A DNA stretch of 64,000 nt from the NCBI GenBank assembly GCA_951406725.2, contig OX597820.1:5642001-5706000 (forward strand), read 5' to 3'. The first letter of the stretch is position 1; each line of letters opens with the position of its first letter. The notes under the pieces are model-generated. The model did no database searches. It saw only the letters and a program-made list of their open reading frames with translations, and had not been told where the DNA came from. The position numbers and the translations under genes are program-made. Source of the DNA: Octopus vulgaris (taxonomy: Eukaryota). This document shows, one piece after another, positions 1 to 64,000 of the stretch.

Positions 1-679
1 ATACACACACATAAACACACGTGCACACACACGGACACACACGCACATACACACCTACATTTAAATATATGTATTTTTGAAATGCTTTAACTGAGGAAGG
101 TTTACGTAATGGATGCATTTCCCATTATATATTACGCAAACCTGAAATGTACGTGTTAAATGATTTCAAAATATCATTATTGGGTTTGACTATATAGCAC
201 ACACATGCATACATACGCACACACACACACACACACACAAATATTCACACACACACACACACACATTTAATTTGTAGCAAGAGAGGTGGGTAATGTGCTT
301 GACCTTTACTGGCCCCTCGAGACCGGTGACCCGTTACTGCTGCGTTTAAATTCTTGGACGTTAATGCCAATCGAAAAGAAAGGAACAGAAAGAATATACC
401 AGAGGGTGGGATTGAATACCTGAGGTGAAAAGACAAGTCTTGGTAGCAAGTGTGGGGCAAGGGCCGCCGGACGCGCCAATACGACAAGTGACAGAGATAT
501 ATGAAAGCGTTGAGAAAAGGTTGACTGAGGTAGGAGAATAACCATCTCCGAGGAACAGCAGCTATTTTAGTAGTGACCCAAAAGTCAGTCTGGCGGCACA
601 GCACTCTTGTAGGGTCGAGGAAGGAGTACGACCCTGCCTAACTTACTTATTGTATACCCAATAACCATTCCCATTAGAG

Positions 680-721
<42 letters not shown>

Positions 722-724
<3 letters not shown>

Positions 725-1141
725 TCTTTACACTCTCTTACTTGTTTCAGTCATATGACTGCGGCCATGCTGGAGCACCGCCTTTAGTCGAGCAAATCGA
801 CCCCGGGACTTATTCTTTGTAAGCCCAGTACTTATTCTATCGGTCCCTTTTGCCGAACTGCTAAGTGACGGGGACGTAAACACACCCAGCATCGATTGTC
901 AAGCGATGTTGGGGGGACAAACACAGACACACAGACATATACACACACATACATATACATATATATATACATATATACGACAGGCCTCTTTCAGTTTCCG
1001 TCTACCAAATCCACTCACAAGGCATTGGTCGGCCCGGGGCTATAGCAGAAGACACTTGCCCAAGATGCCACGCAGTGGGACTGAACCCGGAACCATGTGG
1101 TTGGTTAGCAAGCTACTTACCACACAGCCACTCCTGCGCCT
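722..1141 (-). mobile_element. tRNA-derived SINE, family A (full length)
   Basis: Minus strand: GGCGCAGGAGTGGCTGTGTGGTAAG (A box) ... GGTTCAGTCCC (B box), body with internal TA/TG microsatellite, tail GGCGGTGCTCCAGCATGGCCGCAGTC..TGACTGAAACAAGTAAGAG; many copies in the window. Confidence 0.9.
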
Positions 1142-1360
1142 GTATATATATATAAATTGGAAAAAACCACCTTTTATCAATTCAAAATGAACAATTAAAT
1201 TACACCATCTAGAAAATTACACAGAAATATTAAAATTAAAATAACAATAATATACTGATGATTAAGTAAATTGCAAAATAATAATAAAAACGTATATATT
1301 TGGTAGAATAGCGACACGTGTTTCGTGGCTATATTGAATATTCCCTCAAATAATTATTAC

Positions 1361-1396
<36 letters not shown>

Positions 1397-1458
1397 TGTA
1401 TGTATGTATGTATGTATGTATGTATGTATATATATATATATATATATATATTTATGTG

Positions 1459-1498
<40 letters not shown>

Positions 1499-1521
1499 TA
1501 AATAAACGTACATATAAATGT

Positions 1522-1559
<38 letters not shown>

Positions 1560-2650
1560 GTATGCGTTTGTGTAGATGTTTGTATGTTCTTGTGTAAACA
1601 AACGCCATTTTGTGTGTGTTGGATAATTAACGTGCATCCCCATGTGCATCCACACATCCAGTTTGAAATGGTTATTATTTAGAGGTGTAGAGCACGTATG
1701 TTCCTCATCAACGTTCGCCGCCACCACCACCACCACCACCACCTCCACCATCATCATCATCAGCAGCAGCAGCCGCAGCAGTAGCAACCGCATTACAGAC
1801 GTAATGCTAATGATATTTGTTTTGGAAAATCGCATGTATCTAAGATAAAACAAGCAACATTTCTGTGAGCGATCGATTGCGGGTGGAAAGGGGGTAGAAA
1901 TGCTGGCGGTGGAGAGACATGGTGGTTTGACGACACAATGTGTGTGCGTATAAGGATATGAGGATGCATTTGTATGTATATATATATATATATATTTGCA
2001 TGTATTTGTATATGTTCACGTGTATATGTATAGAGAGAAAGAGAGAGGGTGAAAGGGGGAAAGAGAGAGGAGGAAGGAGAGTGGTAGAGGGAGAGAGAGA
2101 TTGAGAGAAGAGGGGGGTAGAGAACATGAGCGAAAATGACAGATGTAGTAGAAGGATAACTAATGAGGATGAGAAAGAAGAAAATAGATAAACAGAGAGT
2201 AAGAGGGAGAACGAGAGAGGAGGAGGGAAAGAGAGAGGGTGGCAGCGAGAGGGAGCGAGAGAGAGAGAGAGAGAGAGAAATCCGGAAAGAGAAGACAAAA
2301 GAACGAAAGAGGACGATGTTTTGATTACGATGGAACGTGTGATAGGAAAGGAAACCGAGGCGAAGGGAACGGTGGCCAGAGAGGCGGATGAAGAGGGGGG
2401 TGGGGGTGGATTGTAATAAAAATCTGTAAAATATGCTAATCCTTATGTGTAGCAATAATGAATGCATGTATGGAGGATGGTGCAGTTTAGTGCAGTCTAA
2501 ACATATTTACCTTGCATCATTAAACATCCAACATCCATTTCCGGTTTGGTGTCCTCTTACATGTAAAACACGTTGGTTTCATGTTTTTTTCATTATATTA
2601 TCTCGTTGATCTTTAGCAGATATATATATATGCGCGCGTGTGCGTGTGTA

Positions 2651-2692
<42 letters not shown>

Positions 2693-2884
2693 CAAACATG
2701 TATATGTGTTATGTATGTGTATGCATGTATATAACTTATTAATTAAGTAGTCCATCCTGTGCATGTCTGCACATTTATCTATTTATGTCTCTATTTCTTA
2801 ACACCCTCCACACACTTACACACATACACTATACACATATATGTATGTGGTTAGATATACATACACACATATTTATATATGTGT

Positions 2885-3690
2885 ATGTTAAAGAGATACC
2901 AAATCCAATTAGCAAACGTATAAATAGCCGTATCTCCACCAACGAAGACATTTTCGACACGACCTTGGACAGATGCAACAAAGCATTCGCTCCTGGATAC
3001 TTCCATAATATCGTTACTCGCTGACGACGTGGAATAAAATCTTTGAATCAGAGAGAGAAATACGATCCTGTTTAATTGACCGTTCGCCAGGAACGTCATA
3101 ATGTGCGTGGCGAACCAATTCCTCTCCTTAATCAACAAACGATACCACAAACACAACAAACTTCATGAATTATTCAACAGGAACACAAGAAATGCCAATT
3201 ATCCTGCAACTATTTCTATGACAAAAATATTTGTGTTGTCTAATAATATTATTGCTTTACACATCACAAGGTGAATAAAAGTAGCAGGAAATAAATGCAA
3301 TTGCTGAACAGTATTGCCTTTCAGATAAACAGAGCATGAGTATCTGCAACATGTTTCAGGCCACCATAAACAAAGGAAACAATTATGCTGTGTTTTACAT
3401 CGGTTTAACAGCAAACTCATTTAAGAGAAGATTATAACAACACAAATGTTCTTTCAAACACTGCCACAAATTACATCCTTTATAGCTTTGGAATCAGTTT
3501 TGGTAAAACGATAATTTGGAACAAATCCTGATCAAATGATTTATCTTTACCAGAGCTACGCCAACAGAGGAAAACTAAAGACAAATAGTCCGAACGATCG
3601 AATTAGTACACGGGAGGAGCACCTCTCTCTTTGAGAAAACCACTCAGTAATCTCTCTTCTTTCTAGGTTTCATTAAAAACACGACTATGT
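2885..3690 (+). pseudogene. Decayed Penelope-like element ORF (RT thumb/linker toward GIY-YIG)
   Basis: Translates as IPNPISKRINSRISTNEDIFD..CNKAFAPGY then RERNTILFN*PFARNV..VANQFLSLINKRYHKHNKLHELFNRNT, matching the PLE 'RxIIWFNPPF..N.G..FL.LID.HF...H.L..IFNRNT' pattern; stops and frameshifts. Confidence 0.7.
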
Positions 3691-3768
3691 TCTAGTTTTA
3701 CATTTTTTATTTCACGGTTTTCATATTTACTCGCATACATGTATGTATGCATATATGTGTATGTGAGC

Positions 3769-3822
<54 letters not shown>

Positions 3823-3855
3823 TTGTGTGTGTATGTATATATATATATATATATA

Positions 3856-3973
3856 TTACGGGCTTCTTTCAGTTTCCGTCTACCATATCCATTCAGAAGG
3901 CTTTGCCCAAGCTTCCGCAGTAGGATTGAAGCCAGAACCATGTGGTTGGTAAGTAAGCTACTAACCACATTGC

Positions 3974-3976
<3 letters not shown>
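3856..3976 (-). mobile_element. SINE family A, 5' part with internal deletion
   Basis: Similarity to 722-1141 (CTTCTTTCAGTTTCCGTCTACC.., AACCATGTGGTTGGTAAG). Confidence 0.75.
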
Positions 3977-4047
<71 letters not shown>

Positions 4048-4244
4048 AGTAGGCAAACAAAAAAAAAGGCACTTAACAGATTTAGAATGAGATATTATTT
4101 TAAAAAGTTTTATCCTGCTCCGTGCTACTTAACGCTTCGTAGGCTTTTTAGAGCTCTGGGCCGGCCAGCCAAGTTTCTATACAAAGCCTGTAAGTTGCAT
4201 GAATCCAAATAAAACTGCTTGGAGCGATAATACTAATACTAATA

Positions 4245-4357
<113 letters not shown>

Positions 4358-4393
4358 CATAATAATAATAATGATGATGATGATAATGATAAT

Positions 4394-4948
4394 GCCCTGA
4401 TGCAGTACCAGCCAGTGGCTCTCATGGCTTCTGATCTTAACTGATTGGAAGTGTTATCATGTACATTGTTTTGCCTTCGTATAAAAGATGGGCTACAGCA
4501 AATATTCTGCTCAATACCACAGATTTGCTTGTCAGTTGTTTGACCTTAACCAGTTGAGCATGTCCCTTAGTGGCTGACGATATGTGCATCTCTGATCACG
4601 AGCAGAAGTAGTGGGGGAGCATCATAGCCATGTGTTGAGAGGGATTCTTTGGGGTTTGAATAGTTCACCTCTGGAAACATGGGTGGTTCTTTCAACATCC
4701 TTAAACAACCCTTATTCAGGGACCGTTTGAGCAGGATGGGCTACTCAAAATGAAGAAAATTCTAACTGGGCCCCACCTGCAAGGTCATGCGCTGTTTATC
4801 TTGATATGAGATCACCATGTCGCGCACATATGGTTGTGATGCATGTGCCTGGTGTACCCTTATCAGACGGGTAGTCATGATGTGTATATTGGGCTTCGTA
4901 TATTTTACCCCAGTGTCACTTTGATGGCATGAACTGCTCTCTCACTCA
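4394..4948 (+). mobile_element. ~555-bp non-coding interspersed repeat flanked by (AAT)/(GAT)n, copy 1
   Basis: Starts GCCCTGATGCAGTA after an AAT/GAT run, ends ...CTCTCTCACTC followed by (AAT)n; diverged direct copy at 4978-5490; orientation inferred from the tail. Confidence 0.7.
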
Positions 4949-4977
4949 ATAATAATAATAATGAAGTTAATAATAAT

Positions 4978-5490
4978 GCCCTGATGCAGTATAAAGCAAT
5001 GGCTCTCATGGCTTCTGATCTTAACTGATTGGAAGTGTTATCATGTACATTGTTTTGTCTTCGTATAAAAGATGGGCTATAGCAAATATTCTGCTCAATA
5101 CCACAGATTTGCTTGTCAGTTGTTTGACCTTAACCCGTTGAGCATGTACCTTAGTGGCTGACGAAATGTGCATCTCTGATCACGAGTAGAAGTAGTAGGG
5201 GAGCATTATAGCCATGTGTTGAGAGGAATTCTTGGGGGTTTGAATAATTCACCTTTGGAAACATGGGTGTTTCGTTCAACATCCTTAAACAACCCTTATT
5301 CAGGGACCTTTTGAGCGGGATGGGTTACTCGACCAGAAGAAAATTCTAACTGGGCCTCACCTGCAAGATCATGTACTGTTTATCTTGATTAAGATCACCT
5401 TGTCACGCACATATGGTTGTGATGCATGTGCCTAGTGTACCCTTATCAGACGGGTAGTCATGATGGATATACTAGGCTTCTTATAATTAT
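4978..5490 (+). mobile_element. Same ~555-bp repeat, copy 2 (3' end diverged or truncated)
   Basis: Colinear with 4394-4948 with scattered substitutions; preceded by TAATAATAAT. Confidence 0.7.
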
Positions 5491-5591
5491 ATCCATGTGT
5501 TACTTAGATAGCATGCTCTACTCTCTCTCTCTCTCTCTCTCTCTTACTCTGTCTCTCTCTGTCTTTCTCTCTCTCTGTCTTTCTCTCTCTC

Positions 5592-5645
<54 letters not shown>

Positions 5646-5647
<2 letters not shown>

Positions 5648-5810
5648 CTTGGGATCCAGGAGCTGGACAATATCTTGCACAGAGAAATGAAAGACAAGGT
5701 GACCACTGCACATTTCAAGCGCCCCATACTTCTCTTGAAATCGAAACTGAACTCAAGGAACCTTGTGACTACCATCACCATATGGGCTGTTGCTGTCGTC
5801 CGCTATAGTG
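5646..5810 (+). pseudogene. R4/Dong-clade non-LTR retrotransposon fragment (RT thumb region)
   Basis: LGIQELDNILHREMKDKVTTAHFKRPILLLKSKLNSRNLVTTITIWAVAVVRYS is homologous to MKTKTEKEYIRRVRTLIKSNLNGPNLVKSVNTWAVTLLRYS at 46560-46769; begins directly after (AAT)n. Confidence 0.75.
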
Positions 5811-6567
5811 ATGGTCACAAGCGGAGGTTGACTAACACGATCGCACTACCCGAAAGACAAGGACAATATATAGTGCCCTCCACCCTAAGGTAAATGTACA
5901 CAGGCTCTGCATTAGAGTACGGGAGTGGATCAACATTGAAAGAAAAACATGGCAGAATATTTGGTAATATCTTATCTGCACATTATCTGCACATTTTCCT
6001 ATGTGCAGATAACATCAAAGCAAATCTTCCCTTTCTACCAGTGCAAAGACACAATCTCTGCACTAGAACGTTTACGTGAAGAAACTTTTTTTTATTGAAA
6101 AATACAGAATACGTCTTAATATGCACGCATAACCAACTTTTATCCTTTTACATATTTCAATTCACGATTACATCACTGTACATAAATCCCCTCACTAAAC
6201 AAGGTTTTCGAAACTTGCCTTTGTCTGTACACAAATATATTCCCCTCCCATTACCGAAAGCTGAACAGTTATCTCCCTAACCCACAATGATAACAATAAT
6301 AACGACAACCAATTACCTCCCCTTATTTATCTACTTGAGAAGTCATTCAGTCGTGAATTTCATCAGACGCAACATGGACCAAATTTCTTCTTAAGAAGAA
6401 ATATATTTTCAAATAAGTAAAACATAATATCATGAATAGCGATAGCGAAACCGGTCGATATATTAAAAATTATATAAAAACTACGTAAGTGTGCATATTT
6501 TCCTTTTTTAATTTCTTATATACATTACAACTCACCACGTGAGGTTAATTGAAATTCCTCTTTTCTG

Positions 6568-6652
<85 letters not shown>

Positions 6653-6941
6653 TCTGCGTATATTTATATGATCACACGTTTTTCGCGGATCCAGTGATAT
6701 GCCAATAATTGTGAGTTAACACTAATTATATTTCACAGTGTTTCATGTCATGTTAAACTTTTGGTTGTAGTCTTAATAACGGAGGTAACATATACTTCAT
6801 CAGTTGGTTCTCTCTCTCTCTCTCTCGGTTGAGATGCGGAATTAAAACTATAAATCGGCTGCTACTCAATAGTCAGGTATTCTTTAGCATAGCTAATCCA
6901 CTTCATCCTTTCTGTGTGTGCGCGTGTGTGTGTGTGTGTGT

Positions 6942-6987
<46 letters not shown>

Positions 6988-7124
6988 TATCCTCCTTGAT
7001 ATTGGCTATGGCACTTCACTCTGACAACTCTTTCCTTGCGACAGGTAATACTTGAGCTTTGCAAGAGCAGAACAGTGATGTAATGGGATAAAGCGAAACT
7101 GAAGAAAAAAAGTTAGCACTTGTA

Positions 7125-7133
7125 ACAGCAGCG

Positions 7134-7181
<48 letters not shown>

Positions 7182-7515
7182 ATTATTGTTGTTGATGTTG
7201 TAGTTGTAGTAGTAGTTATTGTTGTTGATGTAGTTGTAGTAGCACTAGTAATAGTAGTAGTAGTAGTAGCAGCAGGAGTAGAAGTGTTAGTAGCACTTGT
7301 TGTTTTTGTAGTAGCATCAGCTGTAGTAGTATTGGTAGTTGTAGTAGTTCTTGTAGTAGTAGTAGTAGTAATTGTAGTAGTAGTAGTAGTAGTAGTAACA
7401 TTAGTAATAGCAATAGGACTAGTAGTAGTTGCAGCAGTAGTTGTAATAGTAAAATGATAATAATAATAATAATAATAACAACAACAACAATAATAATAAT
7501 AATAATAATAATAAA
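7125..7515. repeat. Degenerate (TAG)n/(TTG)n then (AAT)n trinucleotide array
   Basis: Direct reading. Confidence 0.9.
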
Positions 7516-7644
7516 ATAAAATAATGTAGTAATAATATAACTAGTAAAAACAAGAAACTACTTTAGAAAGTTAATACACAGTGTTAAATTGAGCATATAT
7601 TTGTCAGAATGAAGTCTAATGAATAGTTACCGTTGTAGAAATAG

Positions 7645-7722
<78 letters not shown>

Positions 7723-8569
7723 TATGCACACACACGCACACAAACAGACGATGAGAAAAAAAGAGGAAAGTAAAAGTTGTTAAATAATGTTTCAATATAG
7801 AAGGGAAATAATATTTCGGAGGGGGGTGCGGTGGAAGAGTTGTGTATTAAATTATGAACAAATTAAATCGTTTGGCTACATGAAATGTCAGGAAAGAATT
7901 TATGTAGCATTAGAAGGGAAATTTAATTAAAATATAGAAGCATTTGATATAGGATAGGGAAGTAGAGTGAATGGGCGCAAAAATAATACATTATGGCGTA
8001 AATTGAACGTAGGTATATAGAAAAGCTGAAGAATAAGGTGTGCATATACACACGCATATACAAACATATGTATGTATATAGTTTTGAAAGTATCGGGATT
8101 TTAATTGGCTCGGAGAGATTCCTAATTTAGTCCCAGGTGGGAATCCGAGGGTTGTGATATTTTGTAATGGATTTGGCACAGAATTGGGCGGGTGGAAAGG
8201 ATTGTGAGGTGTTTTCCGAATGGTTATTCTTTATATTTTCATTGGATTTTTTATTGGAAGGTACTGGTGTTTTTTCGAAGATTATTTTAGAAAAGTGTTT
8301 AAGTCGGCTGATCGATGGGGTATGCAAAAAAAAAAAAAAAAAAAAAAAAAATTATGGTTTTTCTTTTGTGATGAAAATAATTGTTTGAAGAGTTTCTTTT
8401 GACAAACAAAGGAGAAAGTGAAGCAAAAATGTGTGGATAAATGTTTGGGATGGACAAGTTTATTGGCACATTAAGGGTCATAATTCTCAGTGGAAGTTCC
8501 AAATGGAAGGCATTTAGGGTGGGTGTAGAGATAACGATAAAAGCTCTACGAAAGATTCTATGTTAAACA

Positions 8570-8860
8570 AATCTATGATCAACAAGGACGAAAAACAGTG
8601 AATAAAGACCAATAATAGAGCAGGGGGTGCAACCCTGTGATCATAGATCAATCATGGTGTTCGGTTCAGTAGGCTATGATCGAAGATCAATAATAGTGCA
8701 GCAGGAGGAGCACTATGACTTAAGAATGATGGTAAGGTGGATAGAGGCAGCGTTTGGTGAAATGAAGGTAGAGCGGTCGTGTCGGCCAAGATCAAAGGCA
8801 GTGCTGAGGGAAGAGACTGTGATCAGAAATCAATGATAAGATCGATGCTGAATGATGTTG
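8570..8860. repeat. Degenerate minisatellite with recurring CTRTGATC..AGATCAAT motif
   Basis: Motif recurs near 8573, 8635, 8673, 8715, 8780 and 8817 with variable intervening sequence. Confidence 0.5.
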
Positions 8861-9034
8861 TTGACCAGTGAGATAACAGAACAAAAAACTCTGGGGTCAA
8901 AGGTAGTTATGTACAGCAGATTTATGAGTTCATGTTTTCCTACCGTGACACACACTACGAGAAAGACTGTAATCCTATGTGCCATTCTTTTAATGTTGGA
9001 CCATGTGACTTGGTGGCAATACGGATAATATGTA

Positions 9035-9250
9035 AGGCGATGGTGAACCGGCAGAATCGTCGGGTAAAGTGGGTAGCGACATTTGGTCAGTGTTTGCGTT
9101 CAGAGTTCAAGTTCCAGCGGGGGTCGACTTTGCCTTTCGTCTTTTATCAGGGTCGATAAAATATATACTAGTTGCGCACTGGGGTTCATTTAATCGACTT
9201 AGCTACCTATCCTTCAAAGCTACGGGACTTGTGCCAAAATTTGAAGCCAA
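9035..9250 (+). mobile_element. Diverged Nin/Deu-domain SINE (family N)
   Basis: AGGCGATGGTGAACCGGCAGAATCGT..GAGTTCAAGTTCC..GTCGACTTTGCCTTTC..GGGTCGATAAAA. Confidence 0.65.
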
Positions 9251-11541
9251 TATGCATAATCTGTGGGGAGAACTTAGCTGCTATCTCTAGCCTTTAGAGA
9301 CTCCAATATTGGGGAAGTGGTATAGTGTTATACAAAGAAATCATTAACGGAGTGCAACTTCGTGGTAGTCCCTATAATTAGGCTTCCACGATGTATATAT
9401 TGAGGAATGGTACCATTCTATACTACTGTATCTCTGTGAAGGCGAATTATGACCTCGCTGCTATATAAATGACAAAACAAGGTACATTTGGTTATAGTAG
9501 ACCAATTATAATCTCAAAAAGCTTCTGCAAAACAAACGTATTTGAAATAATTCTTTCATAGAAACGCTAGTCGTGGGATTGCAGATGCCTAAATTGGTGC
9601 TGAGAAATATGAGTCGGTCTCCAAGGTGAAGGGAAAGAGCAACGAGCTAATCATATTATTCAATTCTAATGAAACACCCTCGGGAAAACGATTAAAAACT
9701 TCAAAAGTTTAAATTCCCAAACTAGAATAAGTAATAAATCGTTTATATAACGGCATTTTGTGCAGTGTATCGTCATATCTTCAGTGTACACGGCTGTGTG
9801 TTCCATTATATACGCACACACATTGTATACGCGCGTGTGTATATACATATACATACATATAAATGTATATGTATAGCATAAACGTGTGTGTATATCTAGC
9901 ATGTAAGCGAGTGTGTGTATGTGTAAATATAAGCCTAAATGTTTGCTCTCAAACATGTCAGCCTCTGTAAATACATGCAAACGGATATATTTCTGCATAT
10001 TTGAAACATATTTCCGTGTGCAATTCCAAGCGTAAAATTATAATTATTTGCTTTAGGCAGGCTGCATGTTTATAATAAGATTACTTAGAATATTTCCACA
10101 TCCTCAAGACCCGTCCCCTTTCGCGAATCTTTTCTTCAGATTTCTTTGATTAAAATTTTACATCTTCTAGATTAAGTACATATATATTTCATAAGAATAT
10201 TTCTCGTTATTTAATTATAAATTTCATTTCTAAAGCGCCCCCTACTTTCCAAAACCACTCTAAATTAATCATTCTTTTATTGGGATTGCAAAGGTTTATG
10301 TCGGTGGTGTCTATTTCTGTTTTACTTGATCGCTAAGTGGCTGATGAGAAACAAATTTCTCCATGGATAGTACGCTGACCTTTTGAAGGAGAATTCGTTT
10401 TCTTCGAGAAAAGTTGTTCTAAGCAACGATATTACAGAGGTGGGGTATATTCCCTCCGGTCGTACATTCTTCATGCATACCGCCATTTATAATGCAACAA
10501 CCACACAATGGTACTTTTTAAAAGTGGAGTTAATCGTTAACACATTAAATATGATGGACGTCATAACTGAATTAATTATGTGGTGAGGAAAAGACAGCAC
10601 TATTGCAATTAATAACCCTTTCTACTATAGGCACGAGGACTGAAATGTTGGGTGAGAGTGTAGGCTGCTTACATCGTCCAGCATTACGTTCTGAGTTGAA
10701 ATACCACCCAGGTCGACTTTGCCGTTCATCCTTTCGGGATCGATAAAATAACAGTTGCGCATTGGAGTCGATGCAGAGGAGTGACCTTCTCTTTCAGCAG
10801 TCAGGCCTTGGAATGCAATTTGAAGCCAATGAAAAAGAATTTAGATGGTTGCTTGACCTGCTAAAAATAGCAGCCAATGATTTTTGAAATCACAAAGCCC
10901 ACTGCATCTTGTGCTATTGGCAGAGATGCACAGAATGAAAATTGTAAATCGACCGGAAGCAATGGCCGTCAGAGCTTCCTGGGGCCGCAGTGAAAGACAG
11001 ATTTCAGTTGTGGACACTGGAAGAGAAAATAAATTATGAATTTAGTGTGTCTGAGAATAAAGACTGGAGTGTCATGTCTGGAACACTTATGATTGTGGAT
11101 TCAGAGCTGACAGCGAGCTAAGCTACGACGACAGCAACAACAACGATGACGATGACGACGACGGCGATGATGATGATGATGATGATGATGATCATGATGA
11201 TGAAGGTGACGATGATGATGATGATGAAGACGACGACGATGATGATGATGATGATGATGATGACAAAAATGATGATGATGATGATAATGAGGAGGAGGGG
11301 GAGGAGGGTATAACTATAAGCGAACACGCCCAGAATGTGTTCAGCTATCCTGTCTACCATATTGTGTCGATTATATCACGTCTACAGTTCTTTGGTTGGA
11401 GTCGCTATATGGTTGCTAGAAATAGCAGCCAGTTCTCACTTTGCAATAGAAATACACGAAATCTGAATACATTAGATCATAGTCAATATTATAACGGAAA
11501 CATTTTTCTATACGGAAATCCTTTTGTAAAATTACATCCCC

Positions 11542-11581
<40 letters not shown>

Positions 11582-12158
11582 TGTGTGAGTGTGTGTGTGT
11601 GTTTATAAAAGTGACTTTGTGAAAACTTTCAGTAAAATATTTACTGTAAAAATGCGATATGAATGTATTTGTTATTTCTACCTTTGTTTTCATATATTTA
11701 CAGATATATGACAGACATATTTAACTTTGATGTTAAAAAAGATAAAAGTTATTTTGTGGCACATCTAGAACAAACATACACACAGATATGGCATGAAGGG
11801 TCATCGACACACAGACAAACATATCCGCAGAAAAACATCGAGGACATCTCGATACAAACACTTGCCACAGTTAGAGTATTTGATTTCTTTAAGAAAACAT
11901 CTTGTCTCCAGTTGCTTATGAAATGACATTTGACACGACACTGTAGTAGCAATGACCAACTTCGTTTTTGTATATTGCAGCTGTTTTCTAGATTTGCTCA
12001 ATATTCCCTGATCGCCAGCTCACGAACTGTCAGCGCCCACTCGCACAAAGGATATCCGAGCCACACCATGTGACCATATGAAACATTGTGTACACACAAT
12101 AATTCATAAATATGTGTGTACGAGTATTTATGGAGAGAGTGAGAGTTAGAGATCAGTG

Positions 12159-12317
<159 letters not shown>

Positions 12318-12404
12318 GTGTGTGTGTATGTATTTCATTTTGGGATTTGGTTTACAAGATTCTTTATGTGAGTTCGTGTGTTGAAGCTTATTTTGTTATG
12401 CGCG

Positions 12405-12575
12405 TGTGTCTAGGGAGATTCATTCTCTTTTAGTGCCTTATTATTTAACACACTCACCAGTTCAGTTTCCACTCATTTGCCTATTTATTTATTTTTTCTA
12501 ATGAGTAAAGGAGTGGGATTGAACCGGTGAGTGTGTTAATAAGGCACTAAAAGAGAATGCCTCTCCCTAGACACA
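12405..12575. repeat. ~170-bp fold-back (inverted repeat, arms ~65-70 bp)
   Basis: TGTGTCTAGGGAGA..CATTCTCTTTTAGTGCCTTATT..AACACACTCACC pairs with GGTGAGTGTGTTAATAAGGCACTAAAAGAGAATG..TCTCCCTAGACACA. Confidence 0.85.
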
Positions 12576-12595
12576 ACAATATATATATATATATA

Positions 12596-12760
12596 TAGGA
12601 TGAGCTTCTTTCAGTTTCCGTCAACCAAATCCACTCACAAAGCTTGGGTTCGCCCGAGGCTATAGTAGAAGACACTTGCCCAAGGAGCCACGCAGTGGGA
12701 CTGAACTCGGAACCATGTGATTAGGAAGTAAGGTTCTTACCGCACACCCACTCCTGCACC
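12596..12760 (-). mobile_element. SINE family A, 5' half
   Basis: Similarity to the head of 722-1141. Confidence 0.85.
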
Positions 12761-13016
12761 TAAATATATATAAACAAAATGCTTTTATTCTTTTCTTTTA
12801 CTTGTTTCAGTCGTTAGATTGCGGCCATGCTGGGGCACCGCTTTTAAGTATTTCTTTCCTTTTTGCCAAGCGAATCGATCCCCCCCACCTCCAACAGTTA
12901 TCTTCGGAGCCTGGAACTTGTTGTATCGGTTTCTTTTGAGGGGAAGGAAACGCTCTAACACGGATTTCAAGCAAAAGTGGGGACACACACACACAGATTA
13001 TCTATATCTATCTATG

Positions 13017-13131
<115 letters not shown>

Positions 13132-13198
13132 CACATGCATATTTACATAGGTTCATGTGCACATATATACATATATAGACACACACATATACACACTT

Positions 13199-13310
<112 letters not shown>

Positions 13311-13706
13311 CATGTAAGGAAGGGTTTGATATTTAAGAATTAGTCTGAAATAAATCATCTCAGCCTAGAAAAAAAACTAAGCGATTATAAAATGTGTCAG
13401 AACAGTTATCGAATTCCGTAGGCATTGTTGTGCGAGCCGGCTATGGGTGTGCCGGCCTCTATCTATGACACCAACTTACATTCTCACCTAAATCAAACAT
13501 TGCCGCTCTTTAAACCCTCTCTTCTTTTGTACTGTTCTGTGTTCTCTTTCGAAATCAAATATTTGCACTATGATCAGATTTATTACATCAGAGCGGAAAT
13601 CCTCAAAACACACAGACTCATAAACGAACATACAAAAAAAAAAAAAATAAATACACACAGAAACAGACAAGCAAATATAACATACGCATGTGCGTGTGTG
13701 TGTGTG

Positions 13707-13776
<70 letters not shown>

Positions 13777-13827
13777 GCAAGCGATGGTATGCATTTTTGC
13801 TTTTATATAAACACAAATATACGTCAG

Positions 13828-13891
<64 letters not shown>

Positions 13892-13931
13892 CCTATCTAT
13901 CTCTCTGTCTATCTCTCTGTCTATCTGTCTG

Positions 13932-13998
<67 letters not shown>

Positions 13999-14027
13999 CT
14001 CTGTCTATCTCTCTGTCTATCTGTCTG

Positions 14028-14090
<63 letters not shown>

Positions 14091-14119
14091 CTCTGTCTAT
14101 CTCTCTGTCTATCTCTCTG

Positions 14120-14168
<49 letters not shown>

Positions 14169-14196
14169 ATATCTATCTATCTATCTATCTATCTAT
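13828..14196. repeat. (TATC)n/(TGTC) microsatellite
   Basis: Direct reading. Confidence 0.95.
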
Positions 14197-15305
14197 ACCG
14201 CGAGTGTCGCGTTGCTCTCAAGCAACTCTGCCGTCCTGGGTCGACCTTAAGTGACTTCAACACAACCAAAGCATTCTATAGGGGTTTAGTGGAGGGGAGG
14301 TACGACGACGAGCTCGGGGCGAACCTGGACGTCGACGAGGAGTACCTGACCCGCCTGTTCAGGACGACTTTCGGGCCAGGGCCCATGGACAACTTCCAGA
14401 GATCCCTGGCCTGGCAGTGCTACCGAGAAGCGCTACCCGTTCGGGATAAGCTCTACAGACACGGCTCGAGAAACACGGGGCCGACCTGCCCGAGATGCGG
14501 TCAGAGCGACGAAACCGTTCTGCACGCACTCGTTCAGTGTCCAACAATTTCCGACCTGTGGGCTTATGTCGAACAACTGCTGTCACGTGTGGGACGAGTC
14601 GGTTTATCAGCTGAGTCTATCGTTAATATTGTCACGCCTCCTCCTTCAAACGGGAAGGAAGAGCTATTTTCATCATCCTTGTGGCTATGGCGAAAGAATG
14701 TATCTGGTGGACGCGTCTGAAAGGATTGGAGACAAACACTTTCCTCTCTGGTCAATCTCTCATCAACTTCTTCAAGTACCACTTGAAAAGGAAAGTGAGA
14801 GTAGAGAGGCAAGTTTTGTCTAGCGAATGTTTAAAAAAAAGATGGGTGAATGTAGCAAGAATGGCACGTATGAATGACGAAGCCACCTTGAGCATAGTCC
14901 TATGAACCCAGAAATCGAAAACAGAGAGTTGCTTATTTGCAAAAAAAAAAAAAAAAAAAAGAAATATAAAATGTGACTTCATTGACCGAGGTTACCGTGG
15001 TCTTTTCCGTAGGCTTTTCTTTCCACGGGTAAACCTCACCTGTCCTCCCCTTTACACTTCATATTGACATTTCTGTGATAACGATCCCTATTGATCAATT
15101 TTTTTTTTTTTTTTTTTTTTTCCTCTCCCCCTTTTTTTTTAACCCCCTTTTTTTGTCCTCTTTCTCTCCTTTTACGATCCCTTTTGATCGAAACTCCCCC
15201 TTCCTTTTTTTTTTTTTTTTTTTTTTTTTTAAACCTTCAAAAGAAAAGCTCTACCTTGTAATTTGTTCTATCTGTGTGCAGCCCTGTGTGGCTAATAAAG
15301 AAACA
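14197..15305 (+). mobile_element. 5'-truncated L1/Tx1-clade LINE 3' end (CCHC zf-RVT domain plus 3' UTR)
   Basis: ..[43 protein letters not shown], frameshift near 14640, continues AKECIWWTR.. to stop at 14905; T-rich 3' UTR, AATAAA at ~15294, then (TATC)n. Confidence 0.85.
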
Positions 15306-15329
15306 TATCTATCTATCTATCTATCTATC

Positions 15330-16068
15330 TGTACAGTCGGGCAAAGTGCCGCTGAAATGTCTCGCACATCTTGCTGGGCTCGAGCAATTCGCGCCCTTGT
15401 TCATCTACCAGAGACCGAATGGTGGCTTTGTTGCCCTGCTGCGCCTCCGCCACCCGGGCCTCTCTCGCGGCTCCAACACCTTCGTTCCTTAGAGCACGCA
15501 TCCTAGCTCTGACAGCACATCCTTCGTGTTTGGCGTTGAAGTGTTGGTCGAGGGCCAACCTCGCCGCCAAAACGTCGGATGCGATGCCGCTTCTAATTGC
15601 CTCTTCTAGCTTCTTAACTAGCTCACCCTCTACTCTATTTCTATCTATGGCTAGTGCTTTGCTGTACCTAATCGCTTCTGCTTTTACTGCTCTCTTGAGG
15701 GCAAACCACCATTTGTTGTTGATGATGGCTCCCGTCAAAGCCCTCTTTACTAGTGTGCTAATCCGGTCTCTGAAAATTTGTCTGGACGGGAATGATGCGT
15801 TCAGTTTCCAGTACCCAGGACCCTGTCGATGTGCCTTATCTAAGTCTAGCGTACACGTCACGAATTTGTGATCCGTGTAGCTGACTGTATGGAATTGTGG
15901 ACATCCTAAATTATCCTTGTCTACTGTCCTACACAGTATCCTATCTAGATACGATCTCGACGACCCACTGCGGTTGCTCCATGTCCACGTTGGTGCATGT
16001 CCTCTAGGGGTTAAAATTTGTAGTAACGTCGGTTCGAACGGAACAGCCATGCTGAAGTGGCGAAAAAC
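15330..16068 (-). mobile_element. L1/Tx1-clade LINE ORF2 internal fragment (APE endonuclease C-terminus plus linker)
   Basis: Open frame PTWTWSN..SRSYLDRILC..YTDHKFVTC..GPGYWKLNASF, the end of an AP-endonuclease domain followed by the L1/Tx1 'WKLN' motif. Confidence 0.85.
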
Positions 16069-16082
16069 ATTATATGTATATA

Positions 16083-16400
16083 TCATCTTCATCATCATCA
16101 TCGTTTAACGTCCGTTTTCCATGCTAGCATAGGTTGGACGGTTCGACCGGGGTCTGGGAAGCCAGGAAGCTGCACCAGGCACCAGTATGATCTGGTAGTG
16201 TTTCTACAGTTGGATGCCCTTCCTAACGCCAACCACTCCGAGAGTGTAGCGGGTGCTTTTTACGTGCCACAGGCACAGGGGCCAAAGGAGACTGGCAAAC
16301 GGCCACGATCGGTTGGTGCTTTTACGTGTCACCGACACGGATGCCAGGTGGCGCTGGCATCTGCCACGTTCGGACGGTGCTTTTCTTTTTACGTGTCACC
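16083..16400 (-). mobile_element. SINE 3' part with Meta-domain-like core and (GAT)n tail
   Basis: Minus strand GGTTGGCGTTAGGAAGGGCATCCAACTGTAGAAA ... GCATGGAAAACGGACGTTAAACGATGATGA; family assignment from memory. Confidence 0.6.
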
Positions 16401-16441
16401 TGCACGGGTGTCTTAACTACTATTTCCATTCAGTTTTCATT

Positions 16442-16489
<48 letters not shown>

Positions 16490-16493
<4 letters not shown>

Positions 16494-17221
16494 AATGAAC
16501 TTACTGTCTCTCCCTCCCTCTCTCTTATTCTTCATTCTTTCTGGTTTTCTCTACAACCATTCCTCTTTTTTCTCTCCCCTTCCCTTTCTCTTACTCCTCC
16601 TCCCCTGTCCCGTCGCTGGTCAGCGATGAGGAAACTAATGTCTTTTCTGACCTTGCTTCACTCGAGTGTAGACGGCAATTTCTGTGGCTCCTTCGCCGTT
16701 CTCAAAAATAGCGTTCCTAATATTTTATCTCGTTCGGCTTAACACCCCTTCTTATCTGTGTTACTGTTATTCTCCTTGTCCTGTCTTTTACTGTTTATAT
16801 TTTGTACTGTCGTTACTGTCCTGTTTTTGTTACCATTTTTACCCCTCCGCAAAAAATCTCAAATTTTATTTAATTTGCTTTTCGCGGGAAGGAATGTTTC
16901 AGTCGAAGACGCGTCTCGCCTTCACCTTCGAAACGCGGAGTAGATGAAACCATGGCGACTGAAGAAGGGGAATTTTCCTTGTGTTATTTGTCCTGTACTC
17001 TATTTTTTCGTTGTTTAAGAAAAAAGTCCATTTCCTTGGTTTTGTGTTTATGTTTTCGTTTCTTATTGTGTTCGACGTTTTTTGGTGTCCTGTACCCATA
17101 TATGCGTGTATGTATACATGTAGAGGTAGGTACGTACATATATGTATATATATATGCATATGTTTTATTTATTAATTTGTTATTATACGACAGAACGCAC
17201 GCATCCATTTCTAAGTAAGTT

Positions 17222-17228
<7 letters not shown>
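16490..17228 (+). mobile_element. Ribozyme-bearing non-autonomous repeat family B, copy 1, between (TA)n runs
   Basis: Colinear with 36130-36665; shared CCGCAAA..TTTGCGGGA-type hairpin and GCATCCATTTC.AAGTAAGT end. Confidence 0.75.
16910..16970 (+). ncRNA. Non-circularly permuted hammerhead ribozyme motif (family B)
   Basis: CGCGU-C-UCGCC / UUCA / CCUUC-GAAA-CGCG / 16-nt linker / GGCGA-CUGAAGA-A-GGGG: stem III CGCGU:ACGCG, stem I UCGCC:GGCGA, stem II CUUC:GGGG. Confidence 0.7.
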
Positions 17229-17253
<25 letters not shown>

Positions 17254-17314
17254 GTTTATCTATGTATGTTTCTGTTGTCTCTTTCTGTGTGTGTATGTAT
17301 ATATACATATGAGT

Positions 17315-17465
17315 CTAGGACATTTACCCCAAATTGACAATAACCCACCAAGGACAATTACCCCTGAGGATAACAAATGATGATTTAAAACTTCTTAATA
17401 TATTGGGGAGGGGGTAATTAACAAAGAGTGGGCAATTGTCCTAGGGGTCGCGTAATTGTCCTGAT
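17315..17465. mobile_element. Small MITE-like element with inverted GGACAATTACCCC sub-repeats
   Basis: GGACATTTACCCC and GGACAATTACCCC on the left; GGGGTAATT, GGGCAATTGTCC and GTAATTGTCC on the right. Confidence 0.55.
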
Positions 17466-17769
17466 ACGATGCATACACATATGCATATCTTTTGTCTCTC
17501 TACCTATATATAATTATATATATGTGTGTGTATGTGTGTGCTTGGGCGCTCGTGTGTGCATGTGTGCGTGTGTGTTTTGTGTGTGCGTGCGTGAGAGCGT
17601 TTGCGTTCCCTATATATATATATATAACTGTCACACCCGCGAGGGATCGATGCTAGATGTATCGAAACAATTGTCGTGATTAATAATACGTTCTCGTATA
17701 TTCCATCTTCCGTCTCTTATTTCCACACACACACACATACATGTAAATATATATATATAGTTTGTAAAC

Positions 17770-17847
<78 letters not shown>

Positions 17848-17851
17848 TAAA

Positions 17852-17925
<74 letters not shown>

Positions 17926-17929
17926 TAAC

Positions 17930-17991
<62 letters not shown>

Positions 17992-17993
<2 letters not shown>

Positions 17994-18135
17994 TCGAAAA
18001 ATATCTTAGGAATGAGAACCCAGGTTCGAAATTTTCCCCAAGACACCTGATGTAGACTGGAGGGTATATTAGCCGAAACGCTGTGTTAACAGCAAACAAG
18101 ATGAAAGACAAATATCCATCATATGTAAATAATGC
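17992..18135 (+). mobile_element. PLE-type terminal fragment with decayed type I hammerhead (18043-18086)
   Basis: ACAC-CTGATGT-A-GACTGG..TTAGCC-GAAA-CGCT-GTGT; follows a long (AAT)n. Confidence 0.55.
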
Positions 18136-18959
18136 AATTTTTTTTCGTTTAAAGCTTAGTGTGGCTACCTTTCTTATTTCTTATGGGTTAAATCTAAAAA
18201 AAAAAAAATGAAAATTACATGTGTTACATGTTAAAAAGTGTATAGTTTAATGTTATTTGTTTCCACGAGATAGTCAGAAAAGGAGCGGCAGGAAGTAGCT
18301 TTACGTTAACCCAAATCCTCGCAACAACAAAGTCCACTAAAGACACCCAAGGACCAAGAATTAAAACTAATATTAGACATAAGTGAATATAGTACCCAAA
18401 AACAGAAAGGTTTCTTCTTCCATCCTCCTATTCAGTTCCCATTTACCAAACTTTACTCATAAGACTGTTCCACACGGTACTGCTCTAGATTTCGCAGACT
18501 CAAGGTGCTGTGTAGTGAAATTGAACTAGTAACCACCTCGTTACCAAGAAAACTGCTAAGCTACACAACCATAGCTGTGTTCTGTGTTTGCTTAGTGTTG
18601 CTTAAATATTATCCTATTTATATTTCCGTCTATATTGTTTTGAAAAACAAGAGAAAGTTATTGTCACTGCTATCTGCTTTCTCTAGGGATGTGACTTTGT
18701 GCTGTTGACTGTCAGAAAACATTTTTAACACAGGTTTTATGACAATTTCCTGCTTCAATAACAGAGAAGATATTTATCAGATTTAACATTCAATAGGTCG
18801 TCTAACTATGTGACACGTGAATAAATAGGAACCGAGTGAATGGGGGAGAGAAAAGAAGAACACAAAAGAAACTCACAAAACATCTTTTGACTGGCGAGAG
18901 GGATTGTGCGAAGAGAACTATTTAAATATCGTTGGGTTGGTTCGGCTATGAGTGGAGCG

Positions 18960-19490
18960 GGGTCGTGGTTGTCGTCTGGGTTGCTGTAGAGGGCTGTTAG
19001 TTGCTGTTTGTGTCACAGTGGAGGTGAGTTGACTGTTGCGCGTTGGTTGCTGTTGGTGGTGTTGTAGTGAGGGTGTGATTGTTGCTGTTTGCGCTGTAGC
19101 AGAGGCGCAGTAGCTGTTGTTTGTGTTGTAGTAGAGGTATGGTGGTTGCTGTTTGTATTGTAGTAGAGGAATAGTGGTTGTTGTTTGCGTGGTAGTAGAG
19201 GTGTGGTTGTTATTGTTTGAGTTGTAGTAGAGGTATGGTTGTTGCTGTTTGTGTTGTAGTAGAGGTGTGGTGGTTATTGTTTGTGCTGTATTAGAGGTGT
19301 GGTGGTCATAGTTTATGTTGTAGTAGAGGTGTAGCGGTTGCTTGTGTTACTGTAGAGATGAGTTGACCGTTGTGTACTGGTTGTTGTTTGTGTTGTAGTA
19401 GATGTTTGGTGGTTGTTGTTTATGTTACAGTTGAGATGTGGTCATTGTTTGTGCTGCAGCAGTTGTGTGCTGGTTGTTGTTTGTGTTAAA
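18960..19490. repeat. Degenerate ~32-bp minisatellite (GTTGCTGTTTGTGTTGTAGTAGAGGTGTGGTG-like)
   Basis: Unit visibly repeated more than ten times. Confidence 0.85.
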
Positions 19491-19569
19491 GTACACCGCA
19501 ACAACAAGAACTGAACGATCTGGGTCTTCATAAGGTCGCAGAACAGATTAGAAATAGGAACCAAAATGA

Positions 19570-19985
19570 AGGCGGTGAGCTGGCAGAGTCGTTAGCACGC
19601 CGGGCGAAATGCTTAGCCGTATTTCGTCTGCTGTTACATTCTGAGTTCAAATTCCACCGGGTCGACTTTAACTTTCATTCTTTCGGGGTTGATAAACTAA
19701 GTACCAGTTACGCACTGGGGTCGATGTAATCGACTTAATCCGTTTGTCTGTCCTTGTTTGTCCCCTCTGTGTTTAGCCCCTTGTGGGTAGTAAAGAAATA
19801 GGTGTTTCGTCTGCCGCTACGTTCTGAGTTCAAATTCCGCGGAGATCGACTTTGCCTTTCATCCCTTCGGGGTCGATTAAATAAGTACCAGTTACGCACG
19901 GGGGTTGATATAATCGACTTAATCCGTTTGTTTGTTCTTGTTTGTCCCCTCTGTGTGTAGCCCCTTGTGGGCAGTATAGAAATAA
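19570..19985 (+). mobile_element. Nin/Deu-domain tRNA SINE (family N), head plus duplicated body
   Basis: GGCGGTGAGCTGGCAGAGTCGTTAG..GAGTTCAAATTCC..TTTCATCCCTTCGGGGTCGATTAAATAAGTACCAG..CCCCTTGTGGG twice. Confidence 0.85.
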
Positions 19986-20203
19986 AATAAGAAATAGTAA
20001 CCAAATCTCCGCTAAAACGTTTCCTACTATCCAAAAAAAAAAAAAAGAAAAAGAAAATGTCGTGTTCATTATATGTGTATAAAAAGAGAGAGGATGGTCA
20101 CGACTGGATTCATTTTGATCAATGGTCTGTTTAATCTGGTCGAAAAATTTACATATCAGCTTTCAATTATGTAAATTTTGTGAAGTAAGAAACACACGCA
20201 TAC

Positions 20204-20291
20204 GTGAGTAACGTGCGCACGCGTACACACAACACACACACACACACACACACTCACACACACACATACACACACATACATACACAACACA

Positions 20292-20348
<57 letters not shown>

Positions 20349-20470
20349 ACACATACACACACACACACACATACACACACACAACACACATACACAACAC
20401 ACACACACACACACACACAACACACACACACACAACACACACACACACAAACACACACACACAACACATA
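20204..20470. repeat. (CA)n compound microsatellite
   Basis: Direct reading. Confidence 0.95.
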
Positions 20471-20579
20471 TGTCAAGTGATTTGATTGGTCTATCGCTCT
20501 GACCATTATACGTGCTTGCAGCAGTTTCATCGTCGAAATATCTTTAAATTGACTTCTTTCGAAGATATTTTATGATCAA

Positions 20580-20963
20580 CTAGCAGTATCGCCCGGCGTT
20601 GCTCGGGTTTGTAAGGGAAATAACTATATAAGCATTTTTAGAGATGTAAAGTATAATAGCCATCTCAATATGGCTAACCACAAAGGGGGGGGGTACTGTA
20701 GCTTTTTACGTTCTGAGATTTAATAATAAATTTTTAGAGAGTTACTTCCCTTATATATGCCAAAAATGCATTAAAAATGGAAAAAATTGATGGTAATTTT
20801 TTTTTTAAATCGTAGACGCGCGCTAATACCCAGAAGGGCTCGATATGAATCACGACTATAAGATACCCGGTTTTGGTTAAAATGCACCGCAAAATGTGGG
20901 AGTAGTTAGGAATCTAAATCGTAGGAGACAGACAGCACACAACCTCACTTTTATATATAAAGA
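20580..20963 (-). mobile_element. Non-autonomous Helitron
   Basis: Minus strand begins A|TCTTTATATATAAAAG and ends ACCCGAGCAACGCCGGGCGATACTGCTAG|T (3' hairpin plus CTAG, A|T target); second copy at 44035-44423. Confidence 0.85.
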
Positions 20964-21244
20964 TTTTATTGTTGAATATATTCGACAATAAAATGAATGT
21001 GTGAGTATTTGGCTATCGTTGTCTGTTTGGAAGAGTACATGTGTGTCTCTGCATTAGTTTCTGCATGTGCTTGTATACTTGTGTGTGTGTGTGTGTGTGA
21101 GTGTGTGTGTGTGCCTGTGTGTGTGTGGGGGAATGAGTGTGTGTGTGTGTGATCCAATTGTCGTTTGAATGTCGGATGAAAGGATTTGTGTGTTCCGACT
21201 TGTCGAGTTCCGAGGTCGAAAGTTAAAATAAAACAAAAACAAGA

Positions 21245-21725
<481 letters not shown>

Positions 21726-22069
21726 TATGCAAAAGTGTCGTAAGTCCAAAACGTTGCGTTTTCAGAAAACGAAAAAAGAAGAAAAGAACGAGGGCATTCG
21801 AAAACTGTGACAGGCTTTTAAATTCGTTAGACAAATGTGTTTGTATATGTTCGTTTGTTTCGCTGGCTTATTCAGAGGAGTATGTGGGGGGGGGGGGGCG
21901 AGTATTCTTGGCACTTTTCAGGGAAAGGATGTTATTCACAGACCGGAGACATAACCGGAATAACTCTAACAGATTAGACTCCATTAAAGGGACCCTACTA
22001 GTAGTAATATCCATGGGAACCTATGACATCTACCAGCAATAAATAAATAAAAAAATAAAGACGCAAAAG

Positions 22070-22236
22070 AGGTGCAGGAGTGGCTGTGTGGCAAGTAGAT
22101 TGCTTACCAGCCACATGGTTCCGGGTTCAGTCCCACTGCGTGGCACCTTGGGCAAGTGTCGTCTGCTATAGCCTCGGGCTGACCAAAGCCAGCCTTGTGA
22201 GTGGATTTGGTAGACGGAAACTGAAAGAAACTCGTC

Positions 22237-22328
<92 letters not shown>

Positions 22329-22580
22329 GTGTGTGTGTGTGTGTGTAGATATATGCATACATACATATATATATATATGTGTGTTTGTCTCCGTCCCCCA
22401 CTATCGCTTGACAACCGATGTTGGCCTATTTACGACCCTGTAACGTAGCGGTTCTGCAAAAGGTACCGATAGAATAAGTACTAGGTTTACCAAGGAAAAG
22501 TGCTGGGATCGATTTGCTCAACTAAAGGCGGTGTTCCAGCATGGCCGCAATGAAATGACTGAAACAAATAAATGAATAAA
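22070..22580 (+). mobile_element. SINE family A
   Basis: GGTGCAGGAGTGGCTGTGTGG..GGTTCAGTCCC; internal (TA)n; tail. Confidence 0.9.
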
Positions 22581-23255
22581 CCCAAACAAAAAATTTTCTA
22601 CCCGATCGGAATTTGAACCCAGAACGTACAGATGAACGAAATGCCGCTAAGCATTGAGTCCGCTGTGCTAACGAGTCTGCCATGACGTCGCCTTGTTCGC
22701 CGTCCACCATATTATTACACGGGTTCTATCTACCGCAGTGAACTTACAACATTTTCGTCATCCCGTGCCTAGTTATTTTCATTGAATTCACTGCGCTGTG
22801 AAATCGAACCCCACACCTCGTAGCAGTCAAGTAAATCGTATTAACTACACAGCCATCATTGGCACCCCGATCCCAGCCAAATTTCCATTGCGTATTTAAG
22901 CGTGCAGAGAAAAGGAGAACGTAATCAAATTTGAAAGAAGTTCAAGATAAGTTTCATAATGAATTTTCAGTTAGTAAAAGCTTCGGTAGCTATAGAAGCG
23001 TGTCTTGGTGTTATCATGAGATGAAAGTACCGGGATGTAAGCTATTAGTGTCAGGAAGAAGGCCATTCTCAAAACAACAGCTAATTGTTTAGACATTAGC
23101 AACAGAAGATCCGAACAGACAAAATATACGGGTGGCAACTTCACTAAATTCTTTCCAGATTATATGTTTACAATTTGGTTTGTAAAGTGACATCACTTAG
23201 AGTCGAAAAAGCATACATAACTACACGCTTATATACACAGACACGAGCGCAGACA

Positions 23256-23301
<46 letters not shown>

Positions 23302-23595
23302 CATACATACGAAGGTTTACGTATACACACACACACACACACATACACCCATATATGTAAGTATAAATGGATATGTATATATGTATGCATGAATGTTTAT
23401 GCGTCAATCTATGTGTGTGTGTATATATATATATATGTGCATACATATGTGCGTGTGTATGTGTATACGTATATATACATATATATGCATATGTATGCAT
23501 GTCTATGAACATATATGTGTGGGTATATGCGTACATATGCATACGAATATGTATGTCCATATAAATACGTGCGTATATAAGTACTTACTGTCTTC

Positions 23596-23714
<119 letters not shown>

Positions 23715-23755
23715 GTATCTATGTCTATATATATATTCACACACACATATATGTT

Positions 23756-23794
<39 letters not shown>

Positions 23795-23797
<3 letters not shown>

Positions 23798-24060
23798 CAA
23801 AATGGGACAAGAACGCAAAAGATACAAATAGACGATACAAAAAACACGGAGGGGCCTTCGAAGCCTCTAATCTTCAGTCAAGAACCGGATCATCCTCGCA
23901 ATTTCGGCTGATTAATCTTGAAATTGCTCCAATCTGGCCAGTCCCAAGGAATAACTAAGCTACGAGCATTAGATTTCTTGGAAAAAAGCTTCGAATGTAT
24001 ACGAAACAAGGACAGAAAAACGGACGATGTTTCACGAATATAAATACAAAAAACCCCCAA
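23795..24060 (-). mobile_element. Ribozyme-bearing repeat family H, dispersed copy
   Basis: Reverse complement of 51405-51665; homologous to part of the 769-bp unit. Confidence 0.8.
23862..23928 (-). ncRNA. Non-circularly permuted hammerhead motif (family H)
   Basis: Minus strand: GCAAU-U-UCAAGA / UUAAUC / AGCC-GAAA-UUGC / GAGGAUGAUCCGGU / UCUUGA-CUGAAGA-UUAGA-GGCU. Confidence 0.65.
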
Positions 24061-24087
24061 AAAATAATACGAATATAAATACAGATT

Positions 24088-24460
24088 GGTGCAGAAGTGG
24101 ATGTGTGGTAAGAACCTTGCTTCCCGACCATATTGTTATGGGTTCAGTCCCACTGCTTGGCACTTTGGGCAAATGTCTTCCACTACATCCTCGGGCCGAC
24201 CAAATCCTTGTGAGTGGATTTTGTAGACGGAAACGGAAAGAAGCCCGTCGTCGTATATATGTATATACTTGTATTTGTCTTCCAACATCGCTTGGCAACC
24301 GATGTCGGAGTGTTTACGTCCCCGTAACGCACCGGTTCGGCAAAGGTGAGAGTAGAATAAATTTCTAAGGTTACAAAGAATAAGTCCTGAGTTCGATTTC
24401 TTTGCCTAAAGGTGGTGCTCCAGCATGGCTGCGGTTAAATGAATGAAACAAATAAAAGAA
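24088..24460 (+). mobile_element. SINE family A (diverged)
   Basis: Head and tail similarity to other copies. Confidence 0.8.
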
Positions 24461-24509
24461 TAATATATATATATATATACACGTAAATACACGTAGATAT
24501 GTATATACA

Positions 24510-24925
24510 TTTCTTTATTGCCCACAAGGGGCTAAACATAGAGGGGATAAACAAGGACAGACAAAGGAATTGAGTCGATTATATCGACCCCAGTGCGAAA
24601 CTGGTACTTTATTTATCGACCCCGAAAGGATGACAGGCAATGTCGACCTCGGCGGAATTTGAACTCACAACGTAACGGCAGACGAAATACCTATTTCTTT
24701 ACTACCCACAAGGGGCTAAACATAGAGAGGACAAACAAGGACAGACACACGGATTAAGTCGATTATATCGACCCCAGTGCTTAACTGGTACTTAATTTAT
24801 CGACCCCCGAAAGGATGAAAGGCAAAGTCGACCTCGGCGGAATTCGAACTCAGAACGTAACGGCAGACGAAATACCGCTAAGCATTTCGCCCGACGTGCT
24901 AACGTGTCTGCCAGCTCACCGCCCT
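24510..24925 (-). mobile_element. Nin/Deu-domain SINE family N with duplicated body
   Basis: Reverse complement of the 19570-19985 architecture. Confidence 0.85.
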
Positions 24926-25340
24926 ATATATGTATATATATGTATGTGTATGTGTGTGTGTGTATGTATGACAGTGCCCTGTATTTCATGAGAGTCTTTT
25001 GTGAAACAGTTTCCTTTGATTAAGAAAGTCACCAAAAACCTAACTTAGAAATAAAAGAATGTAAAGGCGTAAACAACGGTTTCTAATTTAACCATTTGTC
25101 TGCAATATTTCGTTTATAAAACAGTCGGAGCCTAAGCAGAAGAGAATGGTTACGTTGCTCTGATTTGGTGTTGGTGGGGTGGGGGTGGGGTGGGAGTGGG
25201 GGCAATATCAGTGATTCTATTAACTAATTAACGACATGCAGTTCTTGTCTGTTGTTCAGTTTCAACAACAACTGTTTAATCAAACGTCTTTGATAATATT
25301 CCCAGAGGTAGGAGATAACGTTTGTGTGTGTGCGTGTGTG

Positions 25341-25395
<55 letters not shown>

Positions 25396-25450
25396 CATAT
25401 ATACATATAAACATATACATATACATATATATATATATATACATATATAC

Positions 25451-25593
<143 letters not shown>

Positions 25594-25799
25594 CTTATAT
25601 ATAGATATGTGTACATATATATATATGGATATGTATATGTATATATATATATGCATGTTTGTGTGTGTTTGTATATATACATACACATATGTAAGCATAC
25701 ATACAAACATACACATGTATATGTATTCACATACACACACATTCAGGCATAGAATCTGACGCACAAACTTATATTGTCGTCGAGACACGTGTATGTATG

Positions 25800-25935
25800 T
25801 ATTCTGCAAGTGCTCCAACCTTATTGCAGCCCTTATTTGTTCCACGTACTTCTCGAGAGTTTTGCTCACTGTTTCCAGGGCTCCGACAATTATTGGTACT
25901 ACTGCTACCTTTTTCATCAACCACAAGCTAAGCCG
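25800..25935 (-). pseudogene. R4/Dong C-terminal (restriction-like endonuclease region) fragment
   Basis: [35 protein letters not shown]; adjoins (TAA)n at 25943-26080. Confidence 0.7.
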
Positions 25936-25940
25936 TCATA

Positions 25941-25997
<57 letters not shown>

Positions 25998-26020
25998 CAT
26001 TATCATCATCATCATCATCA

Positions 26021-26079
<59 letters not shown>

Positions 26080-26659
26080 TGTTCTTTAACCGAAGATGCC
26101 CTGTGTGTACTGCCCCACCCACTCAGGGGTATTTTATTTATTTATTTTTCTGAATTCTTCTTTCATATATATATATATATATATATTTTCTAATTTTTGT
26201 TTTTGTTATTTTCCCCCTTTGATCAATATAAACCCTACCTTTATTTTTCTCCCTTATATTACATCTTTTGATGTTGCCCTCAATATCTTAGGTCCTTGTG
26301 GCCAATAAACGAAATCATTATTATTAAAGCAGTGAGCTGGCAGAATCCCTAGAGTATCAGACGAAAATGCTTGCCGTATTGCATACGGCTCTTTACGTTC
26401 TGAGTTCAAATACCACCGCAGACATCTTCGACTTTTATCTTTTCGGGGGTCGACGAAATAAAGTGCCAGTGAAACACCAGGGTAGAGTATAACTGACAAA
26501 ACCCCTCCCTCTAAGACTGCTTGCTTTGTTCCAATATTTGAAGAAAAGATTATTATTGAATAACATTATGTAGGCGCTATGCGACCTCAAAATCTAAAGG
26601 AGCGCAACTTAACATCAATCCTTTTTCCCACTAATATTTCTGCCACCCAACAACCCGTA

Positions 26660-27060
26660 AATAATTGATTTAATACTAAGTACAAGTCAATCTCGAGCCG
26701 AACAAGATAATATTCAAATATCTTGTTGTGGCCAGTGAAATGAAAAGTTGTTTATTTTGAAACCTTCCTCGCCACCGAAATATTGAAAGTATATTTATTA
26801 ACGCATTTCGATTTTCATTTACATTCACTTCGATGTCTTCTTCACCAAAGTTCCGATTAACTTTCATCTCGTTATTAATCTTGTTTGTCCACAGCTTTCT
26901 TGTAACTTTCTTTTGTGCTATTGACTTTTAATGAACGAACTCTTTACAATTTGTTGGAAAACTAATAATTTTTAGCAATTTTCATCAAACGATCGAGATA
27001 TGTCGGTGGAAAAATAGTTTGCTTTGAAATCTCTTTAACATATCCATTCCTCCGCCATCG
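26660..27060 (-). pseudogene. Probable highly decayed PLE RT N-terminal fragment
   Basis: ..KINNEMKVNRNFGEEDIEVNVNENRNALINI.. resembles PLE 'IN.E.K..A..L.I.DRIE....AFITLKDHK'; weak. Confidence 0.35.
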
Positions 27061-30000
27061 ATGTTAATAGAAATTACGATCGCAAATAAGCTCTCTCTTC
27101 TTTTACTCATTCCCTCTCTTAATCATTAGGTTCTAGTTTATCTTCTCTTTCTTCACCATCAACACCTATATTGTGTAACTAACCTGTTGTTTCTTTTTTT
27201 TTTCCTTTCTCCATCTCTCCATCGCATTTCACATACGCAGACCCCCGCCCCAACGCACACACGCATCTTATTTAAATTCTCAAGACTTTCACTAAAATTT
27301 GACAATATTCTGAAACAACGGCTACTTACCCCCCCCTTTTTTTTCCCTCCCTAAACGCCGCTGCACGCTGTGTGGTGCTGTTGTGTTACACCCAATTGGT
27401 CCGTTTCATCTACATCACTACGGTACTGTCAAAGATACTTTCACATTGGAACCGTTTCACAGAGATTAACAGAATTCTTCATGAAATATTTTAATCTGTT
27501 CTATCTTCTCCTTATTGTGCCGCACCTGTACAACTTAGTCTTCCACTCCACTGCTTCTAATCAATTCATTTTCGTAGACTTCTCATTAACATTCTTTCCT
27601 GTTCTTTCTTAAATCATGTCCATGAAATTTAAAGACTTCTTCTTCATCTTCTTATTCCAGAATCTTAAAAGGACAACATCAAATGCTGACAGAACACCCT
27701 GCTCCAACTATCTCCCACCGGCTGTAGTATGATATACTTCATTATTTTCTCAGTGTAATCGAAGACTTCTGAAAGAGAAAAAATGAAATTAAATAAAAAA
27801 AAAACCTTTGCTGTGATACAATATTTGAAATATGAAAGAATTTGACTGAAGTGTGGTATGTAAATACTTACGGCATAAGTGTCCGTGTGCGCGTATGTGT
27901 CTTTGTTTGTATGTGTGTGAGTATGTGCGTGTGAGTGTTATATAATTTACATGGCTTTCGGGTTTTATAGACCCCGGTTTTAATTCAATGGCATCACCTT
28001 TGGTAGTCTTTTAAGTCATGAATTTGGAACCCAGAAACGGAAAGTAGACATTTGAGATTTGTCGAAATGTATGTGTGTGTGTGTGTGTGTGTGTTTGTCT
28101 ATGCATATATGTTTGTGTATGTGTGTTATTTAAAGCATCACACTATAGCCATTTCAAGCAATATAGGTCTTGTCTTTGTATGTGATATATTTCTTGGTAT
28201 TACAACGTTTCTCAGCCAAAATTGCTTCCACCTAGATCACATCTTCAGAAAGAAGTGTTTTAAAGCGTGCTCTGTATGTCTCTTATATAATTAATGCTTA
28301 TCATTGATAATATGGAGAATATATTCTGACCTTTGGGATGCTGTGTAAAAATAAGATACGCAGGAATCTGATTACTTTTGATAAGACACTTTGGTTAGTT
28401 TTATTAGTAATTGTAAATAGAGATCAAGCGGGATTACTCCCTTCTGATTAACGATCATTCGTGTATATGACCTTCCCGCTAGGGGGAATTAGCGGCGTGT
28501 AGTTACAATAGTGTCACATGAGAAATGGTCACTGTGTGATGTTCAATGTCCCTTCCGAAAGGAGCAATCTAGGAGAATTCTTGTTGTCTACGTATACCTC
28601 TTCGTAACGGTGTATGGATATATGCATGTGTGTGTGTGTGTATTTAATTTGTGTATATCAAAACTGGCGGGTAAGTTCCTGTGTATGTTTCTGATGTGTG
28701 TGTGTGTGTGTGTGTGTGTGCTCCTCGACATCTCAACGCCTTGTTTATCACCAAAAGTTATGACTGGTACTTCCCCGCTCCGCCTCCACTAGGAACACCT
28801 TCTGTCCACCATCGTCCACTCACTCTTCAATATAGCCACCGCAATCATCTCATCATCTCGCACCCCAACAATACATTTTCTCCTCCCACCCAAATCCATA
28901 AATGCAATCCAACTTGAAACTGTCTCCAACTGTCCTTATTCTAAATTTGAAATTGAATTTTTGCTTCTAATATAGTAAATTTCTTTAAATTTAGGGCGAC
29001 TTTTAAGATTAATGTTACGGTTCATGTTTCTGTTTAATTCCAAGTAATTTCTGATGGACGAGTCCTACTGTGACCACCTCATCTGTTTCTCAGACGCAAT
29101 GTTTGTAGAACAACATTATCCAATCTGTCCTTCATTCGCTTGTTTAAATTAGATTTTATTGCTATTTCAAGTAACTAGAATGACCACCAAGACGGAGATT
29201 AATGATTGCCATTGTCTTCAACATCTGAAATAACTGCAGTTGGCTTACATGTTGTAATTAAGAAATATTAGGAGTTCATTAATATTATTGTCTAGTTGAG
29301 CATACAAGAAAGCCATTACTGAACGTTTGTAGATTATAAAGATCCGTCAGCTGCTATAAGGCCCTCAGTTTGGCAAGGTCGGTATTATGAAACCCGTTAA
29401 GTAAAAGTTTCATAAAAGAATATTGACAAGCACTTACACAACACATGCTTTATAGATTCAGAAGATAGCTTCTGGTTTTAAATAGTATATCTAGCATTCT
29501 ATTTTCTATAATTATTTGTTGATTTTCTTTGATCGACATTACTTTTCTGCCAAATCATGGTATAATTGGTCTTTAAAAATTAAAGCCTTGTCATAAACAA
29601 ACGAAGCACAACAGGAAGATCTTTTGGTGGCGATTAGATAGAAAATTTTGCAAAGAATGAGGAAAAAGCCAATGCAAATAAACCTTATATAATATTACAT
29701 AATAGTTTTCATTTTAAATTTGAAAATCTGCGTAAATAATTTAGTCTTTATAAATATTTTATTTCTTCTAAACGGTTCCGAATCAGATTAAGTTACTTAA
29801 ACGAGCCCCAAGAATTTCTTTTCTTTTCAACTTTTCCAGCAGCTCACTTCCCGATAGATTGTATCTAACTCATGTTTGTTTTCTGACCAAATTTTTATAA
29901 AGATCAGATATAACACCGATAGTTAAAGGAAGAATATAAATATACAATACGTCTTTCATTTATTTATTTAATTATTTATTTATTTATTGATGGTTCAAAA

Positions 30001-30464
30001 GCCGAATTTGAAATTTACATTTGTAAGCAAAACGAAGAAAATGATTTATGATTGAAATCTCGGTTTTAATGGCGGAAATAAACCGCCTTTATGTTTGTAT
30101 CAATGGTGTCTTTCTTTGGTATTCGCTGCAATTATTGCTTTTCAATCCCACACATGAGATATTTGGCAAAGATTGGAGAGGCGGAGAGACGAAACAGACG
30201 CTAAATGAAGGAGCCACATCCTGGCAAATACATAAACATAGAACGAGGAAGTAAGGGAAGCTAGATGGGAATTTAAATGTGATGGGGGGGGGGGGGTGTA
30301 AGAAAAATGTCGTACATACATAAGTACATATATACTTATATACATACGTAGATACATACAATACACACACACGAACACACATACACACATATATTTACAC
30401 ACACATATGCATTCATACGTATATATGTGTATGTATATGCGTATATATATATATATATCTATGC

Positions 30465-30516
<52 letters not shown>

Positions 30517-30844
30517 GTGCATGTAATATATGTATGTATGTATTTATATACGGATATGTCAGTGTGTGTGTGTGTGTGTGTGTGCAGTTACAATGATTCG
30601 AAAACAATCGCTCGTTATGTAAATATAGTTTTCATTCAACAGGTTCGCTTAGATGTTTCTTTGCCATAAAACATTTCGAGTTTTTTTAAATTCATTTGTT
30701 GTTGTTTTTTTCTATGTCAGTATTTTCTCTGATTTTATCTTTTACTTATTTCAGTCATTGAACTGCGGCCCTACTGGGTCACCGTCTTCAATAAGTAAAT
30801 TACTTATTCTATTTATTAGTCTTTTTTGCCGAACCTCTAAGTTA

Positions 30845-31830
30845 CAAGAATATGAATGGAAGACTCCACCCGAGGGCAGGAGTAGCAAGATTATACCTAC
30901 CTCGAAAAAAAGACGGAAGAGGGTTAATATCATTAGAAGACTGCGTGGAGTTAGCCGGAGTAGATATAAACCCCTGTGTAGGTAATAGTGAATTAGGTTT
31001 CTTAAGAGCTGCTAGAGTCACAGCAAGACGTAGGTAAACCAAAAACCCAAACGAAGTTAAGAACCAGAAAAAAGAACAGAAATTATGTGACTGGCAGGAG
31101 AAGGCGTTTTGTAGATTCCCAAAGATAGTTACATGAAGTAGTAGTAATGAGGCATGGTTATAGTTGTAGGAAGGAAAGCTGAAGAATGAGAAGAGACATT
31201 TGTTAGTAGCTGCACAAGACCATTCATTAAGGACTAATTGGATAAAAGTCAAGTAGATTGCCAATGTAGATTATGCAAATCAAAAGAGGGAAGCATTACT
31301 CATATAGTAAATGAATGTATCATGATAGTAGAGAAAGGATACAAGAAAAAACATGACAATCTAGGGAGTGCAATCCACTGGGAACTATGTAGAAAGCTAG
31401 GACTTGGATATACTAATAAATGGTATGAACATGAACTACAAAATTAAAAAAAATATTAGATGTTGTGGGAGAATAGAATAGTGCCAGATAATTGAGAATA
31501 GAGAGTGTCATCCCAAATGATGAAAAGATTCATATGTGAAGTATAGAAAAAAATTGCAAAGTACTAGGACCTAGCCATTGAACTGCAGAGACTATGGAAA
31601 GTGCGGGTAAAATGTATCCCAGTTGCTATAGGTGCATTGAAATCTACTCCTAAAGATCTGAACAGATGGAGTAAATAGGCGTAAAACCCAGTTTAGTACA
31701 GCTGCAGAGAACAGTGTTATTAGTCCAGGATACTTAATGGGATTTTGGCATCTAAGGTTACTTGTAACCCGATGTTAGGATGTTTTCTTTTCCAACAGTC
31801 TAAGTTGTGTGCATAATGAATAATAATAAA
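30845..31830 (+). mobile_element. 5'-truncated R4/Dong non-LTR retrotransposon with (TAA)n tail
   Basis: LHPRAGVARLYLPRKKDGRGLISLED..; CRLCKSKEGSITHIVNEC..YKKKHDNLGSAIHWELC (CCHC); ..KY*DLAIELQRLWKV..IPVAIGAL; ends AATAATAA; homologous to 45520-47035. Confidence 0.9.
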
Positions 31831-31898
31831 ATAATATGTTAATTTAATATAATAAAATAATATAATAGATTTAATTAAAATGGTGTTTTTATTTCCAG

Positions 31899-32004
31899 GC
31901 TGATAAGAACTGGGATGAGGTGGCGAACAGGGCGGTCAGTCTTACCCAGAAATGGACTGAGAGGTCGGGCAGAATTGCTTACATCGCTTCCGTTATCAAA
32001 ATTC
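31899..32004 (+). CDS. Candidate isolated host-gene exon (ADKNWDEVANRAVSLTQKWTE..), product unknown
   Basis: Strong acceptor GTTTTTATTTCCAG|G, GC-richer open frame inside very AT-rich flanks; possible donors at 31964 (GTCGGG) or 32005 (GTAACT); end uncertain. Confidence 0.3.
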
Positions 32005-32327
32005 GTAACTTGTCATTACTGCTTTAATGGAAGTTAAAATGTATGTTAATATAGGTGATAAAAGTTTCCTAATCTTAAAGAGTAATAATAATAAAAGTGT
32101 TTAATAAATTAATACAAATAAAATTTTAATTTTTGTTAAGGTTACTGTAATTGTAATAATGTTTTCTTCTCTAATAATAATTGTAGTCCTGGGGGAAGAA
32201 AAGACCTGGCACCTAGAATGTCGCTGTCAGTGGCTAACACCCCTCTACCAGCTGGGCAATGGGATCGGGGATGTTCCGCTCTAGAAATTTTTACAGGATT
32301 AGTGGCAAAATTAAATGAAATCATTAC

Positions 32328-32409
<82 letters not shown>

Positions 32410-32439
32410 TTATTATTAGTAGTAGTAGTAGTAGTAGTA

Positions 32440-32491
<52 letters not shown>

Positions 32492-32779
32492 ACACACATA
32501 TTACTTTGTGCGTGTGTAAAACGAATTTGATTCATGTTATGGATACATAGGTTGTATACACACATACCCACACACACATATATATCTATGTGTGTGTGCG
32601 TGTGTATATATATATATATATATTCCACAATAAAACTCTATAATCCATACCTATTTAAATATACCACAGAAAAAGTATTCGCACATATTAAGTATAGCAT
32701 TCCAAGCTCGTAGAATAATTAATATTTAGAATCCACTAAAGCAGTATTAAAAATTCGTACAAAGAACTATATAATATTT

Positions 32780-33400
32780 AGAACATATAAAGATAGTACC
32801 GTGGGATTCTTTTAAATCTTGACTCATGCGGCATTTGAGAGCTATTTCCCAATGTATATAGGAAAATTTGGTATTATTTGTTAATGTAAACGCGCAAATT
32901 GAAGGGCTCGTATGCAAACGATACCTTCGCTTTTTTACTATAACTGTGTAGGAGTATCTTCTATATGTCGACTGACACCAACTTCTCTTTTTATAAAATT
33001 AGGATATAAAACCTTTAAGTTGAGCCAGAACGAAATATATTCTTGCTTGGATATATCAGAAAAATTTTAGATTTAAAATATTATTTTTGAGCCGCATATA
33101 TTATAAACCTAATATTTTGCACCAGAGAATGTAACTGTTTTCATATTTCTCCTTTATCTAAATACCAACTGTAAGAATGACTTCAGCGTTTCAGTCTAGA
33201 TTTTGTCACATGACTGTTTGAAAATTGGTAAGTAAGTCAACGACAGAAACCTATGGTGAAGTGATTTTTGACGTGCGTGTTAGCTCATATTTGCAAAAGA
33301 ATCGTTGCTCCAATGAATTTACTTTTTCTGTAGTTTCGGTCAATTAAACAAGCTTAGCTTGATAAAAAGATAAATATATAAAATATTATTCCTCCATCTA
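32780..33400 (+). pseudogene. Decayed PLE fragment
   Basis: Nucleotide similarity to the minus-strand PLE at 43560-44030 (AGAACGAAATAT..ATCAGAA..TTTTAGATT; AAACCTATGGTGAA; AAGAATCGTTG; AACAAGCTTAGC). Confidence 0.5.
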
Positions 33401-33970
33401 ATGAGTGGTCTTCGTTCGAGAAGCATTTTTATATTTTGAGAATTTAAACACATTATATGTTTATGTATGAAATATATATATATAGATATATCGATTATCC
33501 ACAAAAATATATCTAAAAATTATTTAATGCGTTTTATAAAAACCCATAAGACAGATAAGTTTTAGCGTGACTTCACTTGTTAAAATTTACATCCAGAGAT
33601 ATTCAAAATATATATGAAAATAGTTTGATGTATATATTTTGACATATATATTTATCTATATGTATTTATGTATTTATTTTTAATGATGTAAATACAAACA
33701 CACAAAAATAGAAAATTTGTAATTTCAGTACATCATGTTTAATCAGTATGTAGCGTGATTTTCGGTTTTGTTGAATTTCTGTTTATATTTATATATAATA
33801 TGTATATATGTATATATACCATATAGTATTTATATATAATTACTCGTGTAAACACAGAATAATAAATTATAATATATACATATGTATATTTCTCTTATTC
33901 TTTTATTCTTTTCTTTCAGTTTCTTATTCTATTTCACAAATTATCTTTTTATACTTTTTTATATATATAT

Positions 33971-34010
<40 letters not shown>

Positions 34011-34216
34011 AACTAACATACATATCATATCACACACACACACACACACACATATTATGTCTTTTCATTTTTTATTGTTATTCATTATTATATTGTGTTA
34101 TATAATGCATACATTAAACATGTATATATACGAACACATTGCTTCATGTACTTACTTTATATAATACAGTATGTGTGTATAATATACATGGGGGTGGTTA
34201 AAATATCATATAATAT

Positions 34217-34262
<46 letters not shown>

Positions 34263-34266
34263 TATA

Positions 34267-34338
<72 letters not shown>

Positions 34339-34344
34339 ACCTTT

Positions 34345-34561
34345 CAATATGTGACCTCGTGAGTACCGCTGGCGATTTTTTTCCTCTGTCTTCCCTTCTC
34401 TGGATCTTTCCTTCTACTATGTTTCTGACGAAGAGCTCCGCTCGAAACGTTAAACCCTCCTTCTTCCCTTCTTTCCTGAGCGTCCAATAATACTATATTT
34501 GTTGCACGTCCTTGTGTTGTTGTGTTTTTTTTTTTTTTTTTGTGTTTTCTTGTTTGGATTA

Positions 34562-34567
<6 letters not shown>
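34345..34567 (+). mobile_element. PLE-type non-autonomous terminal repeat between (TA)n runs
   Basis: Homologous to 48440-48650; carries a minimal hammerhead. Confidence 0.75.
34421..34455 (+). ncRNA. Minimal type I hammerhead ribozyme (PLE type)
   Basis: GUUU-CUGACGA-A-GAGC-UCC-GCUC-GAAA-CG-UU-AAAC: stem I GUUU:AAAC, stem II GAGC:GCUC, palindromic AACGUU stem III. Confidence 0.8.
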
Positions 34568-34607
<40 letters not shown>

Positions 34608-35039
34608 CATACATATGTATATATACATACATACATATATACATACATCCATATGTGTGTGCGCGTGTGTGTGCATCATCGATCAGTTAGAGTAGTATTC
34701 ATTAATGTTCATATTGGTCAATAATCGACCATTTTCATCGATCTTCCATGGGAGTCTATTATCTTCACGGCAGTGTTTATCGCTGTGCGTTGATGCCTGC
34801 GTCGGTCTATTAACGTCTGTTTACAATGGGTAAGTTAGTGTTAACATATTCAGGAAGTATAAATAATAATGAGATGGAGAGACCAGCAGAGAGAGGGAGG
34901 GGGAAAGAGAGAAAGAGGGAAGGAGAGATTGAGAGATTCTGAGAGAGACAGAGAGAGGGAGAGTGAGTGAGTGAGTGACAAGCAATAACAATATAAGGTT
35001 ATATTCAGGAAGTATAATATGTAATATGCACACATACCA

Positions 35040-35191
35040 GGTAGGAAGGCGAGAGTGGTGAAGTTGACAATTGTTTCCTTTAATGGAGTTCCAGGTTCAG
35101 TCTCACTGTGTGGCACCTTGGGCAATTGTCTTCTACCATAACCCCGGGGCGAACCGAATCCTTGTGAGTGAATTTGATTGACGGCGGAAGC

Positions 35192-35244
<53 letters not shown>

Positions 35245-35540
35245 CACACACATATACACATATGTATATATTTGTATATATATATATATATGTGTGCAAG
35301 TGTGTGTGTGTCTGTGTGTTTGTGTGCGTGCGTGCGTGTATGTATGTATATACCGATGTGTGTCTGTGAACAAGTCTTAATTTGTGTACGTCCCCGTAAC
35401 TTAGCTGTTCGTCAAAGGAGATGGATGGAGTAAGCGTCATACTGCAGGAAATAAGTACTGGTAGGAATTATTTCGACTAAATGTTTTGAGTTGGTGCTCC
35501 AGCATGACTGCAGCCAAATTCCTGAAAAAGAAAAAGATAG
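35040..35540 (+). mobile_element. SINE family A (diverged)
   Basis: GGTTCAGTCTCACTGTGTGGCACCTTGGGCAA..; tail GGTGCTCCAGCATGACTGCAG. Confidence 0.75.
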
Positions 35541-36129
35541 AAAATACATTGTACAGAGGACATGAAAAATAAAGGTAGAAATCTTTATTTGGTAGCATGA
35601 AAATGGAGGAAGCAGAAGGGTAGTTGGATAGACAGACAAACGGACAAAGACAGGTTGAGAGGCGGACAAAGAGACAGAGAATTCGGTTAGAGTTGACTTA
35701 TTCTAGGATTGAAATATTGGAGGCATAAAGAATCTATAAAACAAACATGTCGTGAGATAGATAACCAGAAAGACTGACAAACGGACAGGCGGACAAACGG
35801 ACAGATAAACAGTCAGTCAGACAAAATGGCCGTCAGACAAACAGACAGACTAAGAATTAAGTTTGTGGTAACGTGTAAAATTGTTGGCAACATTAAAATT
35901 TTTATTCTAAATAATTATGTTGTGAGACAGACGACCGAAATATCCGACCGACACAGAAATACATTTTAATAGACACAAAGAGATAGCCTGAACTAAAGAG
36001 ACAGAACATGAGTTAGCATTAAATACAAGGAACTTTATAAATTCAATTATAAATAATTTTGTGGTGAGAAAAAAAGAACGGCAAAACTATTTAATGCATT
36101 TTATTATTTCAATTTATCCAAAAGACAAG

Positions 36130-36665
36130 ACGCGCTTTTACCTATCTCTTCTCAAAGCTCGTTTATCCAGCGTTCGCTACTTCACCTCGTCTTGGCTTAA
36201 CGACCCTCACCGTTTGTTTTTACTGTTTCATTCCTGTTTTTGTTGCCACTCTAACCATCCGCAAAAAATCCCAAATTTAATTTGCTTTGCGGGAAGGACT
36301 GTTTTAACGAAGTCGCGTCTTGTCCCTAACTTCGGAACGTGGAGTAGATAAAACAGGGGACAACTGATGAAGGGGTTCTTTTATGTTGCCTGTGTGTTTT
36401 CTTTTCGAAAAATCTTTTCTATGTTTTTTTTATGTTCTCGTTCTTACTTTTGATGTTGTTTCAAAACAAATATTTTTATATGTGTGTTTATGTTCTCGTT
36501 ACTCATTTTGTCTACGTTCTTTTGATGTCCTGTACACATATATGCAAGTATGTAGACATATATATGTAGATATGTACATATATGTATGTATATATGCGTA
36601 TATTTATAGATTATTTTATTATTATGTGATCGAACGCCACGCATCCATTTCCAAGTAAGTTTTAT
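36130..36665 (+). mobile_element. Ribozyme-bearing repeat family B, copy 2
   Basis: Colinear with 16490-17228. Confidence 0.75.
36314..36375 (+). ncRNA. Non-circularly permuted hammerhead motif (family B, GAAA changed to GGAA)
   Basis: CGCGU-C-UUGUCCC / UAA / CUUC-GGAA-CGUG / linker / GGGACAA-CUGAUGA-A-GGGG. Confidence 0.6.
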
Positions 36666-36710
36666 TTATCTATCTATCTATCTATATGTATGTATGTATG
36701 TATGTATGTG

Positions 36711-36792
<82 letters not shown>

Positions 36793-36881
36793 GGAGAGTT
36801 CACGAAAAAAACAAAAAACGAAGACATGTGGTGTAGAAAACAAACAGGTGTATTAGTATAACGCTCAGGAATAGAAAAAGT

Positions 36882-36916
36882 CTTTTACGTTTCGAGCCTA
36901 CGCACTTCTACAGAAA
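36882..36916 (-). ncRNA. Variant minimal hammerhead-like motif in a PLE-type repeat (36790-37005)
   Basis: Minus strand: UUU-CUGUAGA-A-GUGC-GUAG-GCUC-GAAA-CG-UA-AAAG; core deviates (CUGUAGA). Confidence 0.5.
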
Positions 36917-37034
36917 GGAACACAGAAAAAACAAGGAGAGAAAAAAACAAGGAGAGAAACAAGGAGAAAAAAATGTGTGTAATGCCTACCGATCTATCAT
37001 GGCGACTATATATATATATGTATATATATAACAC

Positions 37035-37077
<43 letters not shown>

Positions 37078-37329
37078 CACAGGGAAGAGAGGCGGAACGA
37101 GAGAGAGAGGGAGAGAAATAGAGAGACAGATATTGACCTGAAATATGGTGTCTGCAGTTTATGAGTTCGATCGATCACCTGATGACAGGTGCAATGATAA
37201 TCATTGTTGTTGTTGTTGTCATTGCTTCTGGTATTGTTGTTGTTGTTTTTGCTGTTCTTAGTCATTTTGTTTAACCCTAGGTCAGCCCTGACTGGAACAT
37301 GTATTTAAAGAAATTTTAGCCATGTCCAT

Positions 37330-37534
37330 CTTTTAGTTGTTTCAGTCATCATTAGACTGCGGCCATACTGGAGGGCACCGCCTTAGATTTTTAGTTGAAC
37401 GAACACCAATGCTTATTTGTTAAAGCCTGCTATTTATTCTATCGGTCCCTTTTTCCTGAACCGCTAAGTTACAGGAACGTAAACACACCAACACCAGTTT
37501 TCAAGTGGTGTTCGAATCAAACACAGAACACTCA

Positions 37535-37600
<66 letters not shown>

Positions 37601-37757
37601 CAGGCTTCTTTCAGTTTCTGCTCATAAAATCCACTCACAAGGCTTTGGTTTCCCCGAGGCTATAGTAGAAGACACTTGCTGAAGGTGCCACTCAGTGGGA
37701 CTGAGCTCGGGACCATATGCTTGGGAAGCAAGCTTCTTACCACACAGCCACGCCTAT
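37330..37757 (-). mobile_element. SINE family A
   Basis: Similarity to 722-1141. Confidence 0.8.
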
Positions 37758-38674
37758 ATGTCCATCGAATGTTTTTTTTTTTCAAGTAGCTTGGTTTATA
37801 TTATTCTATGTGCTTTACATCCAGCAGGAGCTGAATCGTGGTAGACATAGCTGCTATTTCTAGCATGTTGTGTGACCTGGTAGAAGGCTGGTGGTTATTT
37901 GGTGACAGGTGTTGTGAATTTGAGCGTTGAAGATCGTATAACGAAAAGCTATAATAAAGAAAAGAGGAGTCAACGGCTGTGGCATAGAATGACCGAATAT
38001 TCTGGATGCTTGACTACACCCACCACCAACTTCACGCTGGAGTGCATGAAATATATGAGGCATCTACACGGTCATGTCATTTGCTTGAAAGAGCAGCCAA
38101 ATTTCCACCAAATCACTTCCTACTGTCTTGAAAATGTGAAACGATCACGTATACGTCCATGTAGTTTTTCATATACAAAAGTACGAATAGTCACGTCTGG
38201 AACGCTTTCCATTGGTTCAAACTGCTACGGTTGAGCAACAAACATCGAGAGATCTTCCGTGAGCTCACACAACTGCCTAGAAATAGCAACCAAATCGATT
38301 TCAAATTTCAGCATTGGGTCTTTAAAAAGAGTAAGAATATATCACAAAATGGGGGAAGGAGTAAAGTATATTTGCAAAGACATGATGGCCATGGACGGCA
38401 GAAATAGCTCACAATTTTTTTGTTCTTTTCTATGTGTCTGATCTTAAGCAAAAGTACGGGCCCATAAACTTAGCGGTTCACATGAGATTGCTGAGGTCGA
38501 CGTGGTTGATATCGTCCTTAGTAGTGGTTAATAAGATATTTATGGACAGGAAATAATATGGATGATGAGAGAGAGGAAAGGAGAGTTAGTGAGGGTTGCT
38601 TGAGAGGTGGTGAAACGAGGCGGTCAACGCCACTCAAAGACGCAACGAAACCTGGTAGTAAATATATATATGTT

Positions 38675-38900
38675 TCTTTATTACCCACAAGGGGCTAAAC
38701 ATAGAGGGGACAAACAAGGACAGACAAACGAATTAAGTCGATTACATCGACCCCAGTGCGTAACTGGTACTTAATTTATTGACCCCGAAAGGATGAAAAG
38801 CAAAGTCGACCTCGGCGGAATTTGAACTCAGAACGTAACGGCAGACAAAATACGGCTACGCATTTCGCCCGGCGTGCTAACGTTTCTGCCAGCTCGCCGC
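38675..38900 (-). mobile_element. SINE family N, single unit
   Basis: Full head-to-tail similarity to other family N copies. Confidence 0.85.
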
Positions 38901-39670
38901 AGAGAGAGGAGACATTCACATCTGTGGGGCACAGGCTGAAGCGTTAAGGTGAGCGTCTTTGAGTGCTCCAGTTGCGTATCTATTGAAGTACACAGTCACT
39001 ACCTATGCTCTCTGACAATGTCCATGAGTATGTATACCTTTATATAATATGCATGTGTGTGCGTGCGTGTGTGCATGTATGAATACACATGCTTATATAT
39101 GTATGTGTGTGTGTGGATATTCTTATGCACAAATATATAATCAAATGTACATATGTAAGTCTGTATATCTGTATATGTGTACACACTGGTTTGGTGTTGA
39201 TTGTATGTGTTTACATCGACAAATTTTCAAAGACGAAGAACAAAAATACAAGAACTCAACTCGAGTTATAATAGTAAGTAAAATAGTAATATTTATAGTG
39301 CAGAATGTTATTGTTTCAGTTAAGAATATCTGCTTTCACTCATTCCAGTATTTCTTCGGAAACTAACAGTCTTGAGCCACTAAACGCAGTTCAGTTATTT
39401 CAAAATATTTGTTTGTGAATCAGACATCCACAGTAATTGGTGCTGTGATCGAATGTGACTTTTTAGCCCAGCTAAAGATCTACAATGTCTTGTACAGAAT
39501 TGGCAACTAAAATCTTTAGCGGCAATAGCCGGCTGTAGTTTTAACTGGGCTTCATGTATCTTTGCATGTCATTTAAGTCATCCTGCCGAATTACACTCTC
39601 TTCCACATGCCTGACAGATATGATTAGTATGGTGTGTAACACCACCACCAGTGGCCAGGTTGTCACTCAT

Positions 39671-39780
39671 CTATCTCGCTTTATGACTACGAAGATGACT
39701 CTTGAGTCCAGCTTTACTGAGGCAGGGTCTTGCACAGACACTGCATGTCAACATCATAGGAAGACCCTTCCCATCTGGTA
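39671..39780 (-). pseudogene. RTE-clade LINE 3' terminal fragment
   Basis: LTCSVCARPCLSKAGLKSHLRSH* C2H2-like terminus typical of RTE ORFs. Confidence 0.65.
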
Positions 39781-39836
39781 ACATGTAACCTAGTACATAC
39801 ATAATACATACATACATACATACATACATACATACA

Positions 39837-39867
<31 letters not shown>

Positions 39868-40357
39868 TTATTGTTCTTTAACGAGGTGAGTATTAAGTGG
39901 AAGTTTCGGTGAGACCGATGATGGCTTAAGCTAGTCGAAACTTCGAAGTCACTGTCAAACATATTCTTCTTAATTAATGATAAATGTATAATAAAAAAAT
40001 ATTGAGCAATCCTTCAGTTAAATGTAAAATAGCTTTAATAATAACTTCACATCAAAACAGACCTAAACACATTCATATTTATATATTATATTTATATATT
40101 CATGCATACAGTTTCAACATCTACGCATCAGAGCCAGCGAGTTATTTACTCCATAAACATAAGAACAAGAACAACAACAGCAATATTTTCTTAGTTATGC
40201 CACATATTCTACATTGACCACCACAACACGTCCATTGTATTCTGTTATTTAATTCTTGATCACGCAATATGAAACACACATGCTTGCACAAATGCATACG
40301 CCCATTACATGTATGTCAGTACGTAAGCATACCGACTATCCTGTATGTATGTAATAC

Positions 40358-40398
<41 letters not shown>

Positions 40399-40708
40399 CG
40401 TGTGTGTCTGTCTGTCAGTCAAATCAGTTTCCATATATATATATAAATATATATGAACACTGACAGATTGGCAGATAGGTTGATCGATCGATAAATAGAT
40501 AGATAGATAGATGGACGTATATAACCTCTAGCCAAAAACCGACGTTCACCTTTTCGTCTCAGGGAAGGGTACCGACCGAAAGATTCACCAGCATGGAACG
40601 AAAACTATAAACTATAGTACACATATAATATACCACTAATTCTCCGTCTTCGCACCCAAATGTACATCCACCCAACACATACGTATATATGTACAACATA
40701 TACATACA

Positions 40709-40782
<74 letters not shown>

Positions 40783-41324
40783 TGTGTGTGTGTGTGTGTA
40801 TAGATGTGTTTGTGTGTGTATGTGTGTGTAATTGACGCAGTTTACTTTCACTGTGTCTGCTTGTCGTTGGCGATTGATGTCAACGTTAATACGATCTCGT
40901 CTCACTAACCGCCATATATTTAACAAGCTGAAATCAGATAAAAACCCGAGCGTAAACGCCAACACAATGACGGGGCTTTGTTCAACTCCAGTGGGTGGTG
41001 CCATAACAAAACCTATCTAATTACATCTCATTAAAGTTGCCTTCATTGAGGAGAGCTTGCGAAGCTGGCAGGGATGACGGTGGAGGTAGCTACGCTGACA
41101 GGGGCGATGATGGTGGCGATGGTGGTGTTGATGGTGCGGGTGAAGAAAGGCAGAAGACGGTGGTTCGAGTCAGAAAAGAGATGGATTAAATTCCAGGACG
41201 TATATAATTCAAATCTTAAAGCACCCTGGTGAAATATATTGTATTTGTAACAAACAATGAGTAAATGAAAAGATATATATATATAAATGGGTGTGTTTGT
41301 ATGTGTACGAATATGTATATACAT

Positions 41325-41725
41325 CTTTTGTCTTGACTTGTTTCAGTCATTTGACTGCGGCCATGCTGGGGCACCGCCTTTAGTCGAGCAACTCGACCCC
41401 GGGACTTATTCTTTGTAAGCCCAGTACGTATTATATCTGTCTCTTTTGCCGAACCGCTAAGTAACGGGGATATTAAACACACCAGCATCGGTTGTCAAGC
41501 AATGCTAGGGGGACAAACACACAAACATACACACACACATACACACATATATATACATATATACGACGGGCTTCTTTCAGTTTCCGTCTACCAAATCCAC
41601 TCACAAGGCTTCGGTCGGCCCGAGGCTATAGTAGAAGACACTTGCCCAAGGTGCCACGCAGTGGGACTGAACTCGGAACCATGTGGTTGGTAAACAAACT
41701 ACTTACCACACAGCCACTCCTGCGC
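41325..41725 (-). mobile_element. SINE family A (full), followed by a second 3' fragment at 41755-41960
   Basis: Near-identical to 722-1141; TATACATCTTTTGTCT flanks both starts. Confidence 0.9.
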
Positions 41726-42504
41726 CACTCCTGAGTCACTCCTGTATATACATCTTTTGTCTTTACTTGTTTCAGTCATTTGAATGCGGCCATGCTGGGG
41801 CATCGCCTTGAACGGGTTTTAGTCGGACAAACCAACCACAGGACTTTTTTTTTGTTTTATGTCTTGTACTTATTCTATTGGATACTTTCGCCGAACCGCT
41901 AAGTTACGGGGACGTAGACGCCAGCACCGGTTGTGAAGCGGTGGGAGAAGACAAACCACAGGCACAAAGACACGCACTCATAGAACTGCTATAGTTCAGC
42001 TTGGAACTGCACATGGAACACCCACCGCAAAAAATGAAAATTACCACTATGGTGAAACGTATGTAGGGAAAACATAATAATATAAACTGCATCTTGTGTT
42101 TATCATACCTTTTCTTATACAGATATGTACATACAAACATACATAAATAGACACACACGAAGACACACACATACATATATATGTATGTATATGAGAATGT
42201 ATGTGTGTGTATATATATATATATATATATGATAAATGAAAGAGAAAAAGAAGTGAACGAATATGTGTAGACATATGTAAAGAAGATAGTTGGATTTGGT
42301 TACGACATTCCTCTCACGCCCACCTCCAAAAGCTCTCACATATTTTCCGTCTAGGTGTTCCGTTGACATTTATGAATATTTAGTCCCTTTACAAACATGT
42401 CTATATCTATACACGCGACGCGCGCGCACACATGTATACATAAAGTATTCATACAATCTGAAACATGTGTGCGTATGTATACATGTATTTATGTATGTAT
42501 GTAT

Positions 42505-42750
<246 letters not shown>

Positions 42751-43005
42751 ATGATGCTGATGAATTTATTATTAACCTCAGAAAGTTTACACTAGAGGGC
42801 AGTACAGAAGTATACAATACAACATACTATGATGGAATACGGTGTAGTAAAGAGAAAAATGACAAAAACAAAAAATTTAAACAAGTCGCCAAAAAGAAAG
42901 GAGGCCCTGATGCGCTGCAAGTGGAAACACCTGAAAATCACGTTCATACCCCACGATTTCTTCGGCCATAATAAAGACGATGATGATGACAATGAAATGA
43001 GTAAC

Positions 43006-43579
43006 AAGAATTTTAAACTTTTTTGCTACAGTTTCTCAGTCAATTCCACGAGCAAGCTTAGCAAAAATAAATACATAAATACATAAATAGATAAATAAAT
43101 GAACAAAATATTAATAAATAAACAAATCATGAAATCAATTAAACGAAATTAAAATTGGTTGTAATATCTCGTGGAACAAAGTAAGGGAATTTGTGGGCTC
43201 TGGGAGGAGAATATACAAGGCGCTAAAACTAGAATTCATGGTCTTTATGGAGTTTTACCTCAAAACGCAGTAGAATAATTTTTACCTGGAAATTTCGTGG
43301 CTTTTTGTAAAGATCGAAGAATTTCAGGAATTCGAAGAATATCTAAAAATTTCAAATAATTTTCACAATGTGGCTGGGGTATATGCAAATTATTGGTAGG
43401 ACAAATTTTATAAAAGTATACTTCTACAGGCTACATTTCAAGACCAGCTCACTTCCTCATTTTAGCAAAGTGATTGTTTATTAATATTTTATTCATTTAT
43501 TTATCTTTTTATCTATTTATTTTTGCTAAGCTTGCTCGTTGAATTGACCGAGAAACTGTAGAAAAAAGTTTAAATTCTT
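43006..43579. repeat. Inverted repeat (arms 43006-43129 and 43471-43579) at the downstream end of a PLE relic
   Basis: AAGAATTTTAAACTTTTTTGCTACAGTTTCTCAGTCAATTCCACGAGCAAGCTTAGCAAAAATAAAT versus its reverse complement. Confidence 0.8.
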
Positions 43580-44030
43580 CAAGACAACGATTCTTCCTTG
43601 CTAAATAAATGACGCAATCCAACACTTGGAATACGTTTTGCAAATCCTACTTTCACCATAGGTTTCGTTTTTTGTCAGTTTGACTATATCCACATCAATT
43701 GTCAAACATGTAGGCTTAGCTGTCGTTCAAAGAGTTTATGTGAAAGACATCGCAGTATCTATGACTGTTAAGGAAACATCGCTGTACGTTATTTGAGAAT
43801 GTCTTACCAATGTTGGTAGCGATTACTAGACTAAAGGATGATTTACACACAGAAAACATTGCCTGCGATGCTTTTCTGGTGTTCTGAGATATTATTAGGT
43901 TGTATAATATATGCGGACTCAAGAAACTAGTCAATATTTTAATCTAAAAATTTCTTCTGATGAGATACTCCAATGCAGTGAATAATATTTCGTTCTAGGT
44001 TCTTCAAGGCTATAAGTGGTGGTGGTTATA
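43560..44030 (-). pseudogene. Decayed PLE ORF fragment, interrupted upstream by a Helitron
   Basis: KSSFSLVIATNIGKTFSNNVQRCFLNSHRYCDVFHINSL matches the PLE 'PPFS.NV.TNIGK.FL..ID..F...H.Y..IFN.NT' pattern. Confidence 0.6.
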
Positions 44031-44034
44031 TCTA

Positions 44035-44423
44035 TCTTTATATATAAAAGAGAAGTTGTGTGTCTGTCTCCTACGATTTAGATTCCTAACTACTCCTACA
44101 TTTTGCGGTGCAGTGTAACTAAAAGCGGGTATCTTATAGTCGTCATTCATATCGAGCCCTTCTGGGTATTAGCGCGCGTCTATGATGAGTCTACGATTTT
44201 TAAAATAATTTACCATAATTTTTTCCATTTTAATGCATTTTTTCGCTAAGGGAAGTAACTCTCTAAAAATGTCTACGATGAGTCAACGATTTAAAAAAAA
44301 ATTTACCATAATTTTTTTCCATTTTTAATGCATTTTTTTGCTATTTTTTGGCTATAACTCTCTAAAAATGCTTATATAGTTATTTCCCTTACAAACCCGA
44401 GCAACGCCGGGCGATACTGCTAG
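44035..44423 (+). mobile_element. Non-autonomous Helitron with internal duplication
   Basis: A|TCTTTATATATAAAAG ... CCCGAGCAACGCCGGGCGATACTGCTAG|T; same family as 20580-20963. Confidence 0.85.
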
Positions 44424-44945
44424 TATATATATATATATTAACTTATTAAACTTGCAGTTAGGTTAATGCATCCTTGTACTTCAATGCAATGTCTTACAAT
44501 ACTAACTATTTCTATGAGTAGTAACTCTTAAACTAGATTGTTTAAATGGATTAATGAGACGTTTCCTAAATCTAGTTGCTGGCTGTTCGAACGGCAGTAA
44601 GTTAACAGGTACCAGCTACGCACTGGGGTCGATGTAATCGACTTAATCCGTTTGTCTGTCCTTGTTTGTCTTCTCTGTGTTTAGCTCCTTGTGGGTAGTA
44701 AAGAAATAAGTTAACAGGAAACTATCTCCATAAAGGCCAAAGTCTGTTTATTATTATCGAAAGAGGAAGGTGCCTGTATGGAATGTCTGCTGTGTAGGTT
44801 TTGCTATAGAATTGCTAATCTTGAACTTGTGAGGGACCCATTAAGGCTTCTTTGGTATGAGGGCTGTGTATAAAGGTGAGCTGAGATGTGTATGATTTTT
44901 TAAAGGTTTGGTTCATGTTCCTTCTTCACCATATCCAGTTAACAA

Positions 44946-47035
<2,090 letters not shown>

Positions 47036-47052
47036 TAATAATAATAATGATG

Positions 47053-47125
<73 letters not shown>

Positions 47126-47183
47126 TGTTGATGATGATGATGATGATGATGATAATAATGATAATAATAATAATAATGATGAA

Positions 47184-47267
<84 letters not shown>

Positions 47268-48394
47268 AACAACAAAACAACAACAGCAGCAACAACAACA
47301 ATAATATAGAGGTGACATAACCGTGAGCATGCCGACAAAATGCTTAGCGACAGTTCTTGCTTAACTTACAGAATTCAAATTCCACCCGGAGTCGTCTTTG
47401 CATTTCGCCCTTTCGGCGGTAAATATTTTGACACCGGAATCGTGGGGCAGAGAGGATCCGTTTCAACGTCCAAGATGAAGACGGCTGGGTTAAACTGAAC
47501 GATGGATTATCTCTACTGGAAAGCCGGAGCGCCGATGAGCTCACTCACACACACATAGTTTAGTTCGTCGAAATCGCACATAAAAGACTTTGGTCGACCC
47601 GAGTTTATGAACGAAAATCTTGCTCAATGTGCTACGCTTGTGATTGGTTACCAATCTTCTAATCAACACGACTACACTTGCTGTACAAGACCTTATTTTT
47701 ACTTCGATTTCCTTGCACCTTGTAACCTTTGTATTTTAATCCAAAGATTTGTAATCCGAAAGAAAAGAAAATATCTGCTTGTCACAGATTATGACATCTC
47801 TGTAATGGTTCTGATCTTGTTGTCAGTATGTAGAAGCATGAAACCAGACCATCAGAATCTTGTGTCTGTCACAAGCAACGTACTATAATCCTTTCTCCCT
47901 CTCATGTGTGGTGATTAACGGCTTTATATCACTTGGTGACAGTTTGGTTTTATACGGAAGTGTCGGCGTATAGCAGAATTCACAGTGCTACTTAAAAAAA
48001 CGACCCAGGGGTGACTGCTGCATGGAATAACAATACTAAAGCGGTTGCTGTTATACTGATGTAATAAATCACTGTTAAACAATCATGCATTTTACTGTTC
48101 TGCCTGTTTGCTATCACCCGCCTAGTTAGTCGTTTAACTTATGGTGTCACTCAGTAATCTGTCTCTCTCTTTGTCTCTGTCTCTGTCGGTTTCTCTCTCT
48201 CTCTCTCGTCTCTCCGAAATCTGTAGTAATAATTACAACTCACACACTCACACACATACACGCATTCATACATGTTCAGAGGGATATAGATATATAGACA
48301 GAGAGATAGAGAGGGTTTCTTTTTTTATCACCACCATTTACACCAACACCAACATTCCCACACTCTCGCCATGTCTGACCTCCACTCCTTCCTC

Positions 48395-48750
<356 letters not shown>

Positions 48751-48759
48751 ATATATATA

Positions 48760-51316
48760 TATATGTAAAGAGTAAAAATAATTACAGACATGGACAAGAA
48801 CATGAAACACCAAAGAGACGACACAAGAACCACAGGACGGGACATTCGAAGCCCTCAGTAATCAGTCAAGAACCAGATCATCTTAGCAATTTCGGCTGAT
48901 TAATCTTGAGATTGCTCCGATTTGGGCAGCCCGCCAAGGGAAATCTAAGCCAAGCGCATTAGATCCCCTGGAAGAAAGCTTCGAATGTATACAACACGAG
49001 GACGGAAAACGAACGAAGTACACAAACAAAAATACAGAATACGTGACACCAATAAGAATACAAAAACGTAAAAACAATAACGGTAAAAATAAAAAACAAA
49101 ACAAAACCAGGACGTAGGACAAGGGTCTTTCGACAGGACGAGTTGAGTTTAGGGCTGGCTTATGAAGTAGTGCCTAATGGCCGCAGGGAGACGAACAAAT
49201 ACGTGTTGCTTCGGCGACTGCTGGAACGAAAAGGGCGCTTAGCAGTGGCTAGCGGTCACGTGAGAACAAAAGACAGGAGAAAGGGACAGATGAAAAGAGA
49301 GAGAAGGTGGACGAGGGAGGAGAAGAAAGAGACAGATCGAGGGGACTGGAGGTGAGAGAGATAGAGAAACGTAGAAGGGGGGGGAAGACGGATGGAGAGG
49401 GAAAGAAAGGAAGGGGAATAAGGGAGGAGAGAGAGAGAGAGAAAGAGACAGATCAAGAGTCGTATCAATGCTAGAGAAAAAATATACTTATCGTATAAGG
49501 ACAATTGTGGATACGTAGCCGCCGATTATATATGTAAAGAGTAAAAATAATTACAGACATGGACAAGAACATGAAACACCAAAGAGACGACACAAGAACC
49601 ACAGGACGGGACATTCGAAGCCCTCAGTCATCAGTCAAGAACCAGATCATCTTAGCAATTTCGGCTGATTAATCTTGAGATTGCTCCGATTTGGGCAGCC
49701 CGCCAAGGGAAATCTAAGCCAAGCGCATTAGATCCCCTGGAAGAAAGCTTCGAATGTATACAACACGAGGACGGAAAACGAACGAAGTACACAAACAAAA
49801 ATACAGAATACGTGACACCAATAAGAATACAAAAACGTAAAAACAATAACGGTAAAAATAAAAAACAAAACAAAACCAGGACGTAGGACAAGGGTCTTTC
49901 GACAGGACGAGTTGAGTTTAGGGCTGGCTTATGAAGTAGTGCCTAATGGCCGCAGGGAGACGAACAAATACCTGTTGCTTCGGCGACTGCTGGAACGAAA
50001 AGGGCGCTTAGCAGTGGCTAGCGGTCACGTGAGAACAAAAGACAGGAGAAAGGGACAGATGAAAAGAGAGAGAAGGTGGACGAGGGAGGAGAAGAAAGAG
50101 ACAGATCGAGGGGACTGGAGGTGAGAGAGATAGAGAAACGTAGAAGGGGGGAAAGACGGATGGAGAGGGAAAGAAAGGAAGGGGAATAAGGGAGGAGAGA
50201 GAGAGAGAGAAAGAGACAGATCAAGAGTCGTATCAATGCTAGAGAAAAAATATACTTATCGTATAAGGACAATTGTGGATACGTAGCCGCCGATTATATA
50301 TGTAAAGAGTAAAAATAATTACAGACATGGACAAGAACATGAAACACCAAAGAGACGACACAAGAACCACAGGACGGGACATTCGAAGCCCTCAGTCATC
50401 AGTCAAGAACCAGATCATCTTAGCAATTTCGGCTGATTAATCTTGAGATTGCTCCGATTTGGGCAGCCCGCCAAGGGAAATCTAAGCCAAGCGCATTAGA
50501 TCCCCTGGAAGAAAGCTTCGAATGTATACAACACGAGGACGGAAAACGAACGAAGTACACAAACAAAAATACAGAATACGTGACACCAATAAGAATACAA
50601 AAACGTAAAAACAATAACGGTAAAAATAAAAAACAAAACAAAACCAGGACGTAGGACAAGGGTCTTTCGACAGGACGAGTTGAGTTTAGGGCTGGCTTAT
50701 GAAGTAGTGCCTAATGGCCGCAGGGAGACGAACAAATACGTGTTGCTTCGGCGACTGCTGGAACGAAAAGGGCGCTTAGCAGTGGCTAGCGGTCACGTGA
50801 GAACAAAAGACAGGAGAAAGGGACAGATGAAAAGAGAGAGAAGGTGGACGAGGGAGGAGAAGAAAGAGACAGATCGAGGGGACTGGAGGTGAGAGAGATA
50901 GAGAAACGTAGAAGGGGGGGGAAAGACGGATGGAGAGGGAAAGAAAGGAAGGGGAATAAGGGAGGAGAGAGAGAGAGAGAAAGAGACAGATCAAGAGTCG
51001 TATCAATGCTAGAGAAAAAATATACTTATCGTATAAGGACAATTGTGGATACGTAGCCGCCGATTATATATGTAAACAGTAAAAATAATTACAGACATGG
51101 ACAAGAACATGAAACACCAAAGAGACGACACAAGAACCGCAGGACGGGACATTCGAAGCCCTCAGTCATCAGTCAAGAACCAGATCATCTTAGCAATTTC
51201 GGCTGATTAATCTTGAGATTACTCCGATTTGGGCAGCCCGCCAAGGGAAATCTAAGCCAAGCGCATTAGATCCCCTGGAAGAAAGCTTCGAATGTATACA
51301 ACACGATGACGGAAAA

Positions 51317-51319
<3 letters not shown>
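48760..51319 (-). repeat. Tandem array of ~769-bp units (3.3 copies), each carrying a family H permuted hammerhead
   Basis: Unit starts near 48760, 49529, 50297 and 51067; periods 769/768/770 from G-run length; a few SNPs; bounded by (TA)n. Confidence 0.95.
49619..49685 (-). ncRNA. Non-circularly permuted hammerhead (family H); also at 48850-48916 (core mutant), 50387-50453 and 51157-51223
   Basis: Minus strand: AGCAAU-C-UCAAGA / UUAAUC / AGCC-GAAA-UUGCU / AAGAUGAUCUGGU / UCUUGA-CUGAUGA-CUGAG-GGCU. Confidence 0.7.
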
Positions 51320-51404
<85 letters not shown>

Positions 51405-51406
<2 letters not shown>

Positions 51407-51665
51407 TGTTTTTTTTGTATTTATATTCGTGTAACATCGTCCGTTTTTCTGTCCTTGTTTCGTACACATTCGATCCTTTTTCCGAGGAATTTAATACTCT
51501 TAGCTTAGTTTTTCCTTGGGGCTGGCCAGATTGGAGCAATCTCAATATTAATCAGCCGAAATTGCGAGGATGATCCGGTTCTTGACTGAAGATTAAAGGC
51601 TTCGAATGACCCGTCCGTGTTTTTTGTATCGTCTATTTGGATGTTTTGCGTTCTTGTCCCAATTT
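51405..51665 (+). mobile_element. Family H dispersed copy, inverted relative to the array; permuted hammerhead at 51535-51601
   Basis: AGCAAT-C-TCAATA..AGCC-GAAA-TTGC..TCTTGA-CTGAAGA-TTAAA-GGCT; same subtype as 23795-24060. Confidence 0.8.
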
Positions 51666-51831
<166 letters not shown>

Positions 51832-52547
51832 TATTTAATAACAGTTTGAATCGGCTCCATGCAACTCAGTTTCGTAAGCTTTACGTTCTGAGTTCCTGGA
51901 GAGATCACCTTTGTGCTTCATTCCTCCGTGGTCGATAAAATAAAATACCAGTCATGATCTGGGCCAAATGATATCGATCAGTTGCCCTCTCTTCATATGT
52001 GCTGACCATGTGTCTAAATCACAAAACAAAATAAATTAGAATTGCATGAATTTTGACATTGTTCTGGGGACGATAAAGATAAAGTACCGATCGAGTACTG
52101 GAGCCGATCAAATCGACTGTACTCTTTTCCAGAAATGTATGCCTTCCTGTTCTATGTTAGAAATCTTTGTGTAATAAAGAAACAACTGAGTGGTCTGAAT
52201 TCGATCCCATTAAGCGGCACTTTAGGAATATTTTGTCCTACATAACCTCGCTCCAATCAAAGCCTTTTGAATGAAATATTGTAAATAGAAACTGTGCGGA
52301 ATCTCACCATAGTGATCGTCCCTGTTGTTGAAGTGTTCTCTTAATGTGTCCCCTAGTTTAATACCGTCACCAGGTGATTTGGTTCTGTAGTGAAGTTAAG
52401 CCAGCTCTAGGAATGTGATTCTGATCATTGGGCTGAAGGCTCAGAAAACAAAAAAAAATATGAGTACTAGACTATAGCGTCTGATGATAGCACTATATAC
52501 ACAATTATCATGGTTGGTGTTATTTGTAATTTCTCGTTAACTTAGAG

Positions 52548-52612
<65 letters not shown>

Positions 52613-52842
52613 ACGACCTCGAACCCACAAGAGTAAACAAGAGAGACAGAGACAGACAGAAACAAATAAATTGCCACTGGTATTTGAACACTATACAAAT
52701 ATTCCTTTAAAAAAACCTTTCTTTTCATTTTTCTAAGTTTAATTATTTAATTGTTACAGTTGAAAAAGTTTCAATGAATGAAACCGGTACTGAAATGTTT
52801 TTTATAAAATTATTTTAGCATTTTCCATCTTGACTTTTTTCC

Positions 52843-52874
<32 letters not shown>

Positions 52875-52876
<2 letters not shown>

Positions 52877-53206
52877 GAAGGCCTGCAACATCAATATTAG
52901 CGGTTGGGAGGCAGTTGCCGGCAACCGTGGAGACTGGCGACGTACCGTAAGAGAGGGAATACAAAGGAGTGACAGAGAAAGAGAGGAGAAATGGAAAGAC
53001 AAGAAAAGACGTCAACAAGAAACTATGGCATTACAACCAGCCAGGAACAGTCTTCGCTATATTTGCGGCACCTGCCAGAGGGAGTGTTTGTCCAGGATAG
53101 GACTACACAGCCACAGCAGGAAATGTATCAGGACGTGAAATGTAAAAGCCGGACTAGACTACTTTATGCGCAACTCCATTGTCTCCCAAGACAAAAAGGA
53201 TGCCAA

Positions 53207-53210
<4 letters not shown>
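52875..53210 (+). mobile_element. RTE-clade LINE 3' end between (TA)n runs
   Basis: MKACNINISGWEAVAGNRGDWRRTV..YICGTCQRECLSRIGLHSHSRKC, stop at 53138, short 3' UTR with GTCT..AGAC stem. Confidence 0.85.
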
Positions 53211-53248
<38 letters not shown>

Positions 53249-53337
53249 CATACCTAGAAGGAAATAATACATACATGCGTTCATACTTACATGTATATAT
53301 ATGTGTGTGCGCGTGTGTGTACATACATATACATATG

Positions 53338-53489
<152 letters not shown>

Positions 53490-54048
53490 GAGGTATTAAC
53501 ACGAGCAGCGTCTATATTTCATACATTGTTTATGATAAATCCTGCGTGATGTGTAAAAGAAAAACACCCACAAATTTGATAATAAATGTTCTTTCAAAAG
53601 ATATGGATTTCCTGGCAACAATGTCGAGAGGTTTTGTTAATATTCTTCCTCTTTTCTTTGTAAGACCCCGGTATAGTATTACTAGGCTCTTTCTGACACT
53701 CCTTGCTCATCATTAAACTGAATAAACTGAATGGATTCCCTTGCTGTCGACGATGACTATTCTAGTTCTCCGGTCAGTTGAAGTATTTCCCGTTTGTATT
53801 TTAGTGTAACTGGCCGAGTTCTCCACAGACACCTTTACCCTACGTAATTGTCCGACAGTAGCAGTGTAATACAGAGTATGATAGTGTTGGTCCGTTTGAG
53901 GAAGAAAATCAATCCGACGAGGTTCGACATAGTTTCTGTCCCCCCATTTCTTTGGGTCGATCTAAAAGTATGGCAAAATGAATTGTTCGAGATTCCACGA
54001 AGTCAGATCAAACCTGCAACTACGCGTCTACGAAATAGAGTCCTGTTA

Positions 54049-54960
54049 AGGTGGTGAGCTAACAGAAACGTTACCACGCCGGGCGAAATGCATAGCGGTA
54101 TTTCGTCTGCCGCTACGTTCTGAGTTAAAATTCCGCCGAGGTCGACTTTGCCTTTCATCCTTTCGGGGTCGATAAATTAAGTACCAGTTACGCACTGGAG
54201 TCGATGTAATCGACTTAATCCGTTTGTCTGTCCTTGTTTGTCCCCTCTGTGTTTAGCCCCTTGTGGGTAGTAAAGAAATAGGTATTTCTTCTGCCGCTAC
54301 GTTCGGAGTTCAAATTCCGCCGAGGTCGACTTTGCCTTTCATCCTTTCGGGGTCGATAAATTAAGTACCAGCTACGCACTGGAGTCGATGTAATCGACTT
54401 AATCCGTTTGTCTGTCCTTGTTTGTCCCCTCTGTGTTTAGCCCCTTGTGGGTAATAAAGAAATAGGTATTTCTTCTGCCGCTACGTTCTGAGTTCAAATT
54501 CCGCCGAGGTCGACTTTGCCTTTCATCCTTTCGGGGTCGATTAAATAAGTACCAGTTACGCACTGGGGTCGATATAATCGACTTAATCCGCTTGTCTGTC
54601 CTTGTTTGTCCTCTCTGTGTTTAGCCCCTTGTGGGTAGTAAAGAAATAGGTATTTCGTCAGCCGCTACGTTCTGAGGTCGACTTTGCCTTTCATTCTTTC
54701 GGGGTCGATTAAATAAGTACCAGTTACGCACTGGGGTCGATATAATCGACTTAATCCATTTGTCTGGCCTTGTTTGTCCTCTGTGTTTAGCCCCTTGTGG
54801 GTAGTAGAGAAATAGATGTTTACGTTCTGGGTTCGAATTCCGCCGAGGTCAACTTTGTCTTTCATCCTTTCGAGGTCGATAAATAAAGTACCAGTTACTT
54901 ACTTGGGTCGATGTGATCAATTTATCCCCTTCCTCGAAACTGTGCGAAAATATGAAACCA
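54049..54960 (+). mobile_element. SINE family N head followed by about five tandem ~184-bp body units
   Basis: GCCGCTACGTTC recurs near 54109, 54293, 54477 and 54661; fifth diverged unit from ~54820. Confidence 0.9.
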
Positions 54961-55309
54961 ATTTAATGGTGTATTGTATGTTATTATTGCAGTGAACTTA
55001 TCATTAAAGCTTTCCCAACCGTGACCATCCAGCTGGTCTGTCTATGAAGGGACTACAAGTTTCTAATATTTTCCCTCCTTTTCTTCTCACACTTTTCTTT
55101 TGTATGGATTCTGAACACACGCACACAGTCTCTCTTGGACTCTCTCATTCACACACACGCACACATACGTACACACGCACGCACTCACACGCACGCACAC
55201 ATGCACACACACACACACACACACACACTCTCTCTCTCTCTCTCTTTCTCACACACGCAATCATATGCATAAGACTACGCACAGACAGACATACACACAA
55301 CTATACCTA

Positions 55310-55540
55310 TTTATTTAATGCCCACAAGGGGCTAAACATAGAGGGGATAAACAAGGACAGACAAACGGATTAAGTTGATTATATGGACCCCAGCGCGTAA
55401 CTGGTACTTATTTAATCAACCCCGAAAGGATGAAAAGCAAAGTCGACCTCGGCGGAATTTGAACTCGGAACGTAGTCGCAGACGAAATACTGCTAAGCAT
55501 TTCGCCCGGCATGCTAACGTTTCTGCCAACTCGCCGCCTT
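55310..55540 (-). mobile_element. SINE family N
   Basis: Similarity to other copies. Confidence 0.85.
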
Positions 55541-56371
55541 CATACACACAACTATACACATCACACATACACACATATTCAATATATCCCATTTGCCACC
55601 CATTACACGCTTCACACACATCTACACACGCACACAACCACAATATATCTCACATCCACTCGCACCCAACACATCACATACACACGCATCCACATCACCA
55701 CACACACACTAAATGCTATTCACACATCATACACACATTACACCCACCCACACATCTGGTGCAATGCAAACCTCCAATTACTCTATTGTTCCATCTGATG
55801 GAGATAGCGACAACAACAACAACCACAACAGCAACAATAATAACCGGTGGAGCATCAAGTGTGAAGCAAGGCCAGAAGCCACAACACGAATGTCGACAAT
55901 GGCGTCTCCTGAAACAATTGTAGAATGTCGAAAGGAAAACACAAGACAACTATTTACTCGTGGCAGGGATGGATTAACGGAAAGCGTTGACATTCCTTCG
56001 CCGATCTTTGATAGTGTGGAATCGAAATAACTTCTATAAACAAATCAGCGCAATTATTAAGGATATATATCATATATGCCAACGCAGAATTAGGGGCCAA
56101 ACAACGAACCCTCTCACTGGTGGACGTTCCAAATGCTAGATATAGCAGCTGAATGTTTAATAATCCATTTAGTTGTCTTATAAAAGTAACCCGTTAGAAA
56201 ATACCAGTTCTAGGAATACAATATGTCGTGATGGTCACAGATGGAACATTATATATTTTAGATAGGCTTGATTTAATCTGACCTGGGGCTCAACTACAAG
56301 AACAACGCAAATACACTGATGGACACCCACACACAGACACATACATACACACCCGCATACACACACACATT

Positions 56372-56600
56372 TACTATTTCTTTACTACCCACAGGGGCTA
56401 GAGGGGACAAACAAGGACAGACAAACGGTTTAAGTCGATTACATCGACCCCAGTGAGTAACTGGTACTTAAGCTATCGACCCTGAAAGGATAAAAGGCAA
56501 AGTCGACCTCGGCGGAATTTGAACTCAGAACATAAAGACAGGCGAAATACGGCTACGCATTTCGCCTCGGCGTGCTAACGTGTCTGCCAGCTCGCCGCCT
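56372..56600 (-). mobile_element. SINE family N
   Basis: Similarity to other copies. Confidence 0.85.
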
Positions 56601-56604
56601 TACA

Positions 56605-56674
<70 letters not shown>

Positions 56675-57238
56675 CACGCGCATGTAAAGTATATACTAAA
56701 TTGTGAACAATAGCGTCGTTGATGATAGATGTTAGTGCACGGCTATTGCAAGCCAGTATCGCGCCGGTTAATATAACTCTTGTCACATATTCTGGAAATT
56801 ACTTAAAGATTTACTCCTTCTTTCATAATGTGCTGATAGTTAGTTCCAATAGGTTGTGGATCACGTATATTTTGGTGAGATCTGATCCTGAAGAAACATG
56901 TTTTCTGTATTAGAAATCTGTTGTTAGCGAAGTTTACGCAGCATTTGCTCCACCAACTGCAATAATCCAAAAATTTTTCTTTTAGACCGAAGTGAGTTCA
57001 CTAAGAATGTTTTGTGGGGTAATCATATCCGGAGCGGTGCAAGAGTAGGTATACAGTAAGTATCACATAAATGTTATAATACTTAATTCATTAAAATAAT
57101 TAGCACATTAAATTAGTTAGCTTCATTTTTGGTAATTTCTGTTCCATTAATCATAATAATACATTTATCATAATAATACTTTTGGAAATTACTATTTTCT
57201 AATCTCACAACGTGAGATATTCAGCAACAGTACTTTGT

Positions 57239-57578
57239 AGTAAAGATTGTTTGCCAACATGACATGGCAGTCCTGGTTTAGGACGAATGTTGCTGTAATT
57301 TAGCCCCAGGAGACATCGTCTCCAGCTGGCTATATGACACAATCTGTGTCCTTATATTTTAGAACAAGGGAATCTAGCACCCTTACTCAGCACAAAACAA
57401 TATCTGTGTATCGCGATTTCCGGGTTATTTCCCTTCATCAGCACAGAATAATTGTTCGGCTAAATTGACGCTGCCAAATTCCCGTTTGAAATATATAGTT
57501 TTCAAAATGACAACTAGTCACTAATCTATAAATTAGAAAACCAGCACTGCCATGTTATGTTGGTAGACAATTTTTACT
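57239..57578. mobile_element. ~340-bp element with 38-bp imperfect terminal inverted repeats
   Basis: AGTAAAGATTGTTTGCCAACATGACATGGCAGTCCTGG versus the reverse complement of CCAGCACTGCCATGTTATGTTGGTAGACAATTTTTACT. Confidence 0.8.
57403..57447 (-). ncRNA. Type I hammerhead ribozyme with palindromic stem III
   Basis: Minus strand: UCUGUG-CUGAUGA-A-GGG-AAAUAA-CCC-G-GAAA-UCGCGA-UA-CACAGA; 6-bp stem I. Confidence 0.75.
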
Positions 57579-58121
57579 CTTATTATAATTTTATCGCAAC
57601 TTTTAGTTTTTTTAAAATAAAAATAAAGGAATATTCTACGTGCTTTTTTTTTCTTTCATAACTGTACACCTACATTTGCACCCTCGTCCCTCTGTAGAAA
57701 ATGGTACTTCTTTATGTTTCCTATTTAGAATTATTCAACGATGCTTCTTCCCCCTTATCCAGCGGGCCTGTAATTTTTTTAGCTCCCAAACTTTCTTTTT
57801 TCTCTGCATATAGGCGACGCATGTGTGGCTGCATGGTACGAAGTTTTCTTCCCAGCTATTGCTCAAGGTTCAGTCCTTCTGTGTAAGATCTTGGGCAAGT
57901 GTCTTCAGCTATAGTCTCGGGCCAATCAAAGCCTAGTTGGCAGACGGAAACAAAAAGAAGTCCGTCGTTTAAATCATATAATGTATCTCTGATAAAAGAT
58001 AAAAAAATAATAAAAGAGACTACAAATATTCTTGACCCCTTCCGGACTACGGTCACGCTCACAATTCGAACCCTGTCTTTTTATGAACAACTTGACATTC
58101 CCTAAAATATAGTACATGCAT

Positions 58122-58293
58122 AGGCGTAGGAGTGGCTGTGTGGTAAGTAGCTTGTTTACGAACCACATGGCTCCGGGTTCAGTACAACTGCGTGGCACCT
58201 TGGTCAAGTGTCTTCTACTATAGCCTCGGGTCGACCAAAGCCTTGTGAGTGGATTTAGTGGTCGGAAACTGAAAGAATCCCGTCGTATATAAG

Positions 58294-58346
<53 letters not shown>

Positions 58347-58560
58347 TTGTGTGTCTGTGTTTGTCCCTCCCCTTAATATCGCTTGACAACCGATGCTGGT
58401 GTGTTTACGTCCCCGTAACTTAGCGGTTCGGAGAGACCGATAGAATAAGTACTAGGCTTACAAAGAATAACTCCTGGGGTCGATTTGCTCGACTAAAGGC
58501 GGTGCTCCAGCATGGCCACTGTCAAATGCCTGAAACAAGTAAAATAGTGAAGTAGTAAAA
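58122..58560 (+). mobile_element. SINE family A (full)
   Basis: A/B boxes, body and tail. Confidence 0.9.
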
Positions 58561-59425
58561 TAGTAAAATAGCATTAATATGGTCCATCTTTTTATAGATC
58601 GAATAGAAGAGTCTATTTTCAAAGGCTCAGATGTCATTACTGAGAACAGAAGTGACCTTGGTGCTGAGCCTTGTAGGACTTACGACGCTGGATGATTGGT
58701 CATTTTTGACCTGAAAGCACAGCGAGGATGAATTTCCGGTTGATGTAGCTTTTGAAACGATATGAGTAGAAAGAAATATGTTAAAGAGAAAATAAAACAA
58801 AATGAATGACAATTGCGATTATGGAGCAATGGTTGAAAGCAAAATGTTAAGAATTACGGAAAAGAGACAGAAGGAAATTCCTGTTAAATTTGACGGGTGC
58901 TTAACTATTAAGCATACATATGCACACACACACACACACAAATGGGTATGTAGGAAATCTTTTGTACCTAAAGGATTTACGATTCTGAAAGTCTGCTAAG
59001 ATATATTTAAGTGGCAACGAGGTTCACATGCTCCGAATAGGAATACAAATAAAAATAAATAAGCATATATATATATATATTTATATATATATAGGGAGAG
59101 TTTACGAAAGAAACAAAAGACGAGGACAGGTGGTGTACAAAATGAATAAAACTGGCTTTTCCACATTAGTAATTGCATGTTTATAATCTAATTAGTAAAG
59201 TGGAAAAATTGATCAGAAAAGCTTTTTCTATTCATGTTTTCAAATACGTAAATTTGTACCAAGAACTTTCTATTTCTTATTCTGTTATATATATATATGT
59301 GTGTGTGTGAGTGTGTGTCTGTGTATATGTATATAGACATATGAATATATCTATATAGATATGACTGTATCCATATGTATGTAATTAACTATATGTAATA
59401 TATATATATGGGTATATATATATAT

Positions 59426-59681
<256 letters not shown>

Positions 59682-60039
59682 TTTTTGTATGTGCGTGCGT
59701 GTATGTATATGTGTTTACGTGTGTGTGTATGTGTGTGTGTGGTATGTGGTGTGTATGTATACTTGTGTTTCACGGATGGCTGCCCTCATAATAATTCGAG
59801 TATGACTCTTCCAATTTGAGTCACCATGACGTCTTGTATTGTTACAGCGAGTTGATTTTATACAGAGCGCATTAAGGACCCCGCCCTCATCTACAATAAC
59901 ACTACAACATACCACTCCCTATATTTTGCATTAACACTTCAACACTTCGTCTTTATATCTATGAATATATATAAGTATATATATATGCACGCACACGCAC
60001 ACACATTCGTATACATGTGTATATATGAACATGTATATA

Positions 60040-60105
<66 letters not shown>

Positions 60106-60147
60106 TAGATAGATAGATATATGTGTCTGAATGCATGTATATGTATG

Positions 60148-60184
<37 letters not shown>

Positions 60185-60186
<2 letters not shown>

Positions 60187-60348
60187 GACTGGCTTCTTTC
60201 AGTTTCCGTCTATCAAATCCACTCACAAGGCTTTGGTCGGCCCGAGGCTATAGTAGAAGACACCTGCCCAAGGTGTCACGCAGTTGGACTGAACCCGGAA
60301 CCATGTGGTTGGTAAGGAATCTGCTTACCTCACAGCCACACCTGCGCC
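60185..60348 (-). mobile_element. SINE family A, 5' half
   Basis: Similarity to other copies. Confidence 0.85.
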
Positions 60349-60349
60349 T

Positions 60350-60380
<31 letters not shown>

Positions 60381-60610
60381 GAGAAGGAGAGTGAGAGAGA
60401 TTGATAAATAGATAGTTACATAAGTGAATATACATATATATATGTGAGTGTGTGTGTGGATATATTTCCTTCTTCACATTTGTATACATCTACACTACTA
60501 ACTACACCAACACAACCATCACCACCACCAGCACTAACACCACCACCACCACCACCACCACCACCACCACTCCAACAACTACTGCCACTTTGCGAGTTTT
60601 TTTACTAGAT

Positions 60611-60631
60611 ACATATTCTACTACTACTACA

Positions 60632-60668
<37 letters not shown>

Positions 60669-61137
60669 AATAGTAAGTTTGATACTGTGTCAGCTCAGAC
60701 TCAGTCTTACATTCTCGCTCGCGCACGCACACGCACGCACACACACACACTTTTACTCCTAATTACTTATCTAATTCCATTTCCCAATTCACATTTTGAT
60801 AAATTAGATTAATTTTTTTAAATAATTCTTTTAATCTATATTCAATTTTATAATATACTATTTCTGAATGATTCTGTTTCTATATTTTTCACATATATTT
60901 TTTCACATTTCTAAATAAAATTCCAAACATTTTACTTTCCCTTTTGTCAAAATTTTTACAAATATAGGCGCAGGAGTGGGTGTGTGGTAAGTAGCTTGCT
61001 TGCCAACCACATGGTTCCGGGTTCAGTCCCACTGCGTGGAACCTTGGGCAAGTGTCTTCTACTATAGCCTCGACCCGACCAAAGCCTTGTGAGTGGATTT
61101 GGTAGACGGAAACTGGAAGAAACCCGTCATATATATG

Positions 61138-61217
<80 letters not shown>

Positions 61218-62055
61218 TGTGTGTGTGTGCGTGTGTGTGTGTATGTTTGTGTGTCTGTTTGTCCCCCCCCCCAGCATCGCTTGACAACCAATGCTGGTGT
61301 GTTTACGTCCCCGTCACTTAGCGGTTCGGCAAAAGAGACCGATAGCATAAGTACTAGGCTTACAAAGAATAAGCTCTGGGATCGATTTGCTCGACTATAA
61401 AAGGCGGTGCTCCAGCATGGCCGCAGTCAAATGACTGAAACCAGTAAAAGAGTAAAGTGTAAAGAGAGTATATATATTACGAAAATTCACAGCTGGTTGA
61501 TTGTGCCGCAAAAATATTACCACACAAGAACTGGTCCACATTTAATCGACATACGTACATATTGTATGCATATCAGAGATTCGCCCGTCTCTGGTTCATA
61601 TTTATAGAAACTAAACCTGTTTCCTTCATACGAGAAGTTGTTGAAATTGAAGTGAGATATATCAGACGAGTTATAAGCCCTGTGGCGGTATACGATCTGA
61701 TCGAAATTCTATATGAGTACTCAGTGCAGTCTATCTGGTACTCAGAGTAATAATATGTTCTGAAATCCGATAATGTAATTGTATGCAAGTATATATGGGT
61801 GGATGGATGGATGGTTGTATATACAAATACCTTGCTGCGAGTTTTTTTGCACGCTATAAAGGGTAAACGAGGAAATGGAATTAGATTGGTAATTAGGAGT
61901 AAAAGTGTGTGCGTGTGTGTGTACATGTGTATGTGTGCGTGTGTGTGCGTGCGCGAGCGAGAATGTAAGACTGAGTCTGAGCTGACACAGTATCAAACTT
62001 ACTATTTAGTAGTAGTTGCAGCAGCAGAAGCAGCAGCAGCAGCAGAAGCAGCAGA

Positions 62056-62129
<74 letters not shown>

Positions 62130-62137
62130 AATATGTC
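60611..62137. repeat. Long-range inverted duplication (arms ~60611-60785 and ~61871-62137)
   Basis: TAAATAGTAAGTTTGATACTGTGTCAGCTCAGACTCAGTCTTACATTCTCGCTCGCGCACGCAC matches in reverse complement; the ORF track shows the same peptide VRERECKTESELTQYQTYYLVVV on opposite strands. Confidence 0.9.
60966..61470 (+). mobile_element. SINE family A (full)
   Basis: A/B boxes, body and tail. Confidence 0.9.
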
Positions 62138-62279
62138 TTCCTTTTGTCATGCTGGCATCATGCTTTGGCTGCTACTAGGCTCTAGAATTGTTGCCTGGAT
62201 TTCTGCCGCAGTTGTGCTGATTACCATGTCATGTAGAAGTATTTTAGTGGACAAGTATTTTTGATTAGACAATAGTCCG

Positions 62280-62950
62280 GAAATATTATCCAAGCCTATC
62301 ACATTCATTAGAGCTGAAAGCCATGATGAATGCGACCCCAAGTTCAGGTTGATATAAACTAGCCAATTCAGAAATAAAGATAGGTTGTGAAGACATATTT
62401 AGATAGATTAGCGACAGTATGAGGAAAACAACGAACGAAATTCAGTGACCTAAGAGCAGTGAAATTAGAGTTTGGTTTAACGCGATCGCTTACAACGAAA
62501 GATTTAATCAGTTTCCTATAATAGATTTTTATCTTTTGATTCCCAAACACGTATTAGCTACAGCAATACACATTACAATAAATATACTTCACTATAAAAC
62601 ATAGTAACGTTCAGGCAATTATGCACGTCGAGAGAGGTCTGCTTTTCGTTCGAAGCGGATCTTGTGATGAGAGCATTGGATCCTTTGACGGTGTGAAGGT
62701 GAGTTATCTCGAAGGATTGAATATATTGGCCTTTTGAGGTAGTTTATGTTCGTCGTTGCCTATGGTTTATACCGAGATGATGACTTTGCTATATCAAATG
62801 ATGCTACTGGCTATTATTACCTTGACAGATTAAAGAAACACTTTTTACGTGCAGTCAAATCTTCTGGATTTAAGACCAGCATAGAAAACATCATGCATGC
62901 AGTGAATTTCCTGGATGTCACCCTCCACATAACAATTATTTCAAGTTATT
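62280..62950 (+). pseudogene. Decayed Penelope-like reverse transcriptase
   Basis: ..DPKFRLI*LANSEI..; IGSFDG; YGLYRDDDFAI (catalytic YRDD); LDRLKK..GFKTSIENIMHAVNFLDVTL. Confidence 0.8.
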
Positions 62951-63392
62951 AAGAAAACATAATTGTTTAACATTTGGTTCAGAATATAAACACAATGTTC
63001 TCTAATCTATCTTCCAGAGAAAATAGAATGGGCTGTCCCTTAGTACAACGGCCCACTGGAAGCGAGTGTCTTCAAATGTCCGACACAACCAGTTGTGGCC
63101 CCACTAAAGACTAAGGATGTCGGAATATCGTCCGGTTCACTGTCTTAACTAATGCAATCTTCTTGTTCACGGTTCGATTCCGTCGCACAGAAATAGGAAC
63201 AAGTACTTATTAGCTACCATGTCTGTCAATAATTGTTGGTGAAGTCGGTTGTGTTTTAAGGCTTGAAAAAAAAAGTGGAATGTCGGGCTTCTAGCAGATA
63301 GAAAATCCAGAAAACGGTCATGGCTGGAATGCTTTCGGTCGTATGTATCCCAAATCAGTGATTTTTGGCAAAACAATGACATGTGAATTTCC

Positions 63393-63465
<73 letters not shown>

Positions 63466-64000
63466 ATTTATTCAAAGGCAGAATTGCAACACAAGTAAGT
63501 ATTCTGTCAGGACACAGAAACGGGAAGGGCAACGGCAGAGATGAATTTAACATCAGACCCGAAATCTAATACCTGCAGCACCAGTGCAGGCCCCGCTAGA
63601 CTCCTACACCATGGATTGAGTGACAGTGTTATCAAATCGATTCTTCAATTCACAGATTACGTTCACCTTCATCGACCAGTCAAAAGTGCAGTTCATTCAA
63701 GAGGTTTCCACGCAGTTTTCGTCTATCCAGTTTAGCCCACAACGACTGAGATGATCCGAGGTTATAATCGTCGATACTTGCCCCAACTACCGCACTGTGG
63801 TATCGAAAGCACAAACGTGAAGATTGCATTGAAACATTGCTGCTAAGCATACAACGAGCGACGCCTGTGCTGCCCTCAAAAGCGAAGTTCTATTTCAGAC
63901 AATGGCGTTCTATTATTGTAGCCATAATGTCATATTATACCTTCCTTCTTATTATTTGTTTCCCCTTCAAATGACAGTTTCTACATAAATCTGCCATTTA

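Follow-up and report, generated by a model that had tools for sequence, protein, structure and literature searches.

A 64,000-nucleotide window of the Octopus vulgaris genome (the whole stretch of DNA analysed here, contig OX597820.1, positions 5,642,001 to 5,706,000) contains several copies of a repeat, family H, whose RNA had been proposed from the letters alone to carry a hammerhead with its blocks in a non-circularly permuted order. The locus raises the question of whether this motif is indeed a hammerhead, which strands form its stem II, whether the RNA cuts itself, and how the repeat is copied.

All six family H copies that had been placed in the window, near 23862, 48850, 49619, 50387, 51157 and 51535, are present on the strands assigned to them. 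Since the four copies from 48850 to 51157 belong to a single tandem insertion, the window contains three insertions, not six. The elements discussed below are:

48759..51319, minus strand: family H insertion of subfamily S1, 3.3 head-to-tail units of 768-770 nt each, non-coding
49612..49756, minus strand: whole putative ribozyme domain of the copy studied here, from the 5' strand to the 3' strand of helix X
48843..48987, minus strand: same domain in the last unit of the array, with G8 mutated (CUGAUUA)
50380..50524, minus strand: same domain, intact copy
51150..51294, minus strand: same domain in the first unit of the array, with a U-G wobble in stem III
51413..51659, plus strand: older family H copy (S3) truncated at its 5' end, oriented head-to-head with the array and with a mismatch in stem I
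23790..24054, minus strand: older, 5'-truncated family H copy (S3), with H17=U and a stem II mismatch
16842..16970, plus strand: family B copy with the same six-helix layout

The S1 array is flanked by (TA)n tracts; its 3' end lies in the tract at 48648-48764 and its 5' end is truncated at 51319. No notable open frame was found in the 768-nt unit, and a coding role was rejected, the frames upstream of copies being simple repeats or unrelated LINE/PLE pieces. The core mutation reported for the 48850 copy (CUGAUUA) and the stem I mismatch of the 51535 copy are both real. In the 51157 copy, a C-to-U wobble in stem III had been missed, and H17=U at 23862, previously taken as the mark of a subtype, seems to be a private change, with C at this position in most S3 copies.

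We then examined the hammerhead core, using the standard hammerhead numbering of positions (A9, G10.1, C17 and so on). In the host genome (2.8 Gb, rich in microsatellites), the main form gave 2,292 exact pattern matches, and a further 1,226 came from forms that differ in a stem I base and mostly belong to one older subfamily; no match appeared in the reversed-pattern controls for either. The family H core thus has at least 3,500 exact matches in the genome. A descriptor returned 87 matches in 1.04 Mb of copy-enriched sequence, and none in the reversed sequence or in three shuffled copies. The elements CUGANGA, GAAA and UH are present in family H, one of the six window copies being mutated, and among the exact-pattern matches N7 may be U, A, G or C while the remaining core is fixed. 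A hammerhead-type motif in the order S-G-C is therefore borne out in family H copies, in place of the circular order C-G-S of types I-III. A canonical type I reading using a downstream GAAU was ruled out, as this sequence is neither GAAA nor conserved. Non-circularly permuted hammerheads of type SGC (and CSG), with HRIMA-1, are described from metatranscriptomes only in the accessible text of Eckert et al. 2023 (PMC10085705); as the order S-G-C is published as type SGC, the order alone is not new.

Subfamilies S1-S5 were sorted from 150 loci, S6 was found as a bystander and S7 through a loose end in contigs. When subfamily consensus sequences were compared, 11 of 11 core columns were invariant against 77 of 145 other columns, a difference that is partly built in because S5 and S6 had been found with core-containing patterns. 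S7 (790 matches, in arrays of up to six units) was located by a 16-mer outside the core, and its core was intact in all five distinct copies read. Core conservation at the copy level (0 mismatches in 528) was discarded as evidence, the rows having been chosen by their core, and 400 kb of unselected genome contained a single H copy, too few for an unbiased core test. An Rfam search of region 49480-49900 gave no hammerhead match at E values up to 10, and the 150 of 306 matches listed for the whole window were microsatellite noise. A further H subfamily was seen as a single copy (L204:2860-3010, minus strand), with a 6-bp stem III and a different but still paired stem I. Half or more of the words of the young S1 unit were also observed in sequencing runs from six organisms (X15-X20), which suggests that S1 is common to relatives.

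The stems gave a less simple result. Stem I (UCAAGA:UCUUGA) and stem III (GCAAU:AUUGC) were confirmed as previously drawn, and both covary. Stem II had been read as GGCU:AGCC, with GGCU placed after an atypical 5-nt insertion behind the core, that is, as a plain type SGC. Four pairs are possible for this stem in S1-S3 and S7, and 77% of its 196 cells are paired, more than in shuffles. However, in S4/S5 the GGCU reads A-A-C-U while AGCC is unchanged, so that the G10.1-C11.1 pair is lost uncompensated in a form with about 1,200 matches; at the consensus level two of the four pairs fail in S4/S5 and one of the four, a C-C mismatch, in S6. The strand is moreover buried in a 14-bp helix (X), whose partner strand in S1 lies 120 nt upstream, and the mean pair probability of the proposed stem was 0.0 in six of six folded copies. 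The true partner of CAGCC is an invariant GGCUG just upstream of block S; in S6 the two strands read GGGCA:UGCCC. When copies were anchored on S, G and C only, 56 of 78 H copies had a full 5-bp stem II upstream and one of 78 had it downstream. We regard the downstream stem as very unlikely. Neither GGCU:AGCC as stem II nor the 5-nt insertion stood up, the 5' strand of stem II being upstream of the cleavage site.

Covariation was counted on 49 of the 79 full-length extracts (the first eight each of S1-S3 and all true S4-S6). With stem II taken upstream, 96.6% of the 784 cells of the three stems were paired, and 93.5% of those of stem II. Both sides had changed in 102 cells, whereas shuffles gave 32 such cells and slid controls no more than 22; a cell is not equivalent to an independent event. 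The consensus sequences show three compensatory pairs in stem II, three in stem III and two in stem I, and further compensatory changes occur in S7 and in one additional copy. The covariation amounts to few independent events, and for stem II it is essentially one H-to-S6 step. Comparison across families, aligned by structure and not by sequence, yielded five distinct stem II sequences (H, S6, B1, B3 and Naiad), all Watson-Crick and all with G10.1-C11.1. Stems I, II and III, including G10.1-C11.1 and A15.1-U16.1, are thus present with covariation support, provided that the 5' strand of stem II is upstream. As the partner of CAGCC lies upstream, we infer that block C is interrupted between A9 and G10.1 by an inserted helix and hairpin. 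The parts of the domain in the copy studied are as follows:

49743..49756, minus strand: helix X, 5' strand, pairing with 49612-49625 (14 bp)
49703..49740, minus strand: hairpin Y, between helix X and stem II
49696..49700, minus strand: stem II, 5' strand GGCUG (its first G is G10.1), pairing with 49663-49667; three family-level compensatory pairs
49688..49694, minus strand: helix P4, 5' strand (bridging stems I and II), pairing with 49642-49648
49685..49687, minus strand: predicted kink-turn, non-bulged strand (G-G-A)
49673..49684, minus strand: block S, with the stem III 3' strand, U16.1 (49680), C17 (49679), the predicted cut and the stem I 3' strand (49678-49673, directly after the cut)
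49655..49667, minus strand: block G, with the stem II 3' strand CAGCC, GAAA and the stem III 5' strand
49649..49654, minus strand: predicted kink-turn, bulged strand (3-nt bulge, then G, A, U)
49628..49640, minus strand: first half of block C, with the stem I 5' strand and the CUGAUGA core
49612..49625, minus strand: helix X, 3' strand, containing the former "insert" and "stem II" (GGCU)

From 5' to 3', the order is therefore X strand, hairpin Y, stem II 5' strand, P4 strand, GA, block S, a 4-nt linker, block G, a 3-nt bulge with GA, P4 strand, stem I 5' strand, CUGANGA and X strand. On this sequence the cut between 49679 and 49678 keeps its predicted position. Hairpin Y abuts G10.1 and helix X begins 0-2 nt after A9, so that X and Y would form a four-way junction at A9/G10.1. 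In S1 the distal 6 bp of helix X are present in the MFE structure with a pair probability of 1.0; in single copies of S3, S5 and S6 the helix is weak (0.0-0.01). The sequence of hairpin Y differs in S5, S6, B1, B3 and Naiad. P4 links the far ends of stems I and II, with one A-C mismatch in S1-S3.

The segment that had been described as a linker hairpin is broken in many copies (AGA-UGA-UCC), and a kink-turn followed by P4 fits it better. In a kink-turn, two helices flank a 3-nt bulge and the tandem G-A/A-G pairs that follow it (accessible part of PMC5435971). This pattern was found in 65 of 72 H copies, 9 of 11 S6 copies and the one Naiad copy, with variable bulge letters, and its letters were unconstrained by any search pattern; S7 has a plain bulge (pattern in neither of two copies). 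The kink-turn is predicted to link stem III to the helix bridging stems I and II.

The same pairings could also be formed between neighbouring tandem units or two molecules, and be active only there: the next unit would supply the 5' strand of stem II and the P4 strand, giving a plain type SGC with a 700-nt insertion closed by helix X. The one-unit fold closes all three inter-block linkers, which is topologically demanding, tandems are common in family H, and the accessible text of PMC7761336 and PMC7229834 reports dimeric action for Penelope and amphibian hammerheads. However, a kink-turn should require P4 and stem III strands that are continuous on both sides, a situation found only within one unit, and the Octopus Naiad consensus, in the part of it available, has just one motif copy. 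We consider assembly from two units, including the supply of both strands by the next unit, to be unlikely, and we retain the one-unit fold.

How far does this fold correspond to type SGC? As far as the accessible text of PMC10085705 allows comparison, both share the cyclic order S-G-C, the full core and a helix that connects stems I and II at their far ends, P4 being the counterpart of the type SGC "I" helix. Family H has the order S, G, CUGANGA, a short stem I-II linker (4 nt, against typically 3 in type SGC) and the bridging helix. In contrast to type SGC, the 5' strand of its stem II is upstream of block S, A9 is separated from G10.1 by X and Y, a kink-turn is predicted, and the motif occurs thousands of times in the genome of an animal. 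The uninterrupted block C of type SGC, with stem II 0-2 nt from CUGANGA, is lacking in H and ambiguous in family B; because its block C is interrupted, family H is not type SGC as defined. A distance problem noted for SGC in the same text (Eckert et al., PMC10085705) would be eased by a kink bringing P4 back. What is new in family H is the split block C, together with the genomic retroelement setting.

Family B had been described as sharing the topology of H with no sequence similarity to it, and this holds. That the two families are unrelated and the topology has recurred in them is doubtful, since H, B and Naiad have six helices in identical order. Common descent would fit this shared order at least as well as recurrence. 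In family B stem II reads GAAGG:CCUUC (B1) or GAGCA:UGCUC (B3), with matching changes in X, Y and P4, and the kink-turn pattern is reversed in orientation (9 of 14 copies). The strand after A9 can also pair with the stem II 3' strand through G-U, with at least four of five pairs in 16 of 16 copies, and no more than 4 of the 11 anchored B3 copies have a perfect upstream stem II. Family B could thus also adopt plain SGC, with one inserted nucleotide and two G-U pairs.

The Naiad elements were compared with the same layout. Inspected by eye, the available ends of the Naiad_Obim and Naiad_Ovul consensus sequences place stem II (GACACC:GGUGUC) upstream and also contain stem I, stem III, P4, Y and the kink-turn pattern. 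The Naiad layout has 293 matches in this genome, which contains sequence near-identical to the published Octopus Naiad ends; among four loci read, the whole layout was visible in the one that was long enough. The accessible text of PMC8557442 reports no canonical hammerhead in Naiads, flags Naiad_Ovul as "HHR_half_core" and describes cephalopod Naiads as long inactive. Nematode and spider "half-core" Naiads were set aside, their available ends appearing by eye to be type I-like with a long stem II and not of the split layout. The available squid Naiad_Esco end shows S-G-C with stems I, III and P4 and a poor stem II.

We next analyzed the ends of the insertions. Among 25 S1 insertions, 24 share the same 3' end base, 23 being directly in (TA)n. 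Their 5' ends are scattered, and 10 of the 25 are longer than one unit, in a query that left out single copies cut near the predicted site. A fixed 3' end, 5' truncation, partial tandems and a (TA)n target are hallmarks of non-autonomous Penelope-like elements. For the 5' junctions we collected copies with a TA tract at most 28 nt upstream of the stem I-II linker. At the 491 minus-strand loci (one row per locus among the matches listed), C17 was absent in 393, whose ends fall on seven positions, and kept in 98, whose ends fall on 22. This corresponds to 56 ends per position at +1 to +7 and 4.5 upstream, about 12-fold, in a count that covers +1 to +7 and 22 upstream positions and is affected by more filler-letter slack downstream, by TA ambiguity and by mutated C17. 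In the first 19 loci inspected by eye, seven began at +1, four at +3, three at +4, three at +6/7 and two upstream.

The accumulation of 5' ends at the predicted cut suggests that the RNA cuts itself, and we read it as reverse transcription running off an RNA end that cleavage would have made. A similar picture might arise from a conserved RNA structure without catalytic activity, such as a recognition element of the reverse transcriptase, through polymerase stops or A/T microhomology with (TA)n, and several junctions (+3, +4, +6/7) are indeed ambiguous with TA letters. Yet all core nucleotides are present with the free N7 of a hammerhead, the step is at the predicted bond with 7 of 19 loci beginning at +1, and the partners of block S lie downstream and should already be unwound when the polymerase arrives. 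Such a structure appears quite improbable, and family H RNA probably cleaves itself after C17 (49679). A single contig, from a run guessed to be RNA, ends 4 nt from the site and was not counted as evidence. Short duplications starting at the predicted cut were seen at three loci (G000:C5:29960780-29960829, C2:203059898-203059947 and L097), as if the polymerase had re-primed after reaching the RNA end. Head-to-head inverted pairs of truncated H copies occur at L010, L046, L070, L098 and L103, several breaking within the ribozyme; such pairs are described for Penelope insertions in the accessible text of PMC8557442.

Which element could mobilise family H? The genome contains a young Penelope-like family, present in many identical copies, whose frames exceed 1,000 codons. 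Two loci (L223 and L224; G000:C24:11417900-11422400 and C4:99378800-99383300) hold a young intact element with a frame of about 1,000 codons, RT, a C-terminal GIY-YIG and a minimal type I hammerhead beginning with UUGAAGA, not CUGA; one has a (TA)n flank. We call it "Neptune-like" from its domain order. An H copy is joined directly to the 3' end of this element, with no TA tract between them (L011:1433-1830), by a template switch or by insertion into its tail. No 3' tail shared between H and either autonomous element was seen by eye. As far as the accessible part of Craig et al. 2021 (PMC8557442) goes, family H resembles Naiad/Neptune in (TA)n targeting, 5' truncation, partial tandems and inverted neighbours, and Octopus Naiad 3' ends have its ribozyme layout; it differs in encoding no protein, and the motif of the Neptune-like element is instead a minimal type I. 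The family H motif probably derives from a Naiad 3' end, and the Neptune-like element may be, by a small margin, the likelier present mobiliser. Since cephalopod Naiads are reported as long inactive, the motif would more probably have come from Naiad, while Neptune would more probably drive copying today.

Family H also has the non-coding tandem units, with one hammerhead apiece, of metazoan non-LTR retrozymes, for which cleavage, circularisation and copying by Penelope-like elements are proposed (accessible parts of PMC7229834, PMC7761336 and bioRxiv 10.64898/2026.07.22.740005). In the first two of these texts, retrozymes have type I hammerheads in mostly 150-400-nt units; families in the preprint span 51-972 bp. 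By contrast, family H has 750-850-nt units and no type I hammerhead, and its ribozyme is permuted and split. Type I descriptors cannot match it, because of this permutation and split.

We consider it likely, from these sequence comparisons, that family H is a Penelope-mobilised family with a split, one-unit hammerhead, probably cleaving after C17. Its units, non-coding and 750-850 nt long, would probably be copied by a Penelope-like retrotransposon, and their RNA presents the stem II 5' strand, S, G and CUGANGA in this order. A9 and G10.1, which would not be neighbours in the chain, would be held together by the X/Y four-way junction; the kink-turn would bend stem III, letting P4 fold back within one unit and connect stem I with stem II. 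Cleavage after C17 (49679) would turn read-through or tandem transcripts into unit-length RNA whose 5' end is the cut. Reverse transcription would be primed in the (TA)n target, run off this end and leave copies starting at the cut. Copies passing the site would need a ligated circle, an uncut multimer or template jumps; a circle or multimer would let reverse transcription continue past the cut and give copies of 1.2-6 units. With more reserve, we lean towards a broader reading, in which an undescribed four-block hammerhead is used by the Penelope-like elements of cephalopods and by the non-coding derivatives of these elements. It would be non-circularly permuted, closed by a kink-turn and active in vivo, and a four-way junction would replace the link between CUGANGA and stem II.

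Non-circular permutation of an RNA was previously known from environmental RNAs only, and the three hammerhead blocks were assumed to be unbreakable. If correct, our reading would provide a case in an animal genome, with thousands of copies, that breaks this assumption by means of two general building blocks, a four-way junction and a kink-turn. It would explain the apparent lack of ribozymes in Octopus Naiads, revise for Octopus the statement that Naiads lack canonical hammerheads, and imply a class of genomic ribozymes unseen by all current descriptors. In the literature accessible to us, most subscription papers lying outside it, we found no permuted hammerheads in animal genomes, no split block C and no Octopus Naiad ribozymes. 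The family H layout is itself a descriptor for re-scanning other genomes, and 5' ends accumulating at a cut would be a genomic footprint of cleavage, which bears on the role of hammerheads for Penelope elements.

Two other repeats were noticed in the window. The 3' ends of an abundant repeat, at 48300-48640 and 34360-34560 (both plus strand), carry a minimal type I hammerhead (CUGACGA-A-stem II-GAAAC), a form typical of Penelope-like elements; the copy at 48300-48640 and the H array are arranged tail-to-tail, with a single (TA)n tract between them. A 184-bp tandem repeat of an unrelated family occupies 19622-19984 (2.0 units) and 54097-54918 (4.6 units).
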